Positions 1 through 64,000 of a stretch of DNA of 64,000 nucleotides are shown piece by piece. Below the pieces are notes generated by a model. It was not told where the DNA came from. It saw only the letters and a list, made by a program, of their open reading frames with translations, and searched no databases. The stretch covers positions 2,182,066 to 2,246,065 of the forward strand of contig OZ242017.1 in NCBI GenBank assembly GCA_965204835.1, written 5' to 3'. Source of the DNA: Dehalococcoidia bacterium. Its GTDB lineage: Bacteria; Chloroflexota; Dehalococcoidia; UBA2979. The first letter of the stretch is position 1. Every line of letters begins with the position of its first letter. The translations under genes were made by a program, and so were the position numbers.

Positions 1-1
1 C

Positions 2-1291
2 CCCCTCGATGGCATCCGCATCATCGACTTCACCGTGGTGTGGGCCGGCCCGTACGGCACGATGCAACTCGCGGACTGGGGCGCCGAGGTGATCCGGGTG
101 GAGTCACTGCACCACTTCGCCCCGCAGACCCGCGGGCTGATCGCACACCCGCCGCCGGAGTTCGCGGTCAACAGCGCGAACCAGGGCGGCGCGTATCCCG
201 ACGACTTGCTCGGCGACCGTCCGTGGAACCGTGCCCCGAACTTCAACGACCACGGCCACAACAAGCGCTCGGTCACGATCCACCTCGGCACGCCCGAGGG
301 CCAGGCGGTGCTCGACCGGCTGATCGAGCAGTCCGACGGGCTCGTCGAGAACAACCTGCCGCCGAACATCGAGAAGCAGGGCATCACGTGGGAGCGCGTC
401 TCCGCGATCAACCCGCAGATGGTCATGCTGCGCGTGCCGGCGTTCGGCCTCGAGGGCCCGTATCGGGGCTACCGCACATGGGGCAACCACATGGAGGCGC
501 TGCTCGGCCACCCGGTGTTGCGCGCCTACCCCGACCTCAGCCTGGACTACGCGCCCTCCGGCGTACCGTCCGACGCAGCCTCGGGCGTCGGCGGTGCGCT
601 CGCCTTCCTGATGGGGCTGCGCCAGCGCAAGAAGACAGGCGAAGGGCTCCTCATCGAGGCGGCGACCGCCGAGAACTTCGTGCCGTTCATCGGCGACTTC
701 GTCATGGACTACACCATGAATGGACGCGTCCATGAGCAACTCGGCAACACCCACCCCACGATGGCGCCCCACAACGTCTACCCGTGCTGGGGAACCGACC
801 GCTGGATCGCCATCGCCGTGCGCTCCGAGGAGGAGTGGACACGCCTGTGCGGCGTGATGCACCAGCTCGAACTCGGCGACGACCCGCGCTTCGCCACGAT
901 GGAGTCGCGGCACGAGCACCGCGACGCCCTCGACGCGCGGATCGCGGAGTGGACGGTGACCAAGGACGCCTACTGGGTGATGGAGCGCCTGCAGACCGAG
1001 GGCATCCCCGCGGGGGTTGCGATGCATGAGCGCGACGTCCTCGAGAACCGCCAGCACGAGGCGCGCGGCTTCTGGCGCACCATCAGCCACCCCGAGGCCG
1101 GCACGCAGCGGCACGCGGGACCGCTGTGGGGCACCACCGGCTCCAACCCCCGGCCCGCGCGGCACGCGCCGCGGCTGGGCGAGGACAACGAGTACGTCTA
1201 CAAGGAGGTCATGGGCTACTCGGACGCCGAGTACGCGGCCTTCGAGGAGGCGGGCCACATCGGCATGGACTACGACCCCTCGGTGCCGTAG
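2..1291 (+). CDS. CoA-transferase family III (CaiB/BaiF-like), 5'-truncated at window edge
   Basis: Frame-2 translation from nt 2 gives the family III CoA-transferase N-terminal motif (PLDGIRIIDFTVVWAGPYGTMQLADWGAEVIRVE) and a full-length C-terminus ending at TAG 1289-1291. No start codon in window. Confidence 0.85.
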   Translation, partial: PLDGIRIIDFTVVWAGPYGTMQLADWGAEVIRVESLHHFAPQTRGLIAHPPPEFAVNSANQGGAYPDDLLGDRPWNRAPNFNDHGHNKRSVTIHLGTPEGQAVLDRLIEQSDGLVENNLPPNIEKQGITWERVSAINPQMVMLRVPAFGLEGPYRGYRTWGNHMEALLGHPVLRAYPDLSLDYAPSGVPSDAASGVGGALAFLMGLRQRKKTGEGLLIEAATAENFVPFIGDFVMDYTMNGRVHEQLGNTHPTMAPHNVYPCWGTDRWIAIAVRSEEEWTRLCGVMHQLELGDDPRFATMESRHEHRDALDARIAEWTVTKDAYWVMERLQTEGIPAGVAMHERDVLENRQHEARGFWRTISHPEAGTQRHAGPLWGTTGSNPRPARHAPRLGEDNEYVYKEVMGYSDAEYAAFEEAGHIGMDYDPSVP

Positions 1292-1657
1292 TGGGCGTAC
1301 GACGGTTCGTGACCGATCTCTTCGTGGAGCCTGCCCTGAACTGGCGGGACTATGACGCGCCGTTCAGGACGAAGCTGCGGCTTGCCCTCCGCAATAACTG
1401 GATCAAGATCCGCACGCTCTCGACGTGCTGCGGGAACAACGGCGAGCCAGGTTGCTGACGGGTCGACGGCGGGCCCGGTGCGGGCTCCCATCACCATCAT
1501 CATCACGACGAGTAGGAGTAATCGGGCGTAATTCCATTCATGATGAGCATCCGGCGATACCGGCGCTCAAGTTGCTTCATAAACCGGCTGGATTAACCGC
1601 CCGTCCATTGCGTAAGCTTCAGTGCGCGTCAGACACGATGATTCGAAGGAGTACGCA

Positions 1658-1912
1658 GTGCCGAAGTTCACACCCATGGAGGCGTCCGAAGTCCTGATCG
1701 GCCGCGCGCGAGCCGCCGCCGAGGAGCGCGCCGAGTACGTCGAGGCAGTACGCGCCTCCGACGCGGGCAAGATCGAGCTCGGACGGGGCGAGAACCCCAC
1801 GCGGGTGAAGCGGCTCCTGTCCGAAGCGGCCCGCGAAGCCGGCACCAAGGTCCGCTCCTCCTGGGAGGACAAGAACAAGCGCACCCTGCTCTGGAAGCGG
1901 GTGGGCCGCTAG
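1658..1912 (+). CDS. small basic hypothetical protein (~84 aa, Lys/Arg-rich C-terminus)
   Basis: ORF 1622-1912. GTG at 1658 is preceded by an AGGAG-like RBS (gaaggagtacgcaGTG). It follows a lower-GC intergenic region and is followed by a hairpin terminator. Confidence 0.4.
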   Translation: MPKFTPMEASEVLIGRARAAAEERAEYVEAVRASDAGKIELGRGENPTRVKRLLSEAAREAGTKVRSSWEDKNKRTLLWKRVGR

Positions 1913-1920
1913 CGCCGTCC

Positions 1921-1932
1921 GGGGGGGGGGGG
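1921..1932. repeat. G12 homopolymer tract
   Basis: Twelve consecutive G at 1921-1932, immediately 3' of the 1658-1912 ORF stop. Confidence 0.9.
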
Positions 1933-1966
1933 ACACGCTCCCCGCTGACATCGCGTCCCACGAAGA

Positions 1967-1995
1967 AGCCCCGGCATCTCGCCGGGGCTCTTGTC
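1967..1995. terminator. candidate bidirectional intrinsic terminator hairpin
   Basis: aGCCCCGGC-atctc-GCCGGGGCt stem-loop followed by cttgtcgtg, lying between convergent genes (1658-1912 + and 2076-2261 -). The T-tract is weak. Confidence 0.45.
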
Positions 1996-2075
1996 GTGCG
2001 GGACGTCGCGGGGACGCGCGCCACTCCTCGTGACGCCGGTGGTGTCACCCTCGAGTGTCCGGCGTGGGCGGGACC

Positions 2076-2261
2076 CTACGACTCGCGGCGCGTTGGGCGC
2101 TTCTTCGCGAGTCCACGCAGGTACGGGTTGGAGGGGTTCGCCGGGAAGTCCCGGGTCTCCCCGCACAGCTTGCAGCGGCCTGGTACTTCCCCACCAGATG
2201 GCTCCGAAAGGATCCAGTGATGGGCCTGACAATCGGTTGTGGCGCTACGAGCCTCTGCCAC
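2076..2261 (-). CDS. small hypothetical protein with zinc-ribbon-like Cys/His pattern (61 aa)
   Basis: ORF with DCQAHH...CKLCGE (C-x3-HH ... C-x2-C). Convergent with the upstream gene and shares the terminator hairpin. No family recognised. Confidence 0.3.
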   Translation of the reverse strand: MAEARSATTDCQAHHWILSEPSGGEVPGRCKLCGETRDFPANPSNPYLRGLAKKRPTRRES

Positions 2262-2492
2262 GTCTACCCCCCTGCCGACGCTGTCGCGGTACAGCGCGCG
2301 CGACCAGTGCCCTTGCGGGCCGCCTGCCGGTCACGCGCCGCGACGGTTGCGCGCATATTGCCACACCTGCCCAGCCCTTGCAGCGACGAGCTCATCGACA
2401 CCACAACTCGCGCGTCCGTAACGGCGAATGACGGTACAGTGACGGACGATCACGACGCGCCCCGTTGAGGCGCAGACGGGGGGATTCCGACA

Positions 2493-3050
2493 GTGAGCGA
2501 ACGCGGCATGATCCTGTGGTTTACGGGGCTCTCCGGGTCCGGTAAATCCACCCTCGCCGAATACCTCGCCCCCGAGCTGCGGGCGCGCGGGCGCAACGTC
2601 GAGGTCCTCGACGGCGACGAGGTCCGCACGAACCTCTCCAAGGGGCTCGGGTTCTCCAAGGAGGACCGCGACACCAACATCCGGCGCATCGGCTACGTCG
2701 CGCGGCTGCTCTCGCGCAACGGGGTGGCCGTGATCACCGCCGCCATCTCGCCCTACGCCGAGATCCGCGACGAGGTGCGCGCCAGCATCGCCGGCGAGCC
2801 CGCCGAGTTCGTCGAGATCCACGTCGACTGCTCCATCGAGGAGCTCACCCGCCGCGACGTGAAGGGGCTGTACGAGAAGGCCCTGCGCGGCGAGATCCAG
2901 AACTTCACCGGCATCTCCGACCCGTACGAGGCGCCCGAGCAGCCCGAGGTGCGCGTCAACTCCGAGACGCAGGACGAGCAGGAGTCGCTCGGCGACATCC
3001 TCGGCTACCTGGAGTCGGCGGACCTGATCCCGGCGGGAGCCGTGTCATGA
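2493..3050 (+). CDS. cysC: adenylylsulfate (APS) kinase
   Basis: Walker A motif GLSGSGKST and APS-kinase-wide similarity ([15 protein letters not shown]...). GTG 2493 after a GGGGGGA RBS. 4-nt ATGA overlap with the next gene. Confidence 0.95.
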
Positions 3051-4222
3051 GCCCCGACACATCCCAGCTCGTCCCGCCGCACGGTGGCGAGCTCCGTGAG
3101 TTGCTCGCCACCGGCGAGGAGGCCGCGGCCCTCGCGCAGGCCGCGAGCGAGTTGCCCGTGCTGCGCCTCGGCCCGCGCCAGGTCACCGACCTCGAACTGC
3201 TCTCCGTCGGGGCGCTGAGCCCCCTCCGCGGCTTCATGGACGAGGCCGACTACCGGGCGGTCGTCGAGGGCATGTGCCTGGCCGACGGCGCCGTGTGGAG
3301 CGTGCCCATCACGCTCCCGGTCACGTCCGCGCAGGCCGCGGAGCTTGCCAACCGCCAGATCGCGCTCGCCGCGGAGGACGGCACGCTGCTCGCCGTGATG
3401 GACGCCGGCGACGCCTACGCCTACGACCGCGCGCGCGAGGCCGAGAAGGTCTACCGCACCGCCGACCCGGCACACCCGGGCGTCGAGGCGGTCAACGACC
3501 AGGCCGACATGCTCCTCGGCGGGCCGGTCCGCGCCTTCGCGCTGCCGCCGGACCCGGAGTTCCCGGAGCACCGGCTCACGCCGGCGCAGACCCGTGCCGC
3601 GTTCGCCGAGCGCGGCTGGCGGACCGTGGTCGGCTTCCAGACGCGCAACCCCGTACACCGCGCGCACGAGTACCTCACCAAGGTCGCGCTCGAGGTCGTC
3701 GACGGCCTGCTCCTCCACCCGCTGGTGGGAGAGACGAAGGAAGGCGACATCCCGGCCGACGTGCGGATGCAGTGCTACCAGGTGCTGCTCGACGGCTACT
3801 ACGCGCAGGACCGCGTCCTGCTCTCCGTGCTCCCCGCGTCGATGCGCTACGCGGGGCCGCGCGAGGCGATCTTCCACGCGATCATGCGCCAGAACTACGG
3901 CTGCTCGCACTTCATCGTCGGGCGCGACCACGCCGGCGTCGGCGACTACTACGGCACGTACGACGCGCAGGAGATCTTCGACGAGCTCGAGCCGGGCGCG
4001 CTGGCGATCCAGCCGCTCAAGTTCGAGCACAGCTTCTACTGCGTCAGCTGCGAGGCGATGGCAAGCTCGCACACGTGCCCGCACGGCAACGACGACCACG
4101 TCTTCCTGTCCGGCACGCGCGTGCGCCAGATGCTCGAGGCCGGCGAGGCGCCGCCGCCCGAGTTCACGCGGCCCGAGGTCGCCGAGGTGCTCGTCGAGGC
4201 GTACAGCAGCGGCGCGGCGTAA
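3047..4222 (+). CDS. sat: sulfate adenylyltransferase (ATP sulfurylase, homo-oligomeric type)
   Basis: [11 protein letters not shown] and GRDHAGVG motifs typical of ATP sulfurylase. ATG 3047 overlaps the cysC stop. Confidence 0.95.
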
Positions 4223-4231
4223 CCACCGCGC
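4209..4231. terminator. candidate bidirectional terminator hairpin between convergent sat and the permease gene
   Basis: GGCGCGG-cgtaacca-CCGCGCC perfect 7-bp stem spanning the sat stop. Confidence 0.35.
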
Positions 4232-4243
4232 CCTCGGCGGCAG

Positions 4244-6010
4244 CTACCAGAACACCGGCGTCCCGAGGACGACGACGGCGATCACCGTGAGCGAGAGCGG
4301 CGCGCCGAGCCGCGCGTAGTCGGAGAACCGGTAGCCGCCCGGCCCGTAGACCATGATGTTGGTCTGGTAGCCGATCGGCGTCAGGAACGACGCCGAGGCG
4401 GTCACGGCGATCGCGATCGCCGTGCTCCGGGTATCGAGGCCGGCCGATTCCGCGGCGACCACCGCCACCGGGAACATCAGCACGGCCGCGGCGCTGTTCG
4501 TCACCAGCTCCGTCAGCACGATCGTCGCCAGCACCAGCCCGAGCAGCACCCCGCGCGGCCCGAGCGCCTCGAACACATCGACGATGCGCATCGCGAACTG
4601 GCCGGCGAGCCCGGACTCCTGGATGGCCGCCGCCAGCCCGAACGCCGCGGCGATCGTCACGACCACGTCGAGGTCGATGGCGTTCCGCGCCTGCACCGGG
4701 TTGAGCACGCGCAGCCCCACCACGGCGAGCGCGGCCAGCAGCGCGGCCTCGAGGAGGGTGAGCGCGCCCGTCGCCGCCAGCACCACCATGGCGACCACGA
4801 GCGGCCCGACGAGCAGCGCCCGGCGCTGCACGCCGCGGCGCGAAAGCTCGCCGACGCCCGAGACCAGCAGGAAGTCGGGCTGCTCGCCCCACTGCATCTC
4901 GAAGTCGTCGTCGCTGATCAGCAACAGCGTGTCGCCGACGCGCATCTGCACGTCGCCGAGCTTCGCGTCGACGCGGCGGCCGGCGCGGTGGACGGCCAGC
5001 ACCGCCGCCTGGTAGCGGCCCCGGAACTCCGAGTCGCGGATGGTCTGCCCCACCACCGGCGAGGACTGCCCGAGCACCACCTCGTAGATCGCGCCGGTGT
5101 CGGCGCCGAGCTGCGCGAGCTGCCCATCCTCGCTCGACCGCAGCCCGCCGATGCCGTGCAGGTCGACGACGTCGTCGACGCGCCCAACGAAGCTGAGGCG
5201 GTCGTTGCCGCGCAGCACCGTGCGCGGCGAGACCGGCGCGATGGTGTATCCGGGGCGCTCGAGCTGCACGAGGTAGACGCCGCTGAGACTGCGCAGGCCG
5301 CCCGCCTCGACCTCGGAGCCGTCGAGGGGCCCCCCGGGCTCCACCACCATCTCGATGGTGTACTCGCGCGAGCCCGCGCCCAGGCTCCCGCGCGGCCCGG
5401 CGCGCGGCGGCAGCACGCGCGGGGCGAGCACGACGATCACCACCAGCCCGGCGACAGTCAGCGGCAGGCCCAGCTTCGCCACCTCGAAGAGCCCGATCGG
5501 CGTCATCCCCGCGCCCTCGACGAGCCCCGCGACGGCCACGTTCGTCGAGGTGCCGAGCACCGTCATGGTCCCGCCCAGCACTGCCGCGAACGATAGCGGC
5601 ATCAGGTAGCGCGACGGCGGCGTGCCCTGGCGGTCGCTCCACTCCTGCACGGCGGGCGTGAGGATCGCCACGATCGAGGTGTTGCTGAGGAACGCCGACG
5701 CCACCGACGTCGGCGCCAGCAGGCGCACGCCCGCCAGCACGAAGCTGCGTCCGCCGCCGAGCATCGTCGACAGCGCGGGCACCAGCGCGCCCGTCTCATG
5801 CACGGCGCGCGCGACGACGAGCAGGGCGCCGACGGTGAAGGGCGCGGGGTTGGCGAACCCGGAGAGCGCCTGCTCGGGCTCGGTGACGCCCGCGGCCATG
5901 AGCAGGACCGCCGCGCCGAGCAGCGCGACCGAGGGCGGCGCGAACCCGCGCAGCATCACCACGACCATCGCCGCGGTGACCGCGAGCGTGAGCCACGCGT
6001 CAACGCTCAC
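4244..6010 (-). CDS. SLC13/DASS-family anion permease with two central TrkA-C domains (putative sulfate/divalent anion transporter)
   Basis: 588-aa polytopic membrane protein with duplicated transporter halves flanking two TrkA-C-like soluble domains. Convergent with the sulfate activation genes. Confidence 0.8.
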   Translation of the reverse strand: MSVDAWLTLAVTAAMVVVMLRGFAPPSVALLGAAVLLMAAGVTEPEQALSGFANPAPFTVGALLVVARAVHETGALVPALSTMLGGGRSFVLAGVRLLAPTSVASAFLSNTSIVAILTPAVQEWSDRQGTPPSRYLMPLSFAAVLGGTMTVLGTSTNVAVAGLVEGAGMTPIGLFEVAKLGLPLTVAGLVVIVVLAPRVLPPRAGPRGSLGAGSREYTIEMVVEPGGPLDGSEVEAGGLRSLSGVYLVQLERPGYTIAPVSPRTVLRGNDRLSFVGRVDDVVDLHGIGGLRSSEDGQLAQLGADTGAIYEVVLGQSSPVVGQTIRDSEFRGRYQAAVLAVHRAGRRVDAKLGDVQMRVGDTLLLISDDDFEMQWGEQPDFLLVSGVGELSRRGVQRRALLVGPLVVAMVVLAATGALTLLEAALLAALAVVGLRVLNPVQARNAIDLDVVVTIAAAFGLAAAIQESGLAGQFAMRIVDVFEALGPRGVLLGLVLATIVLTELVTNSAAAVLMFPVAVVAAESAGLDTRSTAIAIAVTASASFLTPIGYQTNIMVYGPGGYRFSDYARLGAPLSLTVIAVVVLGTPVFW

Positions 6011-6149
6011 TGGCGAGCCTCACCGTCACTGCTCGATGCCATGCGGGACAGGGTACGCCCGCCGGGCCCACCCTCGACGGATCGAGCCTCAAACGCAGCT
6101 CGCTCGCGACTGGCCTGGGGGCGCGCGGCCGGCGAGCGTCGGTTCGCCT

Positions 6150-6746
6150 TCACCCGTCTCGGACGGCGATCTTCCGCGCCACCCATGCGTCTTCCATCTC
6201 CTGCGGCTCCATGAGCCTGAGCACGCTGCCGGCACCGGCCACGAAGGCCCCGACGGGGAGGAGTGCCGCGGTCGGCCACCACACGATCACGGGCGCGCCG
6301 CTCAACACCACCCCCTGCGCACTGACCTGGCTCGGGAGCAGGTAGAGCGTGAACGCAGAGACGGCCAGTACCAGCAGCGGAAACGCAGCGGCTCTCCGGC
6401 CGGAGAACGCTGCCATCACAACGAGGGCAGGGAGCATCGCGAAGGCGATCCCGGCCAGCCACTCGTCCTGTGCGCTCACCCCGGAGAAGTGGGATCCGTG
6501 AGCCACCCGGATGACCGGGTCCGTGCGGTGCCACCGCACCTCGGCGCTCGTCACCGGCCAGGTGTCGCGGACACCCTCGGCGCCTGCGGTGTCGGAATCG
6601 ATCTCGAAGACGGTGGGCCACTGGTCGCCCCACCGCACTTCGGCAACAGGCACCACCACGCCGACGAGCGTGACGGCCACGCCGAGAGCCGCCACTCCCA
6701 GGAACACGCGCCGCGCAGGGCTCATCGTAGCCAGGCCACCAGACAT
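6150..6746 (-). CDS. hypothetical membrane protein
   Basis: Internal ATG 6746 (MSGGLATMSPARRVFLGVAALGVAVTL...) with predicted N- and C-terminal TM helices. The longer ORF upstream is Arg-rich GC-artifact sequence. Confidence 0.45.
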   Translation of the reverse strand: MSGGLATMSPARRVFLGVAALGVAVTLVGVVVPVAEVRWGDQWPTVFEIDSDTAGAEGVRDTWPVTSAEVRWHRTDPVIRVAHGSHFSGVSAQDEWLAGIAFAMLPALVVMAAFSGRRAAAFPLLVLAVSAFTLYLLPSQVSAQGVVLSGAPVIVWWPTAALLPVGAFVAGAGSVLRLMEPQEMEDAWVARKIAVRDG

Positions 6747-6829
6747 GGGCGGGACCCTTCGATGAAGCGCGGAGTCTACACCCTCCGTCCACACCGGTTG
6801 GTACCCAATGGTGCGTGCGTGGCCTGGCG

Positions 6830-7912
6830 CTACTCGAGGGCGTCCCCGTGCGCGGCGAGCGCCGCCTTCACGCGATCGATCGGCGCCACCTCGAACGGGT
6901 CCACGTCGTTGAGCAGTGCGAGGTAGTACGACACCCAGTCGCCGATGTACGCCGCGTGCAGCACCGAGTCGAGCCCGCCCGAGCCCTCGACGTGCACTAC
7001 CTCGCACGACACACCCGCGCGCTGTAGCTCGTCGCCCGTGACGGCGACGCGCCGCCGGTTGCGGGGGTGCAGGCCGGGGCCGTCGAGGAGCACGACGTGG
7101 AGCCGCTCCAGCGCCGCGGACGGCAGCGCGAAGCCGGCGACGAGGTTGTGGTCGACCTCGGGAAGCTCAGCCGAGAGCGCCCACTGGCTCGCGTTCTCCG
7201 GGATCACGCCCGCCCACCGCGACGCGGCCACGCGCAGCACGCCGGGACCGACGACGACCGGCACGCGCCCGGCGAGCCGCCGCGCGATCTGCTTCGGCAG
7301 GTTCGACGTCTCCTGCATGTCGGGCGAGGCTGCCTTGCTGCAACGCTTGAGGAGCGTGATGGCGGCCGCGACTTCGTCGTCGTCCGCGGCGTGGATCCCC
7401 GCGGCTCGCAATACGGCGACCGGTGGCAGCGCGCCGTAGCCGAGGGCGGTGCGCGGCGGCCCGTCGAAGGCGAACGTGAACGCGGGGACGCCTGCGCGCG
7501 CGGCCGCGTCGCCAAGCTTGCCGCCCGTCGTGATCGCGACGCGCGGCGCGCCCTGCTTGCCGGCAGCCTCGAACGCCGCGAGCACCTCCTCGGTATTACC
7601 GGAGAAGGAGCACGCGACGAAGAGCGAGTCGGCGTCGAGGGCGGGCGGCGTGTAGTCGCGCAGCACCTCGATGGGCGTCGTGGTGCGGGTCGAGGCGAGC
7701 GCGGCAACGATCTCGGCGCCGATGGCCGAGCCGCCCATCCCGGCGAACACGACGCGGCGAGGCGCATCGAGCGTCAGTGAAGACGCCCACGCGCGGCCGG
7801 CGTCCCAGGCTTCAGCAGCCTGATCGGGGAGCGCGGCGATGAGTTTCCAGAACGCGCCGGGGTCCGTCTCCCCGCGTCTCGCGGCATCGTCCAGTGCTGC
7901 GTCGTCGCCCAC
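6830..7912 (-). CDS. bifunctional phosphoglucose/phosphomannose isomerase (SIS domain)
   Basis: Two SIS-type nucleotide-sugar isomerase repeats (VVFAGMGGSAIGAE..., CSFSGNTEE) characteristic of the PGI/PMI family. Confidence 0.8.
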   Translation of the reverse strand: MGDDAALDDAARRGETDPGAFWKLIAALPDQAAEAWDAGRAWASSLTLDAPRRVVFAGMGGSAIGAEIVAALASTRTTTPIEVLRDYTPPALDADSLFVACSFSGNTEEVLAAFEAAGKQGAPRVAITTGGKLGDAAARAGVPAFTFAFDGPPRTALGYGALPPVAVLRAAGIHAADDDEVAAAITLLKRCSKAASPDMQETSNLPKQIARRLAGRVPVVVGPGVLRVAASRWAGVIPENASQWALSAELPEVDHNLVAGFALPSAALERLHVVLLDGPGLHPRNRRRVAVTGDELQRAGVSCEVVHVEGSGGLDSVLHAAYIGDWVSYYLALLNDVDPFEVAPIDRVKAALAAHGDALE

Positions 7913-7977
7913 GGTGGCCCCTCACCAGCGCACGCGACAGCGTAGTGAGGCCGCCCGTTACGCGCGCTCCCCGGCGC

Positions 7978-8445
7978 CTACCGTGCGAGCGCCTCCGCCT
8001 CCTCGCGGAGGCGGCGCAGGTTCCACATCGCGTCGAGGTCGCGCTCGTTGATCTCGTGGACGTAGTCGGCCAGCGACACTTCGCCGCGGTACGGGTGGAC
8101 GCCGCGGTGGTCCCAGCCCGGCCCGGCCCACTCGAGCTCCCAGAGCAGCTCCTGGCGCAGCGCCTCGAAGTCCCACACCAGCTCGTCGACCCCGGACAGC
8201 TCGTACCCGCCCTCGCCCGGCGCGAGGTGGGCCCGGCGCTCGGGCAGCCGCGCGCGGTCGCGGCGCAGCATGGCCTGCACGGCGCGCAGGTCCTCGCGCT
8301 CGGAGTCGCGCAGGAAGCCGACGGTCTCGACGATGGACCACTGCTCGCGCAGCCCCTCGCCCGGCGGGCGGCGCCTCAGGGCGTCCTCGGGGATCCCGTA
8401 GACGAGTTGCCCGACCTCGTGGGCGACCTCGCGCAGCGCCTTCAT
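7978..8445 (-). CDS. DinB/DUF664-like metal-dependent hydrolase-fold protein
   Basis: Internal ATG 8445 (MKALREVAHEVGQLVYGIPEDALRRRPPGEG...HPYRGEVSLADYVHEINERD). The four-helix DinB_2-like pattern is recognisable. The upstream part of the long ORF looks non-coding. Confidence 0.5.
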   Translation of the reverse strand: MKALREVAHEVGQLVYGIPEDALRRRPPGEGLREQWSIVETVGFLRDSEREDLRAVQAMLRRDRARLPERRAHLAPGEGGYELSGVDELVWDFEALRQELLWELEWAGPGWDHRGVHPYRGEVSLADYVHEINERDLDAMWNLRRLREEAEALAR

Positions 8446-8602
8446 GAGCCAGCGCTGGTTCGAGCCGTAGCGGCGCGTCGAGGGTTGCACGGCGCGATCG
8501 TTGGCCCGTGGCGCCCGGCCTGTCAATCGCCCCGATCGCGGGCCACGGATCGGCGGGCCGCGTCGCGTTGACCGCGACCGCCGATGCGGCCAACCTCGCC
8601 CC

Positions 8603-9436
8603 ATGAGCGCCGACACGCTGCCCTACACCGTGCTGATCCTGCTCGTCGAACTCGCCGTTGGCTCGCTGGTCTTCGTGACCTGGTTCGAGCGGCGCGGGCA
8701 GATCACGCACGGCTACGTGCAGATGGGCGGGGTCGTCGTCGTCCCCACGCTCCTGCTCGCGCTCGTCATCGCGTTCACCATCGCCCCCGTCGACGTCATC
8801 GACGGCTTCACGCTGCGGGCCGGGGCCGTCGACGCGCTGCGCGTGGCCCTGCTCGTCTTCATGGCGATATCCGTGGTGAACCTCGTCGCCGCGTTCGCCG
8901 AGCGCATGCCGGTTGCGAGGTGGTCCGGCGTCGCCGGCGGCGTTGCGGGCGTCGTCACGCTCGCCATCCTCGCCGCGCTGGTCGCAGGGCCCGCGTGGTC
9001 CTACGCGGGGGTGCTCGCCAGCATGCTCGCCGCCGCGGTCGCCCTCGGCGGGTCGATGATGGCGATGAGCTGGGGCCACTGGTACCTGACGAACTCCGGC
9101 CTGCCCAAGGAGCCGCTCGAGGAGATGTCGATGGTGGTGCTCGGCGCGCTGGTGGCGCAGGCCATCTTCGCCGTCGTCGCCGCGGCCGCGCCGGTCCGGG
9201 AGGTGCCGCTCACGCAGACCGCGTTCGGCGTCGAGCTCGGGCAGAACCCCGCGTTCTGGTTCCGCGTCGGGGTCGGCCTCGTCTTCCCGGGCGTGCTCGC
9301 GTGGCTCGCGTGGAGGGCCGCCGCGATACGGGGCATGATGGCCGCCACGGGCCTGCTCTATATCACCGTCGGCGCGGTGCTCACCGGCGAGATCCTGGCG
9401 CGAGGGCTGCTCTTCGCGACGGGCGCCGCCGTCTGA
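8603..9436 (+). CDS. polytopic integral membrane protein, function unknown
   Basis: ATG 8603 (MSADTLPYTVLILLVELAVGSLVF...). Seven to eight hydrophobic helices. No recognised family. Confidence 0.55.
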   Translation: MSADTLPYTVLILLVELAVGSLVFVTWFERRGQITHGYVQMGGVVVVPTLLLALVIAFTIAPVDVIDGFTLRAGAVDALRVALLVFMAISVVNLVAAFAERMPVARWSGVAGGVAGVVTLAILAALVAGPAWSYAGVLASMLAAAVALGGSMMAMSWGHWYLTNSGLPKEPLEEMSMVVLGALVAQAIFAVVAAAAPVREVPLTQTAFGVELGQNPAFWFRVGVGLVFPGVLAWLAWRAAAIRGMMAATGLLYITVGAVLTGEILARGLLFATGAAV

Positions 9437-9535
9437 CGGGGGAACGTTGCTGCTTGCAATCGCGTATTGGGTGCTAGACGCTATACGGAGCGTCGTACAA
9501 TATTCCCGCCTCCCTCGCACGGATCGGGGGGCCGT

Positions 9536-10222
9536 ATGGCCGAAGCGCACTCCCGGGCAGCCCGCATTCCAGCATCCCTCGCCGCGGCACGGGCCGAACG
9601 CCAGGCAGCCGAATCCGGGCAGGCCGCACCCGCGACCGACGAGCAACTCCTGAGACAACTCCGATCAGGACAGATCGAGGCGCTCGAGCAGCTCTACGAC
9701 CGCTACTCGACGCTCGTCTACTCCGTCGCCCTGCGCGTGCTGCATGACCAGGGCCTCGCGGAGGACATGACGCAGGAGGTCTTCCTGCGGCTGTGGCGTC
9801 GCCCCCGCCTCTACGACCCCTCGCGCGGCCGGTTCGTGAGCTGGCTGATGTCCGTCGCGCGCAACCGCGCCATCGACGAGCAGCGCCGCCGCAGCCGCCG
9901 CCTCCGCGAGGAGGGCGTCGACGCCGACGCCATCAACGACGTGCAGAGCGCGGACCGCTTCGACGACCCCGCGGCCGTCGCCGCGCTGGGCGACGAACGA
10001 GCGGCGGTCCGCGCCGCCGTCGAGCAGCTCCCGCCGGCCCAGCGGCAGGTCATCGAACTCGCCTACTTCGCCGGTCTCACGCAGGCCGAGATCGCCGCGG
10101 AGACCGCGACGCCCATCGGCACCGTGAAGACACGCGTCCGGCTCGCGATGCGCAAGCTCCGCGACGCCATGGAACAGGTGCGGACCCAGCCGGCCAGAGA
10201 GGCGCCCGGAAGCAGCCCATGA
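9536..10222 (+). CDS. ECF-type RNA polymerase sigma-70 factor
   Basis: Sigma-70 region 2 (LYDRYSTLVYSVALRVLHDQGLAEDMTQEVFLRLW) and region 4 (LAYFAGLTQAEIAAETATPIGTVKTRV). ATG 9536 after a G-rich RBS. The track ORF begins earlier at TTG 9467. Confidence 0.85.
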   Translation: MAEAHSRAARIPASLAAARAERQAAESGQAAPATDEQLLRQLRSGQIEALEQLYDRYSTLVYSVALRVLHDQGLAEDMTQEVFLRLWRRPRLYDPSRGRFVSWLMSVARNRAIDEQRRRSRRLREEGVDADAINDVQSADRFDDPAAVAALGDERAAVRAAVEQLPPAQRQVIELAYFAGLTQAEIAAETATPIGTVKTRVRLAMRKLRDAMEQVRTQPAREAPGSSP

Positions 10223-11049
10223 GGCCCGAGGAGCGTGAAGAGCTGCTGGCCGCATACGCACTCGACGCGCTGAGCGGCCCCGAAGCGGACGAGGTGGAAG
10301 CCCTGATCCGCACCGACCCCGACGCCGCCGACCAGCTCGCCGCGTACCGGGAGATCGCGGACCTCATCGGCCTCGAGGCGCCGCTGCGGCGCACCGACCC
10401 CGCCCTGCGGGATCGGATGCTGCAGGCGGCCCAGCGCATGCGGCCGCCGCGCAGCCGGCGATTCCCCGTGCTGCGCGTCGCGGCGCTTGCGGCCGCCCTC
10501 GTGGTCGTCGCGGTCGCGGTGAGCTGGGGCGTCCGGCTCCAGCGCGCGATCGACACCCTCGAGCAGGACTCCGCCGCGCTGGCCACCGCGGTGACCGCCG
10601 ACACGCAGCGCATCGACGCCATCGAGACCGAGCGCGTGGGCGGCGGCGACGACGCCATCCGCACCGAGCTGCAACTGGCCATGGCCGCGCAGCAGCGCAT
10701 CATCGCGATCCTCGCCGACCCGGAGGTGCAGGAAGCCTCGCTCGAAAGCACCACGGCCGGGCGCGGGGCGAGCGGGCGCTACCTCTGGAGCCCGGAGCTC
10801 GGGGCGGGCGTGGTGATCGCGCGGCGTCTGCCGCCGCTCCCCATCGGCACCGTCTACGAGCTGTGGCTGATCGAGGGGTTCGACGAGGTCTCGGGCGGCA
10901 CGTTCGTCCCCAGTCCCGACGGCGACGCCCAGCTGCTCGTCGAGCTGGACTTCGAGTTCAGCCCGTTCTCCGTCGCGATCACGCCGGCGCCGGTCGGTGG
11001 GGCCGCCACCCTGCAACCGCCGATCGTGCTCTCGGGCACGGTCCCCTAG
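10219..11049 (+). CDS. anti-sigma factor (RskA-like, single TM)
   Basis: ATGA overlap with the sigma gene. N-terminal anti-sigma domain (MRPEEREELLAAYALDALSGPEADEVEAL), one TM helix, and an extracytoplasmic domain. Confidence 0.75.
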   Translation: MRPEEREELLAAYALDALSGPEADEVEALIRTDPDAADQLAAYREIADLIGLEAPLRRTDPALRDRMLQAAQRMRPPRSRRFPVLRVAALAAALVVVAVAVSWGVRLQRAIDTLEQDSAALATAVTADTQRIDAIETERVGGGDDAIRTELQLAMAAQQRIIAILADPEVQEASLESTTAGRGASGRYLWSPELGAGVVIARRLPPLPIGTVYELWLIEGFDEVSGGTFVPSPDGDAQLLVELDFEFSPFSVAITPAPVGGAATLQPPIVLSGTVP

Positions 11050-11062
11050 CAGCGGCTGCCCG

Positions 11063-12271
11063 CTACGCCTCGGAACCTGCCTCGGGTGCGGCTGCCGCCG
11101 CCTCCGGCTCTTCGTCCGTCTCCGGGGCCTCGGGTGTGTCGTCCTCCTCGTGGTACGGTTCCAGCCCCAGCTGGCGCGCGACGTGGGTGTGCGCCATGGC
11201 GTCGCGGGGCTCGACTCCGCTCAGCCGGTGGTCGGCGTACCAGAACAGCTCCCTCAGCAGCGCCACCAGCGGGATGATCACGACCAGCGCGATGAACCCG
11301 AACACCGTGCCCGCGATCGCGAGCAGCATGATGATCACCGCCGGATGCAGCTCGACCGCGTGTCCCTGCACGCGCGGCACCAGCAGGTGGTTCTCCACCT
11401 GTTGCACCAGCACGTAGAGCAGCAACACCCAGATGATCTTGTCCGGATCCGTCGCCGCCACGATCACCACCGCGGGCAGCGCACCGATGAACGGCCCGAC
11501 GATGGGGATCAGCTCGGCGACACCCGCGAACACCGCCAGCGCGATGGCCAGCTCGACGTCCAGGATCAGCAGGCCGATGAACGTCATCACGCCCACCACC
11601 AGGCCGAGCAAGAGCTGCCCGCGCAGGTAGCGGCCGATCAACTGGTCGGCGATGCGGATGCCATTGAGCACGTCGATCCGAACCGGCTCGGGGACCGCGG
11701 CCGCGAAGTTGCGCTCGAAGTTGTGACGGTCGCGCAGCGCGTAGAACATCCAGATCGGGACCACCACGAACCCGGCGATCACCGCGATCCAGCCCGTGAG
11801 CGACTCGAAGACCGGGGGGCCCGCCGACGCGATGCGACTACCGAGGTCATCGCCGAAGTCCGCCGCGTACACGTCGATGCGCATCCGGATGTCCTCCGGG
11901 ACGCGCTCGCGGTACACCTCGAGCCACTCGTTGACCTGCAACTGGGTGTCGTCGATGAGGATCGGCAGGTTCTCGACGAAGTGGGAGATCTCGTCGACGG
12001 CGACGGGCAACACGATGATCCCGGCGCCCCCGAGCACACCCGCTATCGCGAGGTAGACCAGGACCACGGCGAGGCCGCGGAAGAGCACGCTCTCCTGGCG
12101 CGCCTGGCCGGGGACCAACGCGGCGAGGTGATCCACCACCGGCGTCAGCACGTACGCCAGCAGCGCGCCGATGGAGAACGGCAGCAGCGCCCAGCGCGCC
12201 TGCCACGCCACCCACGCGACGAGGAGCAACATCGCGGCCCACAGCGCGATCCGCCATCGCGCCGAGGTCAT
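11063..12271 (-). CDS. AI-2E family transporter (PerM/UPF0118)
   Basis: 402-aa 8-TM protein with the AI-2E pattern (…LLLYVLVQQVENHLLVPRVQG…) and an acidic C-terminal tail. Confidence 0.85.
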   Translation of the reverse strand: MTSARWRIALWAAMLLLVAWVAWQARWALLPFSIGALLAYVLTPVVDHLAALVPGQARQESVLFRGLAVVLVYLAIAGVLGGAGIIVLPVAVDEISHFVENLPILIDDTQLQVNEWLEVYRERVPEDIRMRIDVYAADFGDDLGSRIASAGPPVFESLTGWIAVIAGFVVVPIWMFYALRDRHNFERNFAAAVPEPVRIDVLNGIRIADQLIGRYLRGQLLLGLVVGVMTFIGLLILDVELAIALAVFAGVAELIPIVGPFIGALPAVVIVAATDPDKIIWVLLLYVLVQQVENHLLVPRVQGHAVELHPAVIIMLLAIAGTVFGFIALVVIIPLVALLRELFWYADHRLSGVEPRDAMAHTHVARQLGLEPYHEEDDTPEAPETDEEPEAAAAAPEAGSEA

Positions 12272-12334
12272 CGTGGTTTGCCGTCCGGGTCACAGCCTCG
12301 CATGCGCGCCATTGTGACGGATTCGCGCCGTGCG

Positions 12335-12363
12335 TTGACAGGCCCCCGCGCAGCCGCCACGAT
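12335..12363 (+). promoter_or_regulatory. candidate sigma-70-type promoter upstream of the zur gene
   Basis: TTGACA (12335-12340), a 17-bp spacer, then a weak -10 cacgat, about 25 nt upstream of the zur ATG. Confidence 0.3.
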
Positions 12364-12389
12364 CAGGGTGACTGAAGGAGGGACGCTCC

Positions 12390-12821
12390 ATGGTCACCAC
12401 CGCTGCTCTCGAGGTACGCCTCGCCGACTCCGGCCACCGCATCACCGAGCCACGACGGGCCCTCATCGACGCCATGCGGGACCTCGGCGACCACTTCACC
12501 GCCGAGGAGCTCCTGCAGGCCACGCCCGGAGTGGGCCGGGCCACCGTGTTCCGCACCCTGCGGCTGCTCCTGGACCTGGGCGCACTCTGCCATGTGGTGA
12601 TGGAGACCGGCACCGTCGGCTACCGGCTCACCAGCGGAGGGCACCACCACCACATCGTCTGCTCCGGCTGCGGCGCGATGAGCGACTTCGCGACCTGCGA
12701 CATCTCGGACCTGTTGGACGAGTTGCACCGCCGCACCGGCTACGAGATCCAGGCGCACCGCCTGGAGGTCTACGGCCTCTGCTCCGACTGCCGCCTCCCA
12801 CTGCAGGATCCGGTCGCGTAG
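12390..12821 (+). CDS. zur: Fur-family transcriptional regulator, probably Zur
   Basis: Fur-family HTH plus HHHH and CSGCG...CDIS...CSDC metal sites. Immediately upstream of znuACB. Confidence 0.85.
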   Translation: MVTTAALEVRLADSGHRITEPRRALIDAMRDLGDHFTAEELLQATPGVGRATVFRTLRLLLDLGALCHVVMETGTVGYRLTSGGHHHHIVCSGCGAMSDFATCDISDLLDELHRRTGYEIQAHRLEVYGLCSDCRLPLQDPVA

Positions 12822-12882
12822 GGGGCTGCTCCGCACCCTCGGCCCGCGCTCCCGGTGCGGTCGTCGCACTCCGGAAGCGGCG

Positions 12883-12954
12883 ACTGATACCGCGTCTTGA
12901 CGCGTAAATCGATACCCCGTACGGTCGCGGGAACTACCCTGCGACCCGGTATCG
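12883..12954. promoter_or_regulatory. candidate operator/promoter region upstream of znuA
   Basis: Perfect 14-bp palindrome CGCGTC-tt-GACGCG (12891-12904) that embeds a TTGACG -35-like hexamer. A larger imperfect dyad CGATACC...GGTATCG (12910-12954) abuts the znuA RBS. Confidence 0.3.
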
Positions 12955-12968
12955 ATGAAGGGCCCTCC

Positions 12969-14213
12969 ATGCTCCGCGGACTCCGACGACTCATACCCGC
13001 CCCGATGCTGCTCGTGGCCACTGCGCTCCTCGCGGGCGCGGTGCTCGCCTGCGGCGACGACGATGACGACGACGGCGCGGGCACCGGGGCAGGCACGACC
13101 GACACGACGGCGCCCGCCGCGAGCGAACCCCTGAAGGTGGTCACATCCACCGGCATCCTCGCGCACTTCGCCGAGCAGGTCGCGGGCGATGACGCCGAGG
13201 TGGTCGCGGTGATCCCGCCCGGGGCCGACCTCCACACGTTCAGCGCCACCACCGGTGACATCCGTAGCATCGACGCCGCCGACGTCGTCATCGTGAACGG
13301 CTTCAACCTCGAAGAAAGCGTGCTGGAGACGATCTTCGAGCACATCCCGGACGACGCCCGGCTCGTCATCGCCGCTGCCGGCATCAAGCCCCTCGAAGGT
13401 GGTCACCACGACGAAGAGGACGACCACGGCGACGAGGAGGGCGAGGGCCACGACGAGGGCGAGGACGACCACGCCGACGAGGACGAGGACGAGGGCACCG
13501 ACCACGGCGACGAGGAAGAAGAGGGCGAGCACCACGAGGACGAGGAAGAAGAGGGCGAAGACCACGGCGACGAGGAAGAGGGCGAAGGCCACGACGAGGA
13601 CGAGGGCGACGACCACGCCGATGAGGACGACCACGGCGACGAGGATCACGCGAGGGCCGAGGCCCCCGAGGGCGCCGAACTCGCAGTCGCCGACGGCGAC
13701 CCGCACATGTGGCTCACCGTCCCGAACGCCATGATCTACGTGCGCAACATCGCCGACGGCCTCGCCGCCGCCGACCCCGACAACGCCGCCGCGTACCGCG
13801 AGCGCTCCGAGGCCTACCTCGCCGAGCTGCAGGCGCTGGACGAAGAGGTCCGCGCCGCCGTCGGGAGCATCCCCCAGGAGCGCCGCGTGCTCATCGTCTA
13901 CCACGACGCGTTCCAGTACTTCGCGGTCGAGTACGGCCTCGATCTGGCGGCCTCGGTGCTCCCGGCGAGCCCGTCCCAGCAGGCGAGCGCGGCCGCGGTC
14001 GCGGAGATCATCGAAATCGTCGCTGGGCGCGACGTGGGTGCGGTGTTCCGCGAGCCGCAGTTCGCGGCGGACGCCCTCGAGGCCATCGCCGAGGAGGCGG
14101 GCGTCGGGGTGTCGGTCCTCTACAGCGGCGCCTTCACCGAAGAGGTCAACACGTACGTCGACCTGATGCGGTTCAACGCGCGGTCGCTGGTCGAAGGACT
14201 GGGCGGCGGGTAG
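12969..14213 (+). CDS. znuA: zinc ABC transporter substrate-binding lipoprotein (ZnuA/TroA family) with a long His/Asp/Glu-rich loop
   Basis: Lipobox LLAGAVLACGDD. Cluster-9 SBP fold and the characteristic acidic/His-rich metal-binding loop. ATG 12969 after a GAAGGG RBS. Confidence 0.9.
   Translation: MLRGLRRLIPAPMLLVATALLAGAVLACGDDDDDDGAGTGAGTTDTTAPAASEPLKVVTSTGILAHFAEQVAGDDAEVVAVIPPGADLHTFSATTGDIRSIDAADVVIVNGFNLEESVLETIFEHIPDDARLVIAAAGIKPLEGGHHDEEDDHGDEEGEGHDEGEDDHADEDEDEGTDHGDEEEEGEHHEDEEEEGEDHGDEEEGEGHDEDEGDDHADEDDHGDEDHARAEAPEGAELAVADGDPHMWLTVPNAMIYVRNIADGLAAADPDNAAAYRERSEAYLAELQALDEEVRAAVGSIPQERRVLIVYHDAFQYFAVEYGLDLAASVLPASPSQQASAAAVAEIIEIVAGRDVGAVFREPQFAADALEAIAEEAGVGVSVLYSGAFTEEVNTYVDLMRFNARSLVEGLGGG
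13395..13665 (+). repeat. low-complexity coding repeat (GAC/GAG/CAC-rich) encoding the ZnuA His/Asp/Glu loop
   Basis: About 90 codons dominated by D/E/H/G (…HHDEEDDHGDEEGEGHDEGEDDHADEDEDEG…). Confidence 0.8.
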
Positions 14214-14244
14214 GGTGCGTGGCGGCGCAGGACGGAGCTAACCC

Positions 14245-15189
14245 GTGACGTCTGACCACGGCGTCGAGCACGGCCACGGAGCTCATGGCCCTGTCGGCCA
14301 CGAGGATCCCGCGCACCAGCATGACGAGATGAGCGTCGACTCATCGGGGCATGTCCCGGCTCGCGCCAGGCTCGCACCCGGTCACGCCCACGGCCCGCTC
14401 GCCCTGGAGGTCAACAACCTCTGGGCTGGCTATCCCGGGAAGCCGCCGGCCCTGGAGGACGTCAGCTTCGTCGTCCCCGAGGGTGAGATGGTGGGGTTGG
14501 TCGGCCCGAACGGCGCCGGCAAGTCCACGCTCTTCAAGTCCATCCTCGGCGTGGTGCGGCCGCTGCTCGGCGAGGTCCGCGTCTTCGGGCGGCCCGTCGG
14601 CGAGACACGCCGCGACGTGGCCTACACACCGCAGGCCGAGGAAGTCGACTGGGACTTCCCCGTCAGCGTCATGGACGTCGTGCTGATGGGCCGCTGGAAC
14701 GGGACGCGCCCCTTCCGCCGCTGGTCGGGCCAGGACCGCGAGATTGCCTTCGAGGCGTTGGAGCGTGTCCAGCTCGTTGAGTACGCCAGGCGGCAGGTAG
14801 GTGAGCTGTCCGGCGGGCAGAGGCGCCGCGTCATGATCGCTCGCTCCATCGCGCGCGGCGCCCGGCTGCTGCTGCTGGACGAGCCGTTCGCCGGCCTCGA
14901 CGCCGGTGTGGAGCACGACCTGCTCGGGATTCTCGACGACCTGACGCACGAGGGCTGCAGCATCCTCCTCGCGACGCACGACCTCTCGTGCGTGGCCACG
15001 GCCTGCGACGAGGCATGCTGCCTCAATCGCACGGTCCAGGGCTACGGCACGCCGGCCGACGTGCTCACCGAGGAGGTCCTCGCACGCACCTTCGACCGCC
15101 ACCTCGTCACCGTCGGCGAGCGAGGCGTCACCGTCGCCGGCGACGCCATCATGGACGCTACGGCCGACCACACCCACGCCCACCACTGA
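14245..15189 (+). CDS. znuC: zinc ABC transporter ATP-binding protein with a His-rich N-terminal extension
   Basis: Walker A GPNGAGKST, signature LSGGQRRRV, Walker B LLLLDEP. About 50 His-rich residues precede the ABC domain and the C-terminus is HTHAHH. GTG 14245 after GGAG. Confidence 0.9.
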   Translation: MTSDHGVEHGHGAHGPVGHEDPAHQHDEMSVDSSGHVPARARLAPGHAHGPLALEVNNLWAGYPGKPPALEDVSFVVPEGEMVGLVGPNGAGKSTLFKSILGVVRPLLGEVRVFGRPVGETRRDVAYTPQAEEVDWDFPVSVMDVVLMGRWNGTRPFRRWSGQDREIAFEALERVQLVEYARRQVGELSGGQRRRVMIARSIARGARLLLLDEPFAGLDAGVEHDLLGILDDLTHEGCSILLATHDLSCVATACDEACCLNRTVQGYGTPADVLTEEVLARTFDRHLVTVGERGVTVAGDAIMDATADHTHAHH

Positions 15190-16040
15190 TGGCCGACATC
15201 GTCCATTGGCTCATCGAACCCTTCGAGTTCGCGTTCATGCAGCGTGCGCTCATGTCGCTGCTGATCGTGAGCGTCGTCGGGTCCATCGTCGGCACGTTCG
15301 TCGTACACAAGGGACTGGCGGCATCTGGCAGCGGCCTCGCGCACGCGACCCTCGCGGGCGTGGCCATCGCATTCGTGAACGGCCTGAGCGTCGCACTGGG
15401 CGCCCTGCTGGCCGCGGTGGCAACCGGAGTTGGTATCGGCTACGTCCGGAGCAACTCGCGCGTCAGCTACGACACCGCGATCGCGATCTTCTTCGTCTCC
15501 GCCTTCTCGCTCGGCATCCTGATCATCTCGCGCCGCTCCAGCTACACGCCTGACCTCATCTCGTTCGTCTTCGGTGACATCCTGGGCGTCTCGCAGGCGG
15601 ATCTCGTTGGCGAGCTGATCCTCGCGGTGGTCGTCGTCGCGTTCGTACTCGCCTTCTACCGCGAGATGGTGATGGTCGCCTACGACCCCGCGATGGCCGC
15701 GGCCGCCGGCGTCCGGGCGTGGTTCTTCGAGTACGCGCTGCTCGTGCTCATCGCACTCGCCGTCGTCGTCGCGCTACAGGCGATCGGCATCGTGCTGGTC
15801 TCCGCGATGCTGATCATCCCACCGGCGACCGCGAGCCTGCTGGCGCGGCGCATCCCGCAGATCATCGCGCTCAGCTTCGTGCTCTCCGTCGGCGCATCCT
15901 TGCTCGGCCTCTACGCGTCGTTCCACGCCGACGTCGCCGCAAGCCCCGCGATCGTGATGGCGGCGACGGCCGCCTTCGCCGTCACGCTCGCGGCCACCAC
16001 GCGGCGCGGCGTCCGGCTCCCCGCAGGCGTGGGCGAGTAG
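15189..16040 (+). CDS. znuB: zinc/manganese ABC transporter permease
   Basis: ATG overlaps the znuC stop (TGATG). ABC-3 family permease with 8-9 TM helices. Confidence 0.9.
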   Translation: MADIVHWLIEPFEFAFMQRALMSLLIVSVVGSIVGTFVVHKGLAASGSGLAHATLAGVAIAFVNGLSVALGALLAAVATGVGIGYVRSNSRVSYDTAIAIFFVSAFSLGILIISRRSSYTPDLISFVFGDILGVSQADLVGELILAVVVVAFVLAFYREMVMVAYDPAMAAAAGVRAWFFEYALLVLIALAVVVALQAIGIVLVSAMLIIPPATASLLARRIPQIIALSFVLSVGASLLGLYASFHADVAASPAIVMAATAAFAVTLAATTRRGVRLPAGVGE

Positions 16041-16164
16041 CCTCGCGAGCTTGCCTGCCAAATCTCGGCCCCCGGTTGAGCGCGACTCGCACCACCCCTA
16101 CGCTGGACATACTCCACGGGCCTCCCAGCGGGTCGACTCGGTCTCCCCGCGCACGAGAGCAGCG

Positions 16165-17670
16165 ATGGTCGCCGACCCCGCCGCAAAGTCGCCCGACTCC
16201 ACCGCCCCCGCCGACGCCGGCGGGCGGAGTGCTGAGCCCGACCCTGAACGCGATCCCGCCAAGATCGATCGCAAGGCACGCATGAAGGTGCCCGGCAACC
16301 TGCCGGAGAAGCAGCCGCCCGACGCCCGCGTCCAGAACTGGGACGAGGTCTTCCACCTCTTCGACCTCGAGACCGCGAAGGCGGAGGCCTTCCGCTGCAT
16401 CCAGTGCCCCGCCGCCCCCTGCGTCGTCGCCTGCCCCGTCGACAACGACATCCCCGGCGCCCTCTGGCTCCTCGAAGACGGCGACTTCGACGGCGCCGCC
16501 AACATCTTCCGCGAGACCAGCGAGCTGCCCGAGATGTGCGGCCGCCTCTGCCCGCAGGAGCGCCTCTGCGAGGGCGACTGTGTCGTCGGCAAGCGGGGCC
16601 TCCCCGTCGCCATCGGCAAGCTCGAGGCGTTCGTGACCGAGCGCCAGCGCTCCCACGGCTCGGGACCTTCGACGGAGACCGCGCCCGCGACCGGCAAGCA
16701 CGTCGCCGTCATCGGCGCCGGCCCGGCCGGCATCGGCGTGGCCGAGCGGCTCGCGCGCAACGGCCACGGCGTGACGATGTACGACGCATGGCCGCTGCCG
16801 GGGGCGCTGCTCCACTACGGCATCCCCAACTTCAAGCAGAACAAGGCCACCGTCGCCCGGAAGTTCGACGACCTGCGCGCGATGGGCGTCGAGCTCGTCA
16901 TGAACACGCGCATCGGCGACGACGTCCCCTTCGAGGACCTCGAGCGCGACTACGACGCCGTCTTCATCGGCGTCGGCGCGATCGCGGGAGCGGAGCTGGG
17001 CTTCGAGCACGAGGACGCGCCGGGGGTCTACTCGGCGACGGAGTTCCTCGTGCGCGGCAACCTGCCGCCGGAGGAGCTGCCGGAGCACCTGCGCGAGCCC
17101 TTGCCCCCCATGCGCCGCGTGGTGGTGATCGGCGGCGGCGACACCTCGATGGACTGCGTCCGCACCGCCGTCCGCCTCGGCGCGGAGCAGGTGCGGCTGG
17201 TCTACCGCCGCACCGAGGAGGAGATGCAGGGCCGCGCCGAGGAGCGCCAGCACGCCTACGAAGAGGGCGTGATCTTCGACTACGTGACGGCGCCCCTCGC
17301 CATCCTCACCGACGCCGACGGCGCGGTGAGCGGCGTACAGTGCCACCGCATGCAGCTCGGCGAGCCCGACGAGTCCGGCCGCGCGCGGCCCGAGCCGGTG
17401 CCGAACACGGAGTTCGAGATCGCCGCCGACGCCCTCGTCGTCGCCATCGGCTACAACGTCGACGAGGAGTGGGGCGAGGTCACCCCGCAGGTCAACCGCG
17501 ACCCGTGGGGCCGCTTCACCGTCGACCCCGACACCATGCGCACCAACCGCCCGGGCGTCTTCGCCGGCGGCGACGACGTCAACGGCGCGGACCTCGTGGT
17601 CACCGCACTCGCCGACGGCCACATCGCCGCCGCGTCGATCGAGGAGTACCTCGCGACCGGCGAGTGGTAG
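16165..17670 (+). CDS. glutamate synthase small-subunit-like (GltD/PreT family) NAD(P)H-dependent flavoprotein oxidoreductase with Fe-S cysteines
   Basis: N-terminal Cys cluster (CIQCPAAPCVVACP...CGRLCPQERLCEGDC), FAD and NAD(P) Rossmann motifs (VAVIGAGPAG, VVVIGGGDTSMDC). Start is uncertain: TTG 16051, ATG 16165 or ATG 16282. Confidence 0.8.
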   Translation: MVADPAAKSPDSTAPADAGGRSAEPDPERDPAKIDRKARMKVPGNLPEKQPPDARVQNWDEVFHLFDLETAKAEAFRCIQCPAAPCVVACPVDNDIPGALWLLEDGDFDGAANIFRETSELPEMCGRLCPQERLCEGDCVVGKRGLPVAIGKLEAFVTERQRSHGSGPSTETAPATGKHVAVIGAGPAGIGVAERLARNGHGVTMYDAWPLPGALLHYGIPNFKQNKATVARKFDDLRAMGVELVMNTRIGDDVPFEDLERDYDAVFIGVGAIAGAELGFEHEDAPGVYSATEFLVRGNLPPEELPEHLREPLPPMRRVVVIGGGDTSMDCVRTAVRLGAEQVRLVYRRTEEEMQGRAEERQHAYEEGVIFDYVTAPLAILTDADGAVSGVQCHRMQLGEPDESGRARPEPVPNTEFEIAADALVVAIGYNVDEEWGEVTPQVNRDPWGRFTVDPDTMRTNRPGVFAGGDDVNGADLVVTALADGHIAAASIEEYLATGEW

Positions 17671-17787
17671 GGCCGTCCGACCCCGTCAGGGCGGGCTGGT
17701 AGTCGGGCTGCGCACGAAGCGGTTAGAGTAGAGAGACGCAACTGAGCCGGGCTCCGATCGTGGGTCCGCGTTGAGAAGGAGACACGC

Positions 17788-18237
17788 GTGGCGCTGGAGA
17801 TCGGCCAGGAAGCACCTGACTTCACGTTGGTAAACGAGGACAACGAGCAGGTGACGCTCTCCGAACTGCGCGGGTCGCCAGTCGTCCTCGTCTTCTACAC
17901 CTTCGACTTCTCCGGCATCTGCACCAACGAGCTGTGCGAGATCCGCGACGACTACTCGAGCTGGGCGGACGCCGGCGCGACGATCTTCGGGATCAGCCGC
18001 GACAGCCGCTTCTCGCACGCCGCCTTCAAGGAGGCGGAGAACCTCGACTACTCCCTCCTCGCGGACCTCAAGGGCGAGGTGGCGCAGGCCTACGGCACAT
18101 GGAACGAGGCCCTCGGCGCAGCGGAGCGCCTGACGGTCGTCGTGGGCGCCGACGGCAACATCGCCTACTCGAAGCAGAATCCGATCCCCGAAGCGCGCGA
18201 CCACTCGGACGTGCTCGCAGCCATCCAGGGCTCGTAG
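17788..18237 (+). CDS. bcp: peroxiredoxin (Bcp/AhpE-type, AhpC/TSA family)
   Basis: Peroxidatic Cys motif FDFSGICTNELC. GTG 17788 after an AGGAG RBS. Confidence 0.9.
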   Translation: MALEIGQEAPDFTLVNEDNEQVTLSELRGSPVVLVFYTFDFSGICTNELCEIRDDYSSWADAGATIFGISRDSRFSHAAFKEAENLDYSLLADLKGEVAQAYGTWNEALGAAERLTVVVGADGNIAYSKQNPIPEARDHSDVLAAIQGS

Positions 18238-18294
18238 CGGCGGGGGAGCGATCGGCGAGGCAGGTCACGAGAAGCGGGGGGTGACGCGCTCGTG

Positions 18295-18639
18295 ATGGAA
18301 GAAAAGCTCGTCCACACGCCGGAAGGCGAGTATTGCCCGATCCGGGCGACGCTCTCCATCCTCGGTCAGAAGTGGGTGCCCCACATCGTCTATGAGCTCG
18401 GCGGCGGGAAGCGCCGCTTCAACGAGCTCGCGATCCGCATCGGCGGCTGCAACGCCCGCACCCTGCGCGACCGCCTCGAGGAGCTCGAGGACGTCGGCAT
18501 CGTCCGCCGCAAGATCGTGAACAAGATGCCGCCGTGGGTGGAGTACGACCTCACCCCGCGCGGCCGCGAACTCCATGACGCGATGCGCCCGATCCAGCAC
18601 TGGGGAGCCCGCTACCTCTCGGCGGCCTCGCCCGCCTGA
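18295..18639 (+). CDS. HxlR-family (MarR-like) transcriptional regulator
   Basis: CPIRATLSILGQKW...RFNEL... wHTH typical of the HxlR/DUF24 family. Confidence 0.85.
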   Translation: MEEKLVHTPEGEYCPIRATLSILGQKWVPHIVYELGGGKRRFNELAIRIGGCNARTLRDRLEELEDVGIVRRKIVNKMPPWVEYDLTPRGRELHDAMRPIQHWGARYLSAASPA

Positions 18640-18652
18640 CCGCGCACCGGCA

Positions 18653-19063
18653 GTGACCATCGAGCTCGACTTCCACGGCCTCGCCCGGGGCGACGAGTTC
18701 GTGATCCCCTCCATCACCTTCGACGCCTCGGACGTGCGCGCCTACCTCGACGCCACCGGCGAGCCCGCCGAGCGCTGGGAGGGCGTGACGCCGCCGCTCG
18801 CGGCCGGCGCGTGGGCGCTCGGCGCGCTCATGGAGCACGTCCCGCTGCCTGGTGGGGCGCTGCACGCGGGGCAGGAGTTCGAGTTCCTGCGCGCGCTGAC
18901 GCCCGGCGAAACCCTCGAAGCCTCCGTGACCGTCGCGCAGCGCTTGGAGCGCCGAGGCACGCTGCTGCTCGCGCTCGCCATCGAGCTACGCACCGAGGCG
19001 GACGGCGAGGTGGTGCTGCGCGGGCGCTCCACCGTCGCCGCGCCCGCCGGGGAGGCCTCGTGA
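18653..19063 (+). CDS. hotdog-fold protein, HadA-like non-catalytic partner of a MaoC dehydratase
   Basis: About 136-aa hotdog-like protein lacking the hydratase motif. GTG 18653. GTGA overlap with the next gene. Confidence 0.6.
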   Translation: MTIELDFHGLARGDEFVIPSITFDASDVRAYLDATGEPAERWEGVTPPLAAGAWALGALMEHVPLPGGALHAGQEFEFLRALTPGETLEASVTVAQRLERRGTLLLALAIELRTEADGEVVLRGRSTVAAPAGEAS

Positions 19064-19452
19064 CGACACCGCCCGAGGTCGCGCCGGTGACCCGCCTGAT
19101 CGACCAGGACCGCGTGAGCCGCTACTCGGACGCGGCGCGCGACCCCAACCCGATCCACACCGATGCCGACTTCGCGGCAACCACCGACTTCGGCCGCCCC
19201 ATCGCCCACGGCATGCTCGTGCTCGCCCTCGTCTCCGAGGCGATGAGCGCGACGTTCGGGCGTCGGTGGGCGGAGAGCGGAGCCCTCAAGGTGCGCTGGC
19301 GCGCCCCGGCCATCCAGCCCGTCGAGGTGACCGCGACGGCGGAGCCTCGAGGCGTCACGGACGGCGTCGCGACCTACGCCGTGCAGTGCGCGACGGCCGA
19401 CGGCGCGGTGCTGCTCACGGGTACCGCTTCGGTTGCGGTGCGCGAGGCGTGA
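19060..19452 (+). CDS. MaoC-like (R)-specific enoyl-CoA hydratase/dehydratase (HadB-like)
   Basis: Hydratase motif DPNPIHTDADFAATTDFGRPIAHGM. Translationally coupled to flanking genes by GTGA overlaps. Confidence 0.75.
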   Translation: MTTPPEVAPVTRLIDQDRVSRYSDAARDPNPIHTDADFAATTDFGRPIAHGMLVLALVSEAMSATFGRRWAESGALKVRWRAPAIQPVEVTATAEPRGVTDGVATYAVQCATADGAVLLTGTASVAVREA

Positions 19453-20096
19453 TCAGTCGAGATGACCTCGTGGCCGCCCTCTCGGCGCTCGCAGGGGAGC
19501 GCCCCGTCTTCCATTCTGAGGCGGACTTCCAGCACTCACTTGCATGGACGATTCGCGACAGGCACCCGGGAGCCGCTATGCGGCTCGAGCGGCCTGTCCC
19601 GATGTCCGGGAATCGCGGTCATATCGACATCTGGCTGGGGAGAGACCAGCTAGGGACGGCAATCGAGTTGAAGTTCGGGACTCGGAGATCCAACTTCAGC
19701 ATCGATGGAGATGAATACGACCTCCGCGACGGTGCTCCAGACTGGTTTCGGTACGATGTGTGGAAAGATGTCTCGCGCGTTGAGAGCCTCATCGAGCAGG
19801 GCAACGCGGAGTCTGGTTTCGTTATCGCCCTTACCAATGACCATCTGAACTGGAGCGAAGCCAGTCCAGAGACGATCTCTGCCGCTTTCAGCATGCACGA
19901 GGGGAACGACGTTCACGGCTCGCTCGGGTGGAGCTCACGGGCAGGAAGCGGGAGCACAAGCGGCCGCGAATCAGCGATTGAACTCGGCGGCCGGTATGTC
20001 ACTCGGTGGAGCGACTACTCGCTACCTGCCGAGGGTTCGGGAGGTGAGTTCCGCTACTTGCTCCTCGATGTACGGGATGCGCTCAAGCCGCTATAG
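19449..20096 (+). CDS. PD-(D/E)xK nuclease-like hypothetical protein (low-GC gene)
   Basis: GTG 19449 overlaps the preceding stop. GC is about 57%, against about 72% for flanking DNA. It carries an apparent E...D...ExK core (LERPV...GHIDIWLG...AIELKFG). No confident family assignment. Confidence 0.5.
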   Translation: MISRDDLVAALSALAGERPVFHSEADFQHSLAWTIRDRHPGAAMRLERPVPMSGNRGHIDIWLGRDQLGTAIELKFGTRRSNFSIDGDEYDLRDGAPDWFRYDVWKDVSRVESLIEQGNAESGFVIALTNDHLNWSEASPETISAAFSMHEGNDVHGSLGWSSRAGSGSTSGRESAIELGGRYVTRWSDYSLPAEGSGGEFRYLLLDVRDALKPL

Positions 20097-20276
20097 GCCG
20101 CGTTTCGCCTTGATTGACTCCCAGGAGACGCTGTCCTCGGCCTTGAGGCGCTCCTGGGAGATGCGCACATCCTCGGCGTCTTCGAGGGCTTCCAGTTCGG
20201 TGACGGTGAGTTCCTCCACGTCCCGGGAGTTCTCGTCAGGCGACTCGGGATCGCGGGGGTGATCTGCGGGTGACAT
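20091..20276 (-). CDS. small hypothetical protein with antitoxin-like acidic helical C-terminus (61 aa)
   Basis: ORF 10 bp downstream of alkA on the same strand. ...ELEALEDAEDVRISQERLKAEDSVSWESIKAKRGL resembles Phd/YefM- or TIGR02574-type antitoxin C-termini. Could be spurious. Confidence 0.3.
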   Translation of the reverse strand: MSPADHPRDPESPDENSRDVEELTVTELEALEDAEDVRISQERLKAEDSVSWESIKAKRGL

Positions 20277-20285
20277 GGGCTCGCC

Positions 20286-20924
20286 CTATGCCTCGGGCGT
20301 GATGGTCGACACCGCACGCCACATGTACCACGACCCCACCGACCGGTACGGCGCCCACGGCGCGCCGATCTCGCGGGCGCGGCCCGGCGTCGGCGTCTCG
20401 GGCAGGCCGTATGCCGCCTGCATCCCCTTCCGCACGCCGAGGTCCCCGACCGGCAGCACGTCCGGCCGGCCCAGCTCGGACATGAGGAACATGTGCGCCG
20501 TCCACTCGCCGACGCCCTTCACCGCGGTCAGCCGCTCGATCACCTCGGCGTCGCCGAGGTCGGGCATCGCCTCGAAGTTGAGGGTGCCGTCCACGCAGTG
20601 CTGCGCGAGGTCGCGGAGGTAGCCCGCCTTCTGACGCGAGACGCCCGCGCCGCGGAACGCGTCGTCGGTCGTGGCGAGGATGTCGAGTGGGTCGGGCGTG
20701 CGCTCCTCGTCGCCGTAGAGGGCGAAGAAGCGGCGCTGGATGGCGCGCGCCGCCGCGCCGGCAAGCTGCTGGAACATGATCGAGCGCACCACCGAGGCGT
20801 ACGGGTCATTGCCCGGGCGCGGCTGGTACGGGCCGTGCTCCGCGATCAGCGCGCCGACGACGGGGTCGGCCTCGCGCAGGTGCGCGTAGGCGGAGCGGGC
20901 GGAGAAGCGCAGCCGGTTTGGCAT
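20286..20924 (-). CDS. alkA: DNA-3-methyladenine glycosylase II (HhH-GPD family)
   Basis: HhH-GPD motif region (…LTAVKGVGEWTAHMFLMSELGRPDVLPVGDLGVRKG…) with catalytic Asp. Confidence 0.85.
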   Translation of the reverse strand: MPNRLRFSARSAYAHLREADPVVGALIAEHGPYQPRPGNDPYASVVRSIMFQQLAGAAARAIQRRFFALYGDEERTPDPLDILATTDDAFRGAGVSRQKAGYLRDLAQHCVDGTLNFEAMPDLGDAEVIERLTAVKGVGEWTAHMFLMSELGRPDVLPVGDLGVRKGMQAAYGLPETPTPGRAREIGAPWAPYRSVGSWYMWRAVSTITPEA

Positions 20925-20961
20925 GCAGGCATCGTACCCCGCGGCAGTGCGACGATCCGGC

Positions 20962-21753
20962 TCAGCCGACCCGCGCCCGCTCGCGACGCTTCGGCAGCAC
21001 CAGCGGATGACCGGTGACCGGGTCGGGTACGACGCGCACTGGATGCTCGAAGACCTCGCTGACCAGCTCCGGGGTCAGCACCTCGCGGGGCGGACCTTGC
21101 GCGGCCACCCGCCCGCGATCGAGGAGCACCACGCGCGTGGCGTGCGCCGCGGCGAGGTTGAGGTCGTGGAGCACGGCGACCACCGCGCTGCCGCCCTCCG
21201 CGAGGTCGTGGAGCAGGTCCATCACGAGCGCCTCGTGCCGCAGGTCGAGCGCGCTCGTCGGCTCGTCCAGGAGCAGCAACGGCGTGCGCTGCGCCAGCAC
21301 CCGTGCCAGCGAAGCGAGGGTCTGCTCACCGCCCGAGAGCGTCGGGAACGCCTGCGAGGCCATCGAGGTGACCTCGGTGAGGCGCATTGCATCCTCGACC
21401 GCCTCCTTGTCGTCCATCGACTCGGGGGTGCGCAGCCACGGCATCCGGCCGAACGTGACGACCTCCTCGGTCGTGAACCGGAACGTCGTCGGCGTCTGCT
21501 GCGGGAGGACGGCGCGCAGCCGCGCCTGCTCGATCGGGGGCATGTCCGCGATCGGCAGGCCGTCGAGGTACACGTTCCCGGAGGTCGCCTCCAGCTCGCC
21601 GGCCACGATGCGGAGCAGCGTCGACTTGCCCGCGCCGTTCGGCCCGACCACCGCGATCAGCTCGCCGCGGTCGGCCTCGAACGTCACGCCGTCGACCAGC
21701 CGGGCCCGCCCGACCTGGAAGGAGACGGCCTCGGTGGCGAGGAGGGCCGTCAC
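20962..21753 (-). CDS. iron-siderophore/heme ABC transporter ATP-binding protein (FecE/HmuV-like)
   Basis: Walker A GPNGAGKST, signature LSGGEQ, Walker B LLLLDEP. GTG start overlaps the permease stop (GTGA) and has a GGGAGG RBS. Confidence 0.9.
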   Translation of the reverse strand: MTALLATEAVSFQVGRARLVDGVTFEADRGELIAVVGPNGAGKSTLLRIVAGELEATSGNVYLDGLPIADMPPIEQARLRAVLPQQTPTTFRFTTEEVVTFGRMPWLRTPESMDDKEAVEDAMRLTEVTSMASQAFPTLSGGEQTLASLARVLAQRTPLLLLDEPTSALDLRHEALVMDLLHDLAEGGSAVVAVLHDLNLAAAHATRVVLLDRGRVAAQGPPREVLTPELVSEVFEHPVRVVPDPVTGHPLVLPKRRERARVG

Positions 21754-22880
21754 ATCCAGCCTCCCTGCTCGCGCGTCGTGCGACGCAGGAGGAAGAGGAA
21801 GTACGGCCCGCCGATGAGCGCCGTGACGACTCCGAGCGGGAGCTCGGCGGGGATCACGATCGTGCGCGCCACGAGGTCGGCGCCGAGCAGCAGGATCGCG
21901 CCGCCCAGCGCGCTCGCCGGGAGCAGCACGCGATGGTCGGGGCCGACGATGATGCGCAGCAGGTGCGGCACGACGAGCCCCACGAACGCCACGATCCCCG
22001 CGACCGCGACCCCTGCCCCGGTGACGAGCGTCGCGAAGACGATTACCAGCAGGCGGACACGCTCGGTGCGCACGCCCAGGTGGAACGCCTCGCGCTCGCC
22101 GAGGACGATCAGGTTCATCGCGCGTGCGTAGCGCGGCAGCAGCAGCAGGCCGACGACCGTGATCAGCGCCACCGGGAGCACGGCGCTCCACGTCGCGCCC
22201 GCGAGGCTGCCGAGCGTCCAGAAGATGATGCTGCGCAGCTCGGAGTCGTCGGCGAGGAAGCTCGCCAGCCCGATGAGGCCGCCCGCGATCGAGTTCATCG
22301 CGACGCCGGTCAGGATCAGCGTCACCACCTGCGTCCGGCCGTCGGAGCGCGCGAGCCCGTACACCACGAGCGTGAGGAGGAGCGCGCCCGCGAACGCGGC
22401 CAGCGGCAGCGACATCCAGCCGAGCGGCGAGAACCCGGTGATGATGAGCGCGATCACGCCCAGTGCGCCGCCGCTCGACACCCCGATCAGCCCCGGCTCG
22501 GCGAGCGGGTTGCGGAAGATGGCCTGCAGCGAGGCCCCGGCCATGCCAAGCCCGGCGCCGACGAAGACCGCGAGCACGATGCGGGGCATGCGGATCCCCC
22601 ACACCACCTGCTCGCGCACCATGTCGACCTCGACCCCCGTCGAGATGCCGACACGGTCGAGGAGCACCGTCGCCACCTCCGCGGGCGGCACGCGCACCGC
22701 GCCGATGCCGGCGTTCAGGAACACCGCGACCACCAGCATCACGACCAGGACGGCGAACGTGGGGCCGGCGCTCATGGGCCGCAGCGACTGCGCGTGCTGC
22801 CAGGCGCGGCGCAGCGCGCTGCGAGGCGCGCCTCGCCGCATGCCCCGTGCTCGCTCAGCCGTCTGCCGGCGGATCGTCAT
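21750..22880 (-). CDS. FecCD-family iron-siderophore/heme ABC transporter permease
   Basis: Ten-TM FecCD/BtuC-type permease. ATG 22880 is 10 nt after the SBP stop with an AGGGG RBS. Alternative starts are at 22841 and 22775. Confidence 0.85.
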   Translation of the reverse strand: MTIRRQTAERARGMRRGAPRSALRRAWQHAQSLRPMSAGPTFAVLVVMLVVAVFLNAGIGAVRVPPAEVATVLLDRVGISTGVEVDMVREQVVWGIRMPRIVLAVFVGAGLGMAGASLQAIFRNPLAEPGLIGVSSGGALGVIALIITGFSPLGWMSLPLAAFAGALLLTLVVYGLARSDGRTQVVTLILTGVAMNSIAGGLIGLASFLADDSELRSIIFWTLGSLAGATWSAVLPVALITVVGLLLLPRYARAMNLIVLGEREAFHLGVRTERVRLLVIVFATLVTGAGVAVAGIVAFVGLVVPHLLRIIVGPDHRVLLPASALGGAILLLGADLVARTIVIPAELPLGVVTALIGGPYFLFLLRRTTREQGGWM

Positions 22881-22890
22881 CGTCGAGCCC

Positions 22891-24027
22891 CTACTGGAGT
22901 TCCGGGTAGATCGCGGCGATCAGCTCGGCCAGCACGGCGCCCGTGCGCGGGCCATAGCCGAGCAGGTACTGACCATCGAAGTCCACGACGGCGCGGTTGC
23001 GTCCCGCCTCCGTCTGGGCCATCCCCGGGATGCGGAGCAGCCCGTCGACGCCGCCCACGGAGTCCAGCCCGGTGCTGAACACCAGGATCACGTCCGGGTT
23101 CGCCGTGACCAGGGCTTCCGGCGTGATTGCCGTGAACCCCTCCACCCCCGCCTCCACGCCCACGTCGATGCCGCCCGCCGCCTCGATCAGCGAGGTCGCC
23201 CCCGCGCCGTCGCCGCCGATCAGCTGCGTCTGCGCGCCGCGCAGGTATACGAAGGCCACGCGCGGGCTGCTCACGGCGTCCTCAGCGGTCGCGCTCGCCT
23301 CCGCGATCGATGCCAGCGTCTCGGCCGCCAGCCGCTCGCCGCGGCGCGGGACGCCCAGCGCGGTGGCGATGCGCGTGATCTTCTCCTCGATGTCGTCGAG
23401 CGAGTTGTAGTCGGGGAGGATGAGCACGGGGATGCCCGTCCCGCGCACCTGCTCGATGACCTCGGGGGGCCCCGCGAAGGTGGTGCCCAGCACCAGCGTC
23501 GGCGCGAGCGCGACGACGCCCTCGGCGCTCAGCGCGATCTGCACGCCGACGTCCGGCAACTCCAGTGCTTCCGGCGGGTAGGTCGACGTGACATCCACGC
23601 CGACGACGTGGTCGCCGAGGCCGAGGGCGAACACGACCTCGGTGATGGTGCCGTTCAGCACCACGAGCCGCGAGACGTCCTCGATCACCATCTCGTTGCC
23701 GTCGACGTCCGTGACGGTGACGGGGAGCTGCGGCGTCGCCTCGACCGGTTCCTGGGTCGGCGTCGGCTCGGGCGTGGCGGTTGCGGTCGCGGTTGCGGTC
23801 CCCGTCGCGGTTGCGGTGGCAGTGGCGGTCGCCGTCGGAGCTGCCGTCGCGGTGGGCGTCGGCGCGGGCGTGCTTGCGACGGCCGGTGTGGCCGTCGAGG
23901 TTGCCGCCGCGTCCGCGACAGGCGACGACGGCGTGGCGTCATCGGCGCCGCCGGAGCAGGCCGCGACCGCGAGTGTCACGATGGCGAGGCCCGTGAGGGC
24001 CCGGGCAGCACGCAGCATGCTGCGCAT
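22891..24027 (-). CDS. iron-siderophore/heme ABC transporter substrate-binding lipoprotein with Thr/Ala/Pro-rich linker
   Basis: Lipobox LAVAACSGG, long low-complexity TATATATATGTATATATAT linker, then a class III periplasmic binding-protein domain. ATG 24027 with a GGAAGG RBS. Confidence 0.85.
   Translation of the reverse strand: MRSMLRAARALTGLAIVTLAVAACSGGADDATPSSPVADAAATSTATPAVASTPAPTPTATAAPTATATATATATGTATATATATPEPTPTQEPVEATPQLPVTVTDVDGNEMVIEDVSRLVVLNGTITEVVFALGLGDHVVGVDVTSTYPPEALELPDVGVQIALSAEGVVALAPTLVLGTTFAGPPEVIEQVRGTGIPVLILPDYNSLDDIEEKITRIATALGVPRRGERLAAETLASIAEASATAEDAVSSPRVAFVYLRGAQTQLIGGDGAGATSLIEAAGGIDVGVEAGVEGFTAITPEALVTANPDVILVFSTGLDSVGGVDGLLRIPGMAQTEAGRNRAVVDFDGQYLLGYGPRTGAVLAELIAAIYPELQ
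23774..23840 (-). repeat. short tandem repeat (GCGGTTGCGGTC-like units) encoding the Thr/Ala linker
   Basis: Repeated gcggttgcggtc/gcggtggcagtggcggtc units on the + strand text. Confidence 0.7.
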
Positions 24028-24206
24028 GGACGGCCTTCCACGCTGGTTCAGTTCGGCGCCGCATTCCGAGTGTAGGCACGCGCGCCCCAGCGTTCTCACA
24101 ACCTGTGCAAGAAATCACGACAAATGGGAGATATGTGTAGACTCGTACGCGCGGGCACGTCTCGGCCTCGACTCCAGCGCGAAGTCCCGCACGCCAGGGA
24201 GGCGAC

Positions 24207-24515
24207 ATGTTCATCGCGATGAACCGGTTCAGCATCGCCGAGGGGCGCGAGGACGACTTCGAGCGCAGCTGGCGTGAACGCGACAGCTACCTGGACTCCG
24301 TGCCCGGCTTCCAGAAGTTCGCCCTGCTCAAGGGCGACAGCCCCGGCGAGTACATCTCGCACTCGACGTGGGAATCGCGCGAGGCCTTCGTCGCGTGGAC
24401 GGAGTCCGACGTCTTCCGCAAGGCGCACGGCCAGCCGCTCGCGGGCGGCGTGATGCAGGACGCCCCGCACGTCTCGCTCTACGAGGCGATCCTCCAGACG
24501 CCCGAGGCGGACTGA
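24207..24515 (+). CDS. ABM-domain monooxygenase (candidate IsdG/MhuD-like heme-degrading enzyme)
   Basis: 102-aa antibiotic-biosynthesis-monooxygenase fold (FIAMNRFSIAEGREDDFERSW...HSTWESREAFVAW). Divergent from the heme/siderophore importer. AGGGAGG RBS. Confidence 0.75.
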   Translation: MFIAMNRFSIAEGREDDFERSWRERDSYLDSVPGFQKFALLKGDSPGEYISHSTWESREAFVAWTESDVFRKAHGQPLAGGVMQDAPHVSLYEAILQTPEAD

Positions 24516-24626
24516 CGCCGCCTCGGCCCCCGAGCCCGGGCACGAAACAGCCGCCGCGCATGAGCGCGGCGGCTTCTCGTTCAGCGTGGGCCTGCGCGGC
24601 CCGCGCCGTGCTCCCGGGGGAGCGTC

Positions 24627-25373
24627 CTACATGTACTGGCCGCCGTTGGGCGAGAGCTGGGCGCCGGTGAAGAACCCGCCCTCGGTGCACAGGAAGCGCA
24701 CCAGCGCCGCGATCTCCTCGGGCTCCGCGAAGCGGCCGAGGGGGATCTGCGACTTGATGTTGTCCTGGATCTCGTCGTTCAGCGCGTTGACCATGTCCGT
24801 CGAGACGAAGCCCGGGCACACCGCGTTCACGGTGATGTTGTTGCGCGCGAGCTCCTTCGCGGCCGTCTTCGTGAAGGCGATCATCCCGGCCTTCGCCGCC
24901 GAGTAGTTCGCCTGCCCGACGTTGCCCATCTGGCCGATGATCGACGACATGTTGATGATCCGGCCGTAGTTCGCCTCGCGCATGTGCGGCACCGCGGCGC
25001 GCGTGCAGTAGAACATCGACGAGAGGTCCGTCTGGATGACCTCGTCCCACTCCTCGACGGAGAGCCGCGCGATCGTGCGGTCGCGGTTCACGCCGGCGTT
25101 GTTGACGAGGATGTCGATCTTGCCGAGCTCCTCGACCGCGGTCTCGACCACGTCCGAGGCCTCGTCGGCGTCGGCCACGTTGGCCTTCACGAGTACGACG
25201 GTGCCGCCGAACTCATGGATGGCGTCACGCGTGGCCTCCGCCGCGTCTGCGTTCGACACGTAGTTGACGATCACGCTCGCGCCCTCGCGCGCCAGCTCGA
25301 TCGCGCACGCGCGCCCGATCCCGCGACCGCCGCCGGTCACGACCGCCACCTGTCCCTCGAGTGCTCCAGCCAT
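24627..25373 (-). CDS. 3-oxoacyl-ACP reductase-like short-chain dehydrogenase (FabG family)
   Basis: TGGGRGIGRA cofactor motif, NNAG, catalytic S...YSAAK. ATG 25373 with a GGGAGG RBS. Confidence 0.85.
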   Translation of the reverse strand: MAGALEGQVAVVTGGGRGIGRACAIELAREGASVIVNYVSNADAAEATRDAIHEFGGTVVLVKANVADADEASDVVETAVEELGKIDILVNNAGVNRDRTIARLSVEEWDEVIQTDLSSMFYCTRAAVPHMREANYGRIINMSSIIGQMGNVGQANYSAAKAGMIAFTKTAAKELARNNITVNAVCPGFVSTDMVNALNDEIQDNIKSQIPLGRFAEPEEIAALVRFLCTEGGFFTGAQLSPNGGQYM

Positions 25374-25612
25374 CTCCGCCTCCCGTGGTGGGTTCATGTT
25401 TCGTTCGACGGCCGCATCGTGACCGTGCAGCGGCGAGGGCGCAAGCCCGCGCCCGCGCCGACGCCGCAAGCGCCGTCGAGGGCGCGGCTACTCCACGGGC
25501 TCGGTGCGCTCGGCGATTGCGACGACGCTCCGCGGCGCGCCGCGAGCTTCACGCGGGGCGTCCCGCAAGCGCCAGATCAGATCGCGATCCAGAGCTTCAG
25601 CATGGATCGCGT

Positions 25613-26014
25613 TCAGGGAGTCTCCTCGCCCTCTTCCTGACCGGGCCAGTCCGGCCAGGCATGCTCCATGCAGGCCGCATACGCTGCATTCAGGGCGGCC
25701 TTCGCCTCGGCAACGGACATCGCTCTGATTTCCGCGACGAACGGAGCCTCCACGTCTCCGGATACGCTCGGTTGCGGCGTGCCCTGAAGTAGTTCCCTCA
25801 CGTCCTCGGTCGTCCACTCCAGGCGATACCACGGGTAGTCGCTGGAGTGCTGGGGTCGGCTCGCCTCGTGGTGGTGCATCACGACGAAGCCCGCACACGT
25901 GTGCATGTGTTCGGGCGTGTGCTCGGTCGGGAGTATCGGGCTCGTCGCCACGATGAGGAAAACAACCGCCGTTGCGGCGCTGCCTGCCAGAATGAGCGCC
26001 AGCGACCTCCTCAT
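25613..26014 (-). CDS. hypothetical membrane-anchored/secreted protein with His-rich motif
   Basis: ATG 26014 after a GAGAGGA RBS. N-terminal hydrophobic anchor, then HTPEHMHTCAGFVVMHHHE. Lower GC (about 62%). Confidence 0.4.
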   Translation of the reverse strand: MRRSLALILAGSAATAVVFLIVATSPILPTEHTPEHMHTCAGFVVMHHHEASRPQHSSDYPWYRLEWTTEDVRELLQGTPQPSVSGDVEAPFVAEIRAMSVAEAKAALNAAYAACMEHAWPDWPGQEEGEETP

Positions 26015-26123
26015 CCGACTCGTCCTCTCACCCGGAGTGAGCCCCATATCCGGGGCTGATCCAGGATCCGCGGGGGACGATCGAGGAGATCAGACGCCTG
26101 GTGCTATCGATCCTCCTCGCGGG

Positions 26124-27800
26124 TCACACGACCGTCGGCGGGGTGTACTCGCCCCACTCCTCGCGCAGCACGTCGCACATCTCGCCCAGCGTGGCGTAGC
26201 TGCGCACCGCGTCGAGGATCGGCTCCATCATCGAGTCGTCGCCGCGCGCCGCCTGGCGCAGCCCGGCCAGGGCCGCATCGACGGCGGCCTGGTCGCGCTC
26301 CCCCTTCACGCGCGCGAGGCGTTCAAGCTGGGCGTCGATGACCGCCGTGTTCGGGCGGAAGATCGGCGTGGCGTCCTCATCCTCGTCGACGTACTGGTTC
26401 ACGCCGACGACCACGCGGTCACCGCTCTCGATCTCGTGCTGGTAGGCGACCGAGGCCTCCTGGATCTCGGACTGCACGTACCCGCTCTCGACCGCCGCCA
26501 CCGCCCCGCCGATGTCCTCGACGCGGTCGATGATGGCCTGCGCGGCCTCCTCGAGCTCGTTCGTGAGGGACTCGACGTAGTACGAGCCGGCGAGCGGGTC
26601 GATGGTGTCGGCCGCGCCGGTCTCGTGGGCGATGATCTGCTGCGAGCGCAGCGCGAGCTGCTGCGCCTCCTCGGTCGGCAGCGCCAGCGCCTCGTCGTAG
26701 CACGAGAGCGCGAGCGACTGCACGCCGCCGACGACGGCCGCGAGGGCCTGGATCGCCGAGCGCGTGAGGTTGTTCAGCGGCTGCTGCGCGGTCAGCGTCG
26801 ATCCGCCGGTCTGCGTGTGCGTGCGGAACATCATCGCGTTCGGGCTGGTCGCGCCGTAGCGCTCCTTCATCGCGCGCGCCCACATCCGGCGGAGGGCGCG
26901 GAACTTGGCGACCTCCTCGAAGAAGTAGTTGTGCGTGTTGAAGATCCACGACACCCGCGGCGCCACGTCGTCGATCGACGCGCCCGACGCGATGCAGCCG
27001 TCGAGGTAGGCGAAGGCGTTGGCGAACGCGAACGCGATCTCCTGCGCGGCCGTCGAGCCGGCCTCGCGGATGTGGTAGCCGGAGACCGAGATCGAGTTGA
27101 ATCGCGGCGCCTCGCTGGCGCAGTAGTTGATGAGGTCCGACGCCAGCCGCACCGAGGGCCCCGGCGGGAAGATGTAGGTCCCGCGCGCCACGTACTCCTT
27201 GAGCACGTCGTTCTGCGCCGTGCCCATGATCACGTTCGGCTCGTGGCCCTGCTTCTCCGCCGCGACGATGTACATCGCCACGAGGATCGGCGCGGGCGCG
27301 TTGATGGTCATCGAGGTCGAGATGCCGTCCAGCGGGATGTCCTCGAACAGCGTCTCCATGTCGGCGAGGCTGTCGATCGCGACGCCCACCTGCCCGACCT
27401 CGCCGGCCGCCATCGGGTGATCCGAGTCGTAGCCGGTCTGCGTCGGCAGGTCGAACGCCGTCGAGAGCCCGGTCTGGCCGTTCGCCAGCAGCTCACGGAA
27501 GCGCTCGTTGGTCTCCTCGGGGGTCCCGAAGCCGGCGTACTGGCGCATGGTCCAGAGCCGCCCGCGGTACATCGTCGGCTGCACGCCGCGCGTGAACGGG
27601 TACTGGCCCGGGAACCCGATGTCATCGAGGTAGTCGACGCCTTCGACGTCGAGCGGCGTGTAGAAGCGCTGGGCCTCCGCCGAGGAGGTTTCGAACGTCG
27701 GCCTGCGCTCGGGGAAGCGTCCGAGGACCTTGGCCAGCGGACCCTCTTCCCACGTGCCCTGCGCATCCTGGATTGCGGTGGATTCTTCCGGCCTCATCAT
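26124..27800 (-). CDS. methylmalonyl-CoA mutase family, large catalytic (TIM-barrel) subunit without fused B12-binding domain
   Basis: 558 aa colinear with the MCM N-terminal substrate-binding domain (…RMWARAMKERYGA…, …FRTHTQTGGSTLTAQQP…). No cobalamin-binding DxHxxG domain. Confidence 0.9.
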   Translation of the reverse strand: MMRPEESTAIQDAQGTWEEGPLAKVLGRFPERRPTFETSSAEAQRFYTPLDVEGVDYLDDIGFPGQYPFTRGVQPTMYRGRLWTMRQYAGFGTPEETNERFRELLANGQTGLSTAFDLPTQTGYDSDHPMAAGEVGQVGVAIDSLADMETLFEDIPLDGISTSMTINAPAPILVAMYIVAAEKQGHEPNVIMGTAQNDVLKEYVARGTYIFPPGPSVRLASDLINYCASEAPRFNSISVSGYHIREAGSTAAQEIAFAFANAFAYLDGCIASGASIDDVAPRVSWIFNTHNYFFEEVAKFRALRRMWARAMKERYGATSPNAMMFRTHTQTGGSTLTAQQPLNNLTRSAIQALAAVVGGVQSLALSCYDEALALPTEEAQQLALRSQQIIAHETGAADTIDPLAGSYYVESLTNELEEAAQAIIDRVEDIGGAVAAVESGYVQSEIQEASVAYQHEIESGDRVVVGVNQYVDEDEDATPIFRPNTAVIDAQLERLARVKGERDQAAVDAALAGLRQAARGDDSMMEPILDAVRSYATLGEMCDVLREEWGEYTPPTVV

Positions 27801-27845
27801 GGTGCTGCTCCTCGGACCCCGTGCTCCGCTCTGACGTGTGCGCCG

Positions 27846-28274
27846 CTAGCGCAGCTCGTCGATCATGACGAGGGCGTCGCCGCGGATGACCTCGGTGCCG
27901 TCCTGGTTGGTGACGTTCGTGTTGAGCGAGACCTGGTTGCGCTCGGTGTTCACGGCCGTCGCCTCGACGTTCGCGGTGAGCGTGTCGCCGGGCGAGACGG
28001 GGGCGCGGAACTGGAGGTTCTGCCCCAGGTAGATGACGACCGCCTCGGGGGCGAGGCGCGTCCCCAGCGCCGCCGAGATCACGCCCGCGGCGAGGATGCC
28101 GTGGGCAATCGGCGCCTTGAAGCGCGTTCGCGCCGCGTAGTCCGCGTCGCTGTGCAGCGGGTTCGTGTCGCCGGAGACCTGGGTGAACATCGAGATGTCC
28201 TCCTCGGTCACGGTCTTCTCGAAGCTCACCGTCGTGCCGACGGTCACGCCCTGGACGTCATCAGCCATCGTCAT
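27846..28274 (-). CDS. MaoC-like (R)-specific enoyl-CoA hydratase (single hotdog domain)
   Basis: Motif DTNPLHSDADYAARTRFKAPIAHGI. ATG 28274 with a GAGGGG RBS. The longer upstream ORF is artifact. Confidence 0.8.
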   Translation of the reverse strand: MTMADDVQGVTVGTTVSFEKTVTEEDISMFTQVSGDTNPLHSDADYAARTRFKAPIAHGILAAGVISAALGTRLAPEAVVIYLGQNLQFRAPVSPGDTLTANVEATAVNTERNQVSLNTNVTNQDGTEVIRGDALVMIDELR

Positions 28275-28452
28275 CCCCTCGCCTGCCGCGCCCGTGGGCG
28301 CGTGTGCTCCTCGCATGCCGCGAAGTGGGTTGAAGCATAGCGGGAATCGCGCGCACGCGGGATGCCCGAGCCCGCGTGGGGGCGGTTCGGGCGCCGTCGC
28401 TCCCGGGTTGCGCAGCATTTGAGCGTTGATTACAAAAAAATGCGAAAAAAGA

Positions 28453-28481
28453 TTGACCCAGCCCGCCCACCGGCGATAATG
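28453..28481 (+). promoter_or_regulatory. near-consensus sigma-70 promoter with upstream A-tract, probably driving sufR and the suf operon
   Basis: TTGACC (28453-28458), 16-17-bp spacer, GATAAT (28475-28480), preceded by ttgattacaaaaaaatgcgaaaaaaga. About 135-nt leader to the sufR ATG. Confidence 0.5.
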
Positions 28482-28617
28482 GATGCACGGACCACGCACA
28501 CCCGGCGAAGGACGTGCCACCGGTCCCCAGGCGGGGTGACCGAGCAGAACACACCGACGGGACCCGACCCGCGACCGCTCTGCGGCGCAGGCATCCCGGA
28601 CGCGAACCGAAGGGCGC

Positions 28618-29337
28618 ATGGAGCGCGCACGCGACGAACTGATTCGCATCCTCCACGAGCGCGGCGACAGCTCTGTCGCCGACCTCGCCGAGGCCATGGG
28701 CATGTCCCAGGGCTCCGTGCGACGCCACCTCGACATCCTCGGCGCGGACAGCCTCATCGAGTCCCGGCAGGAGCGCCGGCCGCGCGGCCGCCCGCTCACG
28801 CTCTACCGGCTCAGTGAGGCCGGCGAGGAGCGCTCCTCCGCCGCCAACTACCAGCGCCTGCTGGACCACGTCTACCCCGCCCTCACCCACCTCGGCACGA
28901 GCGAGGTGGACGGGCAGCCCGGGGGCGCGATCCTGTGGCGCATCTTCGAGTCCGTCGCCGAGCGCGTCGCCAGCGAGCAGGCGCCGTTCGTGCGCAGCGA
29001 CGAGCTGCCGAACCGCATCAGCGAGGTCGTCGCCGCGATGAGCGAGGTGGGCGTGCTCCACGACGCCGTCGACGAGGGCGACGCCTTCCGGCTGAGCAAC
29101 ATCGGCTGCCCCTGCCGCTCTACGGCCCTCGAGACCGAGGCGGCCTGCGAGGCGGACCGCTACAGCATCGAGCTGCTGGTGGGCGCGCCGGTCGAGCAGG
29201 TCGCGACCATCGCGGGCGGATCGAGTTGCTGTGAGTACATCGTGAGAAAACACCCCGAAGGGGGCGAAGCATCCGTTCCGGCGTTCGCAGCGCCGGAGCC
29301 GGAGACGCCGCAACGCGGAAGAGTGGAGTTGCTGTGA
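28618..29337 (+). CDS. sufR: SufR-like suf operon transcriptional regulator (HTH plus C-terminal Cys cluster)
   Basis: N-terminal wHTH (RDELIRILHERGDSSVADLAEAMGMSQGSVRRHLDIL) and C-terminal Cys (GCPC...C...CC) as in Fe-S-sensing SufR. First gene of the suf cluster. Confidence 0.7.
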   Translation: MERARDELIRILHERGDSSVADLAEAMGMSQGSVRRHLDILGADSLIESRQERRPRGRPLTLYRLSEAGEERSSAANYQRLLDHVYPALTHLGTSEVDGQPGGAILWRIFESVAERVASEQAPFVRSDELPNRISEVVAAMSEVGVLHDAVDEGDAFRLSNIGCPCRSTALETEAACEADRYSIELLVGAPVEQVATIAGGSSCCEYIVRKHPEGGEASVPAFAAPEPETPQRGRVELL

Positions 29338-30140
29338 GCGATATGAACGGGCAGGAGTCCGGCCAGCCGCTGCTGGAGGTCCGCGACCTCCGCGTCAGCG
29401 TGGCCGCGGACCCCGAGATCGAGATCGTCAAGGGCGTCAACCTGACAGTGCGCCCCGGTGAGGTGCATGCGCTGATGGGGCCGAACGGCTCCGGGAAGAG
29501 CACCCTCGCCAACGCCATCGCCGGCAGCCCGGAGTACGTCGTCGACGGCGGCGAGGTGCACTTCCAGGGCGAGGACATCACGCTGCTCACCGCCGACAAG
29601 CGCGCGCGCATGGGCATGTTCCTCTCGTTCCAGTACCCCACCCCCATCCCCGGCGTGACGATGGTGAACCTGCTGCGCATGGCCATGAAGGCCCGCAGCG
29701 GCGAGGAGCCCCCGGCGCGCGAGTTCCTGGGCCAGCTCCGCGAGGTGCTCCAGACGCTCCGCATCGAGGAGGACTTCGCCCGCCGTTACGTCAACGACGG
29801 CTTCTCCGGCGGCGAGAAGAAGCGCGCCGAGATCCTCCAGCTCGGCATGCTCAAGCCGCAGCTCGCCATCCTCGACGAGACCGACTCGGGCCTCGACGTG
29901 GACGCGCTGCGCACCGTCGCCGAGGGCGTGAACGCGCTCCACAACCCGGAGATGGGCATCCTGCTCATCACGCACTACCAGCGCATCCTCAACTACATCA
30001 CCCCGGACTTCGTGCATGTGCTCGTCGACGGCCGCATCGTCCGCTCCGGCGGCGCGGACCTCGCGCACCGCATCGAGGCCGACGGCTACGACCCAATCCT
30101 GCAAGAGCTCGGCGAGCCCGCCGGCGCAGCGGCGAACTAG
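29334..30140 (+). CDS. sufC: Fe-S cluster assembly ATPase
   Basis: Walker A GPNGSGKST, signature FSGGEKKR, Walker B ILDETDSGLD. GTG overlaps the sufR stop. Confidence 0.95.
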   Translation: MSDMNGQESGQPLLEVRDLRVSVAADPEIEIVKGVNLTVRPGEVHALMGPNGSGKSTLANAIAGSPEYVVDGGEVHFQGEDITLLTADKRARMGMFLSFQYPTPIPGVTMVNLLRMAMKARSGEEPPAREFLGQLREVLQTLRIEEDFARRYVNDGFSGGEKKRAEILQLGMLKPQLAILDETDSGLDVDALRTVAEGVNALHNPEMGILLITHYQRILNYITPDFVHVLVDGRIVRSGGADLAHRIEADGYDPILQELGEPAGAAAN

Positions 30141-30149
30141 GGGGCGACG

Positions 30150-31568
30150 ATGACGACCGTGAACCCAAAGGCGCGTGAGGCCGTCGGCGAGTACCAGTGG
30201 GGCTTCCACGACACCGAAGCGCCGCTCTTCCGCGCCGACAAGGGGCTCGACGAGGAGGTCGTGCGCCAGATCTCCGGGCTCAAGGACGAGCCGGAGTGGA
30301 TGCGCGAGTTCCGCCTGGAGTCGCTCCGCACCTTCTTCGAGAAGGACGACCCGACGTGGGCCGGCAGCCCCGACCTCCTCGACGCCATCGACTTCGACGC
30401 CATCACCTACTACGTCCGCGCGACCGACCGCGACTCGACGGACTGGGACGACGTGCCCGAGTACATCAAGGACACGTTCGACAAGCTCGGCATCCCCGAG
30501 GCCGAGCGCCAGTTCCTGGCGGGCGCGGGCGCGCAGTACGACTCCGAGGTGGTCTACCACAACATCCGCGAGGACCTCGCCAAGCAGGGCGTGGTCTTCC
30601 TCGGCATGGACCAGGGGCTCGCCGAGTACGGCGACCTGGTGGAGGAGCACTTCGGCACGGTGGTGCCGCCCGGTGACAACAAGTACGCGGCGCTGAACAG
30701 CGCGGTGTGGTCCGGCGGCTCGTTCATCTACGTGCCGCCCGGCGTCCACGTCGAGGTGCCGCTGCAGGCCTACTTCCGCATCAACACCGAGAGCATGGGC
30801 CAGTTCGAGCGGACGCTGATCATCGCCGACGAGGGCTCGTACGTGCACTACGTGGAGGGCTGCACCGCGCCCATCTACAGCACGGACTCGCTGCACTCGG
30901 CCGTGGTCGAGATCATCGTCAAGAAGGACGCGCGCGTCCGCTACACGACGATCCAGAACTGGTCGAACAACGTCTACAACCTCGTCACCAAGCGCGCCGT
31001 CGCGTACGAGAACGCCGTGATGGAGTGGGTGGACGGCAACATCGGCTCGAAGCTGACGATGAAGTACCCCTCGGTCTACCTCATGGAGCCGGGCGCGCAC
31101 GGCGAGATCCTCTCGCTGGCGTTCGCAGGCGACGGGCAGCACCAGGACGCGGGCGGCAAGGTCATCCACGTCGCGCCCGACACCTCCTCGGCCATCGTCT
31201 CGAAGTCTGTCTCGCGCGGCAGCGGCCGCACCTCCTACCGCGGCCTGCTCAAGGTCGAGGAGGGCGCCGAGGGCTCGACCTCGACGGTGCGCTGCGACGC
31301 ACTGCTGCTGGACGAGCACTCCCGCTCCGACACCTACCCGACCATGGAGGTGGACGAGGAGCGCGTGAACATCGGCCATGAGGCCTCCGTCTCCAAGCTC
31401 GGCGACGACCAGCTCTTCTACCTGATGTCGCGCGGGCTCACCGAGGAAGAGGCCGGCAAGATGGTCGTCAACGGCTTCGTCGAGCCGATCGTCAAGGAGC
31501 TCCCGATGGAGTACGCCATCGAGCTCAACCGCCTCATCGAGCTGCAGATGGAAGGCTCGGTCGGCTAG
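30150..31568 (+). CDS. sufB: Fe-S cluster assembly scaffold protein
   Basis: 472 aa with strong SufB-wide similarity (…[24 protein letters not shown]…). Confidence 0.95.
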
Positions 31569-31596
31569 CGCCGGCCCCCCGGACGACAGGACGCCC

Positions 31597-32823
31597 ATGA
31601 CGACCGACGCCGGTACCACCACCGACCACTACGCAGAGCCGGCCGTGATCGCCGCCGCCGACGGGCGCGGCGAACCCGGCTGGCTGCGCGACCGACGCGC
31701 CGAGGCCGCACGCGCCTTCGACGCCACCCCGCTGCCCACGCGCGCGCTGCGCCCGTGGCGCTACACCGACGTGACCGGGCTCGACTTCGCCGCCTTCGCC
31801 CCATCGGGCGGGGCGCTGCGCATCGACGCCAACGCGCCGGACGGCGCGTACGCCGGGACCATCGCGGACGCCCTCGACAGCCACGAGGCGCTGGTGCGCG
31901 ACGGCCTCGGCTCGCTGACCCCGGCGACCGAGGGCAAGTTCACAGCCGCCAACGCCGCGCTGTGGAGCGACGGCGTGCTCGTACACGCTCCGGCCCGCTC
32001 GGTCTTCGAGGAGCCCGTGGTCGCCGAGCTCGACGTGGCCGACGGCGACGCCGCGGTCTTCCCGCGCGTGCTCGTCGTGGCCGGCGAGCAGGCCGAGGTG
32101 ACCGTGGTGCTGCGCATGCGCTCCGGCGACGCGCCGCTGCTCGCGGCGGGCGTCGTCGAGATTGAGGCCGCGCAGGCCGCGCGCGTGCGGCTGCTGCTCG
32201 ACGACCGCTGGGGCGCGGACACGCAGGACTACACCACCGTCCGCGCGCGGCTCGGCCGCGACGCCGACCTGCAAGTCGCCTCGATCGCCATCGGCGCGCG
32301 CGTGCTCAAGCAGACCGTCGAGGTCACGCTGGAGGGCGAGGGCGCCAACTCGGCGATCCGCGCCGTCGCGCTCGGCGACGAAGACCAGCACTTCGACTTC
32401 GTCACGCTGCAGGACCACACCGGCCCGCGCACCACCTCGGACGTCGAGGTGAAGGCCGCGCTCGCCGGGGCGTCGCGCTCGATCTACTACGGCATCACGC
32501 GCGTCGGCGAGGAGGCCGCGGGGGCGGAGGCGAACCAGCAGAACCGCAACCTGCTGCTCTCGAACTCCTCGAAGGCCGACTCCGACCCGGTGCTCGAGAT
32601 CCTGACCGCCGACGTGATCCGCTGCGGCCACGGCGCCACCGTGGGGCCGGTGGACGAGGAGGCGCTGTTCTACCTCCAGAGCCGCGGCCTCGACCGCCGC
32701 ACCTCGCTGCAACTGCTCGTGAGCGGCTTCTTCCAGTCCGTGCTCCGAGACGTGCGCCTCGAAGGCGTCGCCGAGGAGCTCGAGGAGACGGTCTTCGCCA
32801 AGCTGGCGCTGGCCGAGCTCTAG
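31597..32823 (+). CDS. sufD: Fe-S cluster assembly protein
   Basis: SufB/D-family beta-helix C-terminus (…DVIRCGHGATVGPVDEEALFYLQSRGL…). Directly follows sufB. Confidence 0.9.
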   Translation: MTTDAGTTTDHYAEPAVIAAADGRGEPGWLRDRRAEAARAFDATPLPTRALRPWRYTDVTGLDFAAFAPSGGALRIDANAPDGAYAGTIADALDSHEALVRDGLGSLTPATEGKFTAANAALWSDGVLVHAPARSVFEEPVVAELDVADGDAAVFPRVLVVAGEQAEVTVVLRMRSGDAPLLAAGVVEIEAAQAARVRLLLDDRWGADTQDYTTVRARLGRDADLQVASIAIGARVLKQTVEVTLEGEGANSAIRAVALGDEDQHFDFVTLQDHTGPRTTSDVEVKAALAGASRSIYYGITRVGEEAAGAEANQQNRNLLLSNSSKADSDPVLEILTADVIRCGHGATVGPVDEEALFYLQSRGLDRRTSLQLLVSGFFQSVLRDVRLEGVAEELEETVFAKLALAEL

Positions 32824-32848
32824 ACCGGTCGCGGGGAAGGTTGCGCCC

Positions 32849-33169
32849 GTGCCGCCTGAGCGCGTCGCCTCGGTCTCCGACATCCCCGAGGGCGAGGTGC
32901 GCGTGGTGACATGCGCAAGCGGACGCTCACTCGCCGTCAGCAACATCGAGGGCGAGCTGTTCGCCATCGACAACGTCTGCACCCACGACGACGGCCCGCT
33001 CGGCGAGGGACAGCTGCGCCGGGGCCGCGTGATCTGCCCGCGCCACGGCGCGGCCTTCGACGCGCGCACCGGGCGCGCGCTCACGCTCCCGGCCGTCCGC
33101 GGCGTCAACGCCTACGACGTCACCGTCGACGGCGAGGACGTGCTCGTGGATTGCGAGGCGGCATCGTGA
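32849..33169 (+). CDS. Rieske [2Fe-2S] domain protein (ferredoxin-like, suf-associated)
   Basis: CTHDDGPL...CPRHGAAF Rieske motifs. GTG 32849 after GGGGAAGG. Confidence 0.85.
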   Translation: MPPERVASVSDIPEGEVRVVTCASGRSLAVSNIEGELFAIDNVCTHDDGPLGEGQLRRGRVICPRHGAAFDARTGRALTLPAVRGVNAYDVTVDGEDVLVDCEAAS

Positions 33170-34452
33170 CCAGCGTCTTCGACGGCGTCGGCAGCTCCGC
33201 CTACGGCTTCGACGTCGAGCGCATCCGCCGTGACTTCCCCGTGCTCAAGCGCGAGGTCAACGGCCACACCCTCGTGTACCTCGACAACGCGGCCACCTCG
33301 CAGCGGCCCGTGCAGGTGCTGGCGGAGATCACGCGCTTCTACCGCGACAGCAATGCCAACATCCACCGCGGCGTGCACACGCTCTCCGTGGAGGCGACCG
33401 ACCAGTACGAGGGCGTCCGCGAGAAGGTGCGCGACTTCATCGGCGCGCCGTCGGCGTCCGAGATCATCTTCACCCGCAACACCACCGAGTCGATCAACCT
33501 CGTCGCGCACTCGTGGGCGCGCACCTTCATGGAAGAAGGCGACGAGGTGGTGATCTCCGAGATCGAGCACCACTCCAACATCGTGCCGTGGCAGATGCTG
33601 CGCGACGAGCGCGGCATCGTGCTGCGCCACATCCCGATGCTCGACGACGGCACGCTCGACCTCGACGAGGCGCGCAAGCTCATCAACCCGCGCACGCGGC
33701 TGCTCGCGATCACGCTGATGTCGAACGCCCTCGGCAGCATCGTCCCCGTCGGCGAGCTGGCCGACCTGGCGCACGCGCGCGGCGCGCGGGTGCTGGTCGA
33801 CGCGGCGCAGGCTGCGCCGCACCTGCCGGTCGACGTCGGCGACCTCGGCGCGGACTTCCTCGCGTTCTCCGCCCACAAGATGCTCGGCCCCACCGGCGTC
33901 GGCGTGCTCTGGGCGCGCGGCGAGCTCCTCGAAGCCATGCCGCCGTTCCTCGGCGGCGGCGACATGATCGCCACCGTCTCGCTCACCGAGTCGACGTGGA
34001 ACGAGGTGCCCCACAAGTTCGAGGCGGGCACCCCCAACGTCGGCGGCGTCGTCGCCTTCGGCACGGCCATCGACTACCTGCAGGCGCTCGGCATGGACCG
34101 CGTGCGCGCGCACGAGCGCGAGCTCACCGGCTACGCGCTCGGCAAGCTGATCGACGTGCCCGGCGTGACGCTGCACGGCCCCCTCGACCCCGACCTGCGC
34201 GGCGGCGTGGTCTCGTTCAGCCTCGAGGGCGTGCACCCGCACGACGTGGGGCAGGTGCTGGACAGCCGCGGCGTGGCGATCCGCGCCGGGCACCACTGCG
34301 CGCAGCCCGTGATGATCCGCCTCGGCGTCCCGGCTACCGCCCGCGCATCGTTCTACATCTACAACACGCGCGAGGAGGTCGACGCGCTCGAGGACGCTGT
34401 CCGCGAGACCGCGAGCTACTTCGGCGTCGCGCCGCGCGCGTCGGCGGGCTAG
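33166..34452 (+). CDS. sufS: cysteine desulfurase (group II, SufS)
   Basis: PLP motif SAHKMLGPTGVG and active-site RAGHHCAQP. GTGA overlap with the Rieske gene. Confidence 0.95.
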   Translation: MTSVFDGVGSSAYGFDVERIRRDFPVLKREVNGHTLVYLDNAATSQRPVQVLAEITRFYRDSNANIHRGVHTLSVEATDQYEGVREKVRDFIGAPSASEIIFTRNTTESINLVAHSWARTFMEEGDEVVISEIEHHSNIVPWQMLRDERGIVLRHIPMLDDGTLDLDEARKLINPRTRLLAITLMSNALGSIVPVGELADLAHARGARVLVDAAQAAPHLPVDVGDLGADFLAFSAHKMLGPTGVGVLWARGELLEAMPPFLGGGDMIATVSLTESTWNEVPHKFEAGTPNVGGVVAFGTAIDYLQALGMDRVRAHERELTGYALGKLIDVPGVTLHGPLDPDLRGGVVSFSLEGVHPHDVGQVLDSRGVAIRAGHHCAQPVMIRLGVPATARASFYIYNTREEVDALEDAVRETASYFGVAPRASAG

Positions 34453-34454
34453 CC

Positions 34455-34934
34455 ATGACCAGCGCGGCCCTCGACGACCTCTACCGCGAGATCCTGCTCG
34501 ACCACTACCGCAGCCCGCGCAACCGCGGCCGCCTCGACGCGCCCTCGGCAAGCGCCGACGGCGCGAACCCGCTCTGCGGCGACCAGATTACGCTCGATGT
34601 GGTGCTGGACGACGACGGCAACGTCGTCGACGTGGCGTTCGAGGGCTCGGGCTGCTCGATCTCGCAGGCGTCGAGTTCGATGATGACCGGGTACGTGAAG
34701 GGGCGCCCCGCCGCGGAGGCCCTCGCGGGCGTCGAGGCGTTTCAGCGCATGATGGTCGACGGCGAGCCCCTCGACGAGGAGTTCGGCGACATCGAGGCGC
34801 TGTCCGGGGTGCGCAAGTTCCCCGTGCGGGTAAAGTGTGCATCGCTCGCCTGGAAGACCCTCGAGCAGGCGCTGACCGCCGACGAGAGCCAGGCCGATCC
34901 CGTCACGACGGACGAGAGGAGCATGACGACATGA
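34455..34934 (+). CDS. sufU: SufU/IscU-like sulfur acceptor (zinc-dependent)
   Basis: NPLCGD...GSGCSISQASSSMM...CASLAW motifs. Confidence 0.9.
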   Translation: MTSAALDDLYREILLDHYRSPRNRGRLDAPSASADGANPLCGDQITLDVVLDDDGNVVDVAFEGSGCSISQASSSMMTGYVKGRPAAEALAGVEAFQRMMVDGEPLDEEFGDIEALSGVRKFPVRVKCASLAWKTLEQALTADESQADPVTTDERSMTT

Positions 34935-35260
34935 CCGAAGCGACTTCCGTGGAGCGCCCCAGCGTCGACACGCTGCGCGAGATCCTGCGCGACATCCAGG
35001 ACCCCGAGCTGCGCATGAGCATCGTCGACCTCGGCCTCGTCTACCACGTCGACATCGACGGCGACGGCCTCGTCACCATCGACCTCACGCTGACCACGCC
35101 CGCGTGCCCGATCGGGCCGATGCTGCAGGGGCAGGCCTACCACATGCTCACGCAGCTCGAGGGCGTCGAGGACGTCGAGGTGAACCTCGTGTGGGACCCG
35201 CCGTGGGACCCCAAGACCATGGCCTCCGAAGAGGTCCGGATGCAGCTCGGCATCTGGTAG
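34931..35260 (+). CDS. sufT: DUF59/MIP18-family Fe-S assembly protein (SufT-like)
   Basis: ATGA overlap with sufU. Conserved TLTTPACPIGPML motif. Confidence 0.85.
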   Translation: MTEATSVERPSVDTLREILRDIQDPELRMSIVDLGLVYHVDIDGDGLVTIDLTLTTPACPIGPMLQGQAYHMLTQLEGVEDVEVNLVWDPPWDPKTMASEEVRMQLGIW

Positions 35261-35304
35261 GCCACCACCTACCGCGTGGAGCCCCTCGCGCGATCGCACA
35301 CCGC

Positions 35305-37008
35305 ATGACGTCCAACGCAGCACCCGCATGGCTGCGGCCTCGCAGCCGCCGCGACGTGCTGCGCCTCGGCGTCGGAGCGTTCGCCGCGGCGCTCCTCGCC
35401 GCCTGCACCACGCCCGAGGACGAGGACCCGGACACAACCGCCGAGGAGACGCCGGCGCCCACGCCCGTCGCGTCGCTGGCGGTCGCGCCCATGCCGGCCA
35501 TCCCGGCCGTGCCCACCAACGGCCTGCTCCGCCTCGGGGCCGTCGGCGAGCCGCAGGTCTCGCCGGCCCTCGTCTACTCGACGCTGGTCGCGGTCGATCC
35601 GCGCGACGCGACGATCCACAGCGACCTCGCCGACTTCGTGGAGCAGCCGGACCCGCTCACGCTCACGGCCGCGCTCAACGAGCACGCCGCCTTCCATCCC
35701 GCCGCCACCACCAACGGCCGCAGCGCGACCTCCGAGCCGATCGACGCGAGCGAGATCGCGCGCGACTTCGCCATCCGCGCCGACGCCTCCGAGTTCCTGT
35801 TCAGCCAGGTGGTCGAGGACGCCGTCGCCGTCGACGCGATGACCCTGCGGCTCCAGCTGCGCGCCCCCTTCGCGCTGCTCCTCGAACAGCTCGGCGACGC
35901 CGGGACGGCGGGCATCCGCGCCGCCGCGCCCTCCACGGTCGGCATCCCGCTCGGCAGCGGCCCGTTCATCCCCGAGCGCAACGAGGACGGCGGCCTCACG
36001 CTCCGCCCGCACGCCGGCTACCACCGGCTGGGGCTGCCCCTGCTGCGGTCGATCCAGGTCGCGACGGCCGAGCGTGAACGCACCCTCGGGGCCGCCTTCG
36101 CCGGCGGCGCCCTCGACGTGCTCGCGCTCCGCACGCCCGACAGCGTCGAGCGCGCCGCGGAGCGTGCCGACTCGCGCGTGGCCGAGCGCAGCTCGAGGCG
36201 CGCGCGAGGGCTCGGACTGTCGCTCGTCGCGGCGAAGGGCGGACGCGACGTGCGGTTCCACCCCGCGTTCCAGGACCAGCGCGTCCGCCGCGCGGTCGCC
36301 CTCTCGCTGGACCACGAGGCCATCGCCGCATACGACGACGCGATCGCGGCCGGCCCCGTCGGACCGGCGTTCGCCGCCGACGCCCTCGACCCCCTCGCGC
36401 TCGGCCGGCACGAGCTCTTCCAGCACGACCCGCGCGAGGCGACGCGCCTGCTCCAGGCCGCCGGCCACGAGGACATCACGTTCACCCTCGAAGCCCCACA
36501 GACGCAGCCGCTGCGGGGCCTCGCGCAGCTCATCGCCCGCCAGCTCCGCGAGGCCGGCTTCATGCCCGTCCTCGACCTCGTCGATCACGTCCGGCTGCAG
36601 GTCGACCTGGAGCAGGGCGACTTCCAGGCGATCCTCTTCGAGCTGGAGCCGGTGACCTCGCCCGACATCGGGCTGCGGCTCCACATGTCGGGCGGGCTCG
36701 CCGGCGTCTCCCCGTGGGGCTACTCGAACCCCATCTACGACGACGCCGTCCGCGCGGTACTCGGCAACATCGACCCCGGCGAACGCGCGGTCGCCGCCCG
36801 CGCCGCCCAGCAACTGCTCCTGGAGGACGTGCCCGCGATGATCCCGCTGCCCGAACCCGTCGAGCGCATCGCCATCGCGGGCACGGTCGGCGGCTACGAG
36901 TACGACGCGTACGACTTCAACGAGCGCGGCCTCGCCGCGCTGTGGCACGTCGACTCCGCCTCGACCCGCCATCCGGGGCGACCCGGCGCGGTGGGGGCAT
37001 CCCTGTGA
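35305..37008 (+). CDS. ABC transporter substrate-binding protein, family 5 (peptide/nickel-type), Tat-signal lipoprotein, orphan
   Basis: Twin-Arg RRDVLRLG and lipobox LLAAC. SBP_bac_5-like domain. No cognate permease or ATPase genes adjacent. The long upstream ORF extension is artifact. Confidence 0.65.
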   Translation: MTSNAAPAWLRPRSRRDVLRLGVGAFAAALLAACTTPEDEDPDTTAEETPAPTPVASLAVAPMPAIPAVPTNGLLRLGAVGEPQVSPALVYSTLVAVDPRDATIHSDLADFVEQPDPLTLTAALNEHAAFHPAATTNGRSATSEPIDASEIARDFAIRADASEFLFSQVVEDAVAVDAMTLRLQLRAPFALLLEQLGDAGTAGIRAAAPSTVGIPLGSGPFIPERNEDGGLTLRPHAGYHRLGLPLLRSIQVATAERERTLGAAFAGGALDVLALRTPDSVERAAERADSRVAERSSRRARGLGLSLVAAKGGRDVRFHPAFQDQRVRRAVALSLDHEAIAAYDDAIAAGPVGPAFAADALDPLALGRHELFQHDPREATRLLQAAGHEDITFTLEAPQTQPLRGLAQLIARQLREAGFMPVLDLVDHVRLQVDLEQGDFQAILFELEPVTSPDIGLRLHMSGGLAGVSPWGYSNPIYDDAVRAVLGNIDPGERAVAARAAQQLLLEDVPAMIPLPEPVERIAIAGTVGGYEYDAYDFNERGLAALWHVDSASTRHPGRPGAVGASL

Positions 37009-37847
37009 CCACACCCGCGACCCCACCCGCGCTCGACCTCGACGCCCTCCGCGACGCACTCGAAAACGCCGTCCACGACGCGTGCGAGGCGATCCGCACG
37101 GTCATGCGCCGCGGCTCGGTCCGCGTCGGCCACAAGTGGGGCGAGGGCCCGGTCACCGAGGCCGACCACGCCGCCGACGAGATCCTGCACCGCCGCCTCA
37201 CGCCCCTCATCGCCGGCGCGCACTGGCTCTCCGAGGAGTCCGAGCAGGAGCACGCCATCGTCCCCGGCGAGCCGACGTGGGTGATCGACCCGCTCGACGG
37301 GACGCGCGAGTTCCTCCGCGGCCTGCCGGAGTTCGGCGTCTCGGTCGGGCTCTTCGCCGGCGACCGGCTCGTGCTCGGCGCGGCGGGCCTGCCCGCGGGC
37401 GACGAGCCCGTCGTCTACAGCGGCATCGTCGACGACGAGCGGCGCGAGGCCCGCGTCGACGGCACCCCGCTCCCGCCGCTCGAGCCGCCCGGCCTCGACG
37501 AAGACGGCGAGCCGGACCCGGGGCGCATCGTCGTCTCGCGCTGGGACTACGAGCACCGCAGGCTCCAGTACCGCCTGCCGTTCGACGTCTACCCGCTCGG
37601 CTCGGCGGTGGTGAAGCTCGTCCACGCCGCGACGGGCGAGGCCGGTGTCTACCTCTCGACCGGCCCTCGGTCCGTCTGGGACGCCGCCGGCGGCGCGGCG
37701 GTCCTCGCCGGCGCGGGCGGCGTGCTGCTCCAGGTCAACGGCGCCCCCCTCGCCCTCTCCCCCCAGCGCGAGCGCATCCCCCCGTTCGTCGCCGGCGAGC
37801 CGGGCCGTGCGACGGCGCTGCTCCGGAGCCTGGGCGTGGAGTTGTAG
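37005..37847 (+). CDS. inositol monophosphatase family protein (IMPase/CysQ-like 3'-phosphoadenosine 5'-phosphate phosphatase candidate)
   Basis: IMPase motifs (WVIDPLDGTREFL, ...WDAAGG...). GTGA overlap with the preceding gene. Confidence 0.8.
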   Translation: MTTPATPPALDLDALRDALENAVHDACEAIRTVMRRGSVRVGHKWGEGPVTEADHAADEILHRRLTPLIAGAHWLSEESEQEHAIVPGEPTWVIDPLDGTREFLRGLPEFGVSVGLFAGDRLVLGAAGLPAGDEPVVYSGIVDDERREARVDGTPLPPLEPPGLDEDGEPDPGRIVVSRWDYEHRRLQYRLPFDVYPLGSAVVKLVHAATGEAGVYLSTGPRSVWDAAGGAAVLAGAGGVLLQVNGAPLALSPQRERIPPFVAGEPGRATALLRSLGVEL

Positions 37848-37859
37848 CGGCGGGGAACT

Positions 37860-39162
37860 CTAACGCGCCCCGGCACCCTCGCGCTCCTCGGCCCCGCGGC
37901 GCGCCTCCCCCACCACCGTCGCGCGGAAGCCGGGCGCGAGGGCGAGCACGGCGACGGCGCCGACGACGACGAGCAGGGCGTAGATGATCTGGGCGGGCTG
38001 CGTGCCGACCGACTCGGCGAGGATGCCGCCGGCCGCGGCGCCCATCATCATCGTCGCGCGGTCGAAGGCGAGCAGGCCCATCAGGCGGCCTCGCATCTGC
38101 TCCGGCGCGGCGTCGAGCATGATCACCTGCACCAGCGCGAACGCGCCCGACTGGAACAGCCCCGCCGCGAACACGAGCACCAGGCACAGCACGATCCACG
38201 CCCGGCCCAGCTCGCCCGGCAGGTAGGTGCTCAGCGCGAACAGGATCAGCAGCGATCCGAACGCCGCCATCATCAGCGGCACCAGCACGCCGAGCCGCCG
38301 GGGCGACCTCGACGCGATGGTGAGCGCCCCCACCAGCGACCCCGCGCCGGTGAGCGACATCATCACCCCGAACCCGAACGGCCCGATGTCGAGCACCTCG
38401 AGGGCGAACAGCGGCGCGAAGAGCTGCATGAACGAGAGCCCGAAGGCGAAGTAGATCAGCGCGAGCCCGATCGCGCCGCGGATCGTGGGGGTGCGCCAGG
38501 CGTAGCGCATCGCGTCGCCCAGTCCCCCGAGCATCGCCCCGACGCCGGAGGTGGGCGGCGGGACGTGGGGCGGCACGCGCAGCATCGAGGTGGCGGTGAC
38601 GGTCCCCGCGTAGATGACGGCGATGGCGACGAACGCGCCGTTCACGCCGACGGCGGCGATGAGGAAGCCGGACGCGGCCGTTCCCGCGATGCGCATCGTG
38701 TTCTGCGTCGCCGAGAACAGCGCGATCGCGTTCGTGACACGGTCGGCGGGCACCACTGCCGGGACGAGCGACTGCCGCGCGGGCTGGTCGAACGCCATCG
38801 TGACCCCTCGGATCGCGGCGGCGGCGTAGATGTGCCACAGCTCGAGCAGCCCCGCGACGAGCAGCACCGCGAAGCTCACGTTCAGCACGAACGCGCCGAT
38901 CTGCGAGAGCTGGAGCACGCGCTTGCGGTCGAACCAGTCGATGGCGACGCCGGCGAAGATGCCGAAGACGAACTGCGGCAGCGTGCGCGCCGCGATCACG
39001 CCGCCGAGCTGCGCCGGCGACTCCGTGAGGGCGTAGACGAGGTACGGCCGGGCGATGTTCTCGGTCCACAGCGCCGCCGAGTGGCTGGAGACGCCGAGCC
39101 AGAGCAGGCGGTAGTCGCGGATGCGCAGCGACGAGAACATGCTCGCCCGCTCTGCGGCCATG
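37860..39162 (-). CDS. MFS transporter (EntS/H+-antiporter-like, 12 TM)
   Basis: ATG 39162 (MAAERASMFSSLRIRDYRLLWLG...). MFS signature loops. The long upstream ORF extension is Arg/Pro-rich artifact. Confidence 0.85.
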
Positions 39163-39226
39163 CTCGCCTCCACCCGCGCGCCAGGGCGCTCGAACCACGA
39201 ACCTAACGTGCGCGTGAGACTGGCGT

Positions 39227-39826
39227 CTAGCGAGGGCGCTCCGCGTTCGACGACTCCTCGGCCAGGATCAGGTCGGCGAGGCCGCCGAGGTCCTGCACGC
39301 GCTCGACGCGCTCGTGGTACGGGAGGTCGCGGTTGCGCGGCCAGTCGCGCAGGAAGGGCCGCTTCTCGGAGCGCTCGGCGATGAGCTGGGCGGTGCGGCC
39401 GTCGTCGTCGATGTGCTCGTCGGCCTCGAGGACGAGGAGCGCGCCGAGCTTGAAGTGGGGGCTCGGCAGGCCCGTGATGTTCCAGTAGGCGTTGTCCAGG
39501 TACGGCTCGAAGCCGTGCCAGCGCAGCCAGTGGATCGGCGAGCTGCGCCGCCCGGTCAGGATGGCGAGCCGTCGCACCTCGCACAGCCGCGCCAGCGCCT
39601 CCTCGATCCCGGGGAGCGGGCGGCGGAAGTCGAACCGCAGGTGGTCGATCGGCCACGACAGCCACTTCGGCGGCACCACTGCGCGGTGCGGGCGCTCGGT
39701 CGGGTCGAGGAACTTGCGGCTGATGCCGAGGTTGAGCCCGCGTTCGCCCCCGAACGGCGGGCCGCAGATCACGCCATCGAGGTCGAGGGTCAGGAGCGGC
39801 AGGCGCTCCCGCTCGTCGGTGGTCAC
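39227..39826 (-). CDS. HAD-superfamily hydrolase-like protein (5'(3')-deoxyribonucleotidase-like)
   Basis: HAD motif I LDLDGVICGP. GTG start overlaps the Lon-like gene stop (GTGA). Confidence 0.45.
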   Translation of the reverse strand: MTTDERERLPLLTLDLDGVICGPPFGGERGLNLGISRKFLDPTERPHRAVVPPKWLSWPIDHLRFDFRRPLPGIEEALARLCEVRRLAILTGRRSSPIHWLRWHGFEPYLDNAYWNITGLPSPHFKLGALLVLEADEHIDDDGRTAQLIAERSEKRPFLRDWPRNRDLPYHERVERVQDLGGLADLILAEESSNAERPR

Positions 39827-42354
39827 TCGCTCGCGCTCCCGGGCGGCGGCGGCTCGACCTCGACCGGCGGCTCGGGCGGCGGCTGCGGCGGGACGCCCGG
39901 GTGCGGCGGCGCGGCGATGCGGGCCGAGGGCACCACGGCCACGTCGACGCCGGGGACCGCGCCGCCGCGCAGCGCCTCGGCGAAGCGGCGCAGCCGCGCC
40001 TGCACGCGCCCGAAGATCGTGTCGGGCGGGTACGCGCCCTCCTCGTCCAGCTCGCCGGCGGGGACGCCCGTGAGCAACTCGATGCCCTGCTCGATGCGCT
40101 CGATGGCCCAGACGTGGAACTCGCCGCGCTCGACGGCCTCGGCGACGTCGGGGCGCAGCACGACGTTCGGGACGTTGGACTGCGGGATCATCACGCCCTG
40201 CGCGCCGTCCAGGCCGCGCGCGCGGCAGACCTCGAAGAAGCCCTCGATCTTCGCGGTCGCGCCGCCGATCGGCTGTATCTCGCCGCGCTGGTTGAGCGAG
40301 CCCGTCACGGCGATCGACTGCCGGATCGGCGCCTCGGCGAGCGCGGAGAGCAGCGCGTACAGCTCCGTCGAGGAGGCGGAGTCGCCGTCGATGTCGTTGT
40401 AGAGCTGCTCGAAGGTGAGGCTGGCGTGGAGCGCCATCGCCATGTCCTGCCCGAAGCGGTCGGCGAGGAGGCCGCGCAGGATCAGGAACCCCTTGTTGTG
40501 CGTCCGCCCGGCCATGTCGCTCTCGCGCTCGATGTTCACGATCGTGCCGCGCCCGGCCGAGACCACGCAGGTGATGCGCGACGGCCGCCCGAACGTGTGG
40601 TCGCCGAGGTTGTAGACGGACAGCGCGTTGATCTGGCCGACCTGCTCCCCCTCGGTGTCGATGAAGACCGTGCCTTCGTCGATGAGCTGCTGCATGCGGT
40701 CACGCACCAGCGAGGAGCGATACTCGCTCTCCTCGAGTGCGCGCTCGACGTGGTGCAGGTCCGCGACGCCCGAGGCGTCCTGGCCGGCCCAGTAGTCGGC
40801 CTGGCGCACGAGGTCCAGCAGCGAGCCGATGTTGGCGGAGAGCCGCCGCTGGTCCTCGACCTGGCGAGAGGAGTGCTCGATCAGCCGGGCGACGGCGTGG
40901 TCGGAGAAGCAGGCCATGCCCGCGCGCTCGCACTGGCTGTGGATCACCGAGGAGAGCCCGAGCATGTTCTCGCGGCTTCGCTCGAAGTCGACCTCGAAGT
41001 CCGCCTTCACGCGGAACAGCTCCCGGAAGTCAGGGTCGAGGCGGTACAGGTACGGGTACATCGAGGCGTCGCCGATGATCACGACCTTCACGTCGAGCGG
41101 CATCGGCTCGGGCCGCAGCCCCGCGGTGGGGATGAGGCCGAGGGCCTGTTGCAGGCTCTCGATGGTCAGTTCGCGGGAGTGCAGCGCGCGCTTGAGGCCG
41201 TCGTACGCGACGCCGTTCGAGAGCAGGTCGCGCATCCGCACCATGAGGTACCCACCGTGGCCGCGCCCGAGCGAGCCCGTGCGGATCATCGTGTGGTCGG
41301 TGACCACCATCCCCGCCTGCCCGATGTACTCGATGCGCCCGAGGAGGTTCTGGTACGTCGGGTTCGTCTCGACGACGACGGGCGCCCCACCGTCCGCGTC
41401 GTTGGTGATGAGCACGTTGACCTGGTAGCGGCGCAGCAGCGCATCGCGCTGCTGCTCGGCGGCGTCGCCGGCGGGGCGCTGACCCTGCGCCGGAGCGCGC
41501 AGGCGGTCGCGCTGGCGGACGATGTCTGCCCGCACCGCGCCGAGGAACGCCGCCACGGCGTCGTTGTCGGGGTAGAGCCGGCTCAGTGGGGCGAAGCCCT
41601 CCTCGATCGCCTCGGCCGCCACCTCCTCGTCGAGGCGGCCGAGCGCCTCGCGGGCCTCGCGCTCGAGGCCGCGGACCTGGAGCAGCGTGTCCTGCACCAT
41701 CGGCTCGATATCCTCGCGCGCGCGGCGCATGGACTCGTCCTGTTGCTCCTGCGGGAGCGCGGCGAACTCGTCGTCCGAGGCGGCCCGCCCGTCGATCAGC
41801 GGCGCCGAGATGATCCCCTGCGGGGTCATCTGCAGCGCGAACCCCATCTCGGCCGCACGGCGCTGGAGGCCCTGCATCAAATCGTTCCGGCGCTGGTCCG
41901 AGCCGCCCCCGACGTCCGCGCGGCGGCGCACGTACGCGTCGGCCTCGAACGCCTCGCGCACGTCCTCGATCGCCCGCTCGACGGTGAGTCGCGCCTGGGC
42001 CGCGAAGCCCGGCGCCTCACCGGGCGGCAACTCGATGCCGACCGGGCGGTCGGAGTCCTCGAAGTTGTGGACGTACACCCAGTCCGGCGGCGCGGGCTCG
42101 GACTCGGCCCGGTGGCGCAGGAACGCCTCGATGATCGAGGACTTGCCGATGCCGTCGGGCCCCGAGGCGTAGAGGTTGTAGCCGTGCGCCTTCATCCCCA
42201 GCGCGAACTCGATCGCGCGGGCGGCGCGCTCCTGCCCGAAGACGGCTTCGAGCGCGTGCAACTCCTCGGTGCTGTCGAAGGGGAGCGTCTCGGGATCGCA
42301 GCGCGCCGTGAGGTCCTCCACGGCTACTTCGAGGGCGCTCATGCGCTCGTCCAT
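39823..42354 (-). CDS. LonB-like ATP-dependent protease (COG1067; AAA+ module plus Lon Ser-Lys protease domain)
   Basis: ATG 42354 after a GGGGAGAG RBS (MDERMSALEV...). Walker A GPDGIGKSS, protease Ser in AVTGSLNQRGE and Lys in GATAKIEG. 843 aa. The 5' 2.1 kb of the track ORF is artifact. Confidence 0.85.
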   Translation of the reverse strand: MDERMSALEVAVEDLTARCDPETLPFDSTEELHALEAVFGQERAARAIEFALGMKAHGYNLYASGPDGIGKSSIIEAFLRHRAESEPAPPDWVYVHNFEDSDRPVGIELPPGEAPGFAAQARLTVERAIEDVREAFEADAYVRRRADVGGGSDQRRNDLMQGLQRRAAEMGFALQMTPQGIISAPLIDGRAASDDEFAALPQEQQDESMRRAREDIEPMVQDTLLQVRGLEREAREALGRLDEEVAAEAIEEGFAPLSRLYPDNDAVAAFLGAVRADIVRQRDRLRAPAQGQRPAGDAAEQQRDALLRRYQVNVLITNDADGGAPVVVETNPTYQNLLGRIEYIGQAGMVVTDHTMIRTGSLGRGHGGYLMVRMRDLLSNGVAYDGLKRALHSRELTIESLQQALGLIPTAGLRPEPMPLDVKVVIIGDASMYPYLYRLDPDFRELFRVKADFEVDFERSRENMLGLSSVIHSQCERAGMACFSDHAVARLIEHSSRQVEDQRRLSANIGSLLDLVRQADYWAGQDASGVADLHHVERALEESEYRSSLVRDRMQQLIDEGTVFIDTEGEQVGQINALSVYNLGDHTFGRPSRITCVVSAGRGTIVNIERESDMAGRTHNKGFLILRGLLADRFGQDMAMALHASLTFEQLYNDIDGDSASSTELYALLSALAEAPIRQSIAVTGSLNQRGEIQPIGGATAKIEGFFEVCRARGLDGAQGVMIPQSNVPNVVLRPDVAEAVERGEFHVWAIERIEQGIELLTGVPAGELDEEGAYPPDTIFGRVQARLRRFAEALRGGAVPGVDVAVVPSARIAAPPHPGVPPQPPPEPPVEVEPPPPGSASE

Positions 42355-42405
42355 CGTGCGGTCTCTCCCCGGCGCTACGCGGCCGCCCCAGCGGCCGATC
42401 GAGCG

Positions 42406-42434
42406 TAGCACGCTACCCGCTGTGCGCCGTGCTA
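42406..42434. promoter_or_regulatory. inverted repeat TAGCACG-N15-CGTGCTA in the divergent lon-like/qor intergenic region
   Basis: Perfect 7-bp arms at 42406-42412 and 42428-42434, about 45 nt upstream of the qor ATG. Confidence 0.3.
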
Positions 42435-42480
42435 GCATCCCGCGGTCGAGACGCGTGCGGCGATCACGAGAGGACCAGCC

Positions 42481-43467
42481 ATGCGAGCGGCCGTCATCAG
42501 CGAGCCCGGTGACCCCGACGTCTTCGAGATCCGGGAGCTCCCGGACCCGGAGCCGGGCCCCGAGGAGATCCTCGTCGCCGTACACGCCAGCGCGCTCAAC
42601 CGCGCCGACCTCATGCAGCGGCGCGGCGGCTACCCCGCCCCGCCCGGCATCCGTGGCGACGTGCCCGGCCTCGAGATGGCCGGTGTCGTCGAGGCCGTCG
42701 GCGAGCGCGTCACCGCGTGGGAGGCCGGCGACCGCGTGATGGCGCTGCTCGGCGGTGCGGGCTACGCCTCGAAGGTCACGGTCCACGAGCGCCAGGTGAT
42801 GGCGGTGCCGGACAACCTCGGCTTCGACGAGGCCGCCGCCATCCCCGAGGTCTACCTCACGGCCTTCGACGCGCTCTTCCAGCACTGCGAGCTGCTGCCG
42901 GGCGAGTCCGTGCTCGTCCACGCCGCGGGCTCCGGCGTCGGCACAGCCGCGACGCAGCTCGCCTCGGTCTCCGGGTGCCGCGTCTACGGCACCGCCGGGA
43001 GCGCGGAGAAGCTGGCGAAGTCCGCCGAGCTCGGCGTCGACGTCGGCGTGAACTACCACGAGGCCGATTTCGCCGAGGTCATCGCCGAGGACACCGGCGG
43101 CGCGGGCGTCAACGTGATCCTCGACGTCATCGGCGCGCCGTACTGGGAGCGCAACCTCGCCTCGCTCGCCGTGCGCGGCCGCCTCGTGCTTGTCGGGACG
43201 ATGGGCGGCGGGCGGCTGGAGACGAACCTTGGGCTGCTCATGGGCAAGCGCCTGCGCGTACACGGCACGGTGCTCCGCGCCCGGCCGCTCGAGGAGAAGG
43301 CGGCGCTCACGCAGATCTTCGCGCGCCGCCACCTGGACCACTTCGCCTCGGGCCGCCTCGTCTCCGTGGTGGACCGCGTCTTCCCGCTCGAGGAGGTCGC
43401 CGACGCGCATCGCTACATGGAGAGCAACGCGAACTTCGGCAAGATCGTCCTCCACATCGCCGACTGA
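42481..43467 (+). CDS. qor: NADPH:quinone oxidoreductase (MDR/zinc-binding dehydrogenase family)
   Basis: GroES-like N-terminal and Rossmann AAGSGVGTAATQLA motifs typical of Qor. Confidence 0.9.
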   Translation: MRAAVISEPGDPDVFEIRELPDPEPGPEEILVAVHASALNRADLMQRRGGYPAPPGIRGDVPGLEMAGVVEAVGERVTAWEAGDRVMALLGGAGYASKVTVHERQVMAVPDNLGFDEAAAIPEVYLTAFDALFQHCELLPGESVLVHAAGSGVGTAATQLASVSGCRVYGTAGSAEKLAKSAELGVDVGVNYHEADFAEVIAEDTGGAGVNVILDVIGAPYWERNLASLAVRGRLVLVGTMGGGRLETNLGLLMGKRLRVHGTVLRARPLEEKAALTQIFARRHLDHFASGRLVSVVDRVFPLEEVADAHRYMESNANFGKIVLHIAD

Positions 43468-43470
43468 GCG

Positions 43471-44592
43471 ATGAGCACCCTGCGCGGCCTCACGCCCGCC
43501 GGGCGCGCGAGTGTCGAGGCAGCCGCGCGGCGTCACCTCGACCTCGGCCTCCACTCGGGCGCGCAGCTCGCCGTCTACCGCGACGGCGAGCTGCAACTCG
43601 ACCTGCGCCTCGGTGCGGCGGCCGAGCCGGAGGCGCGGCTGCTGTGGTTTTCGGCCACCAAGCCCCTCGCCGCCGTCGCCGTGCTGATGCTGGCCGAGCG
43701 CGGGCGGCTCGACCTCGACGCGCCGATCGCGGAGCTGTGGCCCGAGTTCGGCGCGGGCGGGAAGGCGCCGTGCACCGTCCGCCACGTGCTCACGCACCGC
43801 GGCGGCTTCCCCGTCTTCCCGTGGGACTACGACTGGCAGCACATCGACGACTGGGAGGCCGTGTGCGCCGTGACCGCGGCGATCGAGGCGGAGTGGGAGC
43901 CGGGCACGGACACCGGCTACCACCCGGTCACCTACGGCTTCGCGCTTGGCGAGGTCATCCGCCGTGTGGACGGCCGCGCGCCGCGCGACTTCCTGCGCGA
44001 CGAGGTCTTCGGGCCGCTCGGCATGGACGCCTCGCTGGGCATCGACGAGGAGCGGCTGGGCGACGTTGTCCCGGTCGAGGCGATGTCCGAGGTCACGATG
44101 CTCGACCCGACGGGCAGCGAGCGGCGCACCTCGGACATCGTGCGGCGCTTCCGCCTCGACTCGACGCTGCGTGCGCAGATGCCGGCCGCCAGCGGCATCG
44201 GCACCGCCGAGGCGCTCGCCCGCTTCTACGACGCCATGCTCGACTCCCGCAGCCCGCGAGGGGGCTCCGACCGCCCCCGCCTGCTCTCGCCGGAGACGGC
44301 CACCGAGGCGACGACGGTGCAGTGGCGGTCGGGCTTCGACCGCACCTTCATGCTGCCCTCGTCGTACGGCCTGGGGTTCCTCGTGGGCGGGGTGATGGAG
44401 CCGTACAACGAGCGTGGGGTCTTCGGGCACTCGGGCCAGCAGTCCACGATCGGCTACGCCGACCCGGCCCGCGGGCTCGCCGTCGCGTACGTCACCAACG
44501 GCCTGCACGGCCCCACCGAGGTGCAGATGCGCTACGCCGACGTGGCGCTGGTCCTCGTCGCCGCCTGCGACGAGGCGGACCGGGCGGGCTGA
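43471..44592 (+). CDS. serine hydrolase of the beta-lactamase/transpeptidase fold (class C / esterase-like)
   Basis: S-x-x-K motif FSATKP, YxN-like and HxG elements. Confidence 0.8.
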   Translation: MSTLRGLTPAGRASVEAAARRHLDLGLHSGAQLAVYRDGELQLDLRLGAAAEPEARLLWFSATKPLAAVAVLMLAERGRLDLDAPIAELWPEFGAGGKAPCTVRHVLTHRGGFPVFPWDYDWQHIDDWEAVCAVTAAIEAEWEPGTDTGYHPVTYGFALGEVIRRVDGRAPRDFLRDEVFGPLGMDASLGIDEERLGDVVPVEAMSEVTMLDPTGSERRTSDIVRRFRLDSTLRAQMPAASGIGTAEALARFYDAMLDSRSPRGGSDRPRLLSPETATEATTVQWRSGFDRTFMLPSSYGLGFLVGGVMEPYNERGVFGHSGQQSTIGYADPARGLAVAYVTNGLHGPTEVQMRYADVALVLVAACDEADRAG

Positions 44593-44595
44593 GCG

Positions 44596-44973
44596 CTACT
44601 GGCGGCGCCCGCGCTGGCGGCGGCGGCGGCGCCTGCGCTGCGCGTGCTGCGGGCGCGACGTCGTCGGCTCGGTGGGAGGCGGCGGCGCGACGGGATCGGG
44701 CTGGGGCACGATCTTCCGCGCGATCCAGCGCGAGAGCTGGAGCGACCAGAAGCTCGCCGTCACGAAGAGCGGCATCGAGACCGCGACCGTAAGCCAGTCG
44801 CCGCCACTCGAGACGAACGAGATCACGCCCGCCACGAGCGACAGCACCACGGTCATGACCAGGATCTGGCGGTCCAGCACACCGGCAGTATGCCACCACC
44901 CATGGCGCAGCCGCCGCCTCGCGTCGGCGCTGATAGCCCCGCGCCGACCTATACTGGGGCCGTGACGGGACAC
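44596..44973 (-). CDS. small hypothetical membrane protein with Arg-rich C-terminal tail
   Basis: Two predicted TM helices (…VMTVVLSLVAGVISFV…, …VAVSMPLFVTASFW…). It fills an otherwise empty 480-bp gap. GTG start. Confidence 0.3.
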   Translation of the reverse strand: MSRHGPSIGRRGAISADARRRLRHGWWHTAGVLDRQILVMTVVLSLVAGVISFVSSGGDWLTVAVSMPLFVTASFWSLQLSRWIARKIVPQPDPVAPPPPTEPTTSRPQHAQRRRRRRRQRGRRQ

Positions 44974-45027
44974 GGAATCGACGATGCCTCACAACACGCC
45001 CCGGACGGCTCGTCCCGGCGCGTTACC

Positions 45028-45053
45028 GCCTCGCGCGAAACTCCGCGCGAGGC
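45028..45053. promoter_or_regulatory. perfect 10-bp-stem palindrome/hairpin GCCTCGCGCG-aaactc-CGCGCGAGGC upstream of menF
   Basis: Read directly from the sequence. It ends 20 nt before the proposed menF GTG. Confidence 0.4.
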
Positions 45054-45072
45054 CGACCAGTCCGGGCAGCCC

Positions 45073-46437
45073 GTGACCCGCCCGGTCGACCCGCAGGGCA
45101 CGCCATCGCGGGACGCCGAGCCCGAGACCGCCGCGGCGGGACGCTTCCACGTCGTCGAGTTGCCCGAGCGGTTCGACCCCCGGGTGCTGCTCAGCGGCGC
45201 GACCGCATCGATGGTGGACGCGTACTACGAGCGCCCCGACCAGGATCTCGTGCTCGCGGGCATCGGCGTGGCCGCGCGCGTCACGGCTCCGGCCGGCCGC
45301 GGCGCGACCGCGCTCCGCGAGCCCGTCCGCGAGCTCCTCGGCGCGTGGGACGGCCCGAACCGGCAGGCGCTGCGCCCCCGGCTCCTCGGCGGCTTCGCGT
45401 TCGACAACACCGCGCCGGGTGGGGCGCAGTGGGCCGGCTTCGACGCCGGATGGCTGCTGCTGCCGCGCCTGCTCTTCATCCGCGAGGGCGGCGTGTCCGG
45501 CGTCGTGATCGCCCCCGACGTGGACCGCGAGGAGCTCTACAGCCTGCTCGCCGACCTCGCCGCCCGCGACCCCGACGACGGCGACGGCGCGGACGCCGAG
45601 GAGACATCGCTGCGAGTGCTCTGGGACGTGAACCGCCCCGCCCTGCTGATGGGCGTTGCCAGCGTGGCAGCTGACATCCGCGCGGGCGCGTACGAGAAGG
45701 CCGTGCTCGCGGCGACCCGCGAGCTGGAAGCCGGCCGCCCCATCGAGCCTGGCGTGGCGCTCGCCCGGCTGCGCGAGGGCTACTCGAACTGTCACCTCTT
45801 CAGCTACCGCGCCAACGACGGCATCTTCCTGGGAGCCAGCCCCGAGCAGCTCGCCGGACTCCGCGACGGGCGCATCACCACGCTCGGCCTCGCCGGCTCC
45901 ATCCGCCGCGGACCCACGCCCGAGGAGGACGAGGAGCTCGGCAACGCACTCCTGAACAGCGTGAAGGACCGCATCGAGCACACCATCGTCGTGCGCGCGC
46001 TGCGCGAGGGTCTCGCCGACCTCGGCAGCGACCTGCACGCCCCCAACCAGCCGGTGCTGCGGCGTCTGCCCAACATCCAGCACCTCGCCACCGAGATCAC
46101 CGCCGAGGCGCGGCCGGGCGTCGACCTGCTCGACATCGTCGAGCGGCTGCACCCGACGCCCGCCGTCTGCGGGTGGCCGACGCCCATCGCGCGCTCCGTC
46201 ATCAACCGCTACGAGCGTTTCGACCGCGGCTGGTACGCGGGGCCCATCGGGTGGATCGACGCGGCAGGCGACGGCGAGTTCGCGGTCGGGATGCGCGCGG
46301 CGCTCGTGCGCGGCGCGCGCGCGTGGCTCTTCGCCGGCGCGGGCATCATGGGCGACTCCGACCCGGAGTCCGAGCTGGCAGAGATCGAGCTCAAGTTCAG
46401 CCCACTCACCACCGCCCTCGGCGGAGGCCAGCTGTGA
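45073..46437 (+). CDS. menF: isochorismate synthase (menaquinone-specific)
   Basis: Chorismate-binding C-terminal domain (…[26 protein letters not shown]…[20 protein letters not shown]…). GTG 45073 puts the conserved GRFHVVELP at the same offset as E. coli MenF. An alternative GTG lies at 44962. Confidence 0.8.
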
Positions 46438-48347
46438 CGACCGAGGGGACGGCGGGGGCGCTCTACCGCTACATCGGCGCCTTCATCGCGCAGCTGGCGC
46501 GCAGCGGCGTGCACCACGCCGTGATCGCGCCCGGCTCACGCTCGACGCCGCTCACGCTCGCCCTCGACCACCACGCCTCGGTCAAGACCTGGCTGCACCT
46601 GGACGAGCGCGCCGCCGGTTACTTCGCGCTCGGCCTCGCGCGCCAGCTCAACGAGCCGGTGGCGGTGGTGACCACCTCCGGCACGGCGTCCGCGAACCTG
46701 CTCCCCTCGATCGTCGAGGCGTCGCTGTCGCGCGTCCCGCTCATCGCGCTGACGGCGGACCGGCCGCCCGAGCTGCGCGACATCGGCGCGAACCAGACGA
46801 TCGACCAGACCGGGCTCTTCGGCAGCCACACCCGCTGGGCGGTCGAGCTACCCACGACCGACGGCAGCGAGGCGCTCGAGGGTTACGCACGCGGCATCGC
46901 CGCCCGTGCGGTGACGACGGCCGCCGAGGCCCCGGCCGGGCCCGTGCACGTCAACGTGCCGCTGCGCGAGCCGCTGATCGAGGCCGGCTGGCAGCGCGCG
47001 CTCGACGAGGGTGCGGCGACCGCGCCCGTCGACGTCTCGCCCAACCCGATCGCGCCGTTCGAGCGGCCGCCACCGCGGCGGCCGTACGCGCCGGTGCTCA
47101 CACCCAAGGTCACGCGCCCCCACGAGCACGCGCGGACCGCCGCGGCGCGCCTCGTGGAGATGGTGCTCGGCCGCCGCGGGATCATCGTCTGCGGCCCGGA
47201 GACCGAGGCCCTCCCCGCCGAGGCGATCGACAACCTCGCGCGGACGCTCGGCTGGCCGATCCTCGCCGACCCGCTCTCCGGCGTGCGCTCCGGCCGCCAC
47301 AGCATGGTGCGCGTGATCGACACCTACGACGCGCTGCTGCGCTCGCAGCGCTTCGCCTCGCAGGCCACGCCCGAGGTGGTCGTGCGCTTCGGTGCAGCGC
47401 CCACCTCGAAGGTGCTGAACCAGTTCCTCACCTCGCTCGACGGCGTCCCGCAGATCGTCGTGGACGTGGCCGGCGGGTGGCGCGACCCGGACGCCGCGGC
47501 GTCGGTGATGATGCGCGCCGAGCCGCGCGCGCTCTGCGACGCGGTGGTGGACGCGCTCGGCGCGCGCAGGCCCTCGGCGTTCACCGGGGCCGCCAACGAC
47601 CCTGCCCGGGTCGGCGCGCCGTACCACGCCGATCCGGCGTGGCTGCAGTACTGGACGAGCGCGAGCCACACCGCGCGCGCGGCCCTGGACAAGCTGCTGC
47701 TCGACGGGTCCGAGCCGTTCGAGGGGTACGCGCCGGTCGCGCTCGCGAGCGCGATGCGCGACGTGACCACGATCATCCTCGGGAACTCGATGATCATCCG
47801 AGACGCCGACTCGTTCCTGCCGGTGCAACCCCGCGCGCTGCGCTTCCTCGGCACGCGCGGCGCCTCGGGCATCGACGGCGTCGTCTCGACCGCGGTCGGC
47901 GCGGCGGCGGCGGGGCTGGGCCCGGTCGCCGCGCTGGTCGGCGACCTCTCGTTCCTGCACGACCTCAACGGGCTGTGGGCGCTGCGCCGCCACCACCTCT
48001 CGCTCCTCGTGGCGCTGGTCAACAACGACGGTGGCGGTATCTTCCACTTCCTCCCGCAGGCCGACCTCGCCGCCGGCGAGTTCGAGGAGTGGTTCGGTAC
48101 GCCGCACGGGCTCGACTTCTCAGGCGCGATCGGCACGTTCGGCGGACGGCTGGTGCGGCCGGAGCCCGCCGAGTGGATGCCCGCGCTGCGCGGCGCGGCC
48201 AGCATCCCCGGCCTCACCGTCGTCGAGCTGCGCACGGACCGCGCGCGCAACGTCGCGCTCCACCGCGAGGCCTGGGCGCGCGTCGACTCCGCGCTCCGCG
48301 ACGCCGAGGCCGAATCGACGCCGCCGGCCACGGCCGGCGCGCGGTAG
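46434..48347 (+). CDS. menD: 2-succinyl-5-enolpyruvyl-6-hydroxy-3-cyclohexene-1-carboxylate (SEPHCHC) synthase
   Basis: ThDP-enzyme domains (…[11 protein letters not shown]…, …[12 protein letters not shown]…, NNDGGGIF). GTG overlaps the menF stop (GTGA). Confidence 0.9.
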
Positions 48348-48353
48348 GCACCC

Positions 48354-49196
48354 GTGTCGCGCTTCCACGTCGAGGGCCTGGGACTCCACGCCGACGTCAC
48401 CGGGACCGGGCCGCCGCTGGTGCTGCTGCACGGCTTCACCGGCTCCGCCGACACCTGGTCCGGCCTCACCGCCGCCCTCGCCGCCGACTACACCGTGATC
48501 GCGCTCGACCTCGTCGGCCACGGGCGCTCCGACGCGCCCGAGGACGTCGAGCGCTACCGCATGCCGCGCGCCGCCGCAGACCTCGTCGCGCTCGTGCGCC
48601 AGCTCGGCCACGAGCGTGCGGCGTGGCTCGGCTACTCCCTCGGCGGACGCACGGCGCTACAGCTCGTCGCGGACCACCCCGGGGCCGTCGAGGCGCTGAT
48701 CCTCGAAGGCGCCTCGCCGGGCATCGCCGACGCCGAGGAGCGCTCAGCGCGCGTCCGCAGCGACGAGGCGATGGCGGAGCGCATCGAGCGCGACGGCGTC
48801 GAGGCGTTCGTCGACACATGGGAGCAGGTGCCGCTGTTCGCCTCGCAGCTCGCGCTGCCGGCCGAGACGCGGGCCGCAATCCGCGCGACGCGGACGGCGA
48901 ACACCGCGACGGGGCTCGCCAACTCGCTGCGCGGGATGGGCGCCGGGGCGCAGGAGCCGGTGCTCGATCGGCTCGCGGCGATCGCCTGCCCGACGCTGCT
49001 GATCGCGGGCGAACTGGATACGAAGTACGTCGAGATCGCCGGGGATATGGCGCGCACGATGCCGGACGCTACGATGCATGCGATCGAGGGCGCCGGGCAC
49101 GCCGCGCACCTCGAGCGTCCCGAGGCGTTCCGGCGCCCGCTGCTCGAGTTCCTGCGCCACGCCTACCCGGGGGCACGCGCCGCGGCGAAGGCCTGA
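48354..49196 (+). CDS. menH: SHCHC synthase (alpha/beta hydrolase)
   Basis: [14 protein letters not shown] nucleophile elbow and a C-terminal His. Position between menD and menB. Confidence 0.8.
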
Positions 49197-49216
49197 CACG
49201 CGAAGACGGATTGGGA

Positions 49217-50059
49217 ATGACCATGACCACGAACGGCAGCCAGGGCATCGAGTGGGAACAGATCGGCGAGCACAGCGACATCCTCTACCACAAGGCCGAG
49301 GGCATCGCGAAGATCACGATGAACCGGCCCGAGGTGCTCAACGCCTTCCGCCCCCAGACCCTGGACCAGATGGCGTGGGCCTTCGAGGACGCGCACATGG
49401 ACGCCGACATCGGCGTCGTGCTGCTCACCGGCGAGGGCAACCGCGCGTTCTGCACCGGCGGCGACCAGCGCGTGCGCGGCGAGGGCGGCTACGTCGGCGA
49501 CGACGGCGTCCCGACGCTCAACGTGCTGCCGCTGCAGCGCTACATCCGCTCGATGCCGAAGCCGGTGATCGCGCTCGTCAACGGCTACGCCATCGGCGGC
49601 GGGCACGTCCTGCACGTCATCTGCGACCTCACCATCGCCGCCGACACCGCGCGCTTCGGCCAGGTGGGCCCGCGCGTCGGCTCGTTCGACGCGGGTCTGG
49701 GCGCCTCGCAGCTCGCGCGCATCGTGGGGCACAAGAAGGCGCGGGAGATCTGGTACCTGTGCCGCCAGTACAGCGCGCAGGAGGCCGTCGACATGGGCCT
49801 CGCCAACGCCGTGGTCCCGGCCGACCAGTTGGAGGCCGAGGGCGTGCAGTGGGCGCGCGAGATCCTCTCGCACAGCGCCACGGCGATCCGCTTCATGAAG
49901 ATGGGCTTCCTCGCCGACACCGACGGCATCGTCGGCCTGCAGCAGATCGCCGGCGACGCGACCTCGCTCTTCTACCGCACCGACGAGGGCAAGGAGGGCC
50001 GCAACGCCTTCCTGGAGAAGCGCACGCCAAACTTCAAGCAGTTCGAGCGCCTGCCCTGA
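49217..50059 (+). CDS. menB: 1,4-dihydroxy-2-naphthoyl-CoA synthase (crotonase family)
   Basis: …[11 protein letters not shown]…[22 protein letters not shown]… with strong MenB similarity. Confidence 0.9.
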
Positions 50060-50082
50060 GCGAGCCCGTCGAGGACCACGCG

Positions 50083-50997
50083 ATGCAGGAGGCCTCGCAG
50101 CCGTCGGCCGTGGGCGGCCCGTCCCGCCTGGGGGCGTGGGTGCTGGCCGCGCGCCCGCCGACGCTGACGGCCGCGGCCACGCCCGTGGTCGTCGGCACGG
50201 CCGTCGCGCTGCACGCGGGCGAGGCGCAGGCCGGCCCGGCCGCCGCCGCCATGCTCGGCGCGCTCGCCATCCAGGTGGGGGCGAACCTCGCCAACGACGT
50301 CTCCGACTTCCGCCGCGGCGCCGACACCGCCGACCGCATCGGCCCGCCGCGCGTCACGCAGCTCGGGATCCTGAGCGAGCGGCAGGTGATCGGCGGCCTC
50401 GTGGTGGCGTTCGGCGTCGCGACGCTGGCGGGGCTGTACCTGATCGCGGTCGCGGGCTGGCCCGTGCTCGCCGCGGGGGTCGCCTCGATGCTGGCCGCGC
50501 TCGCATACACGGGCGGGCCATGGCCGTTCGGCTACCACGGCCTGGGTGACGTCTTCGTGTTCATCTTCTTCGGCCTCGTCGCCGTCGTGGGTACCTACTA
50601 CGTGCAGGCCGAGGCGATCACTGCGGCAGCCATAGCAGCCGCCGTGCCCGTGGGCTGTACCGTGACCGCGATCCTCATGGTCAACAACATCCGCGACATC
50701 GAGACCGACGAGGCGGCCGGGAAGCGCACCCTCGCCGTCATGATCGGCCGCCAGCCGTCGCGCTGGCTGTTCGTCGCCACCGTGGCGGTGGCGTACCTCA
50801 GCGCCGCCGCGCTGGCGCCCATCGACGGCTTCGGCGCGTGGACGCTGCTCGCGTGGCTGAGCCTCCCGTTCGCCGTCTCGCCCGTGCGCGCGGTCATGAC
50901 CAGCACCGACGGTCCGACGCTGAACGCGGCCCTGCGCGCCACCGCGCGCCTCCACCTCGTGCTCGGCGTGCTGCTCGCCGTCGGCCTCGCCGTCTGA
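50083..50997 (+). CDS. menA: 1,4-dihydroxy-2-naphthoate polyprenyltransferase (UbiA family)
   Basis: UbiA-type TM prenyltransferase with NDVSDFRRGAD and a DxxxD-like second motif. Confidence 0.9.
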   Translation: MQEASQPSAVGGPSRLGAWVLAARPPTLTAAATPVVVGTAVALHAGEAQAGPAAAAMLGALAIQVGANLANDVSDFRRGADTADRIGPPRVTQLGILSERQVIGGLVVAFGVATLAGLYLIAVAGWPVLAAGVASMLAALAYTGGPWPFGYHGLGDVFVFIFFGLVAVVGTYYVQAEAITAAAIAAAVPVGCTVTAILMVNNIRDIETDEAAGKRTLAVMIGRQPSRWLFVATVAVAYLSAAALAPIDGFGAWTLLAWLSLPFAVSPVRAVMTSTDGPTLNAALRATARLHLVLGVLLAVGLAV

Positions 50998-51011
50998 GGT
51001 CGCCGGGCGTC

Positions 51012-52121
51012 ATGTCGATCACCCGCCTCCGTTACCGCCCGTTCAGGCTGGCCCTGCGCGCGCCCATCGAGACGGCTCGCGCGACGATCGAGCACCGGGC
51101 GGGTGTGGTCGTGGAACTCGTCGACAGCGCGGGCCGACGCGGCCTCGGGGAAGCGTCGCCCATGCCCGAGTTCGACGAGGGCGGGGCCGACGACGTGCTG
51201 CGCCTGATCGAGGCGCACGCGCCGGCCATGCTCCGCGGCGATGCGCTCCCGGACGACGAGCGCGGCCCCGGCTCGGCGGCGCTGCAATGCGCGCTCGACG
51301 TGGCCCTGCTCGACCTCGAAGGCCAGCAGCAAGACGTCCCCCTCGCGGCTCTGCTGGCGGAGGAACCGCGCGCGACTGTCGAGGCGAATGCAGTGATCGG
51401 CGACGGAGCGCCGGCGCGGGTACTGGAGCAGGTACGAGCGGCGTGGAACGCCGGCTTCGTCACCCTCAAGCTCAAGGTCGGCGCCAGATCCCCGGACGAG
51501 GACGTGCGCCGCGTGCGCTTCATCCGCATGGCCATGCCGGAGGCGCGGCTACGGCTCGACGCCAACGGCGGCTGGGATGAGGCAACCGCCGCCGACACGC
51601 TGCGCCGCCTTGAAGGGTGCGAGCTCGAACTCGTCGAGCAGCCGGTCCCCGTGCGAGCAACGGAAGCGCTGGCCAGGCTCAGTCGCAGCGCACCGTGCCT
51701 CGTCGCCGCCGACGAAGCGGTCGCGTCGCTCGACGACGGCCGCACCCTGCTCGCGGCGGGCGCCGTCGGCGCCCTGGTGCTGAAGCCGATGCGGCTCGGC
51801 GGCATCCGCCCGGCGCTGGCGCTCGCGCGCGAAGCGGCCGAGCGCGGCGTGGCGTGCGTGGTGACGACGACCTTCGACTCCGGCATCGGCATCGCCGCCG
51901 CACTCCACCTCGCGGCGGCCGTCCCGGCCGTCGATGCGCTGCCCGATCCGGCGCACGGCCTCGCGACGGCGGACCACCTCGCGGCCGACATCGTCGTCGA
52001 GCCTCCGCGCCCCAGCGACGGCTCGATGACCCTGACACGCCGGCCCGGGCTCGGGGTCGAACTCGACATGCTGCGGCTCGACGCGGCCGCAACCGCGCCC
52101 TGGACTGCCCTCGACGCCTGA
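51012..52121 (+). CDS. menC: o-succinylbenzoate synthase (enolase superfamily)
   Basis: Enolase-superfamily barrel (KLKVG, …LELVEQP…, …VLKPMRLGG…). Last gene of the men cluster. Confidence 0.85.
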   Translation: MSITRLRYRPFRLALRAPIETARATIEHRAGVVVELVDSAGRRGLGEASPMPEFDEGGADDVLRLIEAHAPAMLRGDALPDDERGPGSAALQCALDVALLDLEGQQQDVPLAALLAEEPRATVEANAVIGDGAPARVLEQVRAAWNAGFVTLKLKVGARSPDEDVRRVRFIRMAMPEARLRLDANGGWDEATAADTLRRLEGCELELVEQPVPVRATEALARLSRSAPCLVAADEAVASLDDGRTLLAAGAVGALVLKPMRLGGIRPALALAREAAERGVACVVTTTFDSGIGIAAALHLAAAVPAVDALPDPAHGLATADHLAADIVVEPPRPSDGSMTLTRRPGLGVELDMLRLDAAATAPWTALDA

Positions 52122-52146
52122 CGCGGGCCAGCACCGTGCGGTCGCA

Positions 52147-52890
52147 TTGACGCCCGCGCCGCCCGCTGCGGAGAATGACGGGCCCGCCCACGCCCGCCGG
52201 AAGGACGATCCCATCGCCGGACGCCGTTTCTACGTCGACCTCCACTCCCACTCGACCGACGCGTCCGACGACGCCGGCGGGACTGTCGAGGGCTACCTGA
52301 AGTGGATCGCCTCACGGCGCAAGCGCGGCTACCACATCGACGGCTTCGTGCTCACCGAGCACCGCCAGTTCGACCCGAGCGTGGAGTACGAGGCGCTCGC
52401 CGAGCAGTACGAGACGGTCGTGCTGCGAGGCGCGGAGCTGGAGACGACGGTCGGGCACGTGCTCGTCTACGGCATCACCCCTGAGTTCGCGCGGCACTTC
52501 GACATGTCGTCCACCACGCTGCCGCCGGGCGACCTGTTCCGTATCGCGCGCGAGACGGGCGGCTTCGCCGTCGCGGCGCACGCGGGGCGGCCGAGCATCG
52601 GCATCGCGGAACACGTGGCGAACGGGCACGACCTCGATCACGTCGAGGCGATCGAGGCGCTCAACGGGGGCAGCTCGGACCACGAGAACCAGATCGGGGC
52701 CGAACTCGCCGAGCAGCACGGCCTGCACCAGGTCGGGGGCAGCGACGCGCACTACGTGAGCGCGATCGGTCGTTGCCTCACGGCCTTCGCCCAACCGATC
52801 ACCACCCTCGAGGACCTGGTGGAGCAACTGGCGTCGGGCGACTACTATCCGGTGACAATCGAGCAGACGCTCGAGGAAGAGGCGGTATGA
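52147..52890 (+). CDS. PHP-domain metal-dependent phosphoesterase
   Basis: YVDLHSHS, …AAHAGRP… and …GGSDAHYV… His/Asp motifs of the PHP family. The only in-frame start is TTG 52147. Confidence 0.7.
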   Translation: MTPAPPAAENDGPAHARRKDDPIAGRRFYVDLHSHSTDASDDAGGTVEGYLKWIASRRKRGYHIDGFVLTEHRQFDPSVEYEALAEQYETVVLRGAELETTVGHVLVYGITPEFARHFDMSSTTLPPGDLFRIARETGGFAVAAHAGRPSIGIAEHVANGHDLDHVEAIEALNGGSSDHENQIGAELAEQHGLHQVGGSDAHYVSAIGRCLTAFAQPITTLEDLVEQLASGDYYPVTIEQTLEEEAV

Positions 52891-53318
52891 GCGACGAAGC
52901 AGTGTTCGAATACGACGAGAGCGTGATCGGCATCGAGGAAGAGGTCGGCACGATCACCGTCGAGGCGGAGACGGTGGCGCGCTACTGCGAGCTGATGGGT
53001 GAGACCAACCCGCTCTACACGGAGCAGGGCTTTGTGCCGCCCAGCTACCTGCAGCGCATGCGCTTCCGCGGTGGCCCGGACCCGAAGGTGAAGTTCGGCA
53101 ACACCGGGTTCCACGCGGGCTCGCGGATGGAGCTGATCAAGCCCGTGAAGGTCGGCCAGACCCTCACCGGCTGGGCGCAGGCCAAGGAGGTCTACGCCAA
53201 GACCGGCCGCAGCGGCACCATGGTCTTCCAGGTCAGCCGCCTCACCTACCGCGACGAGGACGGCGAGCCCGTCGCCCACTCCGACCAGCTCATGGTGCGG
53301 AGGCAGATAGGCGAATGA
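52887..53318 (+). CDS. hotdog-fold protein (HadA/UPF0336-like N-terminal-half dehydratase subunit)
   Basis: 144-aa hotdog-like protein. ATGA overlap with PHP and with the next hotdog gene. Confidence 0.6.
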   Translation: MSDEAVFEYDESVIGIEEEVGTITVEAETVARYCELMGETNPLYTEQGFVPPSYLQRMRFRGGPDPKVKFGNTGFHAGSRMELIKPVKVGQTLTGWAQAKEVYAKTGRSGTMVFQVSRLTYRDEDGEPVAHSDQLMVRRQIGE

Positions 53319-53782
53319 AGACCGTCGACCCCACCACGCAGAACTACTTCGACGACATCGACCTCGGCGACGAGTTCGAGGACGAGTGGACCCCGACGAT
53401 GGACCAGGTGCTCGGCTACCTGGGCCTCGAGGGCGACGCGCTCGGCGAGGGCGGCGGCCCCACCGGGGATGGACGCTTCACCGACCCCGAGGGCGCGAAG
53501 AAGCTCGGCTTCCCGAAGCCCATCGTGCCCGGCGCGTTCAGCCTCTCGAAGCTGACCAAGCTCGTCACCGACTGGGCCGGCACCGGCGGCACCGTCGACT
53601 TCGTCGACGTGAACTTCCGCCGGCCCGTGCTGCACGACGACGCCCTCAAGGTGCTCGGCCTCGTGACCGACACCGAGGAAGGCGACGGCGGCGGCACGGT
53701 GAAGCTCGACATCTACCTCGAGAACGAGCGAGGCGAGCGGCCTCTGCAGGGCACCGCGGTGGTGCAGCTGCCGAAGCGCTAG
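53315..53782 (+). CDS. MaoC-like hotdog-fold dehydratase subunit (degenerate hydratase motif)
   Basis: 155-aa MaoC_dehydratas-like C-terminal half (…GFPKPIVPGAFSLSKL…). Confidence 0.6.
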   Translation: MKTVDPTTQNYFDDIDLGDEFEDEWTPTMDQVLGYLGLEGDALGEGGGPTGDGRFTDPEGAKKLGFPKPIVPGAFSLSKLTKLVTDWAGTGGTVDFVDVNFRRPVLHDDALKVLGLVTDTEEGDGGGTVKLDIYLENERGERPLQGTAVVQLPKR

Positions 53783-53867
53783 CCTCGGAGCGCACGACCT
53801 CGAAGCGCCGGTGACGGGCCCTGCCCGCACCGGCGCTCGTTCGTCTCGCGGCGCGGCGAGGTGACCC

Positions 53868-54299
53868 GTGGAAGCGCTGACGGAGACCCTGGACAGCTTT
53901 GAGTCCACCTGGGCGATGGTGCCGATCCGCCTCGCCCTCGGCGTGATATTCGTGCACGCGGGCTACGGCAAGTTCCGTCGCGGCGTCGGCGGCTTCGCGT
54001 CCTGGCTCGGCGAGCTCGGCATCCCGCTGTCCCGTGTGGCCGGACCCTTTGTCGCGGCGCTCGAACTGGTCGGCGGACTGATGTTGATCGTGGGCGTGTT
54101 CACGTCGTTGGTCGCGATCCCGCTGGCGGTGAGCATGTTGGTGGCGGGGTACGTGAACAAGGTGAAGCTGCACCTGCCGTTCGCGGGCAACGAGAACGCG
54201 CAGGGCTACGAGCTCGACATCCTCATGTTCGCGGCCCTGCTCGCACTCGTCATCGGCGGTGCCGGGCCGCTGTCCGTCGACGCGTTCCTGGGGCCGTAG
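53868..54299 (+). CDS. DoxX-family membrane protein
   Basis: Four-TM DoxX pattern (LRLALGVIFVHAGYGKF…). GTG 53868 after GAGGTGA. Confidence 0.85.
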   Translation: MEALTETLDSFESTWAMVPIRLALGVIFVHAGYGKFRRGVGGFASWLGELGIPLSRVAGPFVAALELVGGLMLIVGVFTSLVAIPLAVSMLVAGYVNKVKLHLPFAGNENAQGYELDILMFAALLALVIGGAGPLSVDAFLGP

Positions 54300-54354
54300 C
54301 CGCCGGGCTACCGTGTCCCGTTCCACTTGAAGTGCGTCAAGCTAGGACTTAACA

Positions 54355-54723
54355 TTGCCGTTGAGGCTCTTCCATGAGGGCGCGCGGTTCTCGTTGTTGC
54401 TCTACGAACGGAGCGGTGGGGACAGCCCGTTCACCGAGTTTCTACGAGGGCTGACCCGCAAGGATCGAGCGCGGCTCACGGGACTCCTCGAGCGGGTGGC
54501 GGATCACGGTCCGCTATACAGTCCGGAGCGATCCGTCCCGCTCACCGGACAGGACTTCCTGGAGTTCAAGTCCGGGCAGCAGCGGATATTCTGGTGCTAT
54601 GCCCCGGGCAGGCGGATCGTGCTGATGCATGGCTTCACGAAGAAGTCGAATCAGACACCGCGGAGGGAACTACGCACCGGAGCGCGGCTCCGCGAGGAAG
54701 TCCGGGACGAGATAGGCGAGTGA
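54355..54723 (+). CDS. type II toxin, RelE/ParE superfamily (HigB/Gp49-like)
   Basis: …ERSGGDSPFTEFLRGL… matches the Gp49/HigB-like N-terminal motif. The only available in-frame start is TTG 54355 with a TAGGA RBS. Followed by an XRE antitoxin. Confidence 0.7.
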   Translation: MPLRLFHEGARFSLLLYERSGGDSPFTEFLRGLTRKDRARLTGLLERVADHGPLYSPERSVPLTGQDFLEFKSGQQRIFWCYAPGRRIVLMHGFTKKSNQTPRRELRTGARLREEVRDEIGE

Positions 54724-54733
54724 CGAGGCACCC

Positions 54734-55069
54734 ATGGTGAAGCTGCAGGACTGGATCGACGAGTTCCAGGGCGATCCCGACTACGAGTTCACGAAGGTCG
54801 CCATCGACATCGGCGAGCAGATCGTGGCGCGCATGGAGGAGCGAGGGATGACGCAGGCCGACCTCGCGCGGGCCATGGGCGTCAGCCGGGCGCGCGTGAG
54901 CCAGATCCTGCGAGGCAACGACAACCTCACGCTTAAGAGCATCGTCGCCGTCGCCATCGCCCTCGACTGCCGCGTCGAGATGCTGCTGCAGCCCGTCCCG
55001 GCGACTGAACCGGACCAGCAGGCTCAGCCGTCGACCAAGGAGGCCCGGCCGCTCGCCCGCGCAACGTAG
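54734..55069 (+). CDS. HigA-like antitoxin, XRE-family HTH
   Basis: HTH MTQADLARAMGVSRARVSQILRG. Immediately downstream of the toxin gene. Confidence 0.8.
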   Translation: MVKLQDWIDEFQGDPDYEFTKVAIDIGEQIVARMEERGMTQADLARAMGVSRARVSQILRGNDNLTLKSIVAVAIALDCRVEMLLQPVPATEPDQQAQPSTKEARPLARAT

Positions 55070-55084
55070 GCCGACGCCGCTCCC

Positions 55085-55468
55085 CTATGCCGCCGCGCCC
55101 AGCGCGCGGGCGACTTCCCCGATGTCCCGAGGGAGCACCGACACGCCGGGCTTGATCAGCGCCTCCGGGAAGCGCGACACCTCCGGCGCCAGCCGCACCG
55201 CAATGACTCGTTTGCCGAGCTGCCGGCTCTTGCGTATCTCCCAGTTCACCGAGTCGCTGCGCCACGTCGTCTTGCCCACAAGGCAGACCGTGGCCGAGCA
55301 CGAGCGGATCAGCTCCTCGACGTTCATGCGCCGTGCTCGCTCGAACGGTTCCCGCACCGAGTAGTCGCGGAACTCGAGGCCCGCGTGCTCGGTCTCGGCC
55401 TGCCGGCGGATGGCGTCGGCCAGCCACTGGTCCTCGGCCGCGAAGCTGAGGAAGACGGTCTGGGTCAT
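55085..55468 (-). CDS. TIR-like domain protein (DUF1863/MTH538-type, ThsB-like)
   Basis: ATG 55468 after a GGTGGGGGA RBS. MTQTVFLSFAAEDQWLADAI…SATVCLVGKTTWRSDSVNWEIRKSRQLGKRVIAV matches the DUF1863 TIR-like pattern. 127 aa, GC about 65%. Confidence 0.65.
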   Translation of the reverse strand: MTQTVFLSFAAEDQWLADAIRRQAETEHAGLEFRDYSVREPFERARRMNVEELIRSCSATVCLVGKTTWRSDSVNWEIRKSRQLGKRVIAVRLAPEVSRFPEALIKPGVSVLPRDIGEVARALGAAA

Positions 55469-55577
55469 CGATGGTCCCCCCACCAACCCCGCCGCGCCCG
55501 AGTATAGCGCGGCTGCGAACGCGCGTTCTACCCCTGCGCCACCCCCACCCCCGCGGCCTTCGACGTACCATCCCCCC

Positions 55578-56660
55578 ATGCGCCGCCTCGACCCCCGCCG
55601 GCTCGCCCCTGGACGCATCGACGCGTGGACGGTCCCGCACCGGCTGCGCTTCCTTGCGCGCGTCGTGGCGCTGCTGCTGGTGCTCGCCGCGCTGCCGGCA
55701 GCCCACGACTGGCTGCGCGCCACCGCCTTCACTGCCGACGTCGTGTTCCGGCTCCCCGGCCGCCCCATCACGTGGTTCACCGGCGACCCCTCGACGCACA
55801 CGCTCGACTACGCCGAGAGCGGCCGCGGGGTGCTCACGCTCCCCGCCGGCGACGGCGCGGTCCCCGGCCTCATCGTCGCGCTCGGCGCAGACCCCGCCGA
55901 GGCCGACGACGAGCGCGTCGTGCGCTTCACCGAGGGCCTCGCGCGCATCGGCTTCGCCGTGCTGCTCACGCAGTCCGATGAGCTCGACGCGGCCGTCGTC
56001 CAGCCCGTCGAGATCGGTCGCCTCACCGCGGCGTTCGAGGCGCTCGCGACCCACCCACGCGTGCGAGCAGACCGGGTCGGGTACGTCGGGCTCTCCGCCG
56101 GCGGGTCGCTGACGATCGTCGCGGCCTCACAGCCGGAGGTCGCCGGCGACGTCGCGTTCGTCGTCGCGATCGGGCCGTACTACGACGCGGCGAGCCTCGC
56201 GGCCTCGGTGCTCTCGCAAAGCTTCCGCGGCCCCGACGGCGTCGAGGCGTGGGATCCCGCCCGCATCTCCGAGCGCGCCGTCCTCAACACCCTCCTCGCC
56301 GCGCTCGACGAGCCGGGGCGCGCGGCCTTCGACGCGCTCGGTGAAGGGCCGACGATATACCAGGCGGAGGCGTTCCTCGCGGGGCTTGGAGCGGCGCCGC
56401 GCGCCAACCTCGATGGCATCAGCCCGAGCAGCCACATCGAGGGGCTGCGCGCGCCGCTGTACCTGCTCCACGACCGCGCCGACGCGTTCGTGCCGTGGGT
56501 CGAGTCCGAGGCGCTGGCCGCCGTCCACGAGCCCGCGCTCTATCACCGCCTCGACCTCTTCGACCACGTCGAGCCGGACCCCGGCAACCTGCGGCACGCG
56601 GCGCGCGACGGATGGCGGATACTGCGCCTGCTGGCGCACATCCTCGGCGAGTACGCGTGA
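55578..56660 (+). CDS. alpha/beta-hydrolase (Ser-Asp-His) with N-terminal TM anchor
   Basis: GLSAGG nucleophile elbow, plus downstream Asp (LHDRAD) and His (LFDHVEP). N-terminal hydrophobic helix. The upstream ORF extension is artifact. Confidence 0.7.
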   Translation: MRRLDPRRLAPGRIDAWTVPHRLRFLARVVALLLVLAALPAAHDWLRATAFTADVVFRLPGRPITWFTGDPSTHTLDYAESGRGVLTLPAGDGAVPGLIVALGADPAEADDERVVRFTEGLARIGFAVLLTQSDELDAAVVQPVEIGRLTAAFEALATHPRVRADRVGYVGLSAGGSLTIVAASQPEVAGDVAFVVAIGPYYDAASLAASVLSQSFRGPDGVEAWDPARISERAVLNTLLAALDEPGRAAFDALGEGPTIYQAEAFLAGLGAAPRANLDGISPSSHIEGLRAPLYLLHDRADAFVPWVESEALAAVHEPALYHRLDLFDHVEPDPGNLRHAARDGWRILRLLAHILGEYA

Positions 56661-56980
56661 GTGGTACGGTCGGCCGCATGGACGCTCCGACGCCGCCCGT
56701 GCTGCTGCTGACCTCGTGGCACCTGCCGCGCATGCGGTCGATGCCGCGCGCCTTCTGGCTCGCGCGCCGCCTCGACCGCGACGGCCGCGCCGCGCCGGGC
56801 TGCATCCGCATGCATCGATGGGTCTCACGCCGCTCGGTGCTGCTGACGAGCTGGTGGGAGTCGCGCGAGGCGGCCGCGGCATGGCGCGCCACCCCCACGT
56901 TCCGCGAACTCGACGGGCGGCTACGAGCCATCCCCGGCGCGGAGCCGCGGGTCGAGCTGCGCGGCGGCGAGGATGCCTGA
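56657..56980 (+). CDS. hypothetical protein (DUF3291-like)
   Basis: …SWHLPRMRSMPRAFWLARRL…RMHRWVSRRSVLLTSWWESREAAAAW… GTG overlaps the preceding stop. An alternative start is ATG 56678. Confidence 0.4.
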   Translation: MSGTVGRMDAPTPPVLLLTSWHLPRMRSMPRAFWLARRLDRDGRAAPGCIRMHRWVSRRSVLLTSWWESREAAAAWRATPTFRELDGRLRAIPGAEPRVELRGGEDA

Positions 56981-57151
56981 GGCTGGGCATGGGAGCGCCC
57001 CGTCGGCAGCATGGCTCTAGAACATCAGGTCTTATACGATTAGCAACACAGCCGCCGAGGGCGTGGTTCGCGGACTGCGTGCAACTCGACGAAGGGAAGA
57101 GGCACACAGGAAGCGCTGGTAGCGAAGCTACAAGCGGGGAGGGATACGAAC

Positions 57152-57361
57152 ATGAGCGACACACCATATGTGATCTACGAGGTCTCCTGCATCGAAGGAT
57201 TCTGCCGCTGGGAGCAACGGACAGGCCTGCGGAAGGGTACATTCCTGACCGCAGCGCGGCTCGGCTGGGAACACAGGGCGAAGACCGGCCATAAGGTCGT
57301 GGCCGTGCTGCCCCGCGAACGTGGCGCGGGCGATCATGCGCGGCCCGGTGCCAGACCCTAG
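57152..57361 (+). CDS. small hypothetical protein (69 aa)
   Basis: ATG 57152 after a GGGAGGG RBS. Region GC about 60%. The 3' end overlaps the convergent pncB by 4 nt. Confidence 0.35.
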   Translation: MSDTPYVIYEVSCIEGFCRWEQRTGLRKGTFLTAARLGWEHRAKTGHKVVAVLPRERGAGDHARPGARP

Positions 57362-58722
57362 GGTTCCCACGCCCGCCCGAGCCGCGCGGCGTCCGCGCGC
57401 AGCGCGTCGCTGACCACCACTTCGTACGGCGGCGAGGCGGCGTCGAGCGCTCGCAGGCGCTCCGGCAGGCGCGCGATCTCCGAGGCGGCCCGCTCGCGCG
57501 CGGCCGACAGCGACGCCTCGCCCGCAGGCAGGCGCTCCCCGTCGCGCATCACCTGCACGAGCAGCGGCTCGCCCTCGTGGCGCTCGTCCGCGCGGGCGAG
57601 GATGTCGCGCGTCGCGACGCCCGAGGCGTCGCGCTGGCGGAAGACCTGCTTGCGACCCGGCAGCGTGGCCTTGCCCGGCGAGTGCTTGATCCGCCCCTCG
57701 CCGTCGTACGCGGCGAGCTTGTAGACCGCGTCGAACGTCGGCGCGTCCGAGGAGGTCACGGCGCGCGTCCCGACCCCGAAGGCGTCGATGGGAGCGCCCG
57801 ACGCGACGAGTTCCGCCACGCTGTACTCGTCGAGGCCCCCGCTCGCGATGATGCGCACCGACGTGAGCCCGGCCGCGTCGAGGATGCGCCGCGCCTCAAC
57901 CGCGAGGTCGCCGAGGGGCTCAGAGTCGAGGCGGATGTTGCGCACGCGGAACGCGTCGCCCAGCTCCCAGGCGAGGCGGACCACCGTGCGCACGCCGTCG
58001 AGGGTGTCGAAGGTGTCAACGAGCAGCGTGGTCTCGGGGTGGGTGGCGACGAAGTCGCGGAACGCGGCATGGTCCTCGCCGTGGGCCTGCACGTAGCTGT
58101 GGGCCATGGTGCCGGTCACGGGGATGCCGTAGCGCGCGCCTGCCGCGACGTTCGAGGTCGACGCCATGCCGGCGAGGTAGAGCGCGCGGGCCGCGGTGAG
58201 CCCGGCGTCGGTGCCGTGGGCGCGCCGACCGCCGAAGTCGGCGACGGGCCGCCCGGCTGCGGCAGTCACCACGCGCGCGCCCTTCGAGGCGACGAGCGTC
58301 TGGAAGTGCACCTGGTTGATGAGGTACGTCTCCACGATCTGCGCCTCCGGCAGCGGCCCCTCGACGGTCAGCAGCGGCTCGTTCCCGAATGCGGGCGTGC
58401 CCTCCGGCATCGCCCACACGTCGCCCGTGAACCGCAGCTCCCCGAGCCAGTCGAGGAAGCCCGCCGGGAAGCCGACACGCTCCAGCGCCTCGAGCGACCC
58501 GGCCCCGAACTCGAGTCCTTCGAGGTACGCGAGCGCCGAGTCGAGTCCGCACGCCAGCAGGTAGTTGCGCCCCTCGGGCAGCGTCCGCGCGAACAGCTCG
58601 AACGTGGCGGGCGCGCGCATGTCGTGCTGCCAGTACGACTGGAGCATCGTCAGCTCGTAGAGGTCGGTGAACAGCGCGAGGTCGACGCCCGCGGCCGCCT
58701 CGCGGTCGTGCGGCGGGGTCAC
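57358..58722 (-). CDS. pncB: nicotinate phosphoribosyltransferase
   Basis: 454 aa with NAPRTase-wide similarity (…LFTDLYELTMLQSYW…, …GTMAHSYVQAH…). Confidence 0.9.
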   Translation of the reverse strand: MTPPHDREAAAGVDLALFTDLYELTMLQSYWQHDMRAPATFELFARTLPEGRNYLLACGLDSALAYLEGLEFGAGSLEALERVGFPAGFLDWLGELRFTGDVWAMPEGTPAFGNEPLLTVEGPLPEAQIVETYLINQVHFQTLVASKGARVVTAAAGRPVADFGGRRAHGTDAGLTAARALYLAGMASTSNVAAGARYGIPVTGTMAHSYVQAHGEDHAAFRDFVATHPETTLLVDTFDTLDGVRTVVRLAWELGDAFRVRNIRLDSEPLGDLAVEARRILDAAGLTSVRIIASGGLDEYSVAELVASGAPIDAFGVGTRAVTSSDAPTFDAVYKLAAYDGEGRIKHSPGKATLPGRKQVFRQRDASGVATRDILARADERHEGEPLLVQVMRDGERLPAGEASLSAARERAASEIARLPERLRALDAASPPYEVVVSDALRADAARLGRAWEP

Positions 58723-59309
58723 TCGATGGTCGCGCCTGCCAGGCGCATGGCCTGGATGGCCCGCTCGCCGTCGCCGGGTTCGAGGTTCACGGCGCGGATC
58801 GCGCGCGTCAGCACGGTCGTCTCGAAGCCGAGCCGCGCCGCGTCGAGCGCCGTGTCGCGCACGCAGTAGTCGGTCGCGAGGCCGACGACGACCACGCTCT
58901 CGACGCCGCGGTCGCGCAGCAGGCCCTCAAGCTCGGTCGGCGCGTCCTCGTCGCGCTCGACATCGTGCACGGTGAAGCCGGAGTAGCCGTCCTCGCCGCC
59001 CACGCCCTTGCGCACGCGCGGCGCCCCTTCGAGCGCGGTCAGGTCGTCGTGGAGCTGCGCCCCCCACGAGTCGCCGACGCAGTGGACGGGCCAGATGCCG
59101 CCGTCCTGCGCGAAGTGCGGCGTGTGCTCCGGGTGCCAGTCCTGCGTGTACGCCACGACCGCCCCGGCCGCCGAGGCCGCCTCGATCTCCTCGTTGACCG
59201 CGACAATGGCGTCACCGGCCTCGTTCACGTAGAGCGAGCCGTCCGGGTGCGCGAAGTCGTTCTGCACGTCGACCACGACGAGGGCCGTGCGTGCGTCGTA
59301 GTCCACCAT
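58719..59309 (-). CDS. pncA: nicotinamidase/pyrazinamidase (isochorismatase family)
   Basis: …ALVVVDVQNDF…, …TQDWHP…H… and catalytic Cys (GLATDYCV). 4-nt overlap with pncB. Confidence 0.9.
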   Translation of the reverse strand: MVDYDARTALVVVDVQNDFAHPDGSLYVNEAGDAIVAVNEEIEAASAAGAVVAYTQDWHPEHTPHFAQDGGIWPVHCVGDSWGAQLHDDLTALEGAPRVRKGVGGEDGYSGFTVHDVERDEDAPTELEGLLRDRGVESVVVVGLATDYCVRDTALDAARLGFETTVLTRAIRAVNLEPGDGERAIQAMRLAGATIE

Positions 59310-59390
59310 CGTGCGCCTCCCCGCCGGCCTCGGCGTGCAGGGTATACCCCGCGCGGGGGCGTCGGCACGGTCACGGGAGCGGGAGTGGGG

Positions 59391-60008
59391 TTAGAGCGGG
59401 CGCTTCCAGGTCGACCAGTCGAACGGCACGTGGCCGTCCTCGGTCAACTGCCGCATGTCGACCGTCGCCTTGCCGTCGGCGATGTCGAGGTAGGCGATGG
59501 TGCCGAGGCGCTCGTAGTTGCGGGGCAGGGTCGGCGACCCGGGGTTCACGCAGAGCACGCCGCGGACGACCTCGTTCCACTCGGTGTGGGTGTCGCCGAA
59601 GACCATCACGTCGAGGTCCGTGCGCCCGCAGTAGCGCTCCATGGCGGCCTCGAGCGTCCACCGCCCGATGTCCGGCACGGGCACCGTGTGGGCGATGCCG
59701 ACGCGCAGCCCGGCCAGCTCGAGGAACCACCCCTCTCGCAGCCTTGGGTCCTCGGGCTGCACGGGCCGCCCGCCCGAGCCGTCGTCGCCGTTGCCGCGCG
59801 CGACGAACGTCGGGGCGACCTCGGAGAAGAGGTCGATCAGCGAGATGTCGTGGATGTCCCCGGCGTGCAGGATGCAGTCGACGCCCTCGAACGCCTCGAA
59901 GACCTGCGGGTACAGCGTCTCGCCGGCCTCGGGGATGTGCGTGTCGGACACCAGCCCGATGTGCAGCGAGTCGGCGTTGGCGAGGCGCGCGAGCAGTTCC
60001 TGGTCCAT
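59391..60008 (-). CDS. metallophosphoesterase (YfcE/MJ0936-like)
   Basis: …GLVSDTH…, …HAGDI…, …GNGD…, …GDTH… motifs. Confidence 0.85.
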   Translation of the reverse strand: MDQELLARLANADSLHIGLVSDTHIPEAGETLYPQVFEAFEGVDCILHAGDIHDISLIDLFSEVAPTFVARGNGDDGSGGRPVQPEDPRLREGWFLELAGLRVGIAHTVPVPDIGRWTLEAAMERYCGRTDLDVMVFGDTHTEWNEVVRGVLCVNPGSPTLPRNYERLGTIAYLDIADGKATVDMRQLTEDGHVPFDWSTWKRPL

Positions 60009-60063
60009 GCCGCCAGCCTACCCCGCACCGTGGTCAGGCGCGCTGCCCCCAAAGGGAACGGTC

Positions 60064-60369
60064 TCAATCGCCCGCGAGGCCGGCCGTGCCCGCGGCCTGC
60101 AGACGGAGGCCCAGCGCGCGCATGACCTTGAGGATTGTCCCGAACTCCGGATTGCCATCGGCGGACAGGGATCGATACAGGCTCTCCCGGGCCAACCCTG
60201 CCTGGCGGGCCACGCTCGTCATTCGCCGGGCACGGGCGATGTCCCCGAGTACCGCGAGAATGAGGGATAGATCACCGTCCTCAAGGGCGGCGTTCAGGTA
60301 CGCGACCATGTCCTCCTCGGTCTTGAGGTGCTCGGCCGGATCCCATGGCCTGGTCTGTGTCTCAGCCAT
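60064..60369 (-). CDS. addiction-module antidote protein, HigA family (HTH)
   Basis: …LSLILAVLGDIARARRMTSVARQAGLARESLYRSL… typical TIGR02684-like antidote. Downstream of a RelE-family toxin. Confidence 0.8.
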   Translation of the reverse strand: MAETQTRPWDPAEHLKTEEDMVAYLNAALEDGDLSLILAVLGDIARARRMTSVARQAGLARESLYRSLSADGNPEFGTILKVMRALGLRLQAAGTAGLAGD

Positions 60370-60383
60370 GCGCGTACTGCCTC

Positions 60384-60674
60384 CTACAGCCCCCGAGCTA
60401 ATTCCAATGCTCTTCGTACGTCGCGGGGCTGGCTGTCCTTGTCTCCGCCAGCCAGGAGCACGACGACCGCCTCGCCACGCTGGAGGTAGTACACACGGTA
60501 CCCCGGTCCGTAATCGATGCGGAGTTCAGAGACTCCGCCGCCGATCGGCCTGACGTCGCCGGGATTACCCAGTGAGAGCCGCCGGATGCGTGTGTCGATC
60601 CGCGCCTTCGCGTTCCGATCCCGGAGCCGCCTGAACCAGCGAGCGTAAACCTCCGTCTGCCGTATCTCGATCAC
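60384..60674 (-). CDS. type II toxin, RelE/ParE family (addiction-module killer protein)
   Basis: …RIRRLSLGNPGDVRPIGGGVSELRIDYGPGYRVYY… GTG start 60674. Confidence 0.85.
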   Translation of the reverse strand: MIEIRQTEVYARWFRRLRDRNAKARIDTRIRRLSLGNPGDVRPIGGGVSELRIDYGPGYRVYYLQRGEAVVVLLAGGDKDSQPRDVRRALELARGL

Positions 60675-60682
60675 GAACGAGT

Positions 60683-60700
60683 GTAACTCATGGGTTACAT
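60683..60700. promoter_or_regulatory. palindromic candidate operator TGTAAC-tcatgg-GTTACA upstream of the RelE/HigA module
   Basis: Perfect 6-bp inverted arms 9 nt upstream of the toxin GTG. TA operons are typically autoregulated at such dyads. Confidence 0.45.
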
Positions 60701-60740
60701 CATGGCTACGAGGAAAGCGGCGCAGCGTGACAACACCGAC

Positions 60741-61772
60741 CTAATACCCTCGCGCCGGGTCGTACACGTTGTGGAGCGGCTCGCCGCGCAGGTAGCGGGC
60801 GAGGTTGTCGCAGAACATCTCCGTCGCGCGCGCGGCGTAGTCCTCCGGGCCGCCGGTCAGGTGCGGCGTCAGCAACACGTTGTCGAGCTCCCACAGCGGG
60901 CTCTCCGGCGGCAGCGGCTCGCGGTGGAACACGTCGAGGGCCGCGCCGCCGATGACGCCCTTGCGCAGCGCCTCGATGAGCGCCTGCTCCTCCACCAGCT
61001 CGCCACGCGCGATGTTCAGCAGGTACGACCGAGGTCCCATTGTGCGCAGCTGCTCGGCGCCGATCATCTCGCGCGTCTCCTCGGTCAGCGGCGCAGCCAG
61101 CACGACGAAGTCGCTCTCGGCCAGCAGGTAGTCGAGGTCGCCCGGCGGGATCGCCTCGTCGGCTACGTCGTCGGGGCCGCGCGTCGTGAACGAGCGGCGC
61201 ATCCCCAGCACGCGGCAGCCGAGGGCGCGTGCGCGCGTGGCGACGGCCGCGCCGATCGCGCCCATGCCGATGATGCCGACCGTCTTGCCCTCGAGGTCCT
61301 CGGGGATGACCGAGCGGTCGTAGGCGCCGGCGATCTGGTTGCGCAGCAGCGCGGGCCAGCCCTTGGCGAACATCAGCATGTAGGTCAGCACGAACTCGGA
61401 GATCGGCACGGCGTGCATGCCGGTCACCGTCGTGACCGTCAGGCCGCAGTCATGGACCAGCGCCGGGTCGACGCGCTCCGCGCCCGCCGTGAAGAGCTGC
61501 ACCCAGCGCAGCGTGGGCGGGAACGCGTCGGGGCGCACGAGCTGTTCCAGCGCGTCGCCCCAGAAGGCAAACAGCACCTCGGAGTCCCCGAGCGCGGCCG
61601 CGATCTCCTCGTGCGGGGTCGCAGCCTGGCGCTGGCTCGGGAACCGGCCCGCGCCCTGCAGGTCGGCGATGCCGGCGGGGTTAAGCACGCGCACGCGCAA
61701 CGAGGGGTCGACGGCGCGGATGCGGTCGGCGACCTCGGGTTCGAGGGCGAACGTGACCGTGACCTGCGTCAT
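60741..61772 (-). CDS. D-isomer-specific 2-hydroxyacid dehydrogenase (glyoxylate/hydroxypyruvate reductase-like)
   Basis: NAD motif GIIGMGAIGAAVA and catalytic R…E…H (…NIARGELVEE…, …LTPHLTG…). Confidence 0.9.
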   Translation of the reverse strand: MTQVTVTFALEPEVADRIRAVDPSLRVRVLNPAGIADLQGAGRFPSQRQAATPHEEIAAALGDSEVLFAFWGDALEQLVRPDAFPPTLRWVQLFTAGAERVDPALVHDCGLTVTTVTGMHAVPISEFVLTYMLMFAKGWPALLRNQIAGAYDRSVIPEDLEGKTVGIIGMGAIGAAVATRARALGCRVLGMRRSFTTRGPDDVADEAIPPGDLDYLLAESDFVVLAAPLTEETREMIGAEQLRTMGPRSYLLNIARGELVEEQALIEALRKGVIGGAALDVFHREPLPPESPLWELDNVLLTPHLTGGPEDYAARATEMFCDNLARYLRGEPLHNVYDPARGY

Positions 61773-61802
61773 CGCGCGCCCGGGTGCCCTCGCTGCGTAC
61801 GG

Positions 61803-63032
61803 CTAGCGGGCGCGCGCGGTGAGCAGCGCGATGCTCGCCGTGAAGCCGTGGAGGAATGTCGTCCCGGCCACGGGGCCGATCTCGCCACTGGCGAAGATCC
61901 CGGCCATGGGCACCGGTCCCAGTGCGTCGGCGAGGGCCTGGGCGTCGTGGTTGGGCAGGCCGAACAGGCCCTGCCCGCGGCCGTTGCAGGCGCACATCAC
62001 CGCGCCCACGACGGTCTCGCCGGGTAGCAGCCGCTGCTTGAGGATCTGGAGGTGCGCCCGCAGGTCGTCGTCGGCCGCTCCCGCGTCGCGGAACTGGAAC
62101 TGGAACGTCTGGCCGACGCGCGGGACGGCGTTGATGGAGATCGCACCGCTCTCGCGGTCGCCTCCCATGATGTTGCGGATCAGGAAGTCGCCCCGGCCGT
62201 GCTGGTGACGGTACTCGTCCATCGCGAGGCCGACGAGGAGGTTGCGCTGCGCCCGGGCGCGCGTCTCCGCGTCGAGCGAGGCGAGCGTGTCCTGCAGCAC
62301 CGCGAGCGCGGGCCGCGACCCCAGCTCGCGCACGACGTTGCCCTCGCACGCGGTGACCGTCCACGGCTGGCCGATCGGCTCGGCGCCCTGTGCGACGATC
62401 GAGTGAAGGTTGAAGTCGCCCTTCAGTCCGACGAGCACGGCGCCCCCGGCCTGCACCTTGCCGCCCGCGAACACGGCCGCGCCGCCCCGCATGTCGTGCG
62501 AGGAGGCGAGGCCGCCGAGCAGCGCCGCGTCCCGCGCGCGCGTCTCGATCGCCTTCACCAGAGTCTCGCTGTCGACGCTGAAGGGGTCGGCGAAGATCAG
62601 CCACGCCCGCGCTCCGGCGGCGGCGACGCGCTCCAGCGCGGGCTCGATCGGCGTGTTGGCGGGCATCGGGATGATCGTCGCCTCCAGCCCGGGCAGCGAG
62701 ACGCCGAGGAAGGAGACGGCGGGCTCGACCTGCGCTTCCACGCCGGGGCCGATCACCGCCTCGCCGCTCGCGCCGACGAGGTTCGCGACACCCGTGCCCT
62801 TGCGCAGCCGCGCCAGCACGTCGTCGTAGTGCGCGCCGAAGCGCGAGTCGATGAAGACGAGGCCGAGGTCGGGCGTGGCGGCATCCTCGAGCGCGGCGAG
62901 GACGGCGTCGGTGGCGCTCTCCCAGTCCGGGCCGGAGTGCACGACGGCGGCGGTGACGGCGCCGCCGGTCTCGGCCGATGCCTCACCCGCGTGCGCAGCC
63001 GTCGTCTGCTCGGTCGCGTCGCCTGTCGTCAT
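61803..63032 (-). CDS. FIST-domain signal transduction protein (FIST_N plus FIST_C)
   Basis: 409 aa with FIST-type repeats (…LVFIDSRFG…, …VGAVMCACNGRG…). Confidence 0.75.
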   Translation of the reverse strand: MTTGDATEQTTAAHAGEASAETGGAVTAAVVHSGPDWESATDAVLAALEDAATPDLGLVFIDSRFGAHYDDVLARLRKGTGVANLVGASGEAVIGPGVEAQVEPAVSFLGVSLPGLEATIIPMPANTPIEPALERVAAAGARAWLIFADPFSVDSETLVKAIETRARDAALLGGLASSHDMRGGAAVFAGGKVQAGGAVLVGLKGDFNLHSIVAQGAEPIGQPWTVTACEGNVVRELGSRPALAVLQDTLASLDAETRARAQRNLLVGLAMDEYRHQHGRGDFLIRNIMGGDRESGAISINAVPRVGQTFQFQFRDAGAADDDLRAHLQILKQRLLPGETVVGAVMCACNGRGQGLFGLPNHDAQALADALGPVPMAGIFASGEIGPVAGTTFLHGFTASIALLTARAR

Positions 63033-63139
63033 GGTTCCCTCCGCCCGAACGAGTCTACGCGAACGGCCCGCGCGGCGCGCGTCCCGGGACCGTGGCGTAT
63101 TATCGTTGCGTCGCCGCTCCCACCATGCGGTGAACTAGG

Positions 63140-63337
63140 ATGAAAAGCATGACCACGCAGGCTGACCTGTTGAGCGATCGTGTCACACGGATCGAATCGA
63201 TCCTTGAGCACATGGCCACGAAGGCAGACCTCGCCCAGATGGAGGCTCGGCTGACGCGCTGGACGGTCGCTGCCGTGTTCACTGGAATGGCTGCAGCCGC
63301 CGCCATCACGGCCGCCGTCGCTGCCCTGGCGGGTTAG
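63140..63337 (+). CDS. small coiled-coil plus C-terminal TM protein (XhlA/DUF1640-like)
   Basis: 65 aa: helical N-terminus (LLSDRVTRIESILEHMATKADLAQMEARL) followed by a hydrophobic segment. GC about 60%. Confidence 0.35.
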   Translation: MKSMTTQADLLSDRVTRIESILEHMATKADLAQMEARLTRWTVAAVFTGMAAAAAITAAVAALAG

Positions 63338-63369
63338 TATCCGCATTCCGGGCCGGGGATGCTGAGGCA

Positions 63370-64000
63370 GTGACGACTGAGACGACGCACGAGGAACGCA
63401 CCGTGACCGTCGCGGGCGGCGACGTGCTCGTCCGCAGCGCCGGCTCCGGCGACCCCCTCGTCGTCTTCCACCACGACATCGGCGTCCACGCCTGGACCCC
63501 GTGCCATGACCGGCTCGCCGAGCGCTTCACCGTCCACGTCCCCGACCTGCCCGGCTGGGGCGCGTCCGAGCGGCCCGAGTGGGCGCGCAACGTTCGCGAC
63601 ATCGCGGTCCTCGCCGGCGCGCTGCTCGACGAGCTCGACCTGGAGCGCACGAGCATCCTCGGGCTGGGGTTCGGGGGTTATGTCGCCGCCGAGCTCGCCA
63701 CGGTCGCGCAGTCGCGCATCCACCACCTCACCCTCGCCGGCGCGATGGGCGTCAAGCCCGAGCAGGGCGAGATCCTCGACCAGTTCCTGGTGAACCACCA
63801 GGACTACGTGCGGCACGGCTTCGCGGACCCCGGGTCGTTCGAGGAGCACTTCGGCGCGGAGGTCGAGCTGGAGCAGCTGCTGGCGTGGGACCTCAACCGC
63901 GAGATGACCACGCGCGTGACGTGGAAGCCCTACATGCACAACGCCGCGCTGCCGCACCTGCTCCCCACCGTGGAGACGTCGACGCTGCTCGTGTGGGGGT
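63370..64000 (+). CDS. alpha/beta-hydrolase fold protein, 3'-truncated at window edge
   Basis: GTG 63370. …LVVFHHDIGVHAWT… and nucleophile elbow GLGFGG. No stop before the window end. Confidence 0.7.
   Translation, partial: MTTETTHEERTVTVAGGDVLVRSAGSGDPLVVFHHDIGVHAWTPCHDRLAERFTVHVPDLPGWGASERPEWARNVRDIAVLAGALLDELDLERTSILGLGFGGYVAAELATVAQSRIHHLTLAGAMGVKPEQGEILDQFLVNHQDYVRHGFADPGSFEEHFGAEVELEQLLAWDLNREMTTRVTWKPYMHNAALPHLLPTVETSTLLVWG

What the first reader, a model, noticed from the sequence alone, without database searches (positions are those of the whole stretch)
1291..1515. Cryptic Cys-rich small ORF followed in-frame by TGA, a hairpin and a 6xHis codon run
A GTG at 1291 overlaps the CoA-transferase stop (TAGTG). 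It opens a 55-codon frame ending …IRTLSTCCGNNGEPGC-TGA (1456-1458), with lower local GC. In the same frame after the TGA comes RVDGGPGAGS-HHHHHH-DE-TAG (the His run is catcaccatcatcatcac, 1489-1506). The hairpin GCCCG-gtg-CGGGC, extendable to about 7 bp, starts about 9 nt after the TGA. This could be a small metal-binding peptide, or a RiPP-like or leader peptide. It could be a selenocysteine or read-through TGA whose His-rich tail is only made on recoding. It could be a decayed gene. The SalI and ApaI sites nearby also fit a vector-like fragment, but genuine genes flank both sides.
Basis: seen in the sequence. Interest (0 to 1): 0.5.

Follow-up and report, generated by a model that had tools for sequence, protein, structure and literature searches.

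The report
Unannotated small selenoprotein with His tail
The "stop" codon at 1456-1458 is most likely read as selenocysteine, so this is a 74-codon gene for a small Cys/Sec- and His-rich, probably metal-binding protein, from a widespread family that gene callers cut short at the TGA and that is absent from the protein-family libraries and selenoprotein lists checked here.

Summary

- **The ORF is real.** ORF 1291-1458 belongs to a conserved family: 454 clusters at 50% identity, and relatives in at least 508 species' genomes, mostly Chloroflexota and Actinomycetota. Every called product ends at ...CCG[NH]xGEPGC.
- **TGA is fixed.** The next codon is TGA in 87 of 88 copies. The true stops of the same genes are only 45% TGA.
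- **The hairpin looks like a bacterial SECIS.** It is present in essentially all 85 distinct copies. Its loop GU sits at +23/24 from the UGA in 49 copies, the window included, and one codon later in 21. It shows compensatory changes. 74/85 copies fit the published bacterial SECIS model, against 20% of control TGA stops.
- **The tail is translated.** His codons after the TGA lie in frame (233, against 52 and 39 in the other frames).
- **Cys homologues exist.** They carry TGC or TGT at that exact position and keep the His tail. Two of the three inspected have lost the hairpin.
- **Relatives use selenocysteine.** Four relatives have selA or a known-type selenoprotein gene in the flanks.

No Pfam, NCBIfam, PDB or Rfam match was found. 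The family is absent from a 2026 list of 119 selenoprotein families. Function is inferred, not shown: metal(loid) binding, or possibly redox.

The parts
1291..1515 (+). Full recoded gene: 74 codons plus stop, GTG start to TAG. Product: (M)GVRRF...CCGNNGEPGC-U-RVDGGPGAGSHHHHHHDE.
   Evidence: Translation. Homologues share the start region (P0001, 93% identity). The syntenic Dehalococcoidia MAG L007 has the same TAGTG start overlap and the tail ...PGAGSHHHHDE.
1291..1455 (+). The part that gene callers annotate (55 aa). It has a variable N-terminus, a conserved core NWRDYDAPFRTKLRLALRNNWIKIRT predicted as two helices, and the invariant motif CCGxxGEPGC.
   Evidence: Alignments A1 and A3: invariant N35, C46, C47, G48, G51, E52, P53, G54, C55. 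454 representative clusters at E<=1e-3. AlphaFold2 gives helices 4-20 and 25-42, but mean pLDDT is only 60.8.
1456..1458 (+). In-frame UGA, proposed selenocysteine codon (residue 56). It forms a vicinal Cys-Sec pair.
   Evidence: TGA at this position in 87/88 copies and TAA in 1. The true stops of the same genes are TGA 38, TAG 34, TAA 12; binomial P about 3e-28. Homologues P0051, P0129, P0142, P0166 and P0168 have Cys here, encoded by TGC or TGT in the three whose DNA was read. The base after the UGA is never U: C 49, G 23, A 13.
1471..1487 (+). SECIS-like hairpin: 7-bp stem, loop GUG at 1478-1480. G1478 and U1479 lie at +23/+24 counted from the U of the UGA.
   Evidence: -10.6 kcal/mol and a 19-nt spacing between UGA and loop, which meets all four constraints of the bacterial SECIS model (PMC13188914, Fig. 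2). Covariation on 85 sequences: 82.9% of cells paired against 67.6% in shuffles (0/500), and 99 against 36 cells changed on both sides (0/500). The scan found no intrinsic-terminator-like site in 1000-2500.
1459..1512 (+). C-terminal extension made only if the UGA is decoded: linker RVDGGPGAGS, which overlaps the hairpin, then HHHHHHDE. The His6 run is 1489-1506.
   Evidence: After the UGA, His codons number 233 in frame 0, against 52 and 39 in the other two frames. 33 sequences have at least 3 His in frame 0, against 2 and 0. The His-rich module sits at the N-terminus instead in members whose tails lack His.
1513..1515 (+). True stop codon (TAG) of the recoded gene.
   Evidence: The intergenic GC drop to 0.53 begins here.
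35..1291 (+). Upstream CoA-transferase family III gene, context only. Its stop overlaps the small gene's start (TAGTG), which suggests co-transcription and coupled translation.
   Evidence: Pfam PF02515, E=1.7e-77. The same arrangement occurs in L007 and L071, with 88% and 79% amino-acid identity.

Best explanation
Window 1291-1515 is one gene for a small selenoprotein of about 73 residues.

**Proposed mechanism.**
1. The gene is probably co-transcribed with the upstream CoA-transferase. Translation starts at GTG 1291.
2. When the ribosome reaches UGA 1456-1458, the hairpin at 1471-1487, with its loop G and U at +23/+24, recruits SelB carrying Sec-tRNA(Sec). This is how the E. coli fdhF SECIS works.
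3. Selenocysteine is inserted next to Cys55.
4. Translation continues through RVDGGPGAGS-HHHHHH-DE to TAG 1513.

**Product.** It has two short basic helices, then a cluster of three Cys and one Sec (CC-G-x-x-G-E-P-G-C-U), then a His6 tail.

**Function.** Most likely it binds, buffers or hands over a metal or metalloid ion. This would work like His/Cys-rich metal-handling proteins such as Hpn, CooJ and the HypB or SlyD tails. Redox use of the vicinal Cys-Sec pair is the alternative.

**Shown by comparison:** the conserved UGA, the SECIS-like hairpin, the translated tail and the Cys homologues.

**Inferred:** actual Sec insertion in this organism (about 0.85) and the metal-binding role (about 0.45).
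For: 1. **The ORF is a real, widespread family.** There were 37 hits and 454 clusters at 50% identity. At least 508 species' genomes carry a relative. Every called product ends at GEPGC.
2. **TGA is fixed.** It follows GEPGC in 87/88 copies, while the genuine downstream stops are TGA 38, TAG 34, TAA 12. P about 3e-28.
3. **The hairpin is conserved.** All 85 distinct copies have one. The loop GU sits at +23 in 49 copies and +26 in 21, one codon later.
4. **The hairpin covaries.** Pair 26-40 is AU 40, CG 21, GC 14. Pair 28-38 is CG 52, UA 20, UG 9. All 500 shuffles and all slid controls score lower.
5. **It fits the published bacterial SECIS model.** 74/85 copies pass, against 56/280 control TGA stops. 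Under stricter criteria the figures are 66/85 against 7/280.
6. **The tail is in frame.** His codons number 233, against 52 and 39. The His-rich module is N-terminal exactly in the members whose tails lack His.
7. **Cys homologues exist.** They have Cys at the UGA position plus a His tail. L088 and L089 (TGC) have lost the hairpin but keep the tail. L087 (TGT) still has it.
8. **Relatives use selenocysteine.**
   - selA lies next to the gene in L041 (TIGR00474, 286.5 bits, above its cut-off).
   - A ResA-like WAxxUGC gene with TGA at the U position lies in L084 (NF041054, 455 bits).
   - AhpC/TSA genes with W-TGA-A-Y/F-C lie directly upstream in L003 and L046.
   - Dehalococcoidia are among the most selenoprotein-rich bacteria (PMC13326102).
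9. **The window is from that lineage.** It is syntenic with a Dehalococcoidia MAG, L007, which has the same gene, hairpin and tail.
Against: - No selA, selB, selD or tRNA-Sec lies in the 64-kb window. The rest of the genome could not be searched, so Sec decoding in this organism is inferred from relatives.
- There is no protein-level evidence.
- The hairpin alone is not unusual for 70% GC DNA (z = 0.35).
- 11 of 85 copies fail the SECIS model. In a separate hairpin scan, 9 of 85 lacked a loop GU.
- Some members have only 2-10 codons after the UGA, so the tail is not essential to the family.
- Gene neighbourhoods vary: aconitase-type LeuCD upstream in about 22 loci, CoA-transferase in about 9. 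They give no functional anchor.
- The structure model is low confidence (pLDDT 60.8).
- No metal-related gene is linked to the family.
Confidence: 0.8

Rival explanations
1. The product is a redox protein, not a metal binder. The vicinal Cys55-Sec56 pair, with or without Cys46-Cys47, cycles between selenenylsulfide and the reduced form, like the C-terminal GCUG of mammalian thioredoxin reductase. It would serve as a small electron carrier or resolving partner, for example for the AhpC/TSA-type selenoprotein encoded next to it in some genomes. Decoding is the same as in the best explanation; only the function differs.
For: - In L003 and L046 the gene lies directly downstream of an AhpC/TSA gene with a U-x-x-C motif, 16 nt apart in L003.
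- Most known bacterial selenoproteins are redox proteins (PMC13188914).
- The Sec/Cys exchange at this position is typical of redox-active cysteines.
Against: - The peroxiredoxin neighbour occurs in only 2 of about 82 loci.
- His-rich modules recur at either end of the protein in about 40% of members. Redox chemistry does not explain them, whereas metal binding does.
- There is no thioredoxin-like fold and no family match.
Confidence: 0.3
2. UGA 1456 is read through without selenocysteine. The hairpin and the weak UGA-C/G/A context promote insertion of a standard amino acid (Trp, Cys or Arg by near-cognate tRNA). This gives a mix of the 55-residue and the extended product.
For: - Sec machinery was not demonstrated for this genome.
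- U never follows the UGA, which fits leaky termination in general.
- One homologue has Arg at the position (P0163).
Against: - The hairpin geometry is that of a SelB-binding SECIS: a GU in a small apical loop at a fixed +23/24, or one codon later.
- Homologues replace the codon with Cys specifically, in 5 cases.
- selA or known-type selenoprotein genes with TGA at the active site sit beside the gene in four relatives.
- The host classes are documented Sec users.
Confidence: 0.08
3. TGA is an ordinary stop and the protein is 55 residues. The hairpin would be a 3' mRNA stabiliser or attenuator. The in-frame His codons would be untranslated, or a relic.
For: - All automatic annotations stop at the TGA.
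- TGA is the commonest stop in high-GC genomes.
- Some members have only 2-10 codons after it.
Against: - TGA in 87/88 copies against 45% at the real stops.
- The strong frame bias of His codons after the TGA.
- Cys-codon homologues run straight into the same kind of tail.
- The hairpin is lost when the codon is TGC.
- The His module swaps between the N- and C-terminus.
- No terminator-like site was found in the scanned region.
Confidence: 0.04
4. The segment is a laboratory artefact: a His6-tagged construct or vector fragment with SalI and ApaI sites, assembled into the contig.
For: GS-HHHHHH resembles an engineered tag, and two 6-cutter sites lie nearby.
Against: - No match in 72,556 plasmid records at blastn sensitivity.
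- The same gene, hairpin and PGAGSHHHH(HH)DE tail occur in an independent MAG with conserved flanking genes (L007).
- Variable natural His-rich tails occur in dozens of metagenomic homologues.
Confidence: 0.01

Closest known systems
Bacterial Sec-UGA/SECIS recoding, as in E. coli fdhF
   Same: - An in-frame UGA followed by a short stem-loop whose apical loop carries G23 and U24, counted from the U of the UGA. The fdhF numbering is from my own knowledge of the fdhF/SelB literature.
- In the window, G1478 and U1479 are at exactly +23/+24.
- The window hairpin meets the published consensus model: loop 3-9 nt, stem at least 4 bp, G in the first two loop positions, spacing 16-37 nt, and -7.5 kcal/mol or lower (PMC13188914).
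   Different: - There is no bulged U.
- The loop is only 3-5 nt.
- The hairpin lies near the end of the gene. In some members it sits partly or wholly beyond the true stop, for example L001 and L065.
- The protein is unrelated to formate dehydrogenase.
C-terminal 'CU' selenoproteins linked to metal(loid) chemistry: KCU-star/DUF466 (NF033934), SaoC Cys-Cys-COOH (NF040734), MbdU (NF045648)
   Same: - They are small or terminal modules with a vicinal Cys-Sec pair close to the C-terminus.
- Their proposed role is metal or metalloid binding (PMC13188914).
   Different: - There is no sequence relationship: no NCBIfam model matched at E<=1.
- Here the Sec is followed by a linker that carries the SECIS, and often by a His-rich tail.
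- The taxa differ (Chloroflexota and Actinomycetota), and there is no sao- or mer-type operon.
His/Cys-rich metal-handling proteins: H. pylori Hpn (EEGCC repeats plus His runs), CooJ, and the HypB, UreE and SlyD tails. Recalled from memory; analogy only.
   Same: His runs are combined with vicinal Cys pairs after Glu/Gly (GEPGC-U/C here). The proteins are small, and the His-rich segments are disordered and can sit at either terminus.
   Different: - No homology was tested or expected.
- No nickel-enzyme or hydrogenase genes are linked.
- This family has a conserved basic two-helix core that those proteins lack.
- Metal binding is not demonstrated.
C-terminal GCUG redox centre of mammalian thioredoxin reductase
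   Same: A vicinal Cys-Sec pair follows a Gly near a flexible C-terminus.
   Different: That centre is part of a large flavoenzyme. Here the pair belongs to a stand-alone protein of about 73 residues with two additional cysteines and a His tail.

Membership tests
Bacterial selenoprotein gene (Sec-UGA decoded through a SECIS) | An in-frame UGA conserved among homologues | tested here: met
   87/88 copies have TGA directly after GEPGC. The true stops are TGA 38, TAG 34, TAA 12.
Bacterial selenoprotein gene (Sec-UGA decoded through a SECIS) | A stem-loop after the UGA that fits the bSECIS model: loop 3-9 nt, stem 4-16 bp, G in the first two loop positions, 16-37 nt spacing, -7.5 kcal/mol or lower | tested here: met
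   Window: loop GUG, 7 bp, spacing 19 nt, -10.6 kcal/mol. In the family 74/85 pass, against 20% of control TGA stops. Covariation supports the stem.
Bacterial selenoprotein gene (Sec-UGA decoded through a SECIS) | Coding signal continues in frame after the UGA | tested here: met
   His codons number 233 in frame 0, against 52 and 39. The His module is either N-terminal or post-UGA, never both.
Bacterial selenoprotein gene (Sec-UGA decoded through a SECIS) | Homologues with Cys aligned to the UGA | tested here: met
   P0051, P0129, P0142, P0166 and P0168 read GEPGC-C plus a tail. The codons are TGC or TGT in the three whose DNA was read, L087-L089.
Bacterial selenoprotein gene (Sec-UGA decoded through a SECIS) | selA, selB, selC and selD present in the same genome | not testable with these tools

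Indirect evidence from relatives:
- selA is adjacent in L041.
- Known-type selenoprotein genes with an active-site TGA lie in L003, L046 and L084.
- The same bacterial classes encode SelA.
Bacterial selenoprotein gene (Sec-UGA decoded through a SECIS) | Selenium demonstrated in the protein | not testable with these tools
   This needs 75Se labelling or mass spectrometry.
Known CU-type selenoprotein families (KCU-star NF033934, SaoC NF040734, MbdU NF045648, SaoL, HgcA) | A match to the family's curated HMM | tested here: not met
   No NCBIfam or Pfam family matched the 55-aa or the 74-aa (U written as C) product at E<=1. None matched the Cys homologues at E<=0.1.
RiPP precursor or leader peptide | Recurrent adjacent modifying enzymes (radical SAM, cyclodehydratase, lanthipeptide synthetase and so on) and a variable core peptide | tested here: not met
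   The recurrent neighbours are aconitase-type LeuCD, Iso_dh, CoA-transferase, Leu/Phe-tRNA protein transferase and prenyltransferase. The Cys-rich C-terminal motif is invariant, not variable.
Cloning-vector or His-tag construct | Sequence identity to vector or plasmid backbones | tested here: not met
   No blastn match in the plasmid collection. A natural homologue has the same tail in syntenic context.
Intrinsic terminator | A GC-rich hairpin followed by a U-run | tested here: not met
   No terminator-like site in 1000-2500. The hairpin is followed by CCAUCACCAU.

The most novel reading that the evidence does not exclude
The UGA acts as a selenium-dependent switch and the gene makes two products.

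- Without usable selenium, translation stops at the UGA and gives a 55-residue Cys-only protein.
- With selenium, it gives the full protein, which gains both a selenolate ligand and the His-rich metal-binding tail.

Metal handling would then be coupled to selenium status by recoding efficiency itself. A side issue supports plasticity here: one Pelotomaculum MAG (L011) has TAA at this position with the hairpin and His tail intact. If that is not an assembly error or a truncated allele, it could be a case of Sec decoding at UAA.
Probability: 0.12. Interest if true: 0.8.

Novelty: new member of a known kind. Interest (0 to 1): 0.62.

Why it matters
**Annotation.** If this is right, hundreds of genomes carry a selenoprotein that every annotation inspected here truncates to a 50-57 aa "hypothetical protein". 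These are mainly uncultured Chloroflexota (Dehalococcoidia, Anaerolineae) and Actinomycetota (Acidimicrobiia, Thermoleophilia). The family is missing from Pfam, NCBIfam and a 2026 compendium of 119 prokaryotic selenoprotein families, so selenoproteome counts for these lineages are underestimates.

**A natural experiment on SECIS evolution.** The same protein occurs in four forms:
- with Sec plus the hairpin;
- with Cys and a relic hairpin;
- with Cys and no hairpin;
- with the His-rich module moved to the other end of the protein.

This lets RNA-level constraints be separated from protein-level ones.

**Function.** A vicinal Cys-Sec pair beside two more cysteines and a His run is a promising candidate for selenium-assisted metal or metalloid binding. 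That role is widely proposed for selenoproteins but rarely tested.

**Tractability.** The window's copy has a natural His6 tail and an fdhF-like GU spacing, which should make it experimentally tractable.

Tried and rejected
- **Family and structure libraries.** Pfam and NCBIfam scans of the 55-aa and 74-aa products and of the Cys homologues found nothing. A profile search of PDB sequences found nothing at E<=10. An Rfam scan of 1200-1700 gave only a chance miRNA hit at E=9.3.
- **Structure prediction.** AlphaFold2 with the family alignment gave mean pLDDT 60.8. I ran no fold search, because matches to a low-confidence model would be meaningless.
- **tRNA-Sec.** ARAGORN found none in the window or in the 81 loci scanned.
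- **sel genes.** tblastn with E. coli SelA, SelB and SelD against the window and all loci found only selA in L041.
- **Linking SelA to the long contigs.** I tried to match SelA hits to the contigs that carry the family, using the contig-length column. No length matched.
- **BSepDB supplements.** I looked for the MAG isolate names there, but the files are not held.
- **Literature.** A full-text search for GEPGCU, EPGCU, GEPGC and 'PGCU motif' found none of these strings; all 488 returned papers matched only the fifth term, CCGN.
- **Gene neighbourhood.** Clustering found no single conserved operon. LeuCD synteny in about 22 loci looks lineage-specific rather than functional.
- **Terminator and promoter scans.** Both were negative.
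- **Vector hypothesis.** No plasmid match.
Full report
**1. The observation**

The sequence is as described.
- GTG 1291 overlaps the TAG that ends a CoA-transferase family III gene at 35-1291 (PF02515).
- The frame runs VGVRRF...STCCGNNGEPGC to TGA 1456-1458.
- It continues in frame as RVDGGPGAGS-HHHHHH-DE to TAG 1513-1515.
- The hairpin is GGGCCCG / GUG / CGGGCUC at 1471-1487. Its stem starts 12 nt after the TGA.
- Local GC is lower than in the neighbouring genes.

Taken alone, the hairpin is unremarkable for 70% GC DNA (z = 0.35). Single-sequence evidence therefore cannot decide anything.

**2. The ORF is a real, conserved gene**

A search of 5.8 billion proteins returned 37 relatives of 50-98 aa. 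All of them end exactly at ...CCG[NH]xGEPGC. A profile search of 1.84 billion cluster representatives found 454 clusters at E<=1e-3.

Nearly all are MAGs of two phyla:
- Chloroflexota: Dehalococcoidia, Anaerolineae, Tepidiformales, Thermoflexus.
- Actinomycetota: Acidimicrobiia, Thermoleophilia, Nitriliruptorales.

A few come from Firmicutes, Thermodesulfobacteriota and Hyphomicrobiales.

The window itself is syntenic with a Dehalococcoidia MAG, L007. Amino-acid identities are 88% for the CoA-transferase, 89% for the downstream 84-aa ORF, 91% for CysC and 93% for ATP sulfurylase. L007 has the same TAGTG start overlap and the tail PGAGSHHHHDE.

**3. The TGA is not an ordinary stop**

In 88 copies found in the fetched DNA, the codon after GEPGC is TGA 87 times and TAA once. 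The in-frame extension then ends at a second stop, which is TGA 38, TAG 34 and TAA 12 times. So genuine stops in these same genes are only 45% TGA. The probability of the observed fixation is about 3e-28.

The base after the UGA is C, G or A but never U.

**4. The hairpin behaves as a SECIS**

All 85 distinct downstream sequences have a 4-9 bp hairpin. Its small apical loop contains GU at +23/24 from the U of the UGA in 49 copies, and at +26/27, one codon later, in 21. From my own knowledge of the fdhF/SelB literature, +23/24 is the position of the SelB-contacting G23 and U24 in the E. coli fdhF element.

On a MAFFT alignment (A2):
- 82.9% of cells in the 8-bp helix pair, against 67.6% in shuffles (0/500).
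- 99 cells changed on both sides, against 36 (0/500).
- The covariation score is 0.403 against 0.160.
- All slid controls score lower. RNAalifold finds the same stem.

The stem changes (GAGCCC/GGGCUC, GCGUCC/GGACGC, GAGUCCC/GGGACUC, CCCUCCG/CGGAGGG) alter the encoded amino acids (EPGPGS, ESRRDS, ASGSDA and so on). The constraint is therefore on the RNA, not on the peptide.

I applied the published bacterial SECIS constraints (PMC13188914, Fig. 2). 74/85 family members pass, against 56/280 TGA stops of well-supported ORFs in the same loci. With stricter criteria (stem at least 5 bp and a GU in the loop) the figures are 66/85 against 7/280. The window's element has a 7-bp stem, loop GUG, 19-nt spacing and -10.6 kcal/mol. 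The scan found no intrinsic-terminator-like site in 1000-2500.

**5. The tail is translated**

Within 35 codons after the UGA, His codons number 233 in frame 0, against 52 and 39 in the other frames. 33 sequences have at least 3 His in frame, against 2 and 0. Extensions are 2-35 codons long, with a median of 16.

Members with a His-rich N-terminus have tails without His. These are the Thermoleophilia-type members L054, L055, L057 and L061. Members with His-rich tails lack N-terminal His. So the His-rich module is a movable part of the protein.

**6. Cys homologues exist**

Five cluster representatives read GEPGC-C followed by a His-rich tail: P0051, P0129, P0142, P0166 and P0168. Two others show W at the position, apparently TGA translated under another genetic code. 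One has R.

At the DNA level:
- L087 has TGT and still carries the hairpin, with GU at +23/24.
- L088 and L089 have TGC and have lost the hairpin, but keep the tail.

So the hairpin goes with the UGA, and the tail goes with the protein.

**7. Sec use in carriers**

The window has no tRNA genes and no SelA, SelB or SelD homologue.

Within only +/-6 kb of the gene in relatives, I found:
- selA adjacent in L041 (TIGR00474, 286.5 bits against a cut-off of 267.9).
- A ResA-like WAxxUGC gene with TGA at the U position in L084 (NF041054, 455 bits against a cut-off of 300).
- AhpC/TSA genes with W-TGA-A-Y/F-C directly upstream in L003 and L046.

SelA is annotated in MAGs of the same classes. Dehalococcoidia MAGs are among the most selenoprotein-rich bacteria in BSepDB (PMC13326102).

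**8. What it is, and how it compares with what is known**

By the criteria the field uses, this is a selenoprotein gene. Those criteria are a conserved UGA, a bSECIS, conserved coding sequence downstream, Sec/Cys pairs among homologues, and occurrence in Sec-using lineages.

It matches no Pfam, NCBIfam, PDB or Rfam entry. It is not among the 119 families tabulated in 2026. No paper in the searched library contains any of the motif strings searched except the unrelated CCGN. Known "CU" families (KCU-star, SaoC, MbdU, SaoL, HgcA) share only the vicinal Cys-Sec idea.

I therefore call it a new family of a known kind.

**9. Function (inferred)**

The predicted product has two basic helices (low-confidence model), an invariant CC-G-x-x-G-E-P-G-C-U cluster, and in about 40% of members a His/Asp/Glu-rich segment. 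This composition points to binding of a metal or metalloid. It is analogous to His/Cys-rich metal-handling proteins such as Hpn, CooJ and the HypB or SlyD tails; that comparison is recalled from memory and was not tested. A redox role for the Cys-Sec pair is the main alternative, suggested by the peroxiredoxin-type neighbour in two loci.

Gene neighbourhoods are otherwise heterogeneous and give no firm anchor:
- aconitase-type LeuCD upstream in about 22 loci;
- CoA-transferase upstream in about 9 loci, including the window;
- Leu/Phe-tRNA protein transferase downstream in about 10 loci.

**10. Rejected readings**

- *Vector or His-tag artefact.* No plasmid match, and natural homologues exist.
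- *RiPP precursor.* No modifying enzymes recur nearby, and the Cys motif is invariant.
- *Decayed gene.* The family is strongly conserved.
- *Plain stop with a stabilising hairpin.* This is contradicted by sections 3-6.

**11. Verdict**

The finding is a widespread selenoprotein family that annotation pipelines truncate and that appears in none of the libraries or lists searched here.

Noticed in passing
L011 6166-6168 (Pelotomaculum sp. UBA4789 MAG, DHGV01000012.1): This is the only copy with TAA instead of TGA after GEPGC. It still has the hairpin with GU at +23/24 and an in-frame His-rich tail (AAEPGSRGGHNHSHSPDHKH). A terminator-like hairpin follows only after the second stop. It could be an assembly error, a truncated allele, or Sec decoding at UAA.
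   Followed up: partly
L003 5056-5985 and L046 about 3659-4594: An AhpC/TSA-family gene with an in-frame TGA in a W-U-A-Y/F-C motif lies directly upstream of the small gene, 16 nt apart in L003. The NCBI annotation of L003 leaves this stretch uncalled. A hairpin CAGCUC-GUG-GAGCUG follows the TGA.
   Followed up: partly
L084 about 1518-2579 (TGA at 1869): A ResA-like WAxxUGC motif gene (NF041054, 455 bits) with TGA at the U position lies about 1.9 kb upstream of the small gene in an Actinomycetota MAG.
   Followed up: yes
L041 3-674 (minus strand): selA (TIGR00474 equivalog) is divergently adjacent to the small gene (811-927) in a Nitriliruptorales MAG.
   Followed up: yes
L027 6000/6330, L030 6091/6404, L042 6106/6426: These loci carry tandem duplicates of the small gene about 320 nt apart. 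Each copy has its own TGA, hairpin and His-rich tail. The other recurrent gene here is a fused double CoA-transferase family III protein (816 aa) on the opposite strand, about 1.7 kb upstream.
   Followed up: partly
P0053, P0122: These database proteins have W at the Sec position. In P0053 a second W appears where the true stop should be. The gene was apparently called under a TGA=Trp code, which accidentally reveals the extension.
   Followed up: no
window 1921-1932: A run of 12 G lies in the intergenic region just after the 84-aa ORF (1658-1912). It could be a homopolymer assembly artefact or a slippage-prone tract.
   Followed up: no
window 1658-1912 (+): This 84-aa ORF (MPKFTPMEASEVLIGRARAAAEERAEY...) has no Pfam or NCBIfam match but is 89% identical in the syntenic MAG L007. 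It looks like a conserved gene of unknown function.
   Followed up: partly
window 2493-4222 (+): APS kinase (CysC) and ATP sulfurylase genes lie downstream, and both are conserved in L007 (91% and 93%). The names come from reading the translated sequences; they were not run through a family search. ATP sulfurylase also activates selenate, but a link to the selenoprotein gene is pure speculation.
   Followed up: no
L054, L055, L057, L061, L062, L066 (Thermoleophilia and other Actinomycetes MAGs): In these members the His-rich segment is N-terminal. Most of their hairpin loops read GGC or GGG and lack the usual GU. This may reflect a lineage-specific SelB/SECIS variant.
   Followed up: partly

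Follow-up and report, generated by a model that had tools for sequence, protein, structure and literature searches.

Organization of the locus

The window (the whole 64-kb stretch of DNA analysed here) contains a short plus-strand operon of hotdog-fold genes joined to a 215-aa ORF that we refer to as FAM, which converges on a 61-aa minus-strand ORF, AT61, lying beside a DNA glycosylase gene. The features of the region are:

17788-18237, + strand: peroxiredoxin gene (AhpC/TSA), by profile match and synteny in relatives
18292-18639, + strand: HxlR regulator gene, by profile match and synteny in relatives
18653-19063, + strand: hotdog-fold gene, the first of the operon, 136 aa (FAS1_DH_region PF13452, E = 4.8e-6)
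19060-19452, + strand: MaoC-like dehydratase gene, 130 aa (MaoC_dehydratas PF01575, E = 6e-17)
19449-20096, + strand: FAM, a stand-alone putative PD-(D/E)xK nuclease gene, 215 aa, a low-GC hypervariable cassette
20091-20096, either strand: CTATAG palindrome, Leu-stop of both convergent ORFs, read off the sequence
20091-20276, - strand: AT61, a candidate orphan antitoxin-like gene, 61 aa (17 homologues; ParE-paired in relatives)
20286-20924, - strand: HhH-GPD DNA glycosylase gene, 212 aa (PF00730, E = 1.4e-16)

The start codon of FAM, GTG at 19449-19451, overlaps the MaoC stop codon (TGA, 19450-19452), and the MaoC gene's own GTG start in turn overlaps the TGA of the first hotdog gene; the first-pass annotation was thus correct in placing the ORF behind two consecutive GTGA junctions. 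Its further proposal, that FAM is wired into the hotdog operon by this coupling, is borne out by conservation of GTGA at the MaoC/FAM junction in seven of nine syntenic loci; in relatives, FAM is flanked by GTGA at both its 5′ and 3′ ends. The two upstream genes had been described as a HadAB-like dehydratase pair, but they score only 19 bits (cut-off 180) and 25 bits (cut-off 203) against the NCBIfam HadA and HadB models, and it is the generic hotdog/MaoC assignment, made by profile matching, that holds. A scan of positions 17600-21100 for sigma-70 promoters and intrinsic terminators returned 0 sites, a result that carries no information in a Chloroflexota genome of high GC content.

FAM forms the compositional island that had been reported, with a GC content of 0.61 and a minimum of 0.56 (200-nt windows, 19600-19900), compared with 0.72-0.76 in the 200-nt windows that flank it and 0.715 across the 64 kb, in which only 0.27% of 648-nt windows have a GC content as low. 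Its GC3 is 0.70 vs 0.92-0.96 in the neighbouring genes, and FAM GC3 is below that of the flanks in all eight syntenic genomes.

On the opposite strand, the glycosylase gene is a conserved syntenic neighbour (81-97% amino acid identity to relatives) that lies outside the cassette. It had been named alkA; the match shows membership of the HhH-GPD superfamily, and the more specific name goes beyond it. AT61 starts 9 nt past its stop codon, not 10 as given previously, and as described it converges on FAM with a 6-nt overlap, the CTATAG shared by the two ORFs.

The 215-aa protein and its family

An AlphaFold (AF2) model of the FAM protein (pLDDT 92, pTM 0.91) has the alpha-beta-beta-beta-alpha-beta core fold of restriction endonucleases, and searches with it against three structure libraries return PD-(D/E)xK nucleases almost exclusively. 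In an alignment of 24 homologues E24, E47, D60, E73 and K75 do not vary, such that an acidic residue of helix 1, the aspartate of strand 2 and the (D/E)xK of strand 3 are all conserved, and the E...D...ExK arrangement first noted in the sequence is confirmed as more than a chance match. In the window the codons of these residues are:

19518-19520, + strand: E24, acidic residue of helix alpha-1 (HSEADFQ; model helix 24-38)
19587-19589, + strand: E47, strand beta-1 (RLE)
19626-19628, + strand: D60, strand beta-2, the predicted 'D' of PD-(D/E)xK (hIDIW; model strand 55-65)
19665-19673, + strand: E73-L74-K75, strand beta-3, the predicted '(D/E)xK' (IELK; model strand 68-77)

The C-terminal half of the protein is an additional, conserved and beta-rich region (with W161, W187 and R202). 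Scans of the 215-aa protein against the Pfam, NCBIfam, PADLOC and PHROG profiles gave no match, and sequence and profile searches of the PDB gave chance-level matches only and no solved relative; the weak Pfam matches of its homologues are to restriction endonuclease families only (DpnII-MboI, HSDR_N_2 and TnsA_N). Assignment of the 215-aa protein as a PD-(D/E)xK restriction-endonuclease-fold nuclease, of putative activity, is supported by residue conservation together with the predicted structure. It is probably a Mg2+-dependent DNA endonuclease, and may act as a homodimer, because tandem-duplicated fused forms of 412-480 aa are present in the family.

The family comprises 3,836 cluster representatives, with 371 genome loci from many phyla among 185,579 species genomes searched. 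It is widespread yet sparse, and without a Pfam, NCBIfam, PADLOC or PHROG model. Some genomes contain more than one copy (L054 and L063; L031 and L071). Carriage by phages was considered and rejected, as only four of 2.9 million viral contigs encode a member.

No partner gene is conserved across phyla, either by all-vs-all clustering of neighbours or in a Pfam scan of the 140 nearest neighbours. In the 70 non-syntenic genomes these neighbours are mostly housekeeping genes from 109 Pfam families, with only two integrases and two ResIII helicases, and no methyltransferase family recurs among them. Neither is there a methyltransferase gene adjoining FAM in the window neighbourhood, and the locus does not have the composition of a type II restriction-modification system. 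Linkage to HhH-GPD or hotdog genes was not found outside the Dehalococcoidia clade.

Other members are fused to GIY-YIG, to DUF429, to DUF4062 with HATPase_c_4, or to the small domains DUF7669 and DUF7662, for which a literature search found no papers; no modified-base reader domain (SRA, EVE or YTH) was recognised. Members in L062 and L089 lie within loci encoding a DUF1156 methyltransferase and an SNF2 helicase, and a third (L087) adjoins one. About five of 80 loci are associated with defence islands, and because the neighbours are mostly housekeeping genes, this association is the exception. These fusions and DUF1156/SNF2 loci, with the literature on BREX-related loci considered below, lead us to predict that FAM is a restriction- or defence-type effector that would not need a cognate methyltransferase.

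Variation at the FAM slot and the origin of AT61

The FAM slot is common to a clade of Dehalococcoidia, and its content varies where the flanking DNA is 95-100% identical: one genome contains the window allele, another an allele whose protein is 56% identical, and a third no gene at all. When the window is compared with L008 and L097, and L007 with L015, DNA identity is 0.9-1.0 in the flanks but 0.45-0.68 within the ORF, and the change at the borders is abrupt; in the L007/L015 pair the flanking proteins are 97% identical and the FAM proteins 54%. The matrix of FAM protein identities conflicts with that of the flanks. FAM is absent from L098, the closest relative (flanks 96-97% protein-identical), and also from L002-L004 and L099, with an 8-codon in-frame deletion scar of the gene present in L002-L004.

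Synonymous divergence of FAM (dS 0.9-1.3) exceeds that of the flanks (0.1-0.57) by 3-9 fold depending on the pair, and its dN/dS of 0.22-0.47 reflects purifying selection; values for GltD were excluded, being artefacts of out-of-register tblastn segment coordinates. High dS together with low dN/dS therefore indicates old, functional alleles that have been exchanged by recombination. Accelerated protein evolution in situ was considered as a source of the divergence and rejected, since the rise in dS is as large as that in dN. These data support the conclusion that FAM is an accessory, horizontally exchanged cassette, and that recombination substitutes one allele for another at the slot. Horizontal acquisition, as first suggested from base composition, is thus upheld in the sense that the gene is accessory and exchanged, but not as a recent one-off gain, since the same slot is occupied across the Dehalococcoidia clade.

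AT61 is also conserved, with 17 homologues of which nearly all are 61 aa long. A disordered N-terminal stretch of 24 residues is acidic or proline-rich, and the AF2 model has helices at 25-47 and 52-59 and no DNA-binding, ribbon-helix-helix or HTH fold; the conserved C-terminal helices contain EALEDAEDVRIS-ERLK-EDSVSWESIKAK. The resemblance to Phd/YefM/TIGR02574 antitoxins that had been perceived is not reproduced by profile searches: AT61 and its 17 homologues have no match to any Pfam or NCBIfam profile, those of the Phd/YefM, ParD and PF09720/TIGR02574 antitoxins included, the PDB profile search gave chance-level matches only, and a match to PHROG 2268 'antitoxin' is weak (E = 0.06).

The antitoxin identity comes from gene order. 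In L001/L007, L002-L004, L006 and L015, AT61 is located 13-16 nt upstream of a co-directional 87-aa ParE_toxin gene, which matches both PF05016 and the PHROG RelE-like family (8e-19), and in relatives that have this gene together with a 4HBT thioesterase gene, FAM and AT61 are about 1.3 kb apart. No ParE gene is detectable in the window by tblastn; a pseudogene remnant between FAM and AT61 was also considered and rejected, because the overlapping ORFs leave no room for one. The two genes are not bound to each other: AT61 occurs with ParE and without FAM in L002-L004, and alone beside MaoC in L098 and L099. Conversely, L011, L022 and about 70 unrelated genomes have FAM but no AT61. Outside the window, the two are adjacent in L008 and L097. 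Because the position upstream of a toxin gene is seen in relatives and is absent from the window, the window copy appears to be an orphan, and it is gene order that points to AT61 being the antitoxin of a ParE/RelE-type module whose toxin gene has been lost from this lineage. Intact orphan copies in the window, L008, L097-L099 and L009 suggest that AT61 has a function that does not need an adjacent toxin.

Interpretation and relationship to known systems

The reading that we prefer, to which we assign a probability of about 0.6, is that two unrelated accessory elements – a swappable nuclease cassette and an orphan ParE-type antitoxin – have come to lie tail to tail. FAM is slotted into the hotdog-dehydratase operon by way of the 4-nt GTGA stop/start overlaps, and its expression would be low, arising through read-through from that operon and coupling to it. 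It would manage without a methyltransferase for example through a dependence on DNA modification, or by some other recognition of foreign DNA. On the other side, this lineage would have lost by deletion both the gene for the 87-aa toxin and the 4HBT thioesterase gene next to it, leaving AT61 with a stop codon that now overlaps that of FAM, and with CTATAG as the probable junction. A more ambitious version, which we consider less likely than not, is that the FAM family constitutes a novel class of restriction or defence nucleases that are solitary and work without a methyltransferase, carried as promoter-less, translationally coupled cassettes in housekeeping operons, with specificity alleles at one locus that are kept under balancing or diversifying selection and shuffled by homologous recombination; orphan AT61 would then provide stand-alone immunity to an incoming ParE.

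Other explanations account for parts of these observations. The first-pass annotation saw a two-gene, toxin-antitoxin-like pair, in which the 215-aa protein acts as a nuclease toxin or as an effector of defence and is specifically neutralised by the product of the convergent 61-aa ORF. The genes do touch, through their 6-nt overlap, are adjacent again in L008 and L097, and lie together in a low-GC, fast-diverging stretch, and the predicted structure of the 61-aa protein resembles that of a minimal helical antitoxin. Wherever ParE and 4HBT are present, however, they separate the two genes by roughly 1.3 kb, and AT61 is instead the upstream gene of a canonical operon with ParE; the arrangement in the window is convergent with overlapping 3′ ends rather than co-directional and bicistronic. 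Each gene also occurs without the other, and these co-occurrence data largely refute the pairing, which we regard as very improbable.

FAM might alternatively be a selfish, free-standing endonuclease of the homing type, which would cleave an empty or heterologous allele at the MaoC/4HBT junction, become copied into it during repair, and pass through cycles of invasion, decay and re-invasion. A single fixed position at which the gene is present, absent or replaced by another allele, with breakpoints falling at either end of the ORF, would fit such an element, as would the in-frame scar in L002-L004, the lack of a conserved partner gene and the several copies in some genomes. But with a dS of about 1 these alleles are ancient, not near-identical copies that have spread recently, and the flanks contain no visible co-conversion tract. 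Viral contigs rarely carry the family, which is found in about 70 unrelated chromosomal contexts, and dN/dS values of 0.2-0.5, seen in every lineage, speak for a sustained benefit to the host and against a decay cycle; we consider homing unlikely. A role in housekeeping, as a repair or recombination nuclease (a resolvase, or Vsr- or NucS-like) acting with the HhH-GPD glycosylase or tied to the hotdog/thioesterase operon, is quite unlikely too. It would be consistent with the stable place in one operon across the Dehalococcoidia clade, where the gene is translationally coupled at both ends, with purifying selection, and with the mostly housekeeping neighbours elsewhere, but not with the dispensability of a gene that is missing from the closest relative and from L002-L004 and L099, nor with 44%-divergent protein alleles in near-identical backgrounds, which core repair genes do not display. 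A total of only 371 loci in 185,579 species genomes, and the restriction of HhH-GPD and hotdog linkage to this clade, likewise weigh against it.

Some points are of more general relevance. The slot illustrates clearly, on a small scale, how alleles are exchanged at the level of a single gene, and the family is a sizeable one (about 3,800 clusters from many phyla) that has an intact predicted PD-(D/E)xK active site and no name, model or structure. Because its members are occasionally found in BREX-related loci or fused to conflict-system domains, the family could be considered for catalogues of defence systems and as a source of new enzymes. The locus also provides a caution for annotation, in that contact between a small antitoxin-like ORF and a nuclease gene does not by itself make the two partners; in this case, synteny suggests that AT61 belongs to a deleted toxin and not to the adjoining nuclease.

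Among PD-(D/E)xK nucleases, those nearest to FAM by predicted structure are the SSO0001/Cas4-like proteins, type IIP enzymes of the BamHI/OkrAI/BglII class and DUF820 (Uma2), and by weak profile matches REase_DpnII-MboI (PF18742) and HSDR_N_2 (PF13588). FAM shares with PD-(D/E)xK nucleases the core fold and the invariant helix-1 acidic residue, strand-2 aspartate and strand-3 ExK, and is similar in length to the small type IIP enzymes (about 200-220 aa). It differs from these nucleases in having no significant Pfam, NCBIfam or PDB profile match, no adjacent methyltransferase, and a conserved beta-rich C-terminal half in addition.

Type IV restriction enzymes such as Mrr, in which a wHTH domain is joined to Mrr_cat, are modification-dependent and methyltransferase-independent. 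FAM is similarly a solitary gene without a cognate methyltransferase, and is patchily distributed and variable at the strain level. Some members have DUF7669 or DUF7662 as an extra small domain at either end, recalling the layout of Mrr, and we would guess that both domains bind DNA and are winged-helix-like. Unlike type IV enzymes, FAM has no match to Mrr_cat or other type IV profiles, and no recognised SRA, EVE or YTH reader.

BREX-related type-1/Hma loci encode a DUF499 ATPase, a DUF1156 methyltransferase and an Snf2 helicase, and separate PD-(D/E)xK nucleases are found in those type-1 loci whose helicase lacks a nuclease of its own (PMC12839542). The family members within the DUF1156/SNF2 loci of L062 and L089 agree with this description (PMC12839542). 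The window gene differs, with none of these three components encoded nearby, and about 75 of 80 family loci are likewise outside such systems.

For AT61, the comparison is with ParDE/RelBE-type modules, of which PaaA2-ParE2 is a textbook example with a minimal antitoxin that has no DNA-binding domain. The window differs from these modules in that the toxin gene is gone, and AT61 has no sequence similarity to PaaA2, ParD, Phd/YefM or PF09720. In the relatives the arrangement is that of a minimal-antitoxin module, with the gene for an acidic 61-aa protein located 13-16 nt upstream of the 87-aa PF05016 ParE gene, and the predicted structure of AT61, a disordered N-terminus followed by two helices, is likewise that of a minimal antitoxin.

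Layout and composition of the locus

Two independent accessory elements meet at this locus: the 215-aa nuclease gene is a swappable cassette that stands alone, and the convergent 61-aa gene (here AT61) is the predicted orphan antitoxin of a lost ParE module. The first-pass annotation had suggested that the pair may be a nuclease with a small neutraliser; the nuclease ORF, both GTGA overlaps and the convergent ORF are present in the sequence as it claimed:

18653-19063, +, first hotdog gene (FAS1_DH_region)
19060-19452, +, MaoC gene (MaoC_dehydratas, E = 6e-17), GTGA-joined to the first hotdog gene
19449-20096, +, nuclease gene, 215 aa, with a GTG start whose last two bases open the TGA of the upstream MaoC gene
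20091-20276, -, AT61, 61 aa, overlapping the end of the nuclease gene
20286-20924, -, HhH-GPD glycosylase gene, adjoining AT61

The palindrome CTATAG is common to the stops of the nuclease gene and AT61. AT61 does follow the glycosylase gene, at a spacing of 9 nt rather than the proposed 10 bp. Two labels were too specific: 'HadAB-like', since NCBIfam Had scores are far under cut-off, and 'alkA' for the HhH-GPD glycosylase gene. The regulator gene by the AhpC/hotdog operon varies between sub-clades (window 18292-18639 versus L001 4177-4464): in the window and the homologous locus L008 it is of the HxlR type and sits between AhpC and the hotdog gene; in L001/L007, L010, L011 and L013 it is of the HTH_3 (Xre) type and lies upstream of AhpC.

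The nuclease ORF is a low-GC island, as proposed, with a GC content of 0.61 (lowest 0.56 in 200-nt windows) against 0.715 for the whole window and 0.72-0.76 for the flanking 200-nt windows; only 0.27% of same-length windows across the 64 kb are as low. Its GC3 is 0.70, versus 0.92-0.96 in neighbouring genes, and each of the eight syntenic genomes shows a lower GC3 for it than for the flanks. In this genome low GC is a mark of small accessory modules, and two other low-GC islands of the window (54355-55069, +; 60064-60674, -) are Gp49-type toxin-antitoxin pairs:

54355-54723, +, Gp49-like toxin, paired with an HTH_3 antitoxin at 54734-55069
60384-60674, -, Gp49-like toxin, paired with an HI1420-downstream 'antidote' at 60064-60369

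A third low-GC patch (1162-1904) contains a 96-aa ORF (1622-1912, +) that has no Pfam match.

A predicted antitoxin that belongs with ParE

AT61 is conserved, with 17 homologues, almost all exactly 61 aa, that share a C-terminus (EALEDAEDVRIS-ERLK-EDSVSWESIKAKHGL) behind a variable acidic or proline-rich N-terminus. The AlphaFold prediction is disordered over the first 24 residues and helical at 25-47 and 52-59, with no DNA-binding fold found in the model. No curated antitoxin family was matched, and the sole profile signal is a weak PHROG 'antitoxin' match (E = 0.06). What decides the assignment is synteny: where relatives share the backbone ZnuABC, GltD-like, AhpC/TSA, hotdog, MaoC ... HhH-GPD, an 87-aa gene matching PF05016 ParE_toxin and a PHROG RelE-like toxin at 8e-19 follows the 61-aa gene on the same strand after 13-16 nt (L001/L007, L002, L003, L004, L006 and L015). 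By this gene order AT61 is a predicted antitoxin of a ParE/RelE-type module; the proposed likeness to Phd/YefM/TIGR02574-type antitoxins gave no hit in profile searches.

A tblastn search found no ParE in the window, which has no space for one. In relatives a 4HBT thioesterase gene separates the nuclease gene from ParE; both the thioesterase and ParE genes have been lost in the window, L008 and L097, leaving the nuclease gene and AT61 tail to tail.

Combinations of the three genes at the loci compared (L010 is left out because its contig stops short of this position)
Nuclease, antitoxin and ParE: L007, L015
Nuclease and antitoxin only: window, L008, L097, L009
Nuclease alone: L011, L022 and about 70 unrelated genomes
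Antitoxin and ParE, no nuclease: L002-L004
Antitoxin alone, adjoining MaoC: L098, L099

All combinations occur, so the two genes are not partners; each is found without the other, AT61 goes with ParE, and the proposal of AT61 as neutraliser of the nuclease was wrong. The 140 nearest neighbours of the nuclease gene in 70 non-syntenic genomes belong to 109 different Pfam families, none seen more than five times, and reveal no methyltransferase or antitoxin pattern.

In some AT61 homologues the conserved C-terminal unit, about 40 aa long, is present twice (the 105-aa protein P0122; the 90-aa P0132, L099 3141-3413). At L013 (9163-9898, -) the gene that follows a 68-aa antitoxin-like gene is not ParE but an ORF of 174 aa; it has a hydrophobic segment at its N-terminus, lacks a Pfam match and may be a replacement toxin.

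Exchange of the nuclease cassette

Wherever the nuclease gene is present in this high-GC Dehalococcoidia MAG clade it lies immediately 3' of MaoC, and the proposed GTGA coupling into the hotdog operon is borne out at seven of nine loci. Where the thioesterase gene is directly downstream (L009, L010, L011, L013, L022), its GTG overlaps the nuclease TGA.

The nuclease sequence does not track its flanks. The MaoC, AhpC and HhH-GPD proteins of L007 and L015 are 97% identical, versus only 54% for the nucleases, and the window allele is nearest that of L007 (65%), with flanks nearest L008 (88-93%). Sliding DNA identity falls from 0.9-1.0 in the flanks to 0.45-0.68 exactly over the ORF interior and then recovers; a second, distinct drop covers the ParE/antitoxin segment.

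Haplotypes closely related to the window
Window: 215-aa nuclease allele
L097: flanks 95-100% identical (DNA) to the window; 222-aa allele, 56% protein identity
L098: flanks 96-97% identical (protein) to the window; no nuclease, with the MaoC stop followed by a GC hairpin and the antitoxin gene

In L098, the closest gene-less relative, MaoC and the antitoxin gene converge on a 31-nt gap (1760-1790) with an inverted repeat (AGCGGC-N8-GCCGCT) that is absent from the window and is possibly a bidirectional terminator.

The nuclease-less L002-L004 retain three codons from the gene's start joined in frame to five from its end, GTG AGC GCG / GCG CTG GGG GTG TCG TGA (slash, deletion point), an eight-codon remnant V-S-A-A-L-G-V-S-stop (L002 6880-7110; L003 and L004 1060-1180) still GTGA-coupled to MaoC upstream and the thioesterase gene downstream. 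Absence here is thus secondary, a clean internal deletion that preserved translational coupling.

By the Nei-Gojobori method, dS is 0.9-1.3 for the nuclease gene and 0.1-0.57 in the flanks, a 3-9 fold difference depending on the pair, with a nuclease dN/dS of 0.22-0.47; these values indicate old, functional alleles exchanged by recombination, not faster evolution in place. Allele exchange, presence/absence and low GC3 together uphold the suggested accessory origin.

A large unannotated nuclease family

Searches of Pfam, NCBIfam, PADLOC, PHROGs and PDB sequences gave no match to the 215-aa protein. A word-indexed search detected 669 homologues, and an exhaustive profile search 3,836 cluster representatives (1,412 at E <= 1e-30); 371 loci lie among 185,579 species genomes, in Chloroflexota, Acidobacteriota, Planctomycetota, Bacillota, Deinococcota and Actinomycetota, plus one Nitrosopumilus. 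The proposed PD-(D/E)xK fold and motif are supported by E24, E47, D60, E73, L74 and K75, invariant in 24 aligned members (as are R110, E112, W161, W187 and R202); by a confident AlphaFold model from that alignment (pLDDT 92, pTM 0.91), placing E24 in the first long helix, D60 in strand 2 and E73-x-K75 in strand 3; by concordant Foldseek searches against PDB and BFVD; and by the homologues' weak, scattered Pfam matches, exclusively to REase families (DpnII-MboI in 5/24, HSDR_N_2, TnsA_N).

Tandem-duplicated fused forms of 412-480 aa occur in Bacillota (L045 7998-9338; P0145-P0148), and in P0119/L091 (5001-6309) the second copy is a separate 100-aa ORF. P0145, with E24Q and K75R in its second copy, looks like a pseudo-dimer with one active site, and the fused forms imply that the single-domain nuclease would act as a dimer. 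Some members have a small DUF7669 or DUF7662 domain at the N- or C-terminus; other fusions are to a GIY-YIG nuclease, DUF429, or DUF4062 plus HATPase_c_4.

At L062 the family gene has a DUF1156 methyltransferase on one side and an SNF2 helicase on the other; at L087 it is divergent from a methyltransferase and helicase, and at L089, as a DUF7669 fusion, it ends a DUF1156/SNF2/329-aa operon. A 329-330-aa protein is encoded directly upstream of the family gene on two unrelated contigs (L089 4015-5004, overlapping the family gene start by 4 nt; L041 6997-7986); the copies are 79% identical and have no Pfam or PADLOC match, and the protein is a possible partner within that subfamily.

Taken together with allele turnover between strains and the absence of a methyltransferase partner, these architectures and the DUF1156/SNF2 loci suggest that the protein may be a DNA endonuclease of defence or restriction type, possibly one that depends on DNA modification, although no modified-base reader domain was identified in the family and, counter to a defence role, the majority of members lie among housekeeping genes. 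The locus is of interest mainly for its clean pattern of allele exchange and for how large the family is, a so far undescribed branch of a familiar superfamily. According to a survey published in 2026, BREX-related type-1 loci with an Snf2 helicase lacking its own nuclease often have a separate PD-(D/E)xK nuclease (PMC12839542).

Follow-up and report, generated by a model that had tools for sequence, protein, structure and literature searches.

A maintained ThsB-type TIR gene with no effector in cis in Dehalococcoidia, and the pairing of its family with the 8xMP membrane protein

Introduction

With which genes does a small, stand-alone TIR gene of a Dehalococcoidia genome belong? The question arises from a 64-kb stretch of DNA (the window) with a GC content of about 72%, whose closest relatives are metagenome-assembled Dehalococcoidia (Chloroflexota). 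A preliminary description had pointed to a 127-aa minus-strand ORF with a TIR-like DUF1863/ThsB pattern in this stretch, lying beside a toxin-antitoxin module and about 2 kb from the NAD salvage genes pncB and pncA. Nicotinamide is the product of TIR NADases. The TIR gene, a membrane-anchored hydrolase gene, two small ORFs and pncB-pncA were read as one small islet of defense or NAD homeostasis, in which pncAB would recycle the nicotinamide released by the TIR protein, and whose composition was not recognized as that of a named system.

Yirmiya et al. (2025) list 29 putative Thoeris types, of which eleven are verified, and place a '3TM' class outside the verified ones. They also describe Thoeris signalling and membrane effectors, and caution that the TIRs of unverified types could be NAD+-depleting effectors (bioRxiv 10.64898/2025.12.03.692087). 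Here we analyze the TIR gene of the window, which we call TIRa, together with its neighbours, its family and its closest relatives.

Results

TIRa encodes a single-domain protein of ThsB type

TIRa occupies positions 55085 to 55468 of the minus strand. The ORF is intact, with an ATG start codon at 55468 and a TAG stop codon at 55085-55087, and encodes a single-domain protein of 127 aa. A 238-aa reading of the same ORF, initiated at a GTG codon, was rejected as spurious because more than 80 homologues of TIRa are 127 to 128 aa long and start with M-x-x-x-V-F-L-S-F. The protein matches the Pfam profile ThsB_TIR (PF08937, formerly DUF1863) with an E-value of 3.6e-15 and 56.6 bits, the cut-off being 21.2, and it also passes the cut-off of TIR_2 (PF13676; 29.7 bits, cut-off 28). 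The ThsB models of PADLOC match with E-values down to 5e-11. These scores bear out the pattern recognized initially, and the assignment of TIRa as a TIR protein is far above chance level. TIRa also matches the PADLOC candidate PDC-M50B, which was set aside, the neighbouring genes having no match to any PDC-M50 partner. Among its relatives, TIRa is 96% identical to the copies in loci L010 and L011 and 76-82% identical to those in several others. No relatives turned up when viral contigs were scanned with the same family's TIR alignment.

To place the family among known structures, a profile of 51 family members (alignment A2) was compared with the PDB. The matches included BcTir (8fz9, E-value 2e-15), Bacillus cereus ThsB (6lhy/9b7d, E-value 5e-8) and EcThsB (8wcf). 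The AlphaFold2 (AF2) model of TIRa has a pLDDT of 82.7 and shows the alternating beta-alpha pattern of the flavodoxin-like TIR fold. Its best Foldseek matches are 8fz9, EcThsB (8wcf), BcThsB (9b7d), the TIR domain of SPARTA and the TIR domain of MyD88. In an HMM alignment, Glu77 of TIRa (codon GAG, 55238-55240, minus strand), which lies within a W-E-I motif, occupies the same column as Glu85 of B. cereus ThsB (6lhy/9b7d). We take Glu85, after Ofir et al. 2021, to be the catalytic glutamate of that protein. Glu77 is invariant in the 51-sequence alignment, as well as in a set of 54 sequences made up of 11 TIRa and 43 canonical family members, and is predicted to be the catalytic residue. Fold and glutamate thus both come out as the first reading of the ORF would lead one to expect, and the best explanation for the sequence data is that TIRa is a ThsB-type TIR that is predicted to be catalytically competent.

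The closest characterized proteins resemble TIRa in fold and differ from it in size and partner. ThsB of type I Thoeris from B. cereus MSX-D12 (6LHY, 9B7D) shares the PF08937 match and the TIR fold, and its Glu85 aligns with the W-E-I glutamate of TIRa. However, it measures about 190 aa, whereas TIRa has no C-terminal extension, and the two are only about 20% identical. BcTir of the BcTir/Tpr pair (8FZ9), the best PDB match (Foldseek E-value 1e-6, TM-score 0.70), is of similar size (138 aa) and is likewise a stand-alone TIR protein, encoded in a two-gene anti-phage operon. Its identity to TIRa is 25%, and its partner is a glycosidase-TPR protein.

The neighbours of TIRa form a core gene order around a variable slot

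On the side of its stop codon, TIRa converges with a toxin-antitoxin module on the plus strand. More specifically, a gene for a HigB-like toxin (Gp49/DUF891; 54355-54723; PF05973, 50 bits) is followed after 10 bp on the same strand by one for a HigA-like HTH antitoxin (54734-55069; PF01381, 47.6 bits, and alignment with relatives), as had been described. The module is accessory and lies outside the TIR system, being found with or without TIR genes, and some relatives add a third, SecB-like gene as in toxin-antitoxin-chaperone (TAC) systems. A gap of 15 bp (55070-55084) separates the stop codons of HigA and TIRa. It is on this side that blastn and HMM maps place a second TIR gene and a membrane protein gene, TIRb and 8xMP, in the relatives L003/L013 and L015.

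On its other side, TIRa is separated by a 109-bp intergenic region (55469-55577), the presumed promoter region, from a divergent gene for a membrane-anchored, alpha/beta-hydrolase-like protein of 360 aa (55578-56660, plus strand). The ATG start of this gene at 55578 was set from 360-aa homologues with 100% coverage. Its orientation and membrane anchor agree with the initial reading as a divergent Ser hydrolase, while the matches to alpha/beta-hydrolase profiles (DLH, BD-FAE and Peptidase_S9) are weak and stay below threshold. The next plus-strand ORF (56495-56980), first taken for a DUF3291-like protein, scores instead as an ABM-domain protein (PF03992, 31-33 bits). Its real start is probably near 56672-56678, which would give a protein of about 100-102 aa; its orthologues measure 102 aa. 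Pfam searches confirmed pncB (NAPRTase domains) and pncA (isochorismatase) at a distance of about 2 kb from TIRa. They also confirmed a second toxin-antitoxin module at 60064-60674, the RelE/HigA module of the preliminary description, which consists of a Gp49-type toxin and an HI1420-type antidote.

The Pfam and PADLOC searches covered the ORFs from about 53.9 to 60.7 kb. No PADLOC effector was found among the ORFs at 54.3-60.7 kb, which for this segment agrees with the earlier statement that the window has no SIR2/Macro/SLOG partner of ThsA type, and no effector adjoins TIRa. With a convergent HigA gene on one side and the divergent hydrolase gene on the other, TIRa forms no operon with a signal-responsive effector of any Thoeris type. 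Furthermore, no sensor or receiver module (SAVED, pAgo/APAZ, STAND NTPase or cyclase operon) is fused or adjacent to it. A scan of 54.2-57.5 kb for sigma-70-like promoter and terminator consensus sequences found none; such a scan is uninformative for a Chloroflexota genome of 72% GC.

The neighbouring genes had been described as lower in GC content than the flanks. This holds for HigBA (0.64-0.66), the region of a 69-aa ORF (0.67) and the second toxin-antitoxin module (0.62-0.67), whereas the TIR, hydrolase and ABM genes (0.71-0.75) are like the flanks. The 69-aa ORF lies inside a 380-bp insertion that is missing from the closest relatives.

The gene order in other Dehalococcoidia separates the permanent from the variable parts of this region. 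Two loci that have no TIR gene (L111 and L112) carry men genes, MaoC, DoxX, HigB, HigA, a 138-aa ORF, the hydrolase, ABM, pncB and pncA, in this order. Three further loci with neither a TIR gene nor pncAB nearby (L113-L115) carry DoxX, DSBA, other genes, the hydrolase and an LPG synthase gene, with ABM present in L115. The hydrolase family has a wide distribution across Dehalococcoidia, much wider than that of the TIR, and stays beside DoxX and the men genes. Because their order is kept without the TIR gene in these more distant Dehalococcoidia, the hydrolase, ABM and pncB-pncA represent core synteny; they are core genes of this Dehalococcoidia lineage. Between DoxX and the hydrolase lies a hot spot, in which HigBA, TIR modules or other genes reside. 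Of the segment from 55.0 to 57.4 kb, for which a variable insertion had been considered, the TIR gene sits in the variable, toxin-antitoxin-containing slot, and the hydrolase and ABM genes belong to the core order.

These observations bear directly on the NAD-salvage islet. The pncB and pncA genes are real, and their adjacency to TIRa is kept in the close relatives of the window. However, across 59 loci, pncAB lies within 8 kb of a family TIR only in the window's own lineage, and in the approximately 45 family loci outside it, pncAB, the hydrolase and ABM are all missing within that distance. In L006 and L007, a TIR gene with its 8xMP partner accompanies hydrolase-ABM, and pncAB is not nearby. 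The GC values and the distribution of the 380-bp insertion, given above, likewise argue against the islet. The islet is therefore very improbable as a functional unit, and the link of TIRa to NAD salvage is a coincidental neighbourhood.

A related possibility is that TIRa and the divergent hydrolase form a pair of TIR and effector, the latter of the hydrolase or lipase type. In this lineage, TIRa and the hydrolase gene are invariably direct neighbours in divergent orientation, with 109 bp between them, and hydrolases and phospholipases are among the predicted Thoeris effectors (bioRxiv 10.64898/2025.12.03.692087). Against such a pair stand the much wider distribution of the hydrolase, which keeps its position without the TIR gene, and the family TIRs outside the lineage, which never occur with it. 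The divergent orientation is moreover atypical of Thoeris operons, and the hydrolase has no PADLOC match. We consider this pairing highly unlikely.

The partner of the TIR family is a downstream 8xMP gene

The homologues of TIRa point to a different partner. In gene calls, homologues that are 47-64% identical to TIRa are followed immediately by a second gene, which overlaps the TIR gene or is separated from it by a few bases. The encoded protein, of 170-177 aa, matches PF24838, the 'Octameric membrane protein family (8xMP)', with 115-134 bits. HMMs were built for the TIR and 8xMP families, and every locus was scanned in six frames. The TIR alignment recovered 50 genome loci, and in 30 of them the TIR gene is directly followed by 8xMP. 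According to their record titles, these 30 loci come from Dehalococcoidia, Acidobacteriota, Rhodothermales, Binatia, Gemmatimonadota, SAR324 and Gammaproteobacteria. Altogether, 43 distinct TIR sequences have 8xMP at most 150 bp downstream. A reverse search with the 8xMP alignment yielded 47 metagenome loci, and a ThsB_TIR ORF adjoins 8xMP in most of those that include upstream sequence. The overlapping downstream 8xMP gene is the real partner of the family. Whereas the region around TIRa had been thought to represent an unnamed system of its own, the conserved partner of its family is thus a gene that is absent here.

Distant 8xMP genes lie in defense contexts. In L060, 8xMP follows the TIR gene within a BREX/PglZ island, and in L008 it sits beside HEPN and MmeI genes. 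L061 has a cluster of SEFIR/TIR-PASTA, caspase, 8xMP and caspase genes. On plasmid pH8NP2 of the cultured Polaromonas sp. H8N, the TIR-8xMP module is flanked by the R subunit gene of a type I restriction system on one side and by PIN and integrase genes on the other.

In the predicted structure of 8xMP, a long helical hairpin is joined by a helix at the C-terminus, and together these correspond to three membrane-length hydrophobic segments. The protein has no match in PADLOC v2, no solved structural relative was found, and it shows neither profile similarity to SLATT nor a Macro or DUF2270 domain. Its putative role as an effector is proposed from genomic context. We found nothing relevant on PF24838/8xMP in the literature and, as far as the latter is searchable, no experiments on any member of the TIR-8xMP family.

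The module is not intact everywhere. The 8xMP gene is split or truncated in four loci (L006, L022, L025 and L034), and the TIR gene is frameshifted in L051. Downstream of other solitary family TIRs, the genes are heterogeneous, encoding for example a PD-(D/E)XK nuclease (L038), DUF2513 (L028) or DUF4238 (L043), and no second recurrent partner was found among them.

TIRa is an orphaned paralogue under purifying selection

The TIR and 8xMP HMMs were run against all frames of the window. TIRa scores 197 bits with the family HMM, and the 8xMP HMM has no match anywhere in the 64 kb. The window's gene belongs to a subclade of 11 distinct sequences, all at least 76% identical, to which we extend the name TIRa. 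Downstream of TIRa in L003/L013, L015, L065 and L066 lie TIRb and 8xMP, both oriented like TIRa, TIRb being a canonical TIR that is about 64% identical to TIRa. In L010, TIRa is followed by TIRb, and the contig ends within the TIRb gene. In the window and in L001, L002, L011, L012 and L014, TIRa is solitary, and the HigB(Gp49)-HigA module occupies that slot. The blastn collinearity of the window with L003, L013 and L015 breaks at 54303/55089. More distant Dehalococcoidia (L006, L007 and L018) carry a single canonical TIR-8xMP module at the same chromosomal site.

In a neighbour-joining tree calculated without support values, the TIRa sequences are monophyletic and sit on a long branch that nests within the Dehalococcoidia members of the family. 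In the same tree, solitary and coupled copies are interleaved in four sister groupings, and the losses of TIRb-8xMP therefore seem to have been repeated. The simplest reading of these sequence relationships is that the sensor TIR was duplicated and that TIRb-8xMP was then lost several times.

The absence of the canonical partner raises the possibility that TIRa is a non-functional remnant of an effector deletion, on its way to decay as in the split, truncated or frameshifted modules described above. The coding sequences argue otherwise. TIRa is intact in 9 of the 9 orthologues examined, and pairwise dN/dS values among them range from 0.06 to 0.38 (mean 0.22), with dS up to 0.84. Pairs of two solitary copies (dS 0.25-0.84) fall in the same dN/dS range, as does canonical TIRb. 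Furthermore, a comparison of the 11 TIRa sequences with the 43 distinct 8xMP-linked TIRs found all core and catalytic positions of TIRa to be invariant. TIRa is under purifying selection, i.e., it is maintained, and its reading as a decaying remnant is improbable. As a whole, TIRa represents an orphaned yet maintained ThsB-type TIR whose effector is absent in cis.

The same comparison revealed four fixed changes in TIRa at positions that are strongly conserved in the canonical proteins, namely W46R, K47R, E106K and W114R. Among the 43 distinct 8xMP-linked TIRs, W46 is conserved in 100% and W114 in 86%. None of the recovered 8xMP clusters lies on contigs of the lengths of the chromosome-sized L001 and L002 contigs, which by this indirect argument probably carry no 8xMP at all.

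Relationship to Thoeris types and other TIR systems

The TIR-8xMP pairing was compared with the known Thoeris types and with other TIR-based systems. Three '3TM'-associated TIR sequences of Yirmiya et al. match ORFs directly upstream of 8xMP in L016, L096, L100, L104 and L106 (E-values 1e-30 to 1e-44). L020 has a sixth match, at a distance of about 1.2 kb from the downstream 8xMP gene of that locus. Due to the position of these matches just upstream of 8xMP, we infer that '3TM' corresponds to PF24838, an equation that the paper itself does not make. The TIR-8xMP pairing is therefore probably the putative '3TM' Thoeris type. Both combine a TIR with a small three-TM protein, the 8xMP model having three TM-length helices. 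In contrast, these '3TM' TIRs belong to another TIR clade, with 27.8 bits against the window-family HMM, and the window has no membrane gene of this kind. Motifs of the window family were not found in the part of Table S1 of Yirmiya et al. that was searched.

Among the characterized TIRs, those scoring best with the window-family HMM are a type IV Thoeris TIR from Pseudomonas (57.6 bits) and TIRs of the SLATT-linked type VII (52-55 bits). In addition, a 40%-identical TIR on the Agrobacterium plasmid pTiCFBP4996 adjoins a SLATT_3/SLATT_1 protein. Together, these matches place TIRa in the sequence space of signal-producing ThsB proteins that work with membrane effectors. Type VII Thoeris (TIR and SLATT, with a cADPR signal) and types II and V (TIR and TM effectors) share with the TIR-8xMP module a small ThsB-type TIR and an oligomerizing membrane effector, the latter being predicted for 8xMP, which differs from their effectors in the features listed above. 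Type I Thoeris is more distant in its organization, as no SIR2-SLOG ThsA adjoins TIRa and the partner of its family is a membrane protein rather than an NADase. The TIRa-TIRb-8xMP arrangement is like that of Thoeris loci with several ThsB genes. TIR NADases of the effector type, known from CBASS, Pycsar, SPARTA and AVAST, differ from the single-domain TIRa, whose neighbours are HigBA and the hydrolase.

Discussion

The explanation that we favour, with a probability of roughly 0.6, is that TIRa serves a TIR-8xMP system as an additional sensor and signal synthase, maintained and uncoupled from any effector in cis. The canonical module is a two-gene operon in which the TIR gene comes first, followed by the gene for a membrane protein of about 175 aa with three predicted TM helices. 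By analogy with the verified Thoeris types that have membrane effectors (II, V and VII), the TIR protein would sense phage infection, and its conserved glutamate would convert NAD+ into an ADP-ribose-derived signal. This signal may activate an oligomeric 8xMP, leading to membrane damage and abortive infection. The cleavage of NAD+, the production of a signal, the effector function of 8xMP, the role in defense and the role of TIRa on its own are all proposed here. Within Dehalococcoidia, the TIR gene would have been duplicated, the window's copy belonging to the diverged paralogue clade TIRa. TIRa would stand alone here after the loss of TIRb-8xMP, with HigB-HigA now on that side.

The main rival explanation starts from the persistence of TIRa by itself. 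Neofunctionalization could have turned TIRa into a self-contained, NAD+-depleting TIR of abortive infection, or into a signal producer for a target other than 8xMP. Of the 11 distinct TIRa sequences and contexts, 6 are solitary, and TIRa is nevertheless under purifying selection, having been kept while TIRb-8xMP was repeatedly lost, also in L001 and L002 with their apparent lack of 8xMP. The clade-specific substitutions leave the catalytic motif untouched, and stand-alone and effector TIRs are known (bioRxiv 10.64898/2025.12.03.692087). However, a protein of 127 aa with neither a sensor or regulatory domain nor a cognate partner would leave the control of a lethal NADase unexplained. Furthermore, TIRb-8xMP immediately follows TIRa on the same strand in five contexts, which suggests co-operation with the canonical module. 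We regard neofunctionalization in this form as a tentative possibility that is unlikely on the present evidence.

A more specific version ties this change to the duplication itself. TIRa may have newly evolved into an effector-independent TIR after the duplication, with two conserved surface tryptophans replaced by arginine, and may work alone as an immune NADase or signal synthase, or may target NAD-derived signals as a regulator or decoy. The substitutions W46R and W114R and the retention of TIRa in genomes that probably have no 8xMP suit an effector-independent role better than that of an accessory sensor. We nonetheless hold this version to be doubtful. If true, it would explain why TIRa is retained under selection while symbiont-like Dehalococcoidia repeatedly drop the membrane effector.

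For the locus itself, the picture of a TIR coupled to NAD salvage is replaced by that of an accessory TIR in a hot spot between core genes. The TIRa finding is real but fairly ordinary, while the TIR-8xMP pairing and the recurrent retention of the TIR with no effector are somewhat more interesting. The link of PF24838 8xMP to TIR genes is consistent across seven or more bacterial lineages and extends to a plasmid from a cultured Polaromonas. The TIR-8xMP module thereby provides a specific candidate, amenable to cloning, for a Thoeris-like type outside the verified set. The TIRa clade, in turn, offers a natural experiment, in which close genomes share this TIR but differ in whether a second TIR and a membrane effector accompany it. 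This contrast could reveal how a ThsB-type protein acts when its effector is missing.

Toxin-antitoxin genes and variable spots around TIRa

Beside TIRa, the ThsB-like TIR gene of the window, lies a HigB(Gp49)-HigA pair (54355-55069). In the Dehalococcoidia relatives L006 (8938-10107), L007 (8927-10095) and L111 (3862-4958), the ORF after HigB(Gp49)-HigA is 138-141 aa long and weakly resembles SecB (PF02556, E 3.5e-4). This arrangement is a TAC-like toxin-antitoxin-chaperone module. The SecB-like ORF is missing in the window and in the TIRa-carrying relatives L001 and L002, and the HigA proteins of these three also lack a segment of about 8 residues (ARPNRRDCR) close to the C-terminus. The missing ORF and the shortened HigA possibly reflect a loss of chaperone dependence.

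A stretch of about 380 bp (56984-57364, GC 0.67) between the ABM and pncB genes of the window is a second small variable spot. It contains a 69-aa ORF (57152-57361), for which a family search returned no match. In L010 and L011, the closest relatives, the stretch is missing and ABM adjoins pncB directly. The same spot is occupied by a YccF-like 153-aa ORF in L001 and by two transposase genes in L002.

A second toxin-antitoxin module (60043-60741), whose GC of 0.62 is the lowest in the region, comprises an HI1420-type antidote (60064-60369) and a Gp49-family toxin (60384-60674). At the corresponding site, metallophosphoesterase and 2-hydroxyacid dehydrogenase genes adjoin in L010 and L011, and an unrelated 297-aa ORF is found in L001 and L003. 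The module is an insertion specific to the window.

Variants and genomic settings of the TIR-8xMP pair, and a TIR-SLATT locus

In some metagenome loci (L082/L083, 3292-4498; L087-L089), a further gene, whose product of about 164-210 aa belongs to DUF7701 (PF24792), separates the genes for the TIR and its usual partner, the membrane protein 8xMP (PF24838). Another TIR gene lies downstream on the opposite strand, and TIR-DUF7701-8xMP may represent a three-gene variant.

A six-frame HMM scan revealed split or truncated 8xMP reading frames in L006 (8393-8895), L022 (8368-8574), L025 (8368-8857) and L034 (8368-8568), as well as a frameshifted TIR in L051 (8001-8376). The 8xMP gene call measures 133 aa in L006, compared with 171 aa in the near-identical L007. 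This suggests that the TIR-8xMP module is often inactivated, with assembly errors as a possible alternative source of the broken frames.

8xMP also occurs within larger conflict-system clusters. It lies between two caspase genes, the first (C14) preceded by a SEFIR/TIR_2-PASTA protein, in L061 (2618-6372); in a TIR-8xMP-TIR-TIR series followed by HEPN_LA2681 and MmeI in L008 (8001-11898); and behind an SLFN/AlbA_2-ATPase and a TIR, within a duplicated PglZ (BREX-like) region, in L060 (2701-5513).

A cluster on the Agrobacterium leguminum Ti plasmid pTiCFBP4996 (NZ_CP120216.1, 12169-16747) encodes a large TIR protein, a hypothetical protein and a QueC-like 7-cyano-7-deazaguanine synthase, as well as a TIR, a SLATT_3/SLATT_1 protein and one more TIR; it adjoins a PIN gene. 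This cluster is a type VII-like Thoeris locus with several TIRs, and its QueC-like gene is unusual.

On plasmid pH8NP2 of Polaromonas sp. H8N (NZ_MG869622.1, 28509-29449), a 183-aa PF24838 gene is overlapped by a 129-aa ThsB_TIR gene, and the pair is flanked by a type I restriction R subunit gene on one side and PIN and integrase genes on the other. This pair provides an example of TIR-8xMP from a cultured isolate, handy for experimental work.
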